From positions 126,083,345-126,139,407 of the forward strand of contig NC_068982.1 in assembly GCF_001194135.2 (NCBI RefSeq): DNA of 56,063 nucleotides. Direction: 5' to 3'. This DNA comes from Octopus bimaculoides (Eukaryota). Within the stretch, counting starts at the first letter, position 1, and each line of letters begins with the position of its first letter. Below, piece by piece: positions 1-56,063 of the stretch. The notes beneath the pieces are model-generated. The model worked only from the letters and a program-made list of their open reading frames with translations, ran no database searches and was not told the DNA's origin. A program made the translations under genes and the position numbers.

Positions 1-535
1 CTCCTACATCACTATTCTCTCTCCTACACTGTCTTGTGACACGAAATACCTCAAGTCTTTGGTCCTCACGGCGCAGAACATTGGCAAATCTTTTCTTATC
101 TGCCTCCCCTCTGGCTAAATAAACCTGTCACCTAGCTTCCCTTCTGGCAGATTGGTACAATTCCCTGCTACCACCGTTCTTCCAGTCCTTCCAAGCCTGT
201 TTCTTTTGTCTAATAGTCCTGTCTACCTCCTTGTTCCACCACCACGTTATTTTGGGTCGAGAAGGGACTTTGCACCAACCACAGATCTCATTGGTGGCCC
301 TCAGCAGGTTGTCCCGTAGAAACGTCCAGTTGTCCTCTACATTGTGTGAAGCTACATCCCCCTCTATTTCGTCAAAGGCTTCGAGTAATAGGTCCCTAAA
401 TCTCTGTCCATTTGCAGGATCTTTGAGCTTCCATACCCTTCTCCTCCAAGCTGGTCGTCTTCTGGGCAGCCACTTAGCTCTGATCCTAAAGTCACTATCT
501 ACTAGTCTATGTTGTGGGGTACATTCTTCGCCTGG
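1..535 (-). mobile_element. RTE-type LINE fragment (region between endonuclease and RT)
   Basis: ORF 128..670 gives VWKLKDP...NWTFLRDNLLRATNEICGWCKVPSRPKITWWWNKEVDRTIRQKKQAWKDWK, the WWN-containing linker typical of RTE LINEs. The frame continues to the window edge. The ORF's N-terminus is microsatellite read-through. Confidence 0.85.
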
Positions 536-983
536 GATGTGTGTGTGTGTGTGTGCATGCATGCATGCATGTGTGTATACTTGTATATCTACTAATTTAT
601 ATGTATATCTGTTAAACACAATCCTGATGTCCATATAGAAAATTTGATGTTTACTATAATTATCTTTCATTCAATTCATTGTTTTGCCTTTTCTAAAACT
701 ATAATTAATGATGAAAATTGTATTTAAATTCAGTAATCTATTTGATCCAAATATTTTTAACTGAAATAATTGTACTCTATTAATATATTAATATATAAGC
801 ACATTACATATAATATCGCACTATAATTCAGATTTTAAAATATATTTTTCCTAATTTAATATTTAAGTGTAATAAACTTTATATGTTGTTAATATAGATA
901 CATGCATACTTATATATATATGAATATGTATATTTACATATATCTATACACAAATATAAATACATACATGCATACATATATTT

Positions 984-1020
<37 letters not shown>

Positions 1021-1184
1021 GATAGACAAATTGTGCTTAACTGATACACACAATTATGCATATATATCTATATTTATGTGTATATGTGTGAGTGTGTGTA
1101 TCTATCTATCTGTCTGTCTGTCTATCTATCTATCTATTTATCTATCTCTGTATGTATGTATGTATCTATCTATCTATCTATATA

Positions 1185-1470
1185 TCATCATCATCATTGT
1201 TTAACATCCGCTTTCCATGCTAGCATGGGTTGGACGATTTGACTGAGAAATGGTGAAACCAGGTGGCTATACTAGGCTCCAATCTGATTTGGCAGAGTTT
1301 CTACAGCTGGATGCCCTTCCTAATGCCAACCACTCAGAGAGTGTAGTGGGTGCTTTTACGTGTCACCCGCATGAAGGCCAGTCAGGCGGGTACTGGCAAC
1401 GGCCACTCTCAAAATGGTGCATTTTATGTGCCACCCGCACAAGAGCCAGTCCAGGGGCACTGGCTGTCCA
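1185..1470 (-). mobile_element. RTE LINE 3' UTR fragment (repeat family A)
   Basis: (CAT)n tail, then tttaacatccgctttccatgctagcatgggttggacg...ctacagctggatgcccttcctaatgccaacc; same family as the copy at 25893-26490. Confidence 0.85.
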
Positions 1471-1496
1471 ACCCATGCAAGTATATATAGCCTCCT

Positions 1497-1690
1497 CTGG
1501 CCCTGTGCCGGTGGCATGTAAAAAGCACCCACTTCACTCTCGGAGTGGTTGGCGTTAGGAAGGGCATCAAGCTGTAGAAACACTGCTCAATCAGACTGGA
1601 GCTTAGTGCAGCTTCCTGGCTTCCCAGACCCCAGTCAAACCGTCCAACCCATCCCAGAGGACGTTAAACGATGATGTTGATCATGATGAA
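1497..1690 (+). mobile_element. RTE LINE 3' UTR fragment (family A), inverted relative to 1185-1470
   Basis: ggtggcatgtaaaaagcaccc...ggttggcgttaggaagggcatc...gtccaacccat...gacgttaaacgatgatg. Confidence 0.85.
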
Positions 1691-1843
1691 AATATAAATA
1701 TTATTAAAATAACATTAATACCTAGCAAGAATAAAGCTTTAAATATATATATATATATATATGTAAACACACATATATATAGATACATAGAAATGCATAA
1801 ATGTATATAGCTGTATGTATGTATGTTCATGCATGTATATATA

Positions 1844-1876
<33 letters not shown>

Positions 1877-2465
1877 GCGAGTAAAAATAAATACAAAAAA
1901 AGGGGGGGTTTTTGTATGATTGTGTATAGAGGAATATATTATTTTGTTTAAAAGAGTTCCAACACTGTCTGTTTTTTATGTTTTATTTATATTCCTGCAA
2001 AACCAATGTGGGATATAGAATATGGAATATACAATATATAATATAATATACAATTTATAATATAAAATAAAAATGAATGGTACTATGAAATAAAGTATTG
2101 AATGTCTTATTGAATATATGGAATATGTCTTATTGAATAGATGAAATATTGAGTGTTCAATATAAAGGATTAAATATATAAATATATAACACTCAATATT
2201 TCATCTATTCANNNNNNNNNNNNNNNNNNNNNNNNNNNNNNNNNNNNNNNNNNNNNNNNNNNNNNNNNNNNNNNNNNNNNNNNNNNNNNNNNNNNNNNNN
2301 NNNNNNNNNNNNNNNNNNNNNNNNNNNNNNNNNNNNNNNNNNNNNNNNNNNNNNNNNNNNNNNNNNNNNNNNNNNNNNNNNNNNNNNNNNNNNNNNNNNN
2401 NNNNNNNNNNNNNNNNNNNNNNNNNNNNNNNNNNNNNNNNNNNNNNNNNNNNNNNNNNNNNNNNN

Positions 2466-2516
<51 letters not shown>

Positions 2517-2649
2517 CACATATGTATACACAAGCTTCGTTTGTTTATTTACGTTTGTCGTAATTTGAATTTAACACACATATATGTATATATGTGTATG
2601 TGTGTGTGTGTGTGTATGTATGTGTTTCTATAATTTTCAGGATCCAATA

Positions 2650-2684
<35 letters not shown>

Positions 2685-2939
2685 CACACACACAAATATG
2701 TATAAAGCTTAGTCATGATTTCTCAGTATCTGTACATTTGGTTCTAGCATTCAGATTTCATAATTTATTAGAAATATTTAGTTCAGTATCTTTGAAACAA
2801 TCTTTGCAACTCTTGTGAAAATAAATCATGACTCAAATCTATGGGAAAAAGTAATATTTGCGAATTATTGATCTTTTAAGAAAAATTTAACTGAATCTAA
2901 CCATTTGTCATTTTACACAAACTGAACGTTAACTGAACT

Positions 2940-3120
2940 TATGCATCCATAATATCCATGGCAACCAACATGGTACAATTTAACTAGCTGAACTATACCT
3001 AGCATTTATAATGCATTAGTTGTGCACGCAGAATGTTCACCTACTCTCGGTGGCTTGTGACGCACTACCAACCCACCTGAATGCTTGAAATCCTGAGTTC
3101 AAACCGTCTTAACGTTAATT
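2940..3120. promoter_or_regulatory. Possible promoter segment with an RFX X-box-like motif
   Basis: ATATCCATGGCAAC at 2952-2965 (11/14 match to GTTGCCATGGCAAC), followed by a unique segment with several CpGs in CpG-poor surroundings. Confidence 0.25.
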
Positions 3121-3567
3121 TAGAGGCTTTGTGTTTTGTAGACAAAACATCAGATATTTTTGTTAGTTAATTATGGAATGTATTTTGTTTGTTTTTTTCT
3201 CGTTGCAAAGTGACATTTTCTGTAATGTTTTCTGATTAAGCTATTTAGATAATAACTAAAACTTTTTGGTTTATTATTAAAGTAATTAGTTTATTAAAAA
3301 AAAAAATTTAAAAAAAACCTGTCCATCCAATCACTAAGTAGTTTAGATAATAACAACACCAACAATCATCGTCATCATCAACATCGTTATTATTAAACTG
3401 TTAGATTTATTACCAAACTTTACACTTCATTTAACTTTTATTTCATAATTAATCTGTTCACCTTACTGATAATCTACTCTGTCTGTTAGTATACTGTTTG
3501 TTGAGTTTTCGTAAAGGTAGTTTGGGTACTCATGTGTTCTGTGATTATCTGTTTATGCATTGCTCTT

Positions 3568-3619
<52 letters not shown>

Positions 3620-3742
3620 CCTCTCTCTCATTCTTAAACATGTACACATTGGTAATTAAGCAAAAAGTGAATTATAAAACTATTCTAATTAATATATGAG
3701 TGTATTAGAAGGCAAAAAATTAACTGCAAATTAAGCTATCAT

Positions 3743-3778
<36 letters not shown>

Positions 3779-3989
3779 TTTACATTTTGTATTGGGTTCT
3801 GTATTACATAATTTTAAATCCCCCCTTTAAAATATACCCCTACATGGCAAGTTTTCTATGTATGCATTGGTCTGCTCACCTATGTCTGTATGTGTGTATG
3901 TTATCAGTTAGTTATCCATAAGTGAGAAAAGAGAATACTCATTATAAGAAATAGAAATATAGTGCTTATATCTTTATATCGTTGAGAAA

Positions 3990-4169
3990 TATATTACTGG
4001 TTATGGCATATAACTCATTAGTATGTTACCATTGATTTCATGCCGACTATTGCAATTAGCAGAATCGGCAATTGTTAGATATGCTGGCCATCAGTATTGC
4101 CAAGCACAATAGTTGGCACAGAACCAATAATTGCATTCCAACAAATTATACATTAGAACCAGTAATATA
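3990..4169. repeat. Small MITE-like element or nested hairpin
   Basis: 13-bp inverted termini tatattactggtt (3990-4002) and aaccagtaatata (4157-4169), plus an internal inverted pair gccgactattg / caatagttggc. Confidence 0.35.
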
Positions 4170-4185
4170 CTGTACAACAATATAA

Positions 4186-4222
<37 letters not shown>

Positions 4223-4436
4223 ATATATATATATATAAGGTTGAGGAGGGTATTGGATTTAACCAAACCCAGGCGGATACAGGTAATACTGAGTAAGTGC
4301 TGTATACCGATTAGTTTGCCCCAGTCGTTGTATGAACAAGATTGGGTATTATAAGTCGTGTATTAGCGTGTGTATATGTAAATATATAAAAACAAAAAGA
4401 TAAAGAGACATATATATATATATATATATATATAAC

Positions 4437-4860
4437 CATCATCATCTAAAGTCTGTTTTCTATGCTGGCATGGATTGAGTTGTTTGACTGAGGTCTGGAG
4501 AGCCAGTGGCTGCACCAGGCTCTAATCTGATCTGGCAATGTTTCTACAGCTGGATGCCCTTCCTAACACCAACCACTCCGAGAGTGTAGTGGGTGCTTTT
4601 TACATGCCACCTGCACAGGAGCCACTCAGGTAGGCCTGGCATTGATCATGTTTGGATGGTGCTTTTTACATGCCACTGGCATGGGAGCCGATCAGACGGA
4701 CCTGGCATCGACCACGTTCGGATGGTGCTTTTTACATGCCACCGACATGGGAGCCAGTCAGCGGGCACTGACCACAGCTACGATATTGGTTTTACTTGAC
4801 TCAACAGGTTTTCTCAAACATATATCACCCGATGCATCAGGGGTATTCTTAACATGTGTG
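4437..4860 (-). mobile_element. RTE LINE 3' UTR fragment (family A), older copy
   Basis: (CAT)n tail, ctacagctggatgcccttcctaacaccaacc, and three gtgctttttacatgccac subrepeats. Confidence 0.8.
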
Positions 4861-4874
4861 GCTGTGATCTCATA

Positions 4875-4935
4875 ATGTGGTGCTCCAGCCTGGCTGCAGT
4901 TAAATGACTGAAACAAGTAAAAGAATAAAAGAATA
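4875..4935 (+). mobile_element. SINE 3' tail fragment (family B tail)
   Basis: gtgctccagcctggctgcagttaaatgactgaaacaagtaaaagaataaaaga matches the tail at 27315-27375. Confidence 0.6.
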
Positions 4936-5124
4936 TAGAACTTTTTTTTGGAATTATGTCTTCTAGAATCCCCAACTTTTGATTTGCAAAACTGATGGGT
5001 TAAATGATATTCCATGAGGTAGCCTACCTGATGATCCATATAACTCAATGTAAATGCAAGAAGACTTGTTCCATACACTTTAACATTGGTTGAGTTCTGT
5101 TGTATACTATATTGGCATACTGTT

Positions 5125-5403
5125 GGTTATAATGATACAGGTTCCACTTTATCTGATCAATGGAACAGCCAGCTTGTGAAATCAATGTGCATGTGGATGA
5201 GACATGTACTCTTAACATAGTTCTCAGAGAGATTCAGCGTAACACAGGATGTGACAAAGTTGGCTCTTTGAAGTACAGGTATAACTCATTTTTCCCAGCT
5301 GAGTGAAATAAAGTGTCTTGCTCAAGGACACGACACCTTTGGGAATTGAACTCATAACCTTATGATCATTAGCTGAATACCCTTAGTCACTAAACCATGT
5401 GCC
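5125..5403 (-). mobile_element. tRNA-derived SINE sharing its 3' half with family E
   Basis: Minus-strand head ggcacatggtttagtgactaagg...gagttcaattccc, then gtgtccttgagcaagacac. The 3' half resembles 29098-29280. Confidence 0.7.
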
Positions 5404-5790
5404 GTCTGTTGTATACTTCTCCTATAAATAAAATTAGCATGAAGAATCTCTATCCAATTTAATCTCTTTCACTTTTAGTTCAGATATTGTTTCTTAAAGT
5501 GAAACCTCAACATATTATTTCAATAATTTAAAACTTCTCAATTTGTATAGCAGTAAAATTATCTCAAACCAAACACAATCTCTGATTAACAGAGAAAGCC
5601 AAACCATGACTGATAACTTTGATAATGATCATTTTTTTTTTTTGTAATATTTTCAATATATCACATTTTGGAATATCATAAGAACAAACAGCTGAGCCAA
5701 ATATTTCACATTGTTATACACAACCTTCAGTCCTTGAATAAGTATTATATTTTTAGTTTCTGACTTAGTAACCTCTGACACAGCATATAT

Positions 5791-6191
5791 GCATACATGC
5801 ATACATACATACATACAAACAAAGATAGAACCTTGTATCTTGGTTGGAAACAGGCTTCCCCCTCAGTAGAAGATAATTAAAAAAAATAGAAGCAATACAT
5901 ACATACATACATACATACATACATACATACAAACAAAGATAGAACCTTGTATCTTGGTTGGAAACTGGCCCCCTCCTCAGTGGAAGATTTATGATAATTA
6001 AAAAATAGACGAGACATACATACATACATACATACATACATACATGCATTCCAAATGTGAATTTGTCTGTGTTAAGTACATCCCAAAGATGGAGCCTTGT
6101 ATCTTTGTTGGAAACTGGCTCCCTCCTCAGTGGAAGAGTTATAATAATTAAAAAATAGAAGAGACATACATACATACATACATACATACAT
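5791..6191 (+). repeat. Tandem array of three RLE-retrotransposon 3' tails, each followed by (CATA)n
   Basis: Units at about 5817-5895, 5931-6014 and 6048-6164 share ccttgtatct..gttggaaac.ggc..cctcagt.gaaga...ataattaaaaaatagaag. Unit 3 matches the reverse complement of 30868-30945. Confidence 0.8.
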
Positions 6192-6199
6192 ATGCGTGT

Positions 6200-6245
<46 letters not shown>

Positions 6246-6707
6246 TTAAATCAGGAGATCAATGTTAAATGTATTAATATCAGATGTAGAATAGTAAGTT
6301 TTTATTTTATATTTAAATATTTTATGATTTCAGAATAGTACCTTGCTATGATAACGAAATGTGTATCTGGCTTTTCTGAGCAGTCAATTGTTTAAATTAT
6401 TATTCTGTGTTAGTTGTAAAGATTTCCTATACTTTGTTAGATATTTTCATTCTCACATGTTCAGTTGCATCTTTTCTGGTTCAGTTGTGTGTATGTATGT
6501 GTGTATGTGTGTGTGTCCTTAAAAGTGTTTTTGGTTTGACCAGTTTAAGATGAATTACCCCTTGGGGAGATCTTGATTGATTCAGTTAAGTTTAGCTGTA
6601 GTCTAGTAGACATATGGAATTTTAAATATATAATACTTGTACTTTATATTAAGTGTGTTATTCTGTTTTGAATTTGTGCCTTCAACTTAAAGAAGAGCTC
6701 TGGTAGT

Positions 6708-6931
6708 TTAACCCTTTAGCATTTAAACTAGCTATAACCAGCCTATATATTTTACCCATTTTTCAATCAAACTGGCCAGATTTGGCTTCTCACACCCATG
6801 CTACAATGTCATCTTAAAAGTAAGCTATCACACCATCAAAATCTTGAAACTATGAGATAATGCATGATAAATTCAAAACAATGTGAATAAATAATTAATA
6901 CATTTGATAACCTGAACACTAAAAGTTTCAA
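6708..6931. mobile_element. piggyBac-type MITE (TTAA-CCC terminus)
   Basis: Starts ttaaccctttagcatttaaa. The internal sequence is shared with 17223-17867, which keeps the matching end gaatgctgaagggttaa. Confidence 0.65.
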
Positions 6932-7884
6932 TCAGTAGTTCTCAATGTTTTGTGGGTCAGTGACCCTTTCATTAAGTGACATTGTACAAAATCCCTGTCC
7001 ACATGATTTGTTAACAAAGAAAAAACAAACAGCAAATTATTTTCATGAAACAGAAGCTAATTTTGTTTAGGGGTTTATTATTCATATTTCCTTCTACTAT
7101 CCCTTCCCATTATGTGCCTCTTTTTAGATATTTGCTTGGACTAGTGCCTTCTGTGTTAAATTCTTGTAAAAATTACTTAAGAAATTATATTGGATCTTAG
7201 TGCATCATCAGTCATGTTTCTAATCACAACAATTTTTTGAAAATGTGTTAAAAATATATGTATTGTACTTTAAATATTTTAGAAAAATCTTGACCTTATT
7301 CTAAACACCTATCACTCCCTTGACATTTACCAAGCCCTTGTGAATTCACAATGCCTCTAAGGGAGTAGTACTACTCAGGTTAAAAACAACTGGTTTAGAT
7401 AAATACACTAAATGCCTATTTATACTACAAAATAGTCATTGTAGATCTGTTCCTTTGTTTTATTCTAAATGAATAATGCAAAAATGTATATCAATATTTC
7501 AATTTATATATATCTTGAACATTATTGCAGCTTTGTGTCAGGGATGAGGGAATAACATTAAAATGTTCAAAATTAAAATTATAAATATTCTGATAGTTTT
7601 GTATTTTGAACATTGCAATATAGTCCTTTGATACTCAACTCTTTTTTTGTTGATTACAAAACCCTCTTATAATGATATATATCTTATATCAAGAGCTTAA
7701 TGCAATCGTTGTAAAAACTAGTTTTGCATTTAATATCAAATATTAAATGTAATGTAGTAGTTTCATATGAAACATTTTACACAATTCTATTTCTTAAAAT
7801 TAAGCTCTTGTATAATTTGAACCAAATGACACATTTATGGAAATACAGTATATATCTGATATTGACTATAAGATAGCCCACTAG

Positions 7885-8085
7885 CTAACCCTTTCATTAC
7901 CGCATTTTGCTCAAATACAGTCAAATACAGTCTTTGTTTCCATTAATGTTTTAAAACAATGAAGAATTTAATAAAATATTATCGTCATTAAGCTAACATG
8001 AAATTTTTATGGAAGATTTTAATTCAGATTATTTTAGAACCGGAGATTTATAGCATAGAATTAAGAGTGGTCTGAGACAGGTTAG
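7885..8085. mobile_element. Second piggyBac-type MITE family, degraded
   Basis: Starts taaccctttcattacc; body resembles a recalled abundant TTAA-flanked octopus repeat; right end decayed. Confidence 0.4.
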
Positions 8086-8156
8086 AATGTTTATATTACT
8101 ATTCCAGTGTGGGCAAGAGTTCAATCCCAGCATTAAACAAATAATATATTTTGTAG

Positions 8157-8342
8157 TTCAAGCAAAATCAGCAAACTACATCACAGGTAAGAGAATAACT
8201 AAAGGAGAATATCTCTGATTTGGGTAATGGAATTAGAACAATGTGTCTTCATAGATTTAAGGGTTGTTTTAGAAATCCCAAGAACGTTACTGAATATGAT
8301 AGGCATCTAAAGAAAGCCACAGGACTTGATGATCAAAACATT
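8157..8342 (+). CDS. Candidate exon pair 8157-8186 and 8255-8342, unknown product
   Basis: ttttgtag/ and AG/gtaaga; cttcatag/ and ATT/gtaagt. Spliced frame is open: SSKISKLHHRFKGCFRNPKNVTEYDRHLKKATGLDDQNI. No homology recognised. Confidence 0.3.
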
Positions 8343-8445
8343 GTAAGTAAAACAACCAAATGAGAACGCTAGTCTAAACATGTCAGTGGATAATAAAATA
8401 TCCTTCATTCAAGACTGTTTTGACTGAGTTATATATTCTAACATC

Positions 8446-8610
8446 TGGCCATGTGGTTAAGAAGCTTGCTTCCTAACCATGTGGCCTCTGGTTCAGTACC
8501 CTGTGCAAGAACTGGGGTTCTACTACAGCCCTGGAATGACCAAAGCCTTGTGAGTGGATTTGGAGGACAGAAACTGAGAAAAGTTTGTCAATACATGTGT
8601 GTGTGTGGAG
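8446..8610 (+). mobile_element. tRNA-derived SINE family B
   Basis: tggccatgtggttaagaagcttgct...ggttcagtaccc...caaagccttgtgagtggatttgg...gaaactga, followed by (TG)n. Confidence 0.75.
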
Positions 8611-8784
8611 GGGGGTGCTTTGATTCATCGTAGATTGAGCCAGTATTGCATGAGTGTCCTGTTTCTTCACAGCATACACAATAAATGCAAAACACCACAT
8701 TTCACATCAATTACTGACCACACAGATGACCTTCATGATAAAACAAACACTGTTCAAAATGAAAGACCACTTGGACATGCAAGG

Positions 8785-8960
8785 TGGAAGCCCGTGGCTT
8801 TGTGATTAGGGTATTGGATTCATGATCATAAAGTTGTGGTTTTGATTCCTGGGCTGAGCAGTGCATTGCTTCTTGAGCAAAACATTGCTATGGCATATGC
8901 GCTTGTCCAAGATACCTTTCTGTTGCAAAGCAAACTTCTTAACCACACTGTTATGCCACT
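8785..8960. mobile_element. Two convergent SINE head fragments
   Basis: Plus-strand tRNA-like head gtggctttgtgattagggtattgg...ttgagcaaaacatt, then a minus-strand family B head (aagcaaacttcttaaccacac). Confidence 0.5.
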
Positions 8961-9295
8961 ATATGCATATACACGTCTGTACACATTTATGATACACTAA
9001 TTCCACTATCCCTTCTATTCAGTTGAGATAAAGAAAAACAAATGCACAAAAACAGCAGTTTGCAAAAGCAATGTTCTTGGATTTCTACAGTGCATGTCAG
9101 AAAGTATATTTTCTCCTACAAGATAGAAACTTAGAATATCTTGGGCAGTAGACACACACACCACAGATATTCTAGATTTGGTATTACTTGGGCTGAACAC
9201 CAACACATCACAGTCTATCACCCAATTCCACTCTCCAAGGAAATAATCTACTTGGAACTCATGAAAAAGATAGCAATAATAAAAATACCAGGATT

Positions 9296-9625
9296 CATCA
9301 TCATCATCATCATTTAACATCCGCTTTTCATGCTAGCATGGGTTGGATGATTTGACTGAGGACTGGTGAACCAGATGGCTACACCAGGCTCCAATCTGAT
9401 TTGGCAGAGTTTCTACAACTGGATGCCCTTCCTAACACCAACCACTCCAAGAGTGTAGTGGGTGCTTTTACGTGCTACCGGCACAAGGGCCAGTCAGGTG
9501 GTACTGGCAATGGCCACGCTCAAAATGGTGTTTTTTACGTGCTACCTGCACAGGAGCCAGTCCAGCAGCACTGGCAACGATTTCGCTTGAATGTTTTCTA
9601 ACGTGCCACCGGTACAAGTGCCACT
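9296..9625 (-). mobile_element. RTE LINE 3' UTR fragment (family A)
   Basis: (CAT)n tail plus full family A core and subrepeats. Confidence 0.85.
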
Positions 9626-9675
9626 ATTTTAAAATCTCATATAATTTCTAATTAATGATAATTATTATCAATAAT

Positions 9676-9852
9676 CTTTTCTACTATAGGCACAAGGCCT
9701 GAAATTTTGAGGAAGGAGCAAAGTCGATTAAATCAACCTTAGAACTTATTTTATCAAACCTGAAAGGATGAAAGACAAAGTCAACTGCAATGTAGTTTGA
9801 ACTCAGAACATAAAGACAGACGAAATGCTAACGATTCTACCAGCTCACCACA
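9676..9852 (-). mobile_element. tRNA-derived SINE family C (Nin-like central domain)
   Basis: gaaaggatgaaagacaaagtcaac...tttgaactcagaac...gctaacgattctaccagctcacc is the reverse complement of the family C head and core. Confidence 0.75.
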
Positions 9853-10611
9853 TTATTTATCACTAATAATAATATTAACTTTATACTTTATTACTGGAAC
9901 AGTGTCAGCGAAATTCATTTTTCAGCTTCGAAATCATCTCATTATAACTTTACTTTCTATATTCTTTTCCTGTATATATCCTAATCATTTTCAGTTGCTT
10001 CTGTTAGTGACTCAGTCTTTAGTCTCTTTAGTAGAAAATTCTGAAATAATCACATGAACTTTCTTCTCAAACCAAGCTAGCTAACTTCTGCTGCCACCCA
10101 AATGACCCACTAATTCTAAGCTATAAAGGAGAGACACTACTTATTATAATTTTATGGTTAAATCTACAGCCTTCTTCAGCAGAATCTTCTTCATGTTAGC
10201 TGAATTTTAATACAGCTTACGATTGTCTTTCAATATATCATAACAAAGGTATCCTCCAAAGCCACAAAAGAAAGAATCATCTGATAAACTTAAAAGAAAG
10301 ATAACTGAGTTAAATTATTGAATTCCTTCTTGAGTGGCTGGTAGTGTTACATATATACATATACATACAAACACACACATATATATATAATTACACACAC
10401 GCACACAAATACACACACACACAAATACACACACACACATGCACACATATATTTTTCAATCCTCCAAGTATTTGTTTCTGTTTATTTTTATCTTTCGATA
10501 ACATCAACGTATAAAGTATACTATCTCAATAACAATCTCTTTTACCTGCAAGCATTGGCAGTAGTTGTATTATTATTGATATATCAAGACTAAGTTATCT
10601 GCCTCTAACAT

Positions 10612-10643
<32 letters not shown>

Positions 10644-10700
10644 GCAACCACCACTGACAGTAGCTGTACTGTAGCTGATGTACCAACACTGACTTTTCAG

Positions 10701-12150
10701 CTTGTAACTGCCTCTATTCTCCTGATAACCTGTTTTGTAGTTGGTATACCTCAACTATAGCCGCTATATTAACAGAGATCTACTGTATTTTGTAGTTGGT
10801 CTATTATCAAATAAATATCTTTACCTCTACTAACAGTATTAGTATTATAGTTAATATACTGAGTCTTACCTACTAAACAATAGCTAGCACTTAAGATACT
10901 ACTATTTCTGATACTGAGGCTTATCTAGCTTCTAATACTTTACATTATATCTGAAAGTTTTGTTGCTTTTTAGAACATTTTACTATAACCTAGTGCATAA
11001 CTTTTTTCTCTCAAAAGAATTTGATATCTGTCATTGAACATAACTGTCTCTAATTATATTCCAGAAGTCTAGAATTCTGATTTTTTTGCCCCATTTTAAG
11101 TTTCTCTGCAATATGAAAAATATGGAATATGTTATCATTTTCTTCATTTAGATTTTTCCTTTTTAGTAAATTAACAACTAATAAAAACAGAGGCAAAACT
11201 TATTGGTAATGTTTAAGCGTATCAATTGCTTAGCACCAAGTTTGGTATTAAACTAATTTACACACACAGTTACTAATTTACAGTCATAGATGCTAATTTA
11301 CATAGAACATGCTTGAATTGTGAAATCCTAGCATGTTACCATCTGAGTACTGAAATATGAAAAGTTTTAAAAAACTAACTTTTCTGTACTATAGATGCTC
11401 CTATGGTGCTTTTCAAAGTATTCTCTAACTACGCTTTACTATGTAAATTAAGCTTTTATTATGATGCAATACTTTGGAAATGTCTGTTCCTAAAAGCAGG
11501 TTTTTGTACAAGAAATTTTTAACAGTCCTAATGAGAGTTTACAATCAGCCGTAAAAAAAATTTGTTGAAAACTAATAGTATTTATTGCATGAAGTTGTTT
11601 AATTTTTCCATTAACTTAAGCCATTGGGTTCTAAAAGGAAAATTATATTGCTTATTTACAATACCTTGAAGTTACAAATTATTTATTATCTTAATGTGTA
11701 AATAAATAGATCTGGATATGAAGCAAAATGAAATTATAATTAAATTAGCACTTTAACTTGTGGACCAATCTTTGTAAACAGTTATAACTTCCAACTAAAA
11801 AAAATCCTTGGAGAGGTGAATTTGAAACCAGAGGCCTAACTTTCCAACCTCATAATTAAAATAACTTCTTATACTATTCTTTTAATCTAATTTTTAAAAG
11901 TGAAAGAAGACCTTGTTCATTTCCTGTTGAGATAAATATCCTGAATTTCAACTCAACTTGATTATCTTGCCATAGCATGTAGTATACTATACTGCATGCC
12001 ATTCATTACTTTTAGGTAAAAGTTATACTTGTCCTTTGCAAGCATTGAGTGCAGATAAGGTGTTGCTGAAACAGGGATTCCAAACTTTCAGTTGTTCAAT
12101 TGTATCATTTGCACTGGACTATTCAACAGTGAATGCTATGAAGAAATGAA
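10701..12150 (+). CDS. Candidate exons 10701-10743 and 12016 onward, unknown product
   Basis: acttttcag/...TTG/gtatac and ttacttttag/G. Phases join 8342 to 10701 to 12016, giving LVTASILLITCFVVGKSYTCPLQALSADK (hydrophobic, signal- or TM-like). Short exons could be chance. Confidence 0.2.
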
Positions 12151-12507
12151 ATGGTCTTCTCTGATGCTTTACTGTGGAGTTTGTGTGTTTGGTTACTTAG
12201 TTCTACGGTTTGAACTAGTATCAGTCTGGTACTTTTGGTAGAAAGTAGTTGTAAAAATCTTAGAAGAGTCTATATCCAGCAAAAGTTTCTTTCTTTATAT
12301 AAAACATTGATTCTCCACCATTTTTTGTCTATAGACTCTTTCGATTCCTATTTTATTCAGATGGACTTCCTTAGTCATTCACTGTATGTAAAAAAAGAAA
12401 ATCAAAAAAAAATCATGCTGTATCTTTATAATTAAATATTATTTGGAATTGTATAAAAAAAAACAAAGTAGTTTGTGCATTGTAGAAGTATAATCAATTT
12501 ATTGCAG

Positions 12508-13520
12508 ATTAGCAATGTATCCTAGCGTTGCCCTGGTGTTATGACCTACAGCCATATTGTATTATTTGTTTCTTTCTTATGGGAAGAATCGGCACAGCTG
12601 ATATATAGTGAACTGGATTACTGGCATAATGGAAGTTATTGTTTGTTTAAAAGTGAAGGTGGGGGTGGGTTTACATAAAAGTGCTTTCTGTTCTTAAGAA
12701 GGATCACAGACTATGTATTGTTTCATCGTATAAAAGGGGGTTCATATGATTTTGCCCAGAAATCACGTTTTCAAAATTTTAATTTCCTCCCATCCTCACC
12801 ACAATTTCTTGATTTGTAACTTTTTTTCGAATTTTTTTTTTTATCCACATAGAAAAATAGAGATTACGAATCTGGAAAATATATATATTTTTTTTAAAGG
12901 TTAATTTTTCTTCAAGAAACACTCAATGTCCCTTCCCCCACCTCGGCCACCCACTTTCAAAAAGCTAAAACCTTTTAATGTTTCACTTTCGTCTGATGTT
13001 TCATGCCTGCATAAAATTATACTGAAACAGTAGATATAAAAAAATACCAGACCACCACCAGGAAACCCAACATGCTAGAAATAACAGGTAAACAACATCA
13101 TTTCTGAAGAAACTTACCCACTTTCCGAAAAGCTAGAAGTGAAACATTAGGAGTTTGTAGCTTTTTGAAAGTAGTGAGGTGATGGGTGGATGTTTGGGAA
13201 GGAGATTTTAGTGTTTCTTTAAGAAAAAAGGAAGAAGAAAATTCTTAAAGATTTGTACCCTCTGTTTTTTTCTCCATGAATTACCAAGAAAAAATTTGGA
13301 GAAAAGCAAAAATGAAGAAATTGGGGTTGGGAGGGAGAAAATTTGAGAACGTGTTTTTGGGGGCAAAATCCTAATCTCCTGTATCAAAAACATAGGAATT
13401 GGAAAAACATTAGGAACAAAAATAAGGTAAAGGACAGGATTTCTGGGAAATCTTCTTTTTAAGTTTATATCAAAAATCAGGTTTTTAAATATGCTCATCA
13501 CAAACAGAAATTACAGAATA
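12508..13520 (+). mobile_element. Putative non-autonomous Helentron/DINE-like element
   Basis: 5' motif tagcaatgtatcctagcgttgccctgg resembles DINE/HINE subterminal starts; ends tcacaaacagaaattacaga; contains a diverged internal inverted repeat (about 12749-12815 versus 13310-13375). Confidence 0.35.
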
Positions 13521-14019
13521 CATAAAGGTCATTTCAATAGGACTTGGGCTGTTATTTTGTGCATGTACACAGCAAGAAATAACATAATTCATACAGAAGT
13601 TTTACCTAGAGTGTGTGTGTGCCAAAGTAAGTTATTTTATGGCATTCTTTCATTTGAAGCAGCAAAGTTGTCAACTCAATCATATGGTCAATCATATGGG
13701 ATTATATGATTGTTTGTTAATTTCCATAAAAATTTTTTATTTCTTTATGCTTTGAAGAGAGCATAAATTGAAAGAGAGGAGAAAGTGAAAAAGCGGCATT
13801 TGCTTTGAAGTGAGAGCAGAAAATGAAAGATGTATGTATGTGTATTTGAAGTGTGTGTGTGTGTGTGCATGAGTGCATGAGAGAGTGAGAGAGAGAGAGT
13901 GAAGGTGTGTGTTGTGTATGTATTTTTTTTGCATGTATGTGTAAGTAGCTAATTAACTGAATATATGATAAGAACATGACAATATGTCAGACATATGGGC
14001 TACTGTATGATTCTGTGAT

Positions 14020-14315
14020 ATCGCAGCCATGACCGATGCCAGTGTTGCATGTCCGGTCCATTAAAAAGTACCTTTGATGCATCAGGTGATATGATATGCT
14101 TGAGAAGACCTGTTGAGTCAAATAGCTTCCATGCCGGTGGCACGTAAAAAGCACCCACTACACTCTTGGAGTGGTTGGTGTTAGGAAGAGCATCCAGCTG
14201 TAGAAGCATTGCCAGATCAGATTGGAGCCTGGTGCAGCTGCTGGCTTTCCAGACCTCAGTCAAACCGTCCAACCCATGCCAGCATGGAAAGTGGACTTTA
14301 AACGATGATGATGAT
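14020..14315 (+). mobile_element. RTE LINE 3' UTR fragment (family A)
   Basis: ggtggcacgtaaaaagcacccactacactc...gtccaacccatgccagcatggaaag...(GAT)n. Confidence 0.85.
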
Positions 14316-14739
14316 ACTATGTAACAATGTAGTTGGATCAGATCTTAGAAAGTTAGCTCTTTCAGAAGTACTTGGGGCAAAAAATGTATGGTTCAATGTG
14401 CAAAACCATTCAGTTGATTGGAGCATACAAAATCACCCACATTGATGATTGCCATCACAGTGGCAGTTTGATGATGACAAAGGTTGCAATGTTGTTATTG
14501 TTGTTCTTCTCGGCGCTTTGGCTCCATTGTTTTACATTAATTAGTGTGTTAAGAGAAAATTTTCTGTCAGTTGTGGAATCAAAAAAATTGGATTCGGGAA
14601 ACGTTTTACCAATCCTAGTGAACTAAGATTGTAAAACAAACTTTATTCTGTGTGTATTTCTCTGAGTTTATATTACTTATAACAACCAACAACAACAACA
14701 ACAATGATAATAATAATCCTTTTTTTCTTTATTTTACAG

Positions 14740-14870
14740 AAAACAGTCTGTCTTTACTGCTACATCTTCCTGTATTCTTATCTTACAACCAACCAAGTAA
14801 TCATCCACTGACCAAACGTAGCTTGCAGTGTGCAGAAAACGAAGCAAATAAATAAATCGTTTACTATATA

Positions 14871-14909
<39 letters not shown>

Positions 14910-15068
14910 NNNNNNNNNNTTAATTTAGAAAGCAGAAAATTTCTTTGTAAATTTTAAGCTGTTTAGTTAAATGTCTACAGATATCAAATCTAAGTGCTTG
15001 ACCTCAAGAAGAGAGGTTAAGATTTTTGGATAATGGTAACTTTTTGCTGTAGACAACAAGTCAAAAGG

Positions 15069-15099
<31 letters not shown>

Positions 15100-16806
15100 C
15101 ACACACACACACGCACACACACACATGTATATGTAAATTTCAATGCTTGTAGCTGTTTGTTTTCTATTGTAATAAATTTCAAAGTGTACTGTGTATTTTT
15201 TTTTTCCCCTCTTTGTTGTCTTTGTAAAAAATATATTCAAACATAGTTTAACTAATGGAAACCTTTTTGCTCAGGGAATTAATCATTTTGACCCAACTAT
15301 CATTATCATCATCAAGTTGAGGTTGATGTGAACAGCTTGGGTCATCTGTTGATATTTCTTTAGCGGAGACTAAAACAGTAGCAGCTGATTGTTGCACCTT
15401 TCCTTGGAAGATACCCCTTGATTGAACACAAGACTCATTTTCAGGGGAGTTAACTAGAGCAACAAGAACTGAAGCCTCTTGCTTAATAACACAATGTGTT
15501 GCCCAGTTCATAAATCAAACTAACACTTCTATGGTTGTGATTACAGCACTCTAACCATTAGGCCACAGTAGCTCACTGATAATTGTTCTATGTTGCTTTG
15601 ATGCTTTAGGTTTCTTAACTCTTTCATCTTCAAAATCATCACCACCTTTATAATAATATCTCTGATGATAAAGATCATCACCACCCTTCTCTTCATCATC
15701 ATCATCACCATCATCGTCATCGTTGTTTTTGTTATGTCGAATGATGGTAGAATATGGCAGACAACAGTAAATAGCAGAACCAGTGAGTTCTTTAATCTGT
15801 TTTATGTATATATGAAAAAAAAAAGAAAAAAATTAAATTAAGCAATAGTCTCAAAGACCAGGAAGGTTACCAGACAAATAACAAACTAGAAGGAGAATAT
15901 GAAAGTTGAAAGATTTTCTATCAAGTACTCTTTCTAATTGTTACTAGACGATGCTTGTTTAGATAAAGAATCGGAGGTAGAAGGAATAACAACTGCTTGT
16001 TCTTATTGAAATATGCTGCTACAAACTACTGACCATTTCTGTACTTGGAACAGAACCCCAATCAGGTAATGGGTTTTAAGGGATTAAGGACATGTTTAAT
16101 GGGAATAGAAAAAAAGAAAAGAAAGAAAATGGAGTCGTTATCATGAAGCTATGTAGGAACCAATTAGCGACAAGAAGAATTCATATTTACTGTATCCTGT
16201 TGGTGATGTAAGAAACAACTAATTAGTGAGGCTTACACCTAACTTTGGACACCTCAACATAGTCACAATCATCTTTGTAGCTCCATGAAGACATATTGGG
16301 TGTAGCATATACATTTATCCATTACTTAAACATGCCAGTGGCATGTCAAAAGCACTATATGAACATGGTCGATGCCAGTGCAGCCTGACTGGTTCCATGC
16401 CGGTGGCACACAGACGGCACCATTTGAGTGTGGTCAATGCCAGTACTGCCTGACTGGCTCCCATGCCAGTGGCACATAAAAAAAGCACCCACTACACTCT
16501 CAGAATGGTTGGCATTAGGAAGGGTATCCAGCTGTAGAAATCTTGCCAGATCAGATTGAAGCCTGGTGCAGCCTCCTGGCTTGCCAGTCCTCAGTTAAAC
16601 CATCCAACCCATGCCAGCATGGCAAGCAGATGTTAAACAACAATGATGATGATGAATTCACCCAGTTTTCAACCATAAATTAAAACATTCTTATTTACAA
16701 AAATAGTTGCAAATATGTAATACTTCCCAACATTCTTTTTACAGTGACTCAAGCAAGATACGAACAAATTGTAACATTGAAAATGGCTAGCATAAAGAAC
16801 TGCAAG
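14740..16806 (+). CDS. Candidate exons 14740-14796 and 16745-16806, unknown product (weak FN3-like pattern)
   Basis: ttttacag/ ... CAA/gtaatc and ttcttttacag/ ... AAG/gtgata. Joined frame ENSLSLLLHLPVFLSYNQPMTQARYEQIVTLKMASIKNCK is open. Confidence 0.2.
15248..15453 (-). CDS. Candidate terminal coding exon of an unidentified minus-strand gene
   Basis: Acceptor ttcttgttgctctag/, phase 1 matching the upstream exon; open NSPENESCVQSRGIFQGKVQQ...SWVKMINSLSKKVSIS*. Confidence 0.5.
15577..15796 (-). CDS. Coding exon of an unidentified minus-strand gene (acidic/basic low-complexity C-terminal region)
   Basis: Strong acceptor (poly-T...acataaaacag/), 73 open codons IKELTGSAIYCCLPYSTIIRHNKNNDDDDGDDDDEEKGG...KKPKASKQHRTII, donor A/gtgagc. 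Confidence 0.65.
15900..16310. mobile_element. Old RTE LINE remnants
   Basis: Plus strand DACLDKESEVEG..NMLLQTTDHFCTW resembles the RTE linker; minus strand MLHPICLHGATKMIVTMLRC resembles the RTE post-RT MLHG..MLRW motif. Confidence 0.4.
16330..16655 (+). mobile_element. RTE LINE 3' UTR fragment (family A)
   Basis: Subrepeats, core and (GAT)n tail. Confidence 0.8.
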
Positions 16807-17222
16807 GTGATAAAACTATAAAATGATGATTAAGGGCTATGGTGAATGAAAAGATGGCTGCTCTGAATTGTAAATATATGTGTAATATATTGTCAATAAA
16901 TACAACAATCATCTTGTAAACTTTCATTAATCAAAGCCTTAATCATTTTTTATTGCATGATAAAATGAATAATGAGTGAATATAATGTTGCACCGTGTAC
17001 ATCAATCACTTAACAGATAACAGTGGATGCCACTAAGAACTGTCACATGCCATGGAAGATAAAAATGGTTGGAGGATCAACCTCATGCTAATCTGAGCAA
17101 GCTTAATTTACATGAGATTCATGTAGGTCTGGTTCATGATTTATCCAGATTCTTTTAATAACCTCAAAATTACTCATGACAGATCTCCAACTTTCCCTGC
17201 ATTCATGTGTATAATTTTCTAT

Positions 17223-17867
17223 TTAACCTTTTATCTTTTAATCTGGCCAAAAATATTCTCCATTTTATGTTAAAACTGACCAGATTCATACTCTCACCTC
17301 TACCCTAGAATGTTATTCTCAAAATATACAAACATACGAATGAAATCTTGAAGCCACAAGATAAGGTATGGTTAATTCAAAACAATGGATCATTACCAGC
17401 GTCGCCTTACTGGCACTTGTGCCAGTGGCACGTTAGAAAACATTCAAGCGAGGTCATTGCCAGTGTTGCTGGACTGGTTCCTGTGCAGGTGGCACGTAAA
17501 AAAACACCATTTTGAGCGTGGCCGTTGCCAGTACCGCCTGACTGGCCCTCGTGCTGGTGGCATGTAAAAGCACCCACTACACTCTCAGAGTGGTTGGCGT
17601 TAGGAAAGGCATCCAGCTGTAGAAACTCTGCCAGATCAGATNNNNNNNNNNTCTCAGAGTGGTTGGCGTTAGGAAAGGCATCCAGCTGTAGAAACTCTGC
17701 CAGATCAGATTGGAGCCTAGTGCAGCCATCCGGTTCATCAGTCCTCAGTCAAATCGTCCAACCCATGCTAGCATGGAAAGCGGACGTTAAACTATGATGA
17801 TGATGATGATGAATGTGAATAAATAAGTATTACATTAAACAAAGAAATCTGAATGCTGAAGGGTTAA
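17223..17867. mobile_element. piggyBac-type MITE interrupted by a family A insertion
   Basis: TTAA at both ends (ttaacctttt ... gctgaagggttaa). Left part to about 17386 and right part from about 17811 join into the 6708-6931 sequence. Confidence 0.7.
17390..17810 (+). mobile_element. RTE LINE 3' UTR fragment (family A), young, with a 10-N gap
   Basis: Near-consensus family A sequence; the overlap duplicated around the gap is an assembly artefact. Confidence 0.85.
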
Positions 17868-18199
17868 ATATATGGCAACCTAAAAATGGCCCCTCTGATA
17901 ATTACACCTGGCTTTTGACAACCCAGTCTATTTACCTTCAGAATTAATCTTTCATCAAAGCATTGCTAAGTCTTTAAACTTTTGTTGCCCCTGAGACCCT
18001 GTATACTGATGTCATTTCAAACATATTTCTCTGCCTGATTCTCATAAACATATTGTTTGTAATTCAGAATACTTCATGTGTCCTCACAGCACAGAACATT
18101 AGCAAACCTCCTCTATTTTTTACTCTCTTCTACCTCCGATTCTTTATCTAAACAAGCATCGTCTAGTAACATATTTCTCTGCCTGATTCTCATAAATTT

Positions 18200-18625
18200 A
18201 GAAAGTTTATTTCATAATCTTCTATTAGTGAGGTGTTCTGTCCAGGACCCATTCAAAATGGTAGGAAGTGTGCACATGGTTAGTATCCTGATGGAAGAGT
18301 CATAAAGCAGCACAAATCCAGCAGTTTCAAAATGAAGTTTCTTTTCAGATTCTTCGAAACCTTAATTTTCCATATTGTGTTGAAACTTTGAAGTGCTGCC
18401 CAAGCTTTGCTGATCTGTAAATTAATATCTGACTCACTAGATACAATATTGCTCCTGAGGTTTGTGCAAGGATTTGCTGGGTTTATGATATGGAAAGCCT
18501 GGAAGAGTTCAGTAAAATTTAATATGATACAGGCTGAAATATTGGTTAATTACAAAGATAAAAATGCAGCAACATTTGAGAAGTGGCCTTATACGATATG
18601 TAGGAAAGGAGTTTGTAACACAGTC
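18200..18625 (+). mobile_element. Degraded RTE reverse-transcriptase fragment
   Basis: QDPFKMVGSVHMVSIL resembles F.V.VGVHQGSVL, and KWPYTICRKGVCN resembles the RTE KWPCSICRKGVG motif. Confidence 0.6.
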
Positions 18626-18689
18626 ATAGCCTTTGTCTTGGTTCCTCCTACTCCTCATGGAGAATTGATGAGAGATCTCCACCTTGTAT

Positions 18690-19030
18690 GCAAAACCTAT
18701 CATGAACCTACTCCAAGCCCAGGCCCACATCTGTCAGATCCTTCTCCACAGTTTTCAACTAGATCCTCACAGGTCTGCTTAGCCTTCTTCTATGTCTCAT
18801 CTTTGGCTTCCACTTGTGAAAGGCTCTCCCTAATCTCTTTAAAGCCGTGGCTCCACTAAGTCCCTTCTCCACATCACTTTCCAAGTTTAACATCTGTAGC
18901 AATGTTAGTAGTACAGAGGTAAATAAACAAATCAATGATCTCTGGAGTCTGATCCTCCAGCCAGACTTGTTGCTGTTTGCCTCATCAATAATCATAAATT
19001 TTTCCTCTTTCCATTGTTGATCTAAAAACC
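18690..19030 (-). mobile_element. Degraded RTE LINE C-terminal fragment
   Basis: WKPKMRHRRRLSRPVRI*LKTVEKDLTDVGL resembles the RTE G.R.RGRP..TW..TV.KDL motif. Confidence 0.6.
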
Positions 19031-19242
19031 AACCTTTCTTTGATAGCGTTTTCTTTCCAAGACATATTCAAAATGGGATGGTCGTAGCTGAAGTGTTTTA
19101 ATACTGTGCTTGATACATTAAATACTTAATACTTGCTACATTAAACATATATATACTTATGTGTTAAATATCATCATACGTTAAATACTTAATACATTAA
19201 ATGTTGGTAATTAGTACAAATGCAATACAATGTAATCTCTAC

Positions 19243-19332
19243 CTGAGTGATAAATCCAAAACTTTAGATGCATAATCTGTACAGGAGTACTTATCAACAG
19301 AAGCACCCATCACACAAATTCCGTAAATTACT
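19243..19332 (-). CDS. Candidate 90-bp internal exon
   Basis: Acceptor atcttctattaaccag/, donor CAG/gtagag; single open frame VIYGICVMGASVDKYSCTDYASKVLDLSL (phase 2-2). It does not join the 15796 exon in that exon's best frame. Confidence 0.35.
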
Positions 19333-20199
19333 CTGGTTAATAGAAGATATTGAAAATTTCTAAATAATTAATTGATGTATTTAATGTTGGACATAGTAGT
19401 TGTAAAAGTATAGTTATGGAGATAAGAAAAAGCTGAAGGAATTCAGTTTTGTTTGATCTCAGGATCAATGTGTTTCTGTATAAAAGACAGTCTGTATTAT
19501 ATTAAAGTCATTCGCTTGAGAATTGAATGAATACTACAACATCCCATTTCCTCTCTAAAATAAATCTGTAGTATTTGTAGTATTATTCCAAGAACTGAAA
19601 CAACAGAGAGTTTATATTCCTAGTCTTATAGAAATTAACTCTTTGTTCCCTCCGTTGAGATGTCATAAAATATGAATCAGTAATGAACAAAAATCACAAA
19701 TTGACTATACTTAAGACCTTGTGCTTAAGTAAAATAAACCATTCTTATTTTGAAATCAGTAAAGTTCAAATCTCACTGAGATTAACTTTACCTGCTAGTC
19801 CTCCAGTATTGATCAAAGTACCATTCAAGTACTGTCATTGACTAATCCCCACCCACCAAATTTGTAACTTTGTACCTAAGTTAGAAACAATTATTTTGAG
19901 AGCAATGGAATGGCAGCAATAGAGTAATTTAGAGTATTATGTTCTGAGTGAACCCCACCCCCATCTCACTCTAGAAGATTAAATAAGTTCCAGTGACATG
20001 CTGTTATAGGTTCAGTTATCTCCCTTAGGAATTTGTGGCTTTGTGCTAATTTGGGAAATTCTTATAATTAATGTTTTCAATATTGGGAGGTGCCATGGTG
20101 TAGCAGTAATTGTTGTTATTACTTATCCCCAGGCCAGCACTGTCTTAGATATATCACCTATGACCTTCTCAATTTTATTTATTTATTTTTGTTTGTCAG

Positions 20200-20312
20200 A
20201 CATAATGTATCTAGGACTACACTATTGAGCATGTTTTCGAAGGGTTGGATTTGAGGAATATTTACATGTTATCTGTAACAAGTTGAGTGAATGTGTTGAA
20301 GCTCCCTTGTTG
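20200..20312 (+). other. Well-bounded candidate exon with one in-frame TGA
   Basis: Acceptor ttttattttgtttgtcag/, donor TTG/gtgagg; best frame DIMYLGLHY*ACFRRVGFEEYLHVICNKLSECVEAPLL. Confidence 0.3.
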
Positions 20313-22205
20313 GTGAGGATGTAAATCCAATACAAAATTCCTGGTTCAATTTTGATTCTTAGTTTTAAATTACTTTTGCTTATGAAGTTAATACTTTTAT
20401 GGAAAGTATGAAAATCATAATCTCTCAATTCTTTTCTTATGTGTCTTTTGGTATTGTGTGCTTGAGCTTACATGGACCAATAAACTGCAAATATCTAGAT
20501 ACAAAAATACTATTTGAACAATACTGTAACACCATTTTAAAGGCCTATGTCTTCCACTGGAACCAGACATACAAAATATACAAATACACCAATATAACTT
20601 CAATATTGATTTGCAGACAAGACCTGAATTATGTATTGGGAAACTAATCCCTTTCAGTGAATGTTAGAGTCAAAGAATGATACTACATCAAATGGCCTTT
20701 AATGAAGGCTTTTCATCATAGAGTTAAACAAAAAAAAATTGTTTTCATCCATAAAGCTGATGATCTTGGTTAACATTAATTAACATTAATTAGTCAGAAA
20801 ATTAATTTTAGAACTGGTTTCAAGACAATTATTGAAAGGTCAATGGTTTACTTCCTATCACTGGAACTGTGCTGTGTCTCTAGTTGAGATGTTAAAGTGT
20901 TGACTTTAACCCTTCCTCTGGGTGAAGCTTGGAGAGATAGGGAGACAGGTTCTGTCAAGGTGACTTGTTCATAAAGACCAAGTCTCCAGTGGTGCCTCTA
21001 TAATCAATGGATTAACACTACAGTCCATAAATAATACAAGATACAAGGCAATTAACCAAGAATTGATTTTCACCTTGCTGAAAGCACTTATTTAATGATA
21101 GAATCAAGTATTGTCAATTAGTTTTGCTTTGTTTTCAGTCATCCTGCACCTAGGCAGCAAGGGAAAAAAAGAGGATGAAGACAGATGATAGGTAATTGTG
21201 AAAAGGAAATATTAATACAATCCCATTAGAAAAGGCATAACTGACTCTACTACTCATTTGTCTTCTATTAAATTTAAAGGTTTTGTGCTTGTGTAAATGA
21301 AAAAAAAAATCAATTATATTCCTGACACACCTTAATATTATCAATACCATGCAAGATCTATTATGTAATTAAAATAGACTAATTCTACATTACTATAGAC
21401 AATTGATGAAGTAAGTTTTAACTTTATTTCGAATATCACTATCACACAAAGAGGAGAGCTATGTGTTACAACACATGTGATGCAGTAGTTTTCTATCAAT
21501 ACTTCCAACACACAAGTTAGCTAGCTTATATTATATACCTAAGTAACACAGCAGTTCTCTTTCACTGCTTCTACCATAGAATAAGACCAGCAAGTTATAT
21601 CTTCCTAACACAATTGTTTATCTTCTCCATACACCACACGTAAGTTGAAAATAAACAACAGACTAGTTCTCTATATTTCATTCTTACTATCCAACATTTA
21701 GGTTTACATTTACAATAATGAATTCAACATTTTCTGGAATAAAATAAATGCATTTCTTTTATTCTAGCATACTCTTTAAGTTTCATACCAAACTTCAGGA
21801 ATCTCATTATATCTTATGTCCAAAGGTATAACCAAATCTGACATTCTTTCACATCAATACTACCAAAGTTGTTGTTACTGTACTATGACATATTTCTGTA
21901 TTGATTAGAGTATTTCAGTTTTTCGCAGGTTCTATTGTTGATTTCCTGCAATATTCTGTAGTAGATTTTCTTAGATTATTCCAATTACTCCGTATTAATA
22001 GTACACATATTTTAAATAAATTGATTTTATGAAGTTAGTTTTAATTAACTCAGATAGGAATTATTAATTTAATTAACAATGTAGTAAAATCTATGATTAA
22101 TAGGCTTTCCTACATTAAATAATATTGAAGAAAGCTTCTATAATCTCCGCAGAGCTGGTGATTTAGTTCGATTCTAGATATGGAAATATATCTTCATGTT
22201 TGTAG

Positions 22206-22293
22206 TTATAGACTATCATGTAGAGTATGCAACCTATCCAATGATACATAGCTCTGCTGCTACCATTGTTGTTTCCAATACTATTCTCACCAG
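22206..22293 (+). CDS. Candidate exon (IDYHVEY, FN3 strand C-like)
   Basis: catgtttgtag/ ... AG/gtctac; open IDYHVEYATYPMIHSSAATIVVSNTILT. Confidence 0.2.
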
Positions 22294-23224
22294 GTCTACT
22301 AAAAGCAGAATACAAATTTTCATGGCTGTGATATTTACTTTCAGTTTAAGCTATGAATAAGACTCAGAAACTTAATGACCTCAGAATGATTGAAGAAAAC
22401 TAACTAAAATTTTAAATTTTCACTGAGACTTACTTAAAATGACACTGGCATATAACTAAATTTGGATTTTTCTGATAATGAATTTATCTTTTCTTTTTCT
22501 CCTTTTCTCTCTCTCTTCCCCCCCCCCTCTCTTTCTCTTTTAGATTTTATTTTGAAGTATCACTAAAATAACTAGCTCAGTTTGATATTTCCTGGTGCAT
22601 TATTTTAGAAAATATCTTAGAAAACTGAAATGGAAATTTTTAAAATAGAAAAGTCCTCACAGAAATACAGAATTAATAGAATTCTGTTTCAGTTCCATGT
22701 TTCCAAAAAGGCTATTACAATAGAAAAAAAAAATACAGTTATAAATTAAGTGAAATAATCTAAATTTTTGTTGTTTCTGTTAATGTAGTTGCTGCTAATG
22801 GAGATATTAGTAATTTGAATAATTACAACCATTAAAATTGTTTAGAACCATAGCCATATTCTGATTCCACAATAGATACCAACTTGAAGTTTAAATCTTT
22901 GACAGATTCAAATGAAAATATTTTATGGCACTCAAGATCAAAATCTCTAATGGTTAGTAGAAAGATATTCAATCACATTTCTGATTTAAAACTAAAATTA
23001 TTTTCTCTGCAGTGGATTTTGTCACTAAACTTGATATCATTGTTCAGTTTTTGTAATTTTTAAAATTCATTTTATTCCACTTTACTGTTATATACGTATG
23101 AAGTTATTACTTTAGTGTTAATCTTATGGTTCTTACCACAAAAATATATTATTCTGCAAAAGTTTTATAAATTCAAGTTATCAATTAATGAAACATATGT
23201 TAGTACATGCCTAGCCAACTAGTT

Positions 23225-23345
23225 AGAACAAGGTTCTAGGTGTGATTCCACCCTTAAACACCTTGGGCAAATGTCTTCCATTGTTATCTTTAGTTTACCA
23301 ATACTTGCATGTAGAATTTGGTAAACAGAAATTATATAGAAGGGC
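23225..23345 (+). mobile_element. SINE family B, degraded
   Basis: caccttgggcaaatgtcttc...gaatttggtaaacagaaa. Confidence 0.6.
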
Positions 23346-23720
23346 TCTTGTGTGGGTGGCACATAAGATGCACCATTTTGAGCGTGGCCATTGCCAGTAC
23401 CGCCTGACTGGCTTCCGTAAGATTTTTGAGCGAGATCGTTGCCAGTGCCCCTGGACTGGCTTGTGCGGGTGGCACATAAAAGACACCATTTCGAGCGTGG
23501 CCGTTGCCAGTATCGCCTGACTGGCCTTCGTGCAGGTGACACGTAAAAGCACCTACTACACTCTCTGAGTGGTTGGCGTTAGGAAGGGCATCCAGCTGTA
23601 GAAACTCTGCCAAATTTAGATTGGAGCCTGGTGTTGCCATCTGGTTTCACCAGTCCTCAGTCAAATAGTCCAACCCATGCTAGCATGGAAAGCGGACGTT
23701 AAACGATGATGATGATGATG
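23345..23720 (+). mobile_element. RTE LINE 3' UTR fragment (family A) with extra subrepeats
   Basis: Three tandem gtggcacataa...ttgagcg..g..gttgccagt units, then the core and (GAT)n tail. Confidence 0.85.
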
Positions 23721-23724
23721 TTGT

Positions 23725-23958
23725 GGCAAGCTGGCAGAAATGTTAGCATGCTGGGTGAAATGCTTAGCAGCATTTGGTCTGCCGCTGCATTCTGAGTTCA
23801 AATTCTGCCGAGGTCGACTTAGCTTTTCATCCTTCCGGGGTTGATTAAATAAGTACCAGTTACGCACTGGGATCGATGTAATCGACTTAATCCCTTTGAC
23901 TGTCCTTGTTTGTCCCCTCTATCTTTAGCCCCTTGTGGGCAATAAAGAAATAAGAAAT
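23725..23958 (+). mobile_element. SINE family C, tail type A
   Basis: gcaagctggcagaaatgttagc...gttcaaattc..gaggtcgacttagc..ttcatcc...gtaccag...gggcaataaagaaataagaa. Confidence 0.85.
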
Positions 23959-24754
23959 TATATAGAACACAGTTGGCAACTTCGCAAGTGCTGGTGCTAT
24001 GATAAAATGAACTGAGTACATGTTGAGGTATAAGTGGAGACATCATAGGTTCAAGAAAACACATAGTCTCGCCTTGTCAAAAACATGACAACCTCTTTAG
24101 TGCTGGTGCCAAAAGAAAAAAAAGTGTATCCAGTTCATTCTGTAAAGTGATTGGAAAATGAACAGAGATATTTTAGGATAAGGACACTTTTGACTTTTGT
24201 CTTGTCAAGGACATAACAGCCTCTGTAGTGATGGTACCACTATAAAATGCACCCAGTACACTCTGTAATGTGGTTGGTGTTGTGAAGGGAATCTGTTGAT
24301 GGAAATCATGGCAAAAGGATGATAGATGCATGATGCATGGTTGAGGAACTATGCCTAGGAGAACAGTAACTCCAGAGTAAAACTTACTTGATCCTGATGT
24401 AAAATGATGACAATATGCATGTATATTTATATTTGTGTATACTACCATAAAGAGCATATCAAGTTATCTCATCCTCTTCTTCTGACTGAGAATTATTAAT
24501 GCAGTATCTAACAGTTGAATGCCCTTACTGTTGCTAACCATTACCTGTTTTTTATAAGGTACCTTTTATTCCGCAAGTCTTCACAAAAAAAACATTGAGC
24601 TACAAGATGTTTTTTTATGAAAGTAAACATGACATTACCATTGCAAAGACGCAGGGAAAGTAAACATTTATTACACACACACATACACACACTCACACAC
24701 ACTCACAAACATGCACACATACACATGCATATATCATGAGTTTTTAGATTCTGT

Positions 24755-24900
24755 GTACCAGTTTCATTGTCAAGGTGTTGATCAGGCCAAAGCTATACAA
24801 TAAGTGATACTTGTCCAAGGTGTCACACAGTAGGAGAGAACCCAAAACTACATGGTTTTGAAGTAAATTCCATATCCACACTGCTATACCTGCACCTGTG
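24755..24900 (-). mobile_element. SINE family B
   Basis: gatacttgtccaaggtg...gaacccaaaactacatgg...ccacactgctatacctgcacc. Confidence 0.6.
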
Positions 24901-25076
24901 TGTATCATCGAAAAGTAATTCAACCATTCAATAAATAAAATCAATAAAAGAAGTACAAGACTGAAAAAAAATGTAGCGTAGTCAATAATATTGATTAAAT
25001 CATACTAAGTAGTACCTTATCATGGCTGGAGTTCATTGTCTGAAACCAGTAAAAGAATAAAAGAAATATTATGCCA

Positions 25077-25119
<43 letters not shown>

Positions 25120-25636
25120 GTGCTTATATGAAAGATTGTAAGGAATGGAGAAGGTAAATAAAGACTACATATGTTTCAAAACTAGACTTGATATGTTTTA
25201 CATAACTTATAACCAATACTAAAACAGTTTAGCTAACCCTCAGGTCAAATTACTGGTGGTTTTTTACATCATCACATTGAGATGAGTCTTCCCGATATGA
25301 TGATATAAACAACTGCTGATTAAATTAGCTAAACTGTTTTAATATTTGTTATGAGTTATGTAAAATATATTAAGCTTAGCTTTGAAACATATGTAGTCTT
25401 TATTTACCTTTTCCATTCCTTAAATTTTTTAATTTATATTTGCATTATTAGCAATTTGCATCGCTAAATTGTGAGTTGTATAGTAGCTGTTAACATTGAA
25501 ATTTCCAGTTATTTCAATATAGTACAAACTGTAGAACATACACCAGTTATTAAATTTTCTTTGTCATATATTATCCATTTTTTGTCATCTATACAAACTG
25601 TCTACATGCTTGATGGTTACTAACTTCTTGTACCAG

Positions 25637-25780
25637 CATTAATTTGGATCGTACTGCTCTTTATGTGTATGTGCGGCTGTTTATGTCAAGCTAAACACAA
25701 AAACAAACTATTTAAGATTATACTGAAGGATCATTCAATAATTTTTAGTAGAGTATACAATAAATATCTACAAGATAAAG
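25637..25780 (+). CDS. Candidate exon encoding a hydrophobic, Cys-rich then basic segment
   Basis: Branch-point-like ctaac plus ttcttgtaccag/; open LIWIVLLFMCMCGCLCQAKHKNKLFKIILK...YLQDK. Joins in phase to 23013-23052 (WILSLNLISLFSF), giving a TM-like stretch. Confidence 0.3.
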
Positions 25781-25838
25781 GTTGACTGTGACCAAAGTTT
25801 TAGCTTGCACACCTTCATCATGTGTTTGTGTGTGAGTG

Positions 25839-25878
<40 letters not shown>

Positions 25879-25892
25879 TATGCATGTGTGCG

Positions 25893-26490
25893 TGAGAAGA
25901 CCTGGCAAGCCAAGTGAGACCTAAATCCAAAGCCTCTGCCAGGGGTATAGCCAGCCCACTTATGCGTACCTTCCTTCATTGGACACTAAACTCCGCTTGC
26001 GAAGACCTGTTGCAGCAAGTGAAATCGAAATCGAACTAAATTCGACGACTGGCACCCATGCCAACGTCGTCTCCTTCATTGGACACGAAACTCGGCTTGC
26101 GAAGACTTATTGAGGCAAGCAAAAGCGAAATCGTGATGGCACCTGTGCCCAGCGTCACCATCCTGGTACATGTGCCGGTAGCACGTGTAAAGACATTCGA
26201 GCGAGATCGTTGCCAGTGCCACTGGACTGGCTCCTGTGCAGGTGGCACATAAAATACACCATTTTGAGCGTGGCCGTTGCCAGTACTGCCTGACTTGCCT
26301 TCGTGCCGGTGGCATGTAAAAGCACCCACTACACTCTCTGAGTGGTTGGCATTAGGAAGGGCATCCAGCTGTGGAAACTCTGTCAAATCAGATTGGAGCC
26401 TGGTGTAGCCATCTAGTTCGCCAGTCCTCAGTCAAATCGTCCAACCCATGCTAGCATGGAAGGTGGACGGTAAACGATGATGATGATGAT
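25893..26490 (+). mobile_element. Longest RTE LINE 3' end: last codons of the ORF plus complete 3' UTR (family A)
   Basis: Begins gagaagacctggcaagccaagtga (EKTWQAK*); contains a duplicated ccttcattggacac.aaact..gcttgcgaagac block, subrepeats, core and (GAT)n tail. Confidence 0.8.
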
Positions 26491-26946
26491 ATATACACAA
26501 ACATGCTGTTATTCTAAAGCAATTTTAATGCAGAGCTAAATATATATTCTTATAGAAATAATATAATTTTTATCATACATTGGCATATTTCAAAGCCCTG
26601 ATTGATTGTGAAACTCTAACAATATATAAATAACTTAAATGAAAGAGAGAGAGACACACAGACAGACTGACAAATAGACAGAGATAGAGAGAGAAAGAGA
26701 CAGAGATATATAGGGAAGAGGGAAACAGAAAGAGAGAGAGAGAGGGTATGTGTGAGGGAAAGAGAGAGAAGGAGTGTGTGTACACACCTGGTTTAGAATG
26801 CACTAAAGTTGAATTAGACCCAACTAGATCAAAATTATAATTCTTTACTGGTCAAATTGACATATTCACTCCAAGGGTCATGAATAGACAATTATTTTAT
26901 AACATGGCTAAATATATATTTTTGTATATGATTAATTTGTTCACAT

Positions 26947-27375
26947 AGGTGCAGGCATGGATGTGTGGTAAGAAGCTTGCTTCCCACCACATGGTTCAGG
27001 GTTCAGTCTCACTCCATGGCACCCTGGACAAGTGTCTTCTACTATAGCATCATGCCAGCCAAAGCCTTTCAAGTGGATTTGATAGACAGAAACTGAAAGA
27101 AGCTTGTTATATATATATGTATATATTTATGTGTGTGTGTGTGTATCTGTGTTTTTCCCCCCCCACCCTAACCCCTACCATCGCTTGACAACTGATGCTG
27201 GTGTGTTTATGCCCCTGTAACTTAGTGTTTCAGCAAAAGAGACTGATAGAATGACTACTAAGCTTGCAAAGAATAAACTCTGGGGGTTGATTTCTTCGAC
27301 TAAAACCCTTTAAGGCAGTGCTCCAGCATGGCCACTGTCAAACGACTGAAACAAGTAAAAGAATAAAAGAATATA
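26947..27375 (+). mobile_element. Full-length composite SINE family B
   Basis: tRNA-like head, body, internal (TA)/(TG)n, then ccatcgcttgacaactgatgctgg...gtgctccagcatggcc...gactgaaacaagtaaaaga. Confidence 0.8.
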
Positions 27376-27644
27376 AAAAGGAATGCTTATAGCTTGTTCA
27401 CTTGTATCATTCAGGCTCACATTTGTATTTTTTTTCTCTGTATTGGTGTATGTTGGACACACTTATTTGAGGCAGTATTTTAAAGTTGGATATTCTCCCT
27501 GTCACCAACCACAAGAGTTCAAAACAGCAGAACTATAGAATGTAATAGCTACCAGGAATGTAAATACAACACCGTGTGTAGTTCAGGTGACCGCATGTGA
27601 AGCAGAGGAAGTGACCACTTCATGAACATACACTCACATAAATG

Positions 27645-27830
27645 CTGACATGGTTGTGTGGTTAAGATGTTTTCTTCCCAACTATGTGGTTTTGGGTTCA
27701 GTCCTATAATAGCATGGCAACTGGGCAAGTTTTTTTCTACTATAGGTCCAGGCTAATGAAAGCCTTGTAAGTGGATTTAGCAGATGGAAACTAAAAGAAG
27801 CCTGTCATGTGTGTGTGTGTGTGTGTGTGC
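27645..27830 (+). mobile_element. SINE family B
   Basis: gacatggttgtgtggttaag...gggttcagtcc...gtggatttagcagatggaaact, then (TG)n. Confidence 0.7.
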
Positions 27831-28291
27831 ACTTCCTTGTTTTGATGTCATGTAATATTTGTAAATGAGTGTTCACAGTTAAACAAGCTGCATCATCTGT
27901 TTCTAATCCTCCATGAAAGCACGTTTGCTCAAGGGGAAATATTATCTGACTTGGAAACAAGCAAAGGGGGCAACAGTAAAGTCAATGAACTGCTGAAACT
28001 TTGCCTTAATGAATTCCCTTAGACTGCTACAAACACAGAAAAGCGGACGTTAAAAGACACTAATAAGCATATATATCTGTATATGAATATGTACATATGC
28101 GTATGTGTGTGTATACACAAACACACACACACACACACACATACACACAAATACATACACATATATAGTGAAAAGTGATGAAATATTTAAATGAAATGTT
28201 ACACTTGCTTTTGTTACTAAAACTATTCTAAAAATATTGCAGTCATTCTCTTAATGTTATTGTGTATTTTCACCCATGTTTTGTGCATGTG

Positions 28292-28329
<38 letters not shown>

Positions 28330-28333
<4 letters not shown>

Positions 28334-28545
28334 CATACCCATATGCACATACACATGTGTTGGTGTATGTGTGGCGGGTGATAAGCTTCCATGTAGTTGC
28401 TTTCTGCCTGCCAATTCCATTCATAAGGAATTTGTTTGCCTGAAGCTATAGCAGAAGACACTAGCCCAAAGAGCCATGCAGTTGAACTGAGCCAAGGACA
28501 CTCGATTGCAAAGCAAACTTCTGAATCACTCAACCATACCTGACA
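28330..28545 (-). mobile_element. SINE family B, degraded
   Basis: gctatagcagaagacactagcccaa...gcaaagcaaacttc...accatacctgacacc. Confidence 0.55.
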
Positions 28546-29097
28546 CCTCTAATGTATTACAATATTTAAATTTTGCTTTTAAGTTCAATCCAGCCATCAA
28601 TCAGCCATTTTATTTCACCTGAAACATGTAATTCTCATACATTAGAGTTACATGTCACAAAAGCCTGCCTTTACAAGCTCACATTAAAAAGTGTTTGTTT
28701 AATAAAATAACTTAGAGAAATAACTTATTTTCCTCGGAGAAAATATAATCCATTAATACTTCTGAATAACTAAGATCAAATCTGAGAAATTTGGATCCCT
28801 ATTCTATCTTGCTTATTGCTGAACCCCTGATATGTAACAAAAGCACAAAAGAAATCAATCTTTGTTTGGGATGGATGAAATTCACTGTGGTAGATTTTCT
28901 GTAGTTAGATGCCCTTCCTGTTGCTAACCTTTACGTGTTTTCAAACAAGGTAATATTTTCCAAGAGCCAGACATATTTTCATGGGAGATTGGAAATAAAG
29001 GACACCATTGGTATGATGATGACACTCCTTTACAACTATTGCATCATGTCAAGACAAGAAGGCACAAACAGATACATACAAATATTTGTATATGTTG

Positions 29098-29487
29098 TTG
29101 TTGTTGTTGGCACTCCATCGCTTACGATGTCGAGGGTTCCAGTTGATCCGATCAATGGAACAGCCTGCTCGTGCAATTAACGTGCAAATGGCTGAGCACT
29201 CCACAGACACGTGTACCCTTAACGTAGTTCTCGGGAAGATTCAGCGTGACACAGTGTGACAAGGTTGGCCCTTTGAATTACAGGCACAACAGAAACAGGA
29301 AGTAAGAGTGAGAGAAAGTTGTGGTGAAAGAGTACAGCAGGGTTCGTCACCATCCCCTGCCGGAGCCTCATGGAGCTTTAGGTGTTTTCGCTCAATAAAC
29401 ACTCACAATGCCCGGTCTGGGAATCAGAACCGCGATCTTATGTCTGTGAGTCCGCTGTCCTAACCACTGGGCCATTGCGCCTCCACA
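29098..29487 (-). mobile_element. Full-length young tRNA-derived SINE family E
   Basis: Minus head gtggaggcgcaatggcccagtggttagg (A box) ...ggttctgattcccagacc (B-box-like); CpG-rich body; (CAA)n tail. Confidence 0.85.
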
Positions 29488-29489
29488 TT

Positions 29490-29665
29490 TGTATATGTAT
29501 ACAGTAGACTTCCTTCAGATTCTGCCTACCAAATCCACCAACAAGGCTTTAGTTGGCCTGAGGCAGTAATAAAAAACACCTACCCAAAGTGCTAGCTGTA
29601 GAACTGAACCCAAAGCCATATGGTAGAGAAGGAAACTTCTTAACCACACAACTATGGTGGCACCA
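29490..29665 (-). mobile_element. SINE family B
   Basis: gcctaccaaatccaccaacaaggct...ctacccaaagtg...gaactgaaccc...ttcttaaccacaca. Confidence 0.7.
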
Positions 29666-30188
29666 ATAATTGTGTATGGAAAAAAAGTGTATATAAAAAT
29701 TAACTTGTAGTGAATAGTTCCTAGATTCCATGTATCTATAAAACAATAAATTATTTCATACAGTGTACAATCATAACTATTGGATTTAAAAAAAAGAAAA
29801 AAACGAAAAAACTGATAATTTTTAGTAGTTTTGAGATTGCATAAAAAAAACCTGTGAACATATATTTTTATACCATTGCTGTAAAATGTGCAGATTATAA
29901 CATTTCTGCATACTTAACCCATCAGACATTAGATGGATATTGCTTTCTAATCTCAACAATTCTTGACTGAAAGAGTTCCTCACGGATATTTAATCTTTAT
30001 CCTCTTATAGTTAATTGAATATCTAACAAAACTGAAGAAACACACTTTATGATAGTCACACTTTCAAACTTTAGTCAAAATATATTTAACTGTATTGACA
30101 CGCTCACAAGCTACAATCTTTGCCTCACTTCATCACTCTTCTTTCAAAATAATGTTCAGCTGATATAAATTTGTAAATTTGTGAATAA

Positions 30189-30420
30189 GACGGTGAGCTG
30201 GCAGAAACGTTAGCACGCTGGGCGAAATGCTTAGCGGTATTTCCTCTGCCGTTATGTTCTGAGTTCAAATTCCGCCAAGGTCGACTTTGCCTTTCATCCT
30301 TTCAGGGTCGATAAATTAAGTACCAGTTACGCACTGGGGTCGATGTAATCGACTTAATCCCTTTGTCTGTCCTTGTTTGTCCCCTCTATGTTTAGCCCCT
30401 TGTGGGCAATAGAGAAATAA
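30189..30420 (+). mobile_element. SINE family C, tail type A, young, with a possible 16-bp TSD
   Basis: Near-consensus copy flanked by ataaatttgtaaattt (30165-30180) and ataaatttataaattt (30420-30435). Confidence 0.9.
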
Positions 30421-30489
30421 TAAATTTATAAATTTTCCTTGCCTATGGTACACTGTAAGTATTTGTATGTAGGTGCAAATGTATGTATG

Positions 30490-30770
30490 TTCTTCTCTTC
30501 CTCTTTTTAATTTAGAGTAAAGTTTCGACCAGCCACCTACTTGGTTGCAAAGTTGTGAAGTAAAGTATCCTGTTTAGTTCATCATTCTTTAAATCTTAAT
30601 AGTCCCAGATATCATGATCATTTGTAGTGTATGAATTAAGGAATCGCGTTCTCTCCCCAAGAATCTTAGTTTAACCAACTTTGCTCCAAATGGGTTGGTA
30701 TGTACCCTGTTGTTCCAATAATAATAGATATGAAGCTGAAAGTGTATCTTGGATACTAGATTTGCATACT
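30490..30770 (-). mobile_element. RLE-clade non-LTR retrotransposon, 3' fragment
   Basis: Degraded ..QDTLSASYLLLLEQQG / YTFSFISIIIGTTGYIPTHLEQ resembles the end of the RLE domain; ends in catacatac. Confidence 0.6.
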
Positions 30771-30867
30771 ATGTATGTATGTATGTATGTATGTCAGTGA
30801 GTGAGTGAGTGAGTGAGTGAGTCAGTCATTATTCAGTTTTATTTCAAGATTTCTTGCCAATGTATGT

Positions 30868-31880
30868 ATGTCTCTTCTATTTTTTAAAATTATTATAAAT
30901 CTTCCACTGAGGAATGGAGTTAACACAAACAAATTCACATTTTGAACTTGAAAGAAGTCTTGCATATTTTTACTGTTACACTCACAGATTCTCCTTTAAG
31001 CAGTTACTAACAAAACCTAATGCTCCAATTATTATTGGTATGAATATGAATTCATTGTCTGGATATAGAATCTGGAGGTTTTGAAGCAGTTGTCCATAGA
31101 GACCCGCTTTTCAAAGAGATATTTATATCTGCAGGACAGCTAACTTCTGTGATGGTACATACCTTTGCTCATCCATCCCAAACAACAATATCCAGCCTTT
31201 TATGTTTACATTTGACAGACGTTTTGATGGGAATATTCCACCAGTATTCTTTGAGTTGGTGTTTATGAATGTATTCCATAGCAGAAAGATTTTCTCATTT
31301 TATTTCAGGACAGTCTTTTTTGCGGATGGCATTGTAAATTGTTTCAGCGACAACATCGTGCCACATAGGGAAGTAGTACCGTGATGACATTTTAGGACAG
31401 CTGCTAATCACATACGTGATGTCTTCCACAGAAACATGACATAGCCTACACATATGGCTGCATCTTGAGATTACAAGAGCATCACTGTCCCTCTTGTTCA
31501 CCTGATATTCTGAGGCAGTTTCCTGTTCCTGGATTGCAAACACATAACTCTCAAAGTTTGATGTGATGTAGTGGTCTTGTGTCCAAAAGAGGTTACACTT
31601 TGTGTCAATTCTTCTTCAAGCTTCCGGGCAACATACCCATGCATGATTTTTTTGTTTTTGTATGCTCCATCCAGGTCTTCTCTGAGGCAAGAGAGCCCAG
31701 CTGTTTTGTGGCTGTACAGGAAATCATCAGGAAGCGAGTGCTTCCTGAGGAGGTCACTGCCAACTCGTACAATGTTGCTCACTTCACTTTTCAGCACTGC
31801 ATTTATATATTTATTTTCACTGCTGTTGTTTAGTAGGTGCTGCCTGAGTGATACCATACAGCATTTGAAGGCCGTCTGCA
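30868..31880 (-). mobile_element. RLE-clade (R4/NeSL-like) non-LTR retrotransposon, 5'-truncated
   Basis: FAIQEQE...CRLCHVSVEDITYVISSCPKMSSRYYFPMWHDVVAETIYN (CCHC knuckle), then WWNIPIKTSVKCKHKRLDIVVWD..CTITEVSCP (RLE). Frameshifted; flanked by (CATA)n at both ends. Confidence 0.85.
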
Positions 31881-31933
31881 CTGATGTATGTATGTTGTAT
31901 GTATGTATGTATGCATGCATGCATGTATGTATG

Positions 31934-32030
31934 TCATTGTTCAGATTTATTTAAGATTTTTTTGCCAATAGAGAAAGAGTCAGGTTCCTTCATTGGAATT
32001 TCAACATGAACAACAGGGTAGTTTTCTTTG
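31934..32030 (-). mobile_element. Short 3' tail of a second (CATA)n-associated element
   Basis: Minus strand ctctttctctattggcaaaaaatcttaaataaatctgaacaatgac(ATAC)n; a second copy lies at 30826-30862. Confidence 0.55.
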
Positions 32031-32061
32031 TTTGTATGTATGTATGTATGTATGTATGTAT

Positions 32062-32447
32062 ATGGCCAGATTTGTATGCTTTAGGTTGTAGCAGCAATTG
32101 TACTTCCTAGCACTCACGTGTCAGTAAGGGGAGGGTGGCTACTAGTAAGTAATAGTTTACCTCTCAAGGCACGATGGCACCGACCATGGTAAAAACCCTG
32201 CACCTGCTAGAGCCTATGTCAAAGTGTGCACTTTAGATTCGGCTGAGGAAATGCTTGAAACAAAACACTGGATTGACAGGCCACATTTGTTTAGGTGCAC
32301 TGCTATGGACAAGTGATCCATGGGACCACCCACATTAAAAGGGCGAAAGATTGTTGTTGAGGCACAGTGGTGGGGGATAGCCTAATTTGGCTACCTTCTC
32401 GCACTCTAGTGGCACTCTTTCCCTTCAGGGAAAGGCTATGTATGTAT
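32062..32447. repeat. Unclassified GC-richer element between two (TATG)n tracts
   Basis: About 385 bp of complex, CpG-containing sequence bounded on both sides by (TATG)n; no coding motif recognised. Confidence 0.35.
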
Positions 32448-32489
32448 GCATACTTCCATGCATATATGCAAGTTTCTCTTCTGTTGTGA

Positions 32490-32615
32490 ATCATTTACAT
32501 TCAGATTGGAGCCTGGTGCAGCCTTCTGGCTTGCCAGTCCTCAGTCAAATCGTCCAACCCATGCTAGCATGGAAAGCGGACATTAAACGATGATGATGAT
32601 GATGATGATGATGAT
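32490..32615 (+). mobile_element. Short RTE 3' UTR fragment (family A)
   Basis: tcagattggagcctggtgcagcc...ggaaagcggacattaaacgatgatg. Confidence 0.85.
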
Positions 32616-32869
32616 ATATGAGAGGTTTTGGTATGCAGAAGATCTAAAAGGTAGGTAAGGCTATGTAAGTGCTATGGAAGGATTGCTGTTAGACTCCTGG
32701 TTCGATAATAGTATGAGTGAGGAGACTAATGTGGGTCATGTGTGAGTGTGTATAGATGAAATAAAATGAGACAACAAAGCCAAGGCAGTGTGAAATAGGG
32801 CATTTTATAAAGAGAAAGGTAGTCTTACAGCTGTTTCAGGGATATAAAAGATATCCCATCATCAGAGAT

Positions 32870-33242
32870 GATATACTCAAGAAGACCTGTACTCAACAGG
32901 AGAAGTGTTAAGACCAGTCCCTCTAGTGATGTAAAGCACTCATGGTAGTGCCACATTAAAGTACCCATGTGGTGCCACATAAAAGCACCCAAGCAGTGCC
33001 ACGTAAAAACACCTATGCAGTACCATTTAAAAGCATGTGTGACACCATGTAAAAGCACTTGTGTGATGCCATGTAAAAGCACCCAGCACACTCTGTAAAC
33101 CAGTCGGCATCCAAGGGCATCCAACTGTAGAAACCATGCCAAATCAGACTGGAGTCTGGTGCAGCTCCTCAGCTTGCCAGCTCTGGTCATACCATCCAAC
33201 CGATGCCAGCATGGACAATGGACATTAAATGATGATGATGAT
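32870..33242 (+). mobile_element. RTE 3' UTR fragment (family A variant with many short gtgccac..aaaagcac subrepeats)
   Basis: About six short subrepeats at 32930-33085, then the core and (GAT)n tail. Confidence 0.7.
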
Positions 33243-33249
33243 ACAATGA

Positions 33250-33375
33250 GCTTCCACACAGCTTCCATTTGCCAAATTCACTCACAAGGCATTCCCAAGG
33301 TGCCATGCTATGGGACTGATCCTGAAGACACTTGGTTGTGCAGCAAGATTCTTAGTCATACAACTATACTTGTGT
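33250..33375 (-). mobile_element. SINE family B, internally deleted
   Basis: gccaaattcactcacaaggc...cccaaggtgccatgc...ttcttagtcatacaactatacttgtg. Confidence 0.55.
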
Positions 33376-33502
33376 CTGCATCATTCAAAACTATTTTCCA
33401 AGTATAAAGAAATATTTGTAATTTTAAAATTTTCTGTTTGAAAACATTTTATTTATGTTGTGTCTTGGGAAGCACACTTCACTTCTTTTTATTATAAGTC
33501 AA

Positions 33503-34310
33503 AGGTGGTGAGCTAGCAGAAATGTTAACATACCAGGGGAAATGCTTAGCAGTATTTGATCTGCTATTATGTTCTGAGTTCAAACTCCGCCGAGGTCGAC
33601 TTAGCCTTTCATCCTTTCGGGGTCGATTAAATAAGTACCAGTTACGCACTGGGGGTCGATGTAATTGACTTAATCCCTTTGTCTGTCCTTGTTTGTCCCC
33701 TCTATGTTTAGCCCCTTGTGGGCAATAAAGAAATAAGAAACGTTAACACGCTAGGCGAAATGCTTAGTGGTATTTCATCAGTCTTTACCTTCTGAGTTCA
33801 AATTCTGTCGAGGTCAACTTTGCCTTTGATCATTTTGGGGTCGATAATTTAAGTACCAGTTGTGTACTGAGGTAGATCTAATCAACTGGCTCCCTCCCCC
33901 AAAATTTCGGGCCTTTTGCCTAGAGTAGATAAGATTATAATAAGCCAACTTAAGGTAGCGAGCTGGTAGAATCATTAGCATGCCAGACAAAATGCTTGGT
34001 GGCTTTTTTCCCAACATCACATTCTGAGTTCAAATGTTGCTGGGGCCAACTTTGTTTTAATTCCTTTCAGAATGGAGTTAATGTAATCAACTTACCCTTC
34101 CCTGAACTTGCTGGCCTTGTGCCAAAATTTGAAACCATTATTTTAAGTCGAAATGTTAACCAGTTGATCCAATTTACAAATCGATTGTTTGATTAATCAT
34201 TCGTTTAATCAAACAGTCATTTGATTGATCAGAATCCAAATAATTTTAAGGTTGTAAGCTGGCAGAATCTTTAGAACACAGGGCAAAAATCATTTGGAGC
34301 ATTTTGTCTG
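33503..34310 (+). mobile_element. Head-to-tail array of family C SINEs (three copies plus a head fragment)
   Basis: Copies at about 33503-33738 (tail A), 33739-33940 (tail B, head starts at agaaacgttaac), 33953-34140 (tail C) and a head at 34250-34310. Confidence 0.85.
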
Positions 34311-34416
34311 TCTAATAAATTATTTCTTCTGGCATTTTTGCACCAGTCATTGTTATTGCATCCCTAGGAATTCTGATTTGTGTACCATGGTGAAAAGTTT
34401 CTTCATTGTGATTAAA

Positions 34417-34668
34417 ATGGCACCAAAGGGAAAAGAATTGTCTAAAGATTTGAAGAAAATTATTTTTAATTTGCACAAGAATGGTTTAGGATATGAGTTA
34501 ATTAGCAAACGAATACATGTTAGCATAAACACAGTTACCAAAGTAATTCAGAAATACAAAGCTACTGGACGGCTAAGCAATAAACTTCATCCAGGTTGTC
34601 CTTCTATTTTAACTGGGCATGATATTCACCACATCCAACATTGCATGATGGACGACAGGCATCATACC
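34417..34668 (+). mobile_element. Tc1-family transposase, N-terminal HTH fragment
   Basis: MAPKGKELSKDLKKIIFNLHKNGLGYELISKRIHVSINTVTKVIQKYKATGRLSNKLHPGCPSIL matches the Tc1 paired-like DNA-binding domain; truncated by a family A tail. Confidence 0.85.
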
Positions 34669-34676
34669 CAATATAT

Positions 34677-34770
34677 CATCATCATCATCGTTTAACGTCT
34701 GCTTTCCATGCTAGCATGAATCGTCCAACCCATGCTGGCATGGAAAGCGGACGTTAAACGATGATAATGA
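34677..34770. repeat. Inverted fusion of two family A tails (short hairpin)
   Basis: catcatcgtttaacgtctgctttccatgctagcatg / aatcgtccaacc / catgctggcatggaaagcggacgttaaacgatgat. Confidence 0.85.
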
Positions 34771-34774
34771 TATA

Positions 34775-35002
34775 TTGGGTTGTCCGGAAAGTTTGTGCCG
34801 ATTTATAGTAGCTTACCTTTCGACTTATTTGCCATGAAGCCACCTCAATTCTGGGAAGAGGGTATTTTCAAGTTAAAGGAAAGATGGAGACGCATTGTGC
34901 AACAGAATGGTTCATATTTGGCTGATTAAAAATGTAATGGCAAGTATTTATTGACCTTTTCCTTTCCTTTAAAAATCGGCACGATCTTTCCGGACAACCC
35001 AA
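34775..35002 (+). mobile_element. Mariner-derived MITE (internal deletion derivative)
   Basis: TA-flanked TIRs ttgggttgtccggaaag..gtgccgattt / aaatcggcacgatctttccggacaacccaa; internal KPPQFWEEGIFKLKERWRRIVQQNGSYLAD* is a mariner transposase C-terminus. Confidence 0.9.
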
Positions 35003-36534
35003 TATATACACACACGCACAAACACACATATACACACTCAGACATACACACACATATATATATACATATACATATATATATACACATATACATACGTGCA
35101 CATTTATGCACACATTCACACACACTCACATGCATATGTACCCACACAAGCACATGCATATATAGTTATAACTAATCTTTAAGCATGACAATTTCATATT
35201 TTTGTAATTAAATACTGAATTAAGATAGTTCTCACAGTAGATAGACATGGCTTCAAGTTGAGGAATAGCATTTAAGAAACACAAAGCAGGAAAGTAAATG
35301 AGAACTTATAATAAGGTAAAAGAAAGGATATAGAATTAACTGACATGTAACAATGCAGGAAAGGCCACAGTTAAAGCGAATTGTAATTATCTTATGAAAC
35401 AAGAAGATATTTTGGTGAAAACATCTTTATGCAACTCATTCAATCTGCTACTGAAAACTAATCACAAAATAAGAACGATAATGATGAAGAATTTGAAGCC
35501 TTCACTGACAAATGTTGATCATGTTGTGAAAAGCAGATGATGTGGGTGTTAAATAGAAGTCATCTGAGAGTAAGATAACAATAACATTGTGGAAGGAATT
35601 ATTCAGTTTCATTGAGATATACTCTTGTAAAGTGCTATAGTTATTTCCTTTTACAGGAAGAAATACAAACACCTTCACAAAACTGAAATTCCTTAAAGAT
35701 TTAAGATCACACTCTGACCAAATTCATTCAAAATAAAGAATGTTATTTTTATTATTTTTCATTTAATTCATTTTTCTACAGTTATTAAATTTTCCCAATA
35801 TTTACTTTTAAGTTTTAGAGAAACGTTATTTTATACTAAAAGTAGAAAAAAAACCTCATAGAATTTATAGTAAAAAATAACGCAGTGTAGTTTAGCCTAT
35901 TCGAAAGAAACTTAATGCAAAGACACAAACACACACACGCATGTACACATATACACACACACAAACACATACAATCACACACTCACATATACACACATAC
36001 AAACATGGTAACTCTCTCAAAATAAAATTTTCAAAAGAAAAGCAATGAGTGTCACACTCCTACACATTTCACCTTGGATGATATGAAGTCAATTTTCTAT
36101 ATTCTGAACTTGTTAGTATTTTTCAGTGATATTTTGCTTTTCAGAAAACTATCATCAGCTTTGATCTGGTTGTCAGATAATCATAGAGATTACCTGGAGC
36201 AGAGACAGACCAAAAGAAGATGCCGGCAAACAATCTCTGAAAATCAGGTCTTAAAGAAATAAAAATAATGCAAGATACAAATGTGTCAAGATATTCTGCT
36301 GTAAACACCTATTTGTAACAGCAAGAAATTTTAGTCTAATAATGATAATCATAGAATAAAAGGCACACCTGGAAATTTTATTTACACTAACAAGTCAAGC
36401 TCAGTCAATGGGATACGAAATCCCAAAAGATAATTTTAGTCCTTCTTTTTCATTTTAGTTAACACCAAGGAGTACAGACTGAATTATAAATGATAGTTAC
36501 AATTTTTTTTATCCTTAATGTACAATATTGATTT

Positions 36535-36670
36535 CAAGGTTATTGTACAAGGCCAGCAATTTTTGGGGAGGGGTTAAGTTGATTAAATCAACCCCAGTGC
36601 CCGACTGGTACTTATCTTATTGACCCCGAAAGGATGAGAGGCAATGTCAACCAAAGCAGCATTTAAACTC
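36535..36670 (-). mobile_element. SINE family C fragment
   Basis: caaccccagtgcccgactggtacttatcttattgaccccgaaaggatgagaggcaatgtcaacc. Confidence 0.75.
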
Positions 36671-36878
36671 AGATTAATGTACGATATTAATATTCTATTA
36701 GTAATGTCAATAATTGTCTGCTTTGCAAGGTTAGGTTTGGTTATATTCATGTACAGGAAATCATTTGCAATGCAACATGTGGAATATTATTTACATATAT
36801 TGTTTATAAATGTATACTGCTTATGAATGCAAGTTAATACAGCCTTATTATTTCCATCAAAATAATTATGCTATGTGG

Positions 36879-36961
<83 letters not shown>

Positions 36962-37559
36962 CACAAACACACACATGAGCACATTATTTTGACAAAGTAA
37001 AAGTTTGACAATGGCCTCAGAGTTTCGTCATTTATTGGCTCCATCAGTCTGAGGAAATGACCAACAAGCTTCAAAGATACTGCCATACTTTTACTTTAAA
37101 GATAAATATGATATTCTACTGTAATGTACAGAGTGTTTCTTCAATTAATGCTAGAACCTTTTTCTATCTAACTATATATAAAACAAAAAATAATGTGTGC
37201 GTAGATATATATATATATAACTTGGTTATTTTCCCTAAAACTATATATTTTATATATATATATATATATATATGACAAGTGACCAAGACCTTTGGAAATA
37301 TGCTATGTGTGAGAAAATTTTTGTCTTCCCATTCAGGGGTTAATACAATTTTTTTTTCCTGTCTGACCCCTTTCTTTCTCTCTCTTTTTCTGTTGATTGG
37401 TTTCAACCATCACCATCACCAGTACCACCACTATTGCCACCACAACTGCCATACACACACCATTCGGACTTCTGATGCCACCAATACCTTTGACTTTACT
37501 GTCTTCCCCTCCACCACCATCACCACTGTCTTTCACATTGCTTACTATCACCATCATCC

Positions 37560-37710
37560 TTGACCGCCTAGTTTCGCCTAGAACCTAGTTTGGAAATTTC
37601 TCCAAGACATCTGATGAAGGCTGGAGGGTATATCAGCTGAAACGTTGTGTTAACAATAAACAAGATGAGGACAAATATCCATCAAATGTAAATAATGTAA
37701 ATAATGTAAA
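37560..37710 (+). mobile_element. Penelope-like terminal fragment with hammerhead-ribozyme-like core
   Basis: ctgatga-a-ggctg-gagggtatat-cagct-gaaacg (core motifs plus stem II), followed by aatgtaaat repeats. Confidence 0.5.
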
Positions 37711-37974
37711 CGGCTAAGAGGTTTCACACAAGTAAAACCATAATAACACACAAGTAAAATAACCATAAAAAAAGAAAATGTAGAAAAAATGTGAGCCTCC
37801 AGAACTGATATCATGAAAGATTTATTTAATTAAATTTATTTGAAGTATTTATTTGAATATATTTCCTCTTTCATTTCACCATGGCTAAATCATCTTTTTT
37901 AAACAATTGAAACCAGTTGCATATTTTGATAAAAAAAAGTAAATACTTTCTTACTTCTATCCATGATAAAGTTC

Positions 37975-38016
<42 letters not shown>

Positions 38017-38349
38017 GGTTTGGAGGTGATGTACAGGTATTATATATTAGAAAAAATAATAAGGTACTCAGAGATCTTTACTTTTTTTACATTACTTTTT
38101 TTTACATTACTTTTTTCTCCCCCCTCTCTCTCTCTCTCTCCACTCCTACACACTCAATAATACTATAAAAAGGGACAAATCCCTTCCAAAAAATTTAAAT
38201 CTGAAGAATCTATTAGAGTAGTTGCGAGCGCTAATATATGATTTATAAAAACACGTGACATATTAATAAAAATCTGTAAATGTACAACCATCCAGATCTC
38301 TAAGTACCTTATTATTTTGTCTAATATATATATATATATGTATAGTAAT

Positions 38350-38544
38350 AGTGATCCTTTCTATAATAAGCACAAGGCTTGACATTTGGGAAAGGAGGAT
38401 AGTTGATTACATTGACCCGAGTACCCAACTGGTGCTTAATTTATTGACTCTGAAAGGATGAAAGGTAAAGTCAACCTCAGCAGAATTTGAACTCAGAATG
38501 TAGCAATGGGCAAAATGCCGTTGAGCATTTCATCTAGTATGCAT

Positions 38545-38545
<1 letters not shown>
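38350..38545 (-). mobile_element. SINE family C, tail type B
   Basis: cctttctataataagcacaaggc...gaaaggatgaaaggtaaagtcaacctc...tttgaactcagaa. Confidence 0.75.
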
Positions 38546-38690
<145 letters not shown>

Positions 38691-38984
38691 AATCCTTGGA
38701 TAGAATTTATAAACATTTAATGCATTGCTACATGCATTCCTATAAATTACATGTTTCTTAAGATCGCAGTCAGTATTCCTGGGATGATTACAGCATAGTC
38801 CATAGTATCCATGGACATCAAGTATATCATCTTCATGGACTCATTTCTTCAGGTAATATAACATGCAACCTCAAAAACCTGACTCACTCAATCAACATCA
38901 TTGGACTCTAGTCAGCATAATGGAATAGGAGCTTTATTTGCTTATTCAAAGTATTTCCATAAAACAAATTTAAAATATATATTT

Positions 38985-39119
38985 AGGCACAGGTGGGGCT
39001 GTGTGGTAAGCAGCTTGCTTACCAACTACATGGTTCCGGGTTCAGTCCCTCTGTGCGGCACCTTGGGCAAGTGTCTTCTACTATAGCCTCGGTAAATGGA
39101 AACTGAAAGAAGCCCGTCG

Positions 39120-39120
<1 letters not shown>
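38985..39120 (+). mobile_element. SINE family B, young, with internal deletion
   Basis: ggctgtgtggtaagcagcttgc...ggttccgggttcagtccc...ggcaccttgggcaagtgtcttctactatagcctcgg|taaatggaaactgaaagaagcccgtcg, then (TA)n. Confidence 0.85.
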
Positions 39121-39181
<61 letters not shown>

Positions 39182-39299
39182 CTTGGAAAGGGATGCGTGG
39201 CGTTCGATCATATAATGATATAAAAAATATATATATATGCATATATACACACATACATGTACATGCCTACATATATACGTATATATACATGCATATATG

Positions 39300-39600
39300 G
39301 GTACAGGGTGTCAAAAAACGTGAACAAAATGAGAAATGAGAACATAAAAATCAGAAGCATGGAAAATGAACTTTTTTTCAACACTGAAAGAAACAAATAG
39401 AGATACAAGACAGGTAACATAAAGAACATTCCCTTCATCAGTTGCCCCTTGTTTTATCTACTCCACGTTTCGAAGGTAGGGACAAGATGCGACTTTGTTA
39501 AAACAGTCCTTCCTGCAAAGCAAATTATATAAAATTTGGGATTTTTTTGCGGAGGGTTAAAGTGGTAACAAAAACAGGACAATAAAAAAAAAAAGTTCAT
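39300..39600 (-). mobile_element. Penelope-like terminal-repeat fragment
   Basis: Minus strand carries ccttcgaaacgtgg and actgatgaaggg within about 45 bp, in a CpG-containing interspersed-repeat-like segment. Confidence 0.35.
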
Positions 39601-39608
39601 TTTCCATG

Positions 39609-39643
<35 letters not shown>

Positions 39644-41132
39644 AGAAAATAAAGGAAGTCTTGAATGTAGAATAGCTGTGAAAACAACTCAGAAAAACGA
39701 CCAGCAAGCCATTACACAGAATTGAACCCTGAACTCAAATAGTCTGAATTAGAGAGGTTCAGGTTTCAATTCTCTGCAGCAGCTAACCAGCCANNNNNNN
39801 NNNNNNNNNNNNNNNNNNNNNNNNNNNNNNNNNNNNNNNNNNNNNNNNNNNNNNNNNNNNNNNNNNNNNNNNNNNNNNNNNNNNNNNNNNNNNNNNNNNN
39901 NNNNNNNNNNNNNNNNNNNNNNNNNNNNNNNNNNNNNNNNNNNNNNNNNNNNNNNNNNNNNNNNNNNNNNNNNNNNNNNNNNNNNNNNNNNNNNNNNNNN
40001 NNNNNNNNNNNNNNNNNNNNNNNNNNNNNNNNNNNNNNNNNNNNNNNNNNNNNNNNNNNNNNNNNNNNNNNNNNNNNNNNNNNNNNNNNNNNNNNNNNNN
40101 NNNNNNNNNNNNNNNNNNNNNNNNNNNNNNNNNNNNNNNNNNNNNNNNNNNNNNNNNNNNNNNNNNNNNNNNNNNNNNNNNNNNNNNNNNNNNNNNNNNN
40201 NNNNNNNNNNNNNNNNNNNNNNNNNNNNNNNNNNNNNNNNNNNNNNNNNNNNNNNNNNNNNNNNNNNNNNNNNNNNNNNNNNNNNNNNNNNNNNNNNNNN
40301 NNNNNNNNNNNNNNNNNNNNNNNNNNNNNNNNNNNNNNNNNNNNNNNNNNNNNNNNNNNNNNNNNNNNNNNNNNNNNNNNNNNNNNNNNNNNNNNNNNNN
40401 NNNNNNNNNNNNNNNNNNNNNNNNNNNNNNNNNNNNNNNNNNNNNNNNNNNNNNNNNNNNNNNNNNNNNNNNNNNNNNNNNNNNNNNNNNNNNNNNNNNN
40501 NNNNNNNNNNNNNNNNNNNNNNNNNNNNNNNNNNNNNNNNNNNNNNNNNNNNNNNNNNNNNNNNNNNNNNNNNNNNNNNNNNNNNNNNNNNNNNNNNNNN
40601 NNNNNNNNNNNNNNNNNNNNNNNNNNNNNNNNNNNNNNNNNNNNNNNNNNNNNNNNNNNNNNNNNNNNNNNNNNNNNNNNNNNNNNNNNNNNNNNNNNNN
40701 NNNNNNNNNNNNNNNNNNNNNNNNNNNNNNNNNNNNNNNNNNNNNNNNNNNNNNNNNNNNNNNNNNNNNNNNNATACACTGACACTAAATAAAATTTAAA
40801 AAAAAATATTCCTTATGATCTATGGAAATAGAGAAGCAAAGTTGCAGCCTGTCAGCTATTGTTCTTAAAAATTCTTGTGTGTGTGTGTGTATAAGTATTA
40901 ACAAAGGGAATGAAGTGAGCAATACATTTCATTGCATAGTACTACAATTGTTTCATCAACATTTTACCAGAAGATCATTACTGAAATATTATTATATAAT
41001 ATATGAAATAATACATCATATCAATATTATTCCAGCAATACATTTACATTTACCTTACTTTTACTCCTAGTTCTGTACATAGTATTCTTATTCCTACTTC
41101 TCTAAGAAGATTTAAAGTATTTTTTTCTGTAG

Positions 41133-41257
41133 TGTTTATAATGCCACCTCCAGAAGCTTGGCACAGGGGATTTGAAACAGTCATCGAATGATACCATATG
41201 GGAGTATACTCAATGATTAGGGAGTTCATGAAAGAGGATCTTCACACAGACCAAGAG
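41133..41257 (+). other. Well-bounded candidate exon with one in-frame TGA
   Basis: Acceptor atttttttctgtag/, donor GAG/gtatag; frame VFIMPPPEAWHRGFETVIE*YHMGVYSMIREFMKEDLHTDQE (TGA at 41189-41191). Confidence 0.3.
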
Positions 41258-41467
41258 GTATAGCACTTAATTTCAGGGATTAATTCGAGGAAAAAGAAGA
41301 AAGAACAAATTCAAAGAGAAAGTAGATTTCTAACAATTTTAGGCAGACAGGGAGCTATCTTTAAATGAATATATCAGAGGAATTGCTCACAATTGACATT
41401 TTGGTTAATGCAATAGGCATCATAATGAAGATCAAGTTAATGACTTTTAAAAATAATTAAGCTATTT

Positions 41468-42111
41468 TATAGGGGTCAGCATGAGTTGCTTCACCAACAT
41501 ACTGAACATTTAGAAATAGCAGTCAAAGAACTACTGATTCTAAACTACAAATTTTTCTCTAACGGATGGCAATATTTATGGCACACATAGAACAAAAACA
41601 GAAGAGAAAACAAAAAACAAACCTGTCTTTAGTTAATCATGTACAACGTTTCATGGTTAAGAATATAAAGCTACTCTTTTCCAATCCTCAGCATGATGTA
41701 CGATAAATCTGAAAATGTCTGTATACTCATGGGTATTTGACCAAGCGACATCAAAATCACATGAGGAAAGGCATTTACAAAATTTTACTAGCCGATAAAT
41801 TTTGTAAATGCCTTTCCTCATGTGATTTTGATGTTGCTTGGTCAAATACCCATGAGTATACAGACATTTTCAGATTTATCGTACATCATGCTAAGGATTG
41901 GAAAAGAGTAGCTTTATATTCTTAGCCATGAAACGTACATGATTAACTAAAGGCAGGTTTGTTTTTTGTTTTCTCTTCTGTTTTTGTTCTATGTGTGCCA
42001 TAAATATCGCCATCCGTTAGAGAAAAATTTGTAGTTTAGAATCAGTAGTTCTTTGACTGCTATTTCTAAATTTTCAGTATGTTGGTGAAGCAACTCATGC
42101 TGACCCCTATA
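41468..42111. mobile_element. Foldback element / palindromic MITE
   Basis: Arms of about 315 bp (tataggggtcagcatgag... / ...ctcatgctgacccctata) with about six substitutions and one 3-bp indel; 11-nt loop at 41786-41796; TA at both ends. Confidence 0.9.
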
Positions 42112-42119
42112 TATTTATG

Positions 42120-42183
<64 letters not shown>

Positions 42184-42190
42184 CATACAT

Positions 42191-42424
42191 TTGAGCATGG
42201 CCATTGCCAGTACCGCGGGACTGGCCATCGTGCCGGTGGCACATAGAAAGCACCCACTACACTCCCGGAGTGGTTGGCGTTAGGAAGAGCATCCAGCTGC
42301 AGAAACTCTGCCAGATCAGATTGGAGTATGGTGTAGCCATCCAGTTTGCTAATCCCCAGTCAAATCGTCCAACCCATGCTAGCATGGAAAGCGGATGTTA
42401 AATGATGATGGTGATGATGATGAT
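42191..42424 (+). mobile_element. RTE 3' UTR fragment (family A)
   Basis: Core plus (GAT)n tail. Confidence 0.85.
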
Positions 42425-42585
42425 GGGCTCCTCTCAGTTTCCACCTACCAAATCCACTCACAAGGTTTTGGTCAGCCTGAAGCTATAGTTGAAGACACTT
42501 GCCCAGGGTGCCACACAGTGGGAGAGAACCCAAAACCATGTAGTTTGGAAGTAAGCTTCTTACTACACAACTACACCTGTGCTTA
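42425..42585 (-). mobile_element. SINE family B
   Basis: gggctcctctcagtttccacctaccaaatccactcacaagg...gacacttgcccagggtgccac. Confidence 0.8.
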
Positions 42586-42928
42586 TCATGATAATTATTA
42601 TTTATCACATGCCTCTTTGTTTTTATTATTGTTGTTGTTTATTTTTATTTAAATATTTATTTCATTTTTTTTTTTTGGTCTTTACTAAAAATAAGTAATA
42701 TTTGTGAATTGACATGCAATATAAGAAAGAAGAATCTCTATTGATGAAAAATACTTACCTGAATCCTTTTCTTTGGGATTTGAGGGATCAGGATATTAGG
42801 AAAGTGAAATCACTAGAGGTGATTGTTTGGAGTTGGTGAGATATTGTCAGAGGTTTGAAAGAAAGAAAACCAGAATTAATAGACACTTGCTGGTCTCCCA
42901 AGTTGATTGGTGTACATGCATGCATGTG

Positions 42929-43004
<76 letters not shown>

Positions 43005-43930
43005 AGAGATGGAGTAAAAGAGGGAATATAACTATATGTATTTAAGCTTATGTCTTTAAATATATGTATGTGTGTATATATGCGTATATATATANNNNNN
43101 NNNNNNNNNNNNNNNNNNNNNNNNNNNNNNNNNNNNNNNNNNNNNNNNNNNNNNNNNNNNNNNNNNNNNNNNNNNNNNNNNNNNNNNNNNNNNNNNNNNN
43201 NNNNNNNNNNNNNNNNNNNNNNNNNNNNNNNNNNNNNNNNNNNNNNNNNNNNNNNNNNNNNNNNNNNNNNNNNNNNNNNNNNNNNNNNNNNNNNNNNNNN
43301 NNNNNNNNNNNNNNNNNNNNNNNNNNNNNNNNNNNNNNNNNNNNNNNNNNNNNNNNNNNNNNNNNNNNNNNNNNNNNNNNNNNNNNNNNNNNNNNNNNNN
43401 NNNNNNNNNNNNNNNNNNNNNNNNNNNNNNNNNNNNNNNNNNNNNNNNNNNNNNNNNNNNNNNNNNNNNNNNNNNNNNNNNNNNNNNNNNNNNNNNNNNN
43501 NNNNNNNNNNNNNNNNNNNNNNNNNNNNNNNNNNNNNNNNNNNNNNNNNNNNNNNNNNNNNNNNNNNNNNNNNNNNNNNNNNNNNNNNNNNNNNNNNNNN
43601 NNNNNNNNNNNNNNNNNNNNNNNNNNNNNNNNNNNNNNNNNNNNNNNNNNNNNNNNNNNNNNNNNNNNNNNNNNNNNNNNNNNNNNNNNNNNNNNNNNNN
43701 NNNNNNNNNNNNNNNNNNNNNNNNNNNNNNNNNNNNNNNNNNNNNNNNNNNNNNNNNNNNNNNNNNNNNNNNNNNNNNNNNNNNNNNNNNNNNNNNNNNN
43801 NNNNNNNNNNNNNNNNNNNNNNNNNNNNNNNNNNNNNNNNNNNNNNNNNNNNNNNNNNNNNNNNNNNNNNNNNNNNNNNNNNNNNNNNNNNNNNNNNNNN
43901 NNNNNNNNNNNNNNNNNNNNNNNNNNNNNN

Positions 43931-44330
43931 ACCGCCACCACCACCACCAACAACAACAACATCATCATCATCATCATCATCATCATTGTTGTTGTCATTA
44001 ATAAAAGTGATGATGATGAGAATAACAATGACAATAATGACTAAGTTGATGATGACGATGATAATGATGATGATGATGATGATGATGACGATGACGATGA
44101 TGACGATGATGATGATGATGAGGAGGAGGAGGAGGAGATGGTGATGGAAGTGGGAGAGAATGACAAGGAAGAAGTGGATGCTGAGGATGAAGATGAGGAT
44201 GAGGAAGAGGAAGATGAGGTTATCAACAGTGATGGCTATGATGATGAGGCAACAATGATGACAACAACAATGATGATGATGATAATGATGATGATGATGA
44301 TGACAATGACGACATTGATGATAATGTGAC
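43931..44330. repeat. Compound triplet microsatellite / low-complexity block
   Basis: (CAC)(CAA)(CAT)(GAT)(GAG) runs. Confidence 0.9.
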
Positions 44331-44864
44331 AGAAACATATCACTTTACCATCCTTTATTAAGATGCCTGTAAAAACTGTGGTATGGCAGAAATGCTGTGA
44401 ATTCCAACCATTCTACAGTTGACTTTGTCTTTCCACCTTCCAATACTTACATGTTCAGGGAGCAACTCAACTAAAGATATTGATCCCATAGAAATGCATT
44501 GCTTTATGGAAATATGAGAAATTATTATTTGTTTTAATGGTAAACCTATTGGTATTCTGAATGATTGTACTGGACAAGAGCTCCTGAACTTCATTTCTGT
44601 TCCTCACACTTTCAAAAGATGTATTTGATATAAGAACACAAATAATGTGTCATATAGCCAGCTGGAGATGCTGTTTCCTAGGGCTAAATAGCCATAACAT
44701 TCATCCTAATGAGGACTTCCACGTTATGTTGGCAAATAATTTTTACTCTATTGATTTCTCCTGCCCTAAAATAAATATAATTATGTCCATGTTTAAGACT
44801 ATCTCAAGTTCTATGATACAAAATGTTTCACTTTAAAATGTTCATATTTATATTGATTTCAAAT

Positions 44865-45065
44865 TTTGGCACACGGCCAGTAATTTCAGGGTAGAGGTTA
44901 AGTTGATTACATCAACCCCAGTGCTCAAATGGTGCTCATTTTATCAACCCTGAAAGGATGAAAGGTAACGTCAACCCTGGCAGCATTTGAACTCAGAACA
45001 TAAACGCAGACAAAATGCTGCTAAGCATTTTGTCTGGCATGCTAACGACTCTGCTAGCTCACCTC
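44865..45065 (-). mobile_element. SINE family C
   Basis: tcaaccctgaaaggatgaaaggtaacgtcaacc...gctaacgactctgctagctcacc. Confidence 0.8.
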
Positions 45066-45084
45066 CTTCATAATAATAATAATG

Positions 45085-45139
<55 letters not shown>

Positions 45140-45141
<2 letters not shown>

Positions 45142-45669
45142 GGGTCACAGAAACGGTCACAGAAAACGAGAAAGCAACCATACTCTGGGATATGCCAATA
45201 CACACAGATAGAGAAATTAAGGCCAATAGACCAGATATAGTTGTCAAAGATCATGAAGGGAAAAAATGCTTTCTAATTGATGTATCAATACCAGCAGATG
45301 ACAATGTTTCCCTAAAAGAAATGGAGAAACTTTCAAAATTCAAAGACCTGGAAATAGAGGTAACTTGAATGTGGAATCTAAAAACAGANNNNNNNNNNNN
45401 NNNNNNNNNNNNNNNNNNNNNNNNNNNNNNNNNNNNNNNNNNNNNNNNNNNNNNNNNNNNNNNNNNNNNNNNNNNNNNNNNNNNNNNNNNNNNNNNTACA
45501 AATATATATAACATACAGAAAATTGCACTACTAGGCACTGCACACATCCTACGCAAAACACTTTCAATACAGTAACCATAAGAGCATCACAGCAAACCAC
45601 AGCACATACCCAAGGCACACAGAGCTGCACTCGGAAGTGAAGTGAAAGCACGTTATAAAAATAAAACTA

Positions 45670-45672
<3 letters not shown>
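45140..45672 (+). mobile_element. Dong/R4-like RLE retrotransposon, 5'-truncated, inside (AAT)n
   Basis: ILWDMPIHTDREIKANRPDIVVKDHEGKKCFLIDVSIP (PD..D.. RLE motif) ... IQKIALLGTAHILRKTLSIQ*, then a 3' UTR; (AAT)n at 45070-45139 and 45673-45741. Confidence 0.9.
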
Positions 45673-45741
<69 letters not shown>

Positions 45742-45958
45742 CCTTTCTACTATGGACATAAGGCCTAAAATTTGGAGGAGGGGGTTTAGTCAATTACATT
45801 GACCCCCAGTACTCAGCTGGTACACATCTTATCAACCCTCCCTGAAAGGATGAAAGACAAAGTCAACCCTAGCAGTATTTGAACTCAGAACATAAAGATG
45901 GATGAAATGCTGCTCAGCATTTTGCCTGGCATGCTAATAATTCAGCCAGCTTGCTGCC
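45742..45958 (-). mobile_element. SINE family C, tail type B; its (ATT)n tail is the adjacent (AAT)n tract
   Basis: (aat)n-cctttctactatggacataaggcc...gaaaggatgaaagacaaagtcaacc...gctaataattcagccagc. Confidence 0.8.
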
Positions 45959-46649
45959 TAAGTGTTGATATTTATATTACAGCCTTCCATCATAATTTTA
46001 TATATGAGTCTTTGTTAAGCTACATTCCAAATGCTCAAAAGACTTACACTCAGTCCTTCCTTCACAAAATCTAATCCTACTGGAATTCCCTCTATGTCTT
46101 GTTTGCTGTTGTGGGAATATTAATGCTATCACTCATGCTGATCCAGGAGGGCTTTTAAAGACCTAAGTCAGTACTGCTTTCTCCAGACCCAGTAGGTAAA
46201 TGTGAAAAAAAANNNNNNNNNNNNNNNNNNNNNNNNNNNNNNNNNNNNNNNNNNNNNNNNNNNNNNNNNNNNNNNNNNNNNNNNNNNNNNNNNNNNNNNN
46301 NNNNNNNNNNNNNNNNNNNNNNNNNNNNNNNNNNNNNNNNNNNNNNNNNNNNNNNNNNNNNNNNNNNNNNNNNNNNNNNNNNNNNNNNNNNNNNNNNNNN
46401 NNNNNNNNNNNNNNNNNNNNNNNNNNNNNNNNNNNNNNNNNNNNNNNNNNNNNNNNNNNNNNNNNNNNNNNNNNNNNNNNNNNNNNNNNNNNNNNNNNNN
46501 NNNNNNNNNNNNNNNNNNNNNNNNNNNNNNNNNNNNNNNNNNNNNNNNNNNNNNNNNNNNNNNNNNNNNNNNNNNNNNNNNNNNNNNNNNNNNNNNNNNN
46601 NNNNNNNNNNNNNNNNNNNNNNNNNNNNNNNNNNNNNNNNNNNNNNNNN

Positions 46650-47140
46650 CTTTTCCTTCATCTTTTCCTTCACCTCTTCCACATCTGCAAAGCGTTTTCC
46701 TTTCAGGACTTTTTTTATTTGGGAGAACAAAAAAAAAAAAAAAGTTGCAGAGAACAAGATTAGGTGAATAGGAAGGATGAGTAAGTAGGGTCATGTCACT
46801 TTTGGTCAAAAATTCTCTCATACTCAAGGCGGTGTCCACAGGCAGATTGTTGTGATGAAACCCCCACTCACCATTTTGCCATAGGTTGAGGCATTTTCAC
46901 CTCACTGCATCTCACAAATGCTTCAGAACTGCCAAGTAAAATGTCTGGTTAGCAGTTTGACCAGGAGGAAGAAATTCTGTGTAGACAATTCTTTTCACAT
47001 CAATGAAACAAACCAGCATCGTCTTGACATTGGACTTCACTCGACACACTTGTTTAGGACATGGTGACATTGAATGCTTCCATTGACTTGATTGTTGCTT
47101 CATTTCCAGGTCGTAGCCATTGCACCAGCTTTTGTCACAA
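46650..47140 (-). mobile_element. Mariner transposase, catalytic-domain fragment
   Basis: DKSWCNGYDLEMKQQSSQWK...TMLVCFIDVKRIVYTEFLPPGQT...HHNNLPVDTA...HPSYSPNLVLCNFF..IKKVLKGKRF (degenerate DD34D motifs); stops and frameshifts; runs into the gap. Confidence 0.9.
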
Positions 47141-47160
47141 GTTTTGGATGTCGGAGCGGA

Positions 47161-47550
47161 AATCTGATCTGGCATCTCATCATTTATTAAGACAAACAAA
47201 AATGCTATGAAAATGTGTTACCCCAGTATATAATAATGCTCTAAAAGATAGTGGATTTAGCAAGGAAATAACGTGTTACCAGTCCAATAATAAAGAAAAG
47301 GAAACATAGGAATAGGAAAACTATCTAGTTCACACCCTCTTACTCCCCTGAAGTGACCTTTAATATAGGTAAATATTTTTTATCACTTATAGATAGACAT
47401 TTTCTAATCAATCATAATTACTGAAAGCTCTTCAATAGACATAACTTAAAAATCAGCTTTAGCTCAACTACTAATTTTAAAAAATAATCGCAGGTCATTT
47501 CCATAGCATTTTTGTTTGTCTTAATAACTGATGAGATGCCGGGGCAGATT
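47161..47550. repeat. Element bounded by about 55-bp inverted repeats
   Basis: 47161-47217 aatctgatctggcatctcatcatttattaagacaaacaaaaatgctatg is the reverse complement of about 47495-47550. Confidence 0.6.
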
Positions 47551-47704
47551 TCCACCCTGACCTCTGAAACTCAGAGTTTTATTATGGCAACCGAATAATT
47601 GTCACATATTATATTACAGATAAATTCCTCTATTTACATAATGTCGAGGTCTCATTCATTCTTTTGTTGTCATACTATTACTAATAGCACCACTTGAGCA
47701 TAAT

Positions 47705-48055
47705 CGTTACCAGCGTTGCCTTCTAGCACTTGTGCTGGTGGCACATTAGAAAATCATTCGAGCGAGGTCATTGCCAGTGCCGCTGGACTGGTTTCCGTGC
47801 AGGTGGCATGTAAAAAAACACCTTTTTGAGCGTGGCCATTGCCAGTACCGTGTGACTGGCCCTTGTGCCGGTGGCACGTAAAAGCACCCACTACATTCTC
47901 GGAGTGGTTGGCATTAGGAAGGGCATCCAGCTGTAGAAACTCTGCAAGATCAGATTGGAGTCTGGTGCAGCCTTCTGGCTTGCCAGTCCTCAGTCAAATT
48001 GTCCAACCCATGCTAGCATGGAAAGCGGACATTATACGATGATGATGATGATGAT
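47705..48055 (+). mobile_element. RTE 3' UTR fragment (family A)
   Basis: ttaccagcgttgcc...subrepeats...core...(GAT)n. Confidence 0.85.
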
Positions 48056-48619
48056 ACACATATTAATTGAAGTGTACAATATTATATATCTATCTTTATG
48101 TAAAACATGCTCTAACAATTCTGTCAAATCCACCACTCTAGATTGGTACTTTATTGATCCTGAAAGGACAACAGGCAAAACTTACCACTGGAGAATTTGA
48201 ATAGAGTGCAGGGACCTAGAACAAATATTACAAGGCATTCTAATAACTTTACCAGTTAAATCTTTACAGATTTAAGCTATAATAACCCATAAATACTTAT
48301 TTTCCTATTATTATTGGAAAACCCATAGTAAACCCATTGCATGTTTGTTACCTGGTTTTGCCCTCACTTGTAGTCATTCACTTAAATGACGTTTACTAAT
48401 GTCTGTGAGAAATGCATGAATATCACTGCATCCTATTCTGTACTAAGAGAAATCAACTGGGAGCCATTCCAATTTATTCATTTTAAAATTCTATAAATGA
48501 ATGAAAGCAAACCTCACAACGGATGTGCCAATTTTTAAAGAAAGATTCATGTTGTTGATTTTGTTATTTCATCACAATCTCTTCCTCTATTACCTCCTCC
48601 TCCCCCTCCCTCTTCTTCT

Positions 48620-48676
48620 TCATATTACTATCATTATCATCATTATTATTATTGTTGTTGTTATTGTTACTGTCAC

Positions 48677-48731
<55 letters not shown>

Positions 48732-48873
48732 GTTGTTGTTGTTGTTGTTGTTGTTGTTATTATTATTATTATTATCATCATTTTAATTGCTGTTGTTGTT
48801 ATTGCCAGTAATGACTGTTGTAGTGAAGGCAATCGTAAAATGGAAGTTTTTATTCCCATATTTTTGGAGTTTA

Positions 48874-48910
<37 letters not shown>

Positions 48911-48990
48911 GCCATTGCTGCTATTGCTGTTACTGTTGTTTTTGTTATTGTTGTTGCTATTGCTGCTGCTGCTGCTGCTGCTAACGTCTT
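48620..48990. repeat. Compound triplet microsatellite block
   Basis: (ATT)n, (GTT)n, (ACT)n and (GCT)n runs. Confidence 0.9.
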
Positions 48991-49074
48991 TCTTGTTATT
49001 TTCTTAAACAATGTCAGCGACTTTTGTTTAGAAATATTTTATCAATCAGAATAAAATCTTTCCAGGTCACTTAC

Positions 49075-49416
49075 TAGCATTGTTCATGAAAGAATATTCC
49101 TCTGCTTTGTTTCCATTGCTGTTGTCTTTGCATCAAGAAGAAAACAACACTAACAACAACAACAACAACAACTACAGCAACGGCAACAGCAATTTAACAA
49201 CAGCAGAAGTTATAGAACCAAATATATGTGATAGTAGCCCTTGCAGTGCCTTGATATTCATGAATGTCTTGGGTGTTGTAGAACAGAGCCTGAAATCCAG
49301 TTCTGGTCCACGACTGAAGTTAATGTATCTCATACCAAATACCATTGGAAGAGGCATAAACATGTCATCTTTCCAGTTTTTTTTTGTTTCTTTATTATAA
49401 ATCTGAGGTTTTATGC
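49075..49416 (-). CDS. Candidate exon, unknown product; 3' boundary uncertain
   Basis: Acceptor tttcttgtgtag/ opens IKPQIYNKETKKNWKDDMFMPLPMVFGMRYINFSRGPELDFRLCSTTPKTFMNIKALQG. Possible donors are G/gtatga near 49337 and A/gtaagt at 49074; the latter needs a 1-nt frameshift. Confidence 0.35.
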
Positions 49417-49974
49417 CTACACAAGAAACTGATATTTAAAAAGTCTCTTCAGTATTGTCAAGCAATTTGGCAAGGACATTAAGATATCCTTCGGAGTGGA
49501 AAAATAAATATAAAAAGTGAGAATACGAGCTGGATGGATGATTTAGGGGAAATATTACACAATCTGGACAATTCTATGGTCATTTAAATATTTGTGCATA
49601 AATGGAAGTAAAACTGTGTATGGAGGCTGTGTGAAAGAACAAGGAAATACGAATATTTTGACAGTCAAAAATATTTTGAAACAACTCTATGGAGGAGAAA
49701 TATTGCAGGAGCTGGACAATTCCATGTCTATAAATATTTGTAGGTAAGTGTGTGCGAAAGAAAAAGGAAATACAAATATTTTAGCAGTCAAAATATTTTA
49801 AAGCTTATCTCATATTAGTGGTCAAGAAAAGAAAAAAGAAGTTTTATGTGATTGATGTATTTCTAGTACTAGTCATAATAAGTAATGAGAATAATACAGA
49901 AATGAAATGAAATGAAATAAACCTGGATTCTATAGATTATAATACAGTGAGTAATCCTTGGGCCAGAAGTCATT

Positions 49975-50200
49975 GTTATCATCATCCTTTAGCAACCATT
50001 TTCCATGCTGGCATAGACTGGGAAGTTCAAGAGGGTCCGGTGAGCTATGGAGATGCATCAGGCTCCACTATCTACTTTTGCATGGTCTTCTGTGACTGGA
50101 TGTCCTTCTTAATGTCAACCACTTTACAGTGTGTACTGGATGCTTTTCTCATGCACCAGCACCAGTGAGGTCCCTAAGTAATTTGCAAGGCAAGAAAAGA
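49975..50200 (-). mobile_element. Old RTE 3' UTR-related fragment
   Basis: catcatcc...ttttccatgctggcat...ggatgtccttcttaatgtcaaccac...ggatgctttt. Confidence 0.6.
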
Positions 50201-50819
50201 GCAAAGAAAGGAAAAAGCTCCATCAAGTGGGATGAGTATCTGAGAAATGGGGAGAGATGAGGAAGCTTTATGCCCCGTTGAGAGGCTGTAGTATAAGAGA
50301 AGGACAAGTGCAGGTGTTTTTATTTTCTTATTTTTGATTGTTTTAATAATTTGGAATGATTGTATATTTGCATCTATAAAATGAGACAAGCTTAGAATCT
50401 AAGTCTAAACATATTCTCCATTTATATTTCATTACAGAGCTCATACATTTTCCCTTGAAGGTAGTTTTACGCAAATGTTATGTTAGTCCAGTTGTGCATG
50501 ATGTGTAACAGTTTCACTTTGGGAATGTTGCACATTTCACCAAAACAAATCTACCGATTACTCTCACTTCAGCTTGTCAACCACATAAAACAGTTCTACA
50601 TAGACTTTCACTTTATGCTCACCAACAACTTTTTTTTATAAATCGTTTTTCCCAATGCTTTCAAGAATTTTCCATTTATGGCACGTTTCTTACTCAAAAA
50701 TATTTTTGCAATTTGGAGGTTTTCAGACATTGGAATTTTAGATAATGGTTTATCAAAAGAAGTAACAATGTTCTTTAAAGAGCACCTCATACTACATTAC
50801 AAGTGCAGGGCTCAGTGAC

Positions 50820-51310
50820 TGTGCATCCTAGTAATAGAATGAGAGAGTGGTCTATCGAGTGTCAAGGAGATATTGGTCAATGTTTCCAGTTACTTTGCTC
50901 CAAGCACGTTCGTACACATCCTGTTGTTTCAAAACTGAAATGCATCTTGAGTACTGGATCTGCAAAGTCCTCAAATTTTTCTATTTACTGTATTTTTCAG
51001 ACCACATAGTGTCCAGAAGACAGCTGATTTCCTCAGGAGAGCATTTTTTTCTTCCTTATAGTCCCACACAGCAATATCTGGCCAGTTGCATTTTAATTTG
51101 GTGGCTGTGTTAATTCTTGAGTTCCACCAATTTTCATTTTGAATACATCAGTTTCAATACAGGTCAACTTTGTTGTTTTTTTTAAGATTTTTCCTTATTC
51201 TATTCCAGATTGTTCTAGCAACTGCATAATACCTCATGAGATTACAATATCAACAAGACAGTTTCTAATACTACTTTCGTAAAGAACTAGAAGGTCTGTT
51301 ATACTTTGGT
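50820..51310 (-). mobile_element. Degraded RLE-clade retrotransposon 3' fragment (same group as 30868-31880)
   Basis: AVARTIWN...WWNSRINTATKLKCNWPDIAVWDYKEEK..EISC; frameshifts and stops. Confidence 0.7.
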
Positions 51311-51504
51311 TGATTGTAATCATATAAAAGGTAGATACAAAATTCTAGTAAGAAATTAACTTTTGAACTCCTCAAATCAAAATCTAAAACACTAGCGAAA
51401 ATGGAAACATTACTAGTACATAAGTCAATCATGGGAACAATCATAAAAGCCGAAGCATAAACTGAATTTATTTATCATCACCACCACCATAATCATCATA
51501 ATCA

Positions 51505-51760
51505 TCTACCAAATCCACTCACAAGGCTTTGGTCAGCCTGTGGCCATAGAAGACACTTGCCCAAGGTACCATGCAGTGAGATTGAACCTGGAACCATATG
51601 ATTGGGAAGCAAGCTTCTTACCACAGGGCTACTCTTGCACCTATGTGATGAAAGGGAAAGTGAACCCTAGTGGCATTTGAACTCAGAACATAAAATCTGA
51701 AGAAATGCTGCTAAGCATTTTCCCCTGCTTGGTAACGATTCTTCCTGCTCAACAGCTTAC
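51505..51760 (-). mobile_element. Adjacent SINE B (51505-51645) and SINE C head (51650-51760)
   Basis: ctaccaaatccactcacaagg...gacacttgcccaagg; then ggcatttgaactcagaac...gctaagcatttt. Confidence 0.7.
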
Positions 51761-52094
51761 ATAAGACTAGTACTACGACATATTTTGAAAAGTTCTAAGC
51801 AATTTCCTAACACCACTTTTTGAAAATCTTCAGCCTATAGTGTCTGAGAATTAATGTTCTACATTATTTTGCTTATCAAGCTCTCCTCTGTGTGTGTCAA
51901 GTGTTAGTAATGACCAGAGGGTGATCACATCTTTATGTACCCAATAGACTAACAGTCTAACAGCAAACAAATGTTTTATCAAACAATCAAGTGGCTTATC
52001 TCATACTCACAGCCACCTATGAAATATTATATGTTGAAGCGTGTGTATAAATAAGCAAGTAGGTGTGTAGTTTTGTATGTGCATATGTGTTTGA

Positions 52095-52146
<52 letters not shown>

Positions 52147-52398
52147 AACACACTTAGCTGCTCACATATACCTATACACTTGCTTGTACAGTTATACACA
52201 CACTCCGTCTGAAGAAGAAAAGACATTTACTGAAAGCTTACTCTTAAATAAATACTAGAACAATATTTACTGAATATGGCTATTCCCATCTTCTTTTTAA
52301 TTAACACACAGACACACAAACACACACGCACACTCAGATACTTACACACACGCACTTAAAACATGTATAATTAATGAATTTATAATGCACTACTCAAT

Positions 52399-52437
<39 letters not shown>

Positions 52438-52689
52438 ATAATTTGAGATGCAAGGTATATTGTTTTCATAAACCTAAAATTTAGCCTTGCAGTCAAATGT
52501 AAACACAGGTTTTTATCTCTCTGTGAACAAAAGCTAAAAAAATCTAACTAGTTTCTGGTCTTATTAAACCTTCATCAGAGAACGATTATCTGTCCAGCCA
52601 CAGAGATATTAGTAGCATGTGGCTTTTTATAATATATAAAAACTCTAACTGAACTAAACTGGTATGTCTAATTTGCATAACAGTACATA

Positions 52690-52850
52690 TATAATAATAA
52701 TAATGATGATGATGATGATGACGATGATGACGACGATGACGATGATGACGACGACGACGATGATAATATGATAATAATAATAATAAGAAGAAGAAGAAGA
52801 AAAACAAGAAGAAGAACAACAACAAGAAGAAGAACAACAACAACAACAGA
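52690..52850. repeat. Compound triplet microsatellite (AAT/GAT/GAC/AAG/AAC)
   Basis: Seen directly; abuts the 5' end of an R4-like fragment. Confidence 0.9.
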
Positions 52851-53362
52851 GAGGCAAGATGTGGTATGAGCACAAACTTCAGAGAGTGGCAGAGTTAGAG
52901 ACTAGCAAAATCTGGGATTTCCCAATCCAAACAGATCAGGTGTTAGAGTATAAGAGACCGGACCTAGTGGTGGTCGACAAGATGCACCACATGTGCTGTA
53001 TAGTTGATGTTGCAGGCCTCTTTGACCCATGAATAGTCAAGAAGGAAGGTGAAAAAATAGATAAACACAACCCTCTTAAGTATGAAATAGCCCTGCTGTG
53101 GAAAATGAAGAAGGTGAAGATAGTGTCAATTATTGTTGAGTCCTTGAGAACAGTATCAGAATGCATCAAGAGGAATATAAAGGAAATTGGAATAGAGTCC
53201 CCAGTGGAACTGCTACGAAAGGTTTGCCTTCTTAGCTTGGCCAGAATAACCAGAAAAATATTAGATAGAAAAGAACAGATACCATAGTACTGTGGGCAGC
53301 AGGTAGCAAGCCCACTATGTGTGTAAGACTCCAGGAGTTCCAACAAAACCTGTGATAGAAAG
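52850..53362 (+). mobile_element. R4/Dong-like RLE retrotransposon, 3' fragment
   Basis: KMWYEH...IWDFPIQTDQVLEYKRPDLVVVDKMHHMCCIVDVAG...EIALLWKMKKVKIVSIIVESLRTV...ELLRKVCLLSLARITRKILD. Confidence 0.85.
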
Positions 53363-53393
53363 AAATAATAACAATAGTAATAACAATGATAAT

Positions 53394-54810
53394 ATTGGGA
53401 TGGAGTTTGGTCTTGATAAATGTACTGAGGCCACTTTCCAAAAAGAGAAATTTAAGACCCCACATGTGTTGGTGTTAAATGCTGACATAGTTATAAAAGA
53501 ACTTGAACAGGAACAAACTTGCAAATACCTCAGAATAAATGAAGGCTCTAGCATTCAGCATGCAAGCATGAAAGAGAAGATTAAGAAGGAATGCTAGAGG
53601 AGAGTTCAAGCAGTCCTGAAATCTGAGCTAAATGCATATAACAAGGTGTTAGCTATAAATTCCAGTTGTTATTTATAGTTTCAATGTGTTGAACTGGAAT
53701 ATCAATAAAATAAAGAAAATTGACAGGAAAATTTGTAAGTTGCTGGCTTGCAATAAGATGTACCATTCAAAGGTGGATGCAGATTGTCTTTACCTTCCCA
53801 GAGCTCAAGGAGGTCGGAGTTTGATCCAGTTTTAAATTTCTTACAAAACCACCACAATTGAACTGGCCAAATATCTTGAAACATCTATCGATTGTATGCT
53901 AAAGCTTGTTGAAAATCATAAGAGGTATAAGAAGCTTCATTCTGTCATGAAGGAAAGCAAAAAATTTGCTATTGAGTTCATACATGATACCCAGGTTGAA
54001 CAGCATGATGGCAGTTTGGCAACTGTTGTTGCAAAGAAGGTGATATTAATGGCAAGGAAAAAAGCATATGAACAATTAGCTGATAGGTGAGAGCAGAAAC
54101 CTCTGCATGGCAAATATGTGGCCCGTAGCAAACAAACTGATGTAGACCAGAAGTACCCCCATCAGTGGCTATGAAGCTCAGGGCTAAAGGCAGAGAGTGA
54201 AAACTTCATCTTAGCTATTCAAAATCAAAGCTTATTGATGTTGAACTACTCAGACAATGTTATAAAAAAATGGAGTAGATCCAAATTACTGATTCTGCAA
54301 TGATGAGATTGAATCAGTGGACCACCTAATCTCTGGGTGTAAAGAATCAGCACCAGTTGAATATAAATCAAGGCATGACAGAGTTGACCAATATCTGCAC
54401 TGGTTAATATGTCAGCATTATAAAATCACAACTGTTAACAAATGGTATAAGCACCATCCTGAGTCTGTTACTGATTGAGGATATGTAATGATTCCTTGGG
54501 TCTTTCCAGTACATACAGACAGAACCATCAAAGCTAATAAACTGGATGCTGTTGTGAAAGACCAAAACGATAATGCCTGTTTATTGATTGACATGAGCAT
54601 CCCTTGTGATCCTAATATCTAGCAAAAGATTTTGACAAGCTCAGAAAATTTTTTAAAATGTGGCATCTCAAAGCAGTTACAGTACCAGTGATTATAGAAA
54701 CACTTAGAATGATCAAAAATGGAACTGAAAATTACTGGAGAATGATCCCTGGTTTATCATCCATGTAATAAGTGCATAAGATTGTTTTAACTGGTATGTC
54801 ACACATATTG
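53394..54810 (+). mobile_element. R4/Dong-like retrotransposon, 5'-truncated (end of RT, thumb, CCHC, RLE)
   Basis: IGMEFGLDKC...KYLRI...LYLPRAQGGRSL...KPLHGKY...GLKAESENFILAIQNQSL...FC..ESVDHLISGC..EYKSRHD..LHWLIC..HTDRTIKANKLDAVVKD..CLLIDMSIP; many stops. Confidence 0.9.
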
Positions 54811-55479
54811 AGAAGAGTGTTGTCGCTGTAAATGTTGTTGCTGTGAATGTTGTCGCTGTGAAATATTTTCTCTCTTTTCTTCTTTCATTCCTTTTTCTTT
54901 TTTTCATTTTTCTCTTTTTGTTTTTCTATTTTTCTTTCTTGTTTCTTCTTTTCTTGTTTCTCTTCTTTTTTCTCTTTTCTTTCTTTTTTTCTTCCTTTTT
55001 TCTTTTTTCTATTACATAACTTGACTTTGCAAATGAAAAATCTAGTGTGCTTACTTTAATGGCCTATCAATGTAAACAGCGAGTTTCTTTGCCCTAGGTG
55101 TCGGGAAGACATCAGCAAGAAATGAAAGCAAAACTGAAGGACGAAGAAAAAAAACAATAACGACAATAATAATGATAATAATAATTGACCCCAGTAATGG
55201 AGTGATACATGGTTGATTGATTACTCCTCCCCAAGTAAACGAAAAGCAAAGTTGTTGTTGACTGAATTTGAACACAGTGAGCAGAGACCTGGAATGAATA
55301 TTGCAAGACACTCTCTTCAATTCTGAGAAATGAACAAAGAAAATGTGTGTGTGTGTGAAAGAGAAAATATTGAATGCTAGTTTGGCATTATCTCTCAAGT
55401 ACAAGTGCCATCTAGCCATTGTGCAAACTGTCAGTGACCAGCATTCTTCAATTTAAACCACAATCTGAGACAAGGCTAG

Positions 55480-55615
55480 AAGGATTGATGATGATGATGA
55501 TGATGATAGTGACAATGACGACGAAGATGACAATGACAATGATGACGACGACGATGATGATGATGATGACAGTGACAATGATGATGATGATGATGACAAT
55601 GATGGTGATGAAAAT
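55480..55615. repeat. (GAT/GAC/AAT) triplet microsatellite
   Basis: Seen directly in the sequence. Confidence 0.9.
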
Positions 55616-56063
55616 GGCACATTTACATTATAAAGCTATGTTCTCTATATCAATCTAAGCATTGTTTCAGGCTGCACTGTTTTGTAAGATGTCTAGTCTG
55701 CATTATTTTAGACTTAAACTTTTTAAATGTCTTACTTTTGCATATCATTTAATACACAAAAGTAAAAATTTTGAAGATATAAAATGACATCTAGGCCAAG
55801 CTTATCCACTGATTATTTTATCCAGGTCTATGTGGGGCTTTATTATTATTATTTTATGTTTGACTTTTGTTTTGCATTTGTACAAGTTGGATCCAAGTCT
55901 CACCCAGAGACCTCAAGAGACAACAAGTTAGAAGTTCATGTAGGTGTTATGCCTAGGGTACCATATATTTGGATTTGTACAGTTTTGTTCAAGTGAATGT
56001 TTAAGAAACCATAAGAAAATTATGTGTTTGCTTTAAAATTTGAGATCACATAGACAGTATTTT

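Follow-up and report, generated by a model that had tools for sequence, protein, structure and literature searches.

Microsatellite-specific LINEs are already established (PMC3812793, PMC4640811). Among those equipped with an RLE, Dong of the R4 clade targets (TAA)n in Bombyx, in Anopheles and in the snail Biomphalaria (PMC3812793, PMC4640811), Togen is a (TG)n-specific element of fish (PMC4640811), and HERO is mostly non-specific, with some families that target microsatellites (PMC4640811). The elements with an APE include Waldo, an (ACAY)n-specific member of the R1 clade (PMC3812793), as well as Mino (R1 clade, AC target), Kibi (TC target) and Koshi (TTC target) (PMC3812793, PMC4640811). For octopus genomes, the LINEs classified as 'Dong-R4' are reported to be abundant and recently active, with their target preference left unmentioned (PMC13282606, PMC8967140).

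In this study we analysed a stretch of 56,063 nucleotides of Octopus bimaculoides DNA, which is referred to below as the window. It probably contains (we put the chance at roughly 0.8) two head-to-tail stacks of 5'-truncated copies of an RLE LINE that homes to (CATA)n in one orientation. The copies belong to two families, designated A and B. They resemble Dong in the RLE, the single ORF, the tail that equals the microsatellite target, the single orientation and the presence of a mollusc representative, but the target and the tail of families A and B are the tetranucleotide CATA and not TAA. HERO and Togen likewise have an RLE and a single ORF, and microsatellites are the target in some cases; as far as their descriptions allow a comparison, they differ in using other repeat motifs. 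Moreover, HERO is described as mostly non-specific, whereas every relative of the present element that has a visible 5' end adjoins a tetranucleotide repeat. Waldo belongs to the same target class, since CATA read in another register gives ACAT, a form of ACAY. However, Waldo carries an N-terminal APE, while the relatives found here have a C-terminal RLE and no APE, and the likeness between Waldo and the CATA lineage is a convergence on the target and not a sign of a common family.

The structurally solved RLE LINE is R2, which is also the best sequence and fold match of the relatives studied here. Common to both are a CCHC knuckle and a PD-(D/E)XK domain after the RT, a Myb-like N-terminal motif and a presumed recognition of RNA through the 3' UTR. 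In contrast to R2, the relatives are without N-terminal C2H2 zinc fingers, insert into a microsatellite instead of the 28S rDNA and end in a tetranucleotide-repeat tail, and their 3' recognition module appears to be very small (~85 nt). The same repeat was found on both sides of the copies, in the orientation of the tail, and it is by these features that Kojima and Fujiwara recognise a microsatellite-specific LINE. A search of the literature, with Repbase outside its range, found no described RLE LINE specific for CATA/ACAT. The new points here are the CATA target and the conserved hairpin near the tail.

Two arrays of element copies in CATA repeats

Three units separated by (CATA)n had been described in the earlier note, and direct reading of the sequence confirmed this layout: units of 82, 85 and ~118 bp, with (CATA)4-8 between them, lie at 5784-6192 on the plus strand (Table 1). 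The repeat at 5784-5815 has no element tail upstream of it and may therefore be what is left of the microsatellite that was targeted first. The 5' junction of units 1 and 2 is common to both (CATA-CAAACAAAGATAGAACC), and TRF detected a period of 114 bp spanning these two units (2.3 copies, 88% matches). The pairwise identity was 86% between units 1 and 2, 91% between units 2 and 3 and 82% between units 1 and 3. It had also been claimed that all the units end in the same way, which is not the case for unit 1: this unit, the most decayed of the three, has lost 7 bp and has an altered end (..cctcagtAgaag..aatagaagCAATA).

The start of unit 3 (..ttccaaatgtgaatttgtctgtgttaag), whose 5' boundary is uncertain by ~4 nt, aligns with ..ttcaaaatgTGAatttgtttgtgttaac, the frame end ..KICKTSFKFKM* of a minus-strand copy at 31883-30871, and the first 36 nt of the unit are 86% identical to the ORF end of that copy. 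In addition, over their last 43 bp, units 2 and 3 match the minus-strand stretch 30913-30871 with 91-93% identity (93%, E 8e-13, for unit 3). The reported correspondence between the units and an RLE copy 25 kb away on the other strand was thus correct with respect to the ORF end and the 3' UTR, and required a correction of its border, as the unique part of the copy ends at 30871 and not at 30868. All three units contain a 45-bp segment with a hairpin, which the 1-kb copy at 31883-30871 has lost by deletion. Unit 3 reaches 37 nt farther in the 5' direction than units 1 and 2, into the ORF, and because of this additional length it is not derivable from them; the comparison of the units therefore suggests at least two independent insertions at 5784-6192.

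The 1-kb partner copy turned out to be one of four inserts in a second CATA array, which occupies 32063-30479 on the minus strand. This family A copy is 5'-truncated, with the break downstream of the RT, and it is dead: its reading frame is shifted at least twice and interrupted by three or more in-frame stops, and RPD has changed to RLD. Its tail at 30861-30870 has apparently been split by the next insert. The last insert of the array, A', comprises the last 60-70 codons and the 3' UTR, including a hairpin at 30552-30529. The four inserts are four different pieces, derived from two families and having four truncation points, and this mixture of families and truncation points indicates that at least four independent insertions have probably taken place at the second locus. 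A target-site duplication of 12-13 bp around this array (CATACAAATCTGG / TATGCAAATCTAG) was suspected and then rejected, since the matching stretch on the 3' side falls within codons (..MQILYP..) that belong to A'.

Table 1. Positions of the element copies, their hairpins and the adjoining repeats in the window.
Feature	Position	Strand	Description
Degenerate CATA/CATG, then (CATA)4	5784-5815	+	5'-most (CATA)n array
Unit 1	5816-5897	+	82-bp 3' UTR module: CAAACAAAGA junction, hairpin, ~43 nt spacer
Unit 1 hairpin	5831-5854	+	CC-UU-GUAUCU-UGGUU-GGAAAC-A-GG
(CATA)8	5898-5929	+	Unit 1 tail and unit 2 5' flank
Unit 2	5930-6014	+	85-bp 3' UTR module, 5' junction identical to unit 1
Unit 2 hairpin	5945-5968	+	
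(CATA)7 plus CATG	6015-6046	+	Unit 2 tail and unit 3 5' flank
Unit 3	~6047-6164	+	~118 bp: last 2-3 codons, stop codon, whole 3' UTR
Unit 3 hairpin	6095-6118	+	In minimum-free-energy fold
(CATA)7	6165-6192	+	Unit 3 tail
(TG)n	6196-6244	+	After unit 3 tail
(CATA)7	32035-32063	-	5'-most array of the second locus
Family B tail fragment	31934-32034	-	~100 bp; starts CAAACAAAGA, ends ..ttggcaaaaaaatcttaaataaatctgaacaatga
(CATA)/(CATG) array	31884-31933	-	Between family B tail and 1-kb copy
Family A copy	30871-31883	-	~1.0 kb: linker, CCHC knuckle, RLE; ends FKFKM*
CATACATACA	30861-30870	-	Left part of family A tail
Family B tail fragment	30860-30826	-	35 nt; own tail CTGA(CTCA)6CTGA at 30825-30794
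(CATA)6	30770-30793	-	
Copy A'	30491-30769	-	279 bp, family-A-like, 5'-truncated; ends ..aaaaagaggaagagaagaa
CATACATACAT	30479-30490	-	Copy A' tail, array end

The element protein and the 3' UTR hairpin

The copy at 31883-30871 is a fragment of an RLE-type LINE of the R2 group. The name 'RLE element' given to it in the earlier note is correct, as follows from the conserved motifs, the R2 matches at the level of both sequence and fold, and the architecture of the relatives. Conservation in the alignment of this copy extends to the motifs C-x2-C-x8-H-x4-C, RHD and (R/K)PD, to the acidic position within ..E(V/I)SCP.D.N.. and to a pair of lysines. The invariant columns, in the numbering of the window, are C46, C49, H58, C63, H76-D77, P131-D132, E147, K159 and K161, and the window copy reads RLD. 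The frame-corrected 1-kb copy shows 44-73% identity to metagenome proteins. Pfam gave no match on the frame-corrected window fragment, and for this reason the domain calls were taken from the relatives. The AlphaFold (AF2) model of the closest intact C-terminal relative (P0001; pLDDT 73) had its first fold matches in R2 of zebra finch (R2Tg), silkworm (R2Bm) and turtle (E 9e-9 to 2e-4) and its next ones in nucleases of the PD-(D/E)XK type (cap-snatching, restriction or nicking enzymes). R2 proteins also ranked first when the sequence of a full-length relative was compared with those in the PDB (E 1e-24). When the C-terminal profile was compared with PDB sequences, R2 was matched weakly (E 0.05), and thus the R2 likeness of the C-terminus was settled by the fold search.

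The full-length relatives have a single ORF of 1085-1220 aa, in which a central RVT_1 is followed by zf-RVT/CCHC. RVT_1 was detected with E 1e-22 to 1e-29 in P0020, P0025 and P0042 and in the ORFs of the contigs L006, L007, L009, L010 and L011, which are 1150-1220 aa long. Since the window copy is truncated downstream of the RT, the evidence for the RT comes from relatives, which have 44-59% C-terminal identity. No APE domain (Exo_endo_phos) was found in five full-length ORFs at E <= 0.1 or in seven database proteins at E <= 0.01. At the N-terminus of the full-length relatives, where neither a C-x2-C..H-x3-5-H motif nor a zf-C2H2 match was found, a Myb-like motif is conserved (W..EL..DL..CY..GY..R..W..HPE).

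The hairpin, which precedes the tail by 34-50 nt, has the form CC-UU-[6 bp]-[5-nt loop]-[6 bp]-Y-GG, the loop often being UUGUU or UGGUU. It was found in units 1-3, in A' and in L001, L002, L003, L009, L010 and L011, with those of L001 and A' being variants of the common form. The stems differ from one another (GUAUCU, GUUCUA, GUCACU, GCUGUA, GCUAUA, GAUUUC). In the hairpin alignment 95% of the cells were paired, compared with 28-50% when the partner column was slid, and compensatory changes occurred in 5 of the 8 hairpin pairs, a count that is partly circular because the set was gathered in part by a pairing-based scan. The hairpin was also present in the minimum-free-energy folds of unit 3, A', L001, L002, L003, L009, L010 and L011, and in unit 3 it is lengthened by an outer GGAGCC/GGCUCC stem (6091-6122). 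The folding energies of the whole UTRs were no better than those of shuffled sequences (z -0.1 to -1.4). Upstream of the hairpin, units 1 and 2 keep only ~15 nt, and they contain little beyond the hairpin and the tail. We infer that the element protein recognises the hairpin RNA, as is the case with the 3' UTR for R2. In L002 the hairpin pattern was matched a second time, at 15516 on the minus strand; no tail adjoins this match, and it was taken as chance. In the (TAA)-type RLE copy of the window the hairpin was looked for and not found.

Repeat flanks and rival explanations

We observed that the 5' ends of all seven inserts in the 56-kb window adjoin (CATA)n of the same strand. A flank was counted when at least 10 nt of CATA repeat lay within 4 nt upstream on the given strand, a situation that applies to 0.69% of the strand-specific positions of the window. 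With five events the corresponding naive p value is 1.5e-11, and with seven it is 7e-16; the independence of the events is incomplete, since the arrays consist of tails of the element. Wherever the window has a pure (CATA) array of at least four units, an element tail is joined to it. Searches of the 56 kb with nhmmer and blastn found no other copies of the family A/B tails, and the only further match was a decayed remnant of an RLE coding region at 51025-51264, which has no recognisable CATA or other microsatellite flank. Rfam and tRNA scans of the window gave no matches. Other RLE LINE families are arranged likewise in (TAA)-type repeats at 45070-45741 and 52785-55187, and the family at 45140-45672 is flanked by (ATA)23 and (AAT)23. 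These copies serve as an internal control, showing that the repeat-housed arrangement is general for such elements here.

The relatives are short-read metagenome contigs, and their microsatellite ends could reflect tandem arrays or assembly breaks. A matching tetranucleotide is present on both sides of two intact elements in CATA (L009, 3.9 kb, 5' (CATA)26 and 3' (ACAT)28; L011, 4.4 kb, 5' (CATA)19 and 3' (ATAC/ACAT)17), of one intact element in CTTA (L010, 4.7 kb, 5' (CTTA)24 and 3' (CTTA)12) and of the 5'-truncated L002, which has on its 5' side (TTAC)20 from the tail of a tRNA-derived SINE and on its 3' side its own (ACTT)5. The intact ORFs of L006 and L007 are preceded by (ACTT)n and (TACT)n, respectively, their 3' sides being beyond the contigs. 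L001, with an intact C-terminal ORF of 484 aa, has no 5' repeat in the contig and ends in (CTGA)n; the 5' side of L003 is beyond the contig and its 3' end is CATACATACA(GACA)n. The two ends of L005 differ (5' CTTG/ACTT/TTGC, 3' CTAC/CTGC/CCTA, mixed). As the contigs are collapsed repeat assemblies, the 19-26 repeat units that a contig spans on the 5' side imply that this flank is common to most copies. Nearly all the tail motifs fit CNNA when read from the base that directly follows the unique sequence. A neighbour-joining tree was built from the C-terminal 200 aa, and in it the window family A, L004, L003, L009, L011 and P0018 formed a CATA-tailed clade with 79% bootstrap. Owing to this clustering, the use of CATA seems to have been inherited within a lineage that occurs in several hosts.

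The same-strand flanks of all seven inserts and the intact relatives with the repeat on both sides support the earlier proposal that an RLE LINE targets (CATA)n. Random 5' flanks had been named beforehand as the outcome that would speak against it, and what we found is CATA at seven of seven. If (CATA)n were only an element-encoded tail and the insertion unspecific, the copies would lie next to one another by chance, in a region rich in repeats or in permissive chromatin. The window indeed has no long 'virgin' array, as all its CATA arrays of four or more units carry an element tail, and the old RLE remnant at 51025-51264 is without a microsatellite neighbour. Nevertheless, we find this explanation barely credible: the strand of the CATA flank is always that of the tail, no further copies of the tails occur in the window, no tail sequence precedes the array on the 5' side of unit 1, and the 19-26 repeat units spanned by consensus-like contigs would not be expected if the 5' flanks of the copies differed.

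The arrays could also have been built from one insertion by local tandem duplication, through unequal exchange or replication slippage between CATA arrays. The 114-bp period across units 1-2 is in agreement with this, and so are their common junction (CATA-CAAACAAAGATAG) and the three derived bases by which they differ from unit 3 (gatAgaAcc, loop tGgtt). For units 1 and 2 alone, one insertion followed by a local duplication has close to an even chance of being what happened; the idea of repeated insertion into the first array stands with regard to unit 3, which is separate, and may not apply to units 1 and 2. As an account of the arrays as a whole, duplication is very unlikely, since unit 3, with its 37 nt more of 5' ORF sequence, is no copy of units 1 and 2, unit 2 has more identity with unit 3 (91%) than with unit 1 (86%), the second locus combines two families and four truncation points, and the matching repeats on either side of the full-length relatives would be left unexplained. 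Moreover, the CAAACAAAGA start is found also in family B at the other locus, which points to a recurrent 5' end (arising by microhomology or from a processed RNA), and the CCAAAG motif that L011 keeps at the homologous position upstream of the hairpin suggests the same. Template jumping of the R2 reverse transcriptase in vitro is established biochemistry. If the RT had jumped between RNA templates in a single TPRT event and the joined truncated cDNAs had been integrated, repeats of truncated body plus tail would have arisen at once in one orientation, possibly with families A and B mixed. Such an origin is unlikely, however: divergence between the units amounts to 9-18% and decay has clearly gone further in unit 1, which suggests different ages (a weak argument, as the sequences are short), the 19-26-unit 5' arrays of the full-length relatives fit better with insertion into an existing array, and the L002 copy is housed in the tail of another element, a tRNA-derived SINE. 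The supported reading is that a LINE ending in CATACATA… inserts repeatedly into the same repeat, so that its tail pieces are piled up head-to-tail.

Proposed mechanism and implications

Under repeated insertion into (CATA)n, the element protein would bind its own RNA via the 3' UTR hairpin 34-50 nt before the tail, and the RLE would nick the (TATG)n strand of the CATA microsatellite. The freed 3' end could then pair with the (CAUA)n tail and prime reverse transcription (TPRT), which would usually abort early and leave inserts of 35-1000 bp. Each insertion would add a fresh (CATA)n tail, by which the target would be regenerated and lengthened, and later copies may land in the tails of earlier ones, giving rise to arrays. 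The family B fragment with the (CTCA)6 tail sits inside CATA (30794-30860), implying that the pairing of tail and target is not the whole story. It is conceivable, although rather doubtful, that the target is set largely by the RNA, through pairing of its (CNNA)n tail with a nicked microsatellite, rather than by recognition of DNA by the protein, that related families re-aim among CATA, CTTA, CTGA, CAGA and CCTA by the last four templated bases, and that a module of ~85 nt (hairpin, ~40 nt spacer and tail) is enough for mobilisation. If true, this would amount to a natural, compact, RNA-programmable homing system.

Tools for the targeted insertion of DNA are being developed from R2-type enzymes (PMC13586686, PMC13580325). 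As a comparison for them, a relative with a tiny 3' module and a repeat target that varies between close families would be useful, and elements of the CATA lineage would allow the RNA-guided share of targeting to be tested. The 82-85-bp units, which consist only of the covarying hairpin, the spacer and the tail, represent a natural minimal-substrate experiment. With respect to annotation, the element copies account for the conserved flanks of the CATA arrays here, and such flanks mean trouble for microsatellite markers and assemblies.

What the present case adds is a lineage of CATA-specific RLE LINEs, apparently distributed among several species of host, together with sister families using other tetranucleotides. 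Homing to microsatellites is a way for a mobile element to multiply without hitting genes, and LINEs that do so create and lengthen the simple repeats they occupy.

Ends, tails and N-termini of the CATA-tailed families and their relatives

An identical starting sequence, CAAACAAAGA, is shared by three inserts that come from two families and lie at two loci, namely units 1 and 2 of the first locus (5816 and 5930, both +) and the family B tail of the second (32034, -). This shared start sits 15-17 nt upstream of the region of the conserved 3' UTR hairpin, and the homologous position in the metagenome contig L011 reads CCAAAG. It could mark a truncation hotspot driven by microhomology or, alternatively, the point at which a processed mini-RNA begins. 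In addition, in comparison to 6078-6122 (+), the dead 1-kb copy of family A lacks at 30911-30913 (-) exactly the 45-bp segment that bears the hairpin, which reflects either an internal deletion or a subfamily devoid of the hairpin.

The CATA array around the family B fragment at 30794-30860 appears to have been split by this fragment, which is flanked by CATACATACA on the left and by (CATA)6 on the right. The fragment nevertheless carries its own CTCA-type tail, and therefore tail and target differ at this site. A comparable end, CATACATACA(GACA)n, was found in contig L003.

A Myb-like motif, R.NRDY...F.W(T/S).EL..DL..CY......GY..R.K..WD..HPE....S.K.L.DQA.R, is conserved in the N-termini of the ORFs of five contigs with relatives (L006, L007, L009, L010 and L011) and of three database relatives (P0042, P0044 and P0060). 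Pfam did not detect it. Judged from these eight sequences, the motif is the only recognisable candidate for a DNA-binding domain upstream of the RT.

Further RLE elements and other content of the window

The RLE LINE copy at 45070-45741, which includes ILWDMPIHTDREIKANRPDIVVKDHEGKKCFLIDVSIPADDNV and is interrupted by an N gap (45389-45496), is bordered by the (ATA)23 tail of a SINE-like unit on one side and by its own (AAT)23 tail on the other. This (TAA)n-in-(TAA)n layout is Dong-like. Its nearest database relatives are P0076 and P0067 (56-61% identity). In the head-to-tail pair, the 3' region is broken by a T/C-rich repeat (54873-55010), and copy 2 may have its tail in an AAT-like stretch at 55150-55187. 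No microsatellite was recognisable on either flank of the old RLE remnant. The G+C content of the window is 33%, with 2635 N across several assembly gaps, and no host exon of at least 110 aa was evident in it.

Coordinates of features (window positions unless a contig is named)
Feature	Position	Strand	Remarks
Unrelated LINE ORF, fragment	128-670	-	
66-bp tandem repeat	4592-4761		2.6 copies
Family B fragment, 35 nt	30794-30860	-	CTGA(CTCA)6CTGA tail; within CATA array
Tc1/mariner-like transposase	34294-34695	+	N-terminal helix-turn-helix part
RLE LINE copy, family other than A/B	45070-45741	+	5'-truncated
RLE-domain remnant	51025-51264	-	old, strongly decayed; 33-35% identity to relatives
Two further RLE LINE copies	52785-55187	+	5'-truncated, head-to-tail
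Copy 1 of pair	52856 to about 53363	+	preceded by (AAG/AAC)n
AAT-like tail of copy 1	53364-53394	+	
Copy 2 of pair	53394-54819	+	RT to C-terminus; begins immediately after copy 1's tail
SINE-like copies	30200-30450, 23733-23964, 33516-33895	-	
SINE-like copies	38401-38531, 44898-45054, 45781-45937, 9744-9826, 36569-36673, 51647-51745		
tRNA-derived SINE	L002 9540-9892		ends in (TTAC)20; relative's host genome

SINE-like units and their partners

The SINE-like family (about 250 bp, ..gattacatcgaccccagt..ctgaaaggatgaaagg.aaagtcgacc..gaatttgaactcagaac..) is represented by at least 10 copies in the window, where neither Rfam nor ARAGORN found a tRNA-like head. Trinucleotide repeats, namely (CAT)n, (AGT)n(AAT)36 or (ATA)23, come after several of the copies. 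In L002, the tRNA-derived SINE and the LINE that has inserted into it end in the same repeat, and this SINE is likely a non-autonomous partner of that LINE. The SINE-like family of the window is probably mobilised by the (TAA)-type RLE LINEs.
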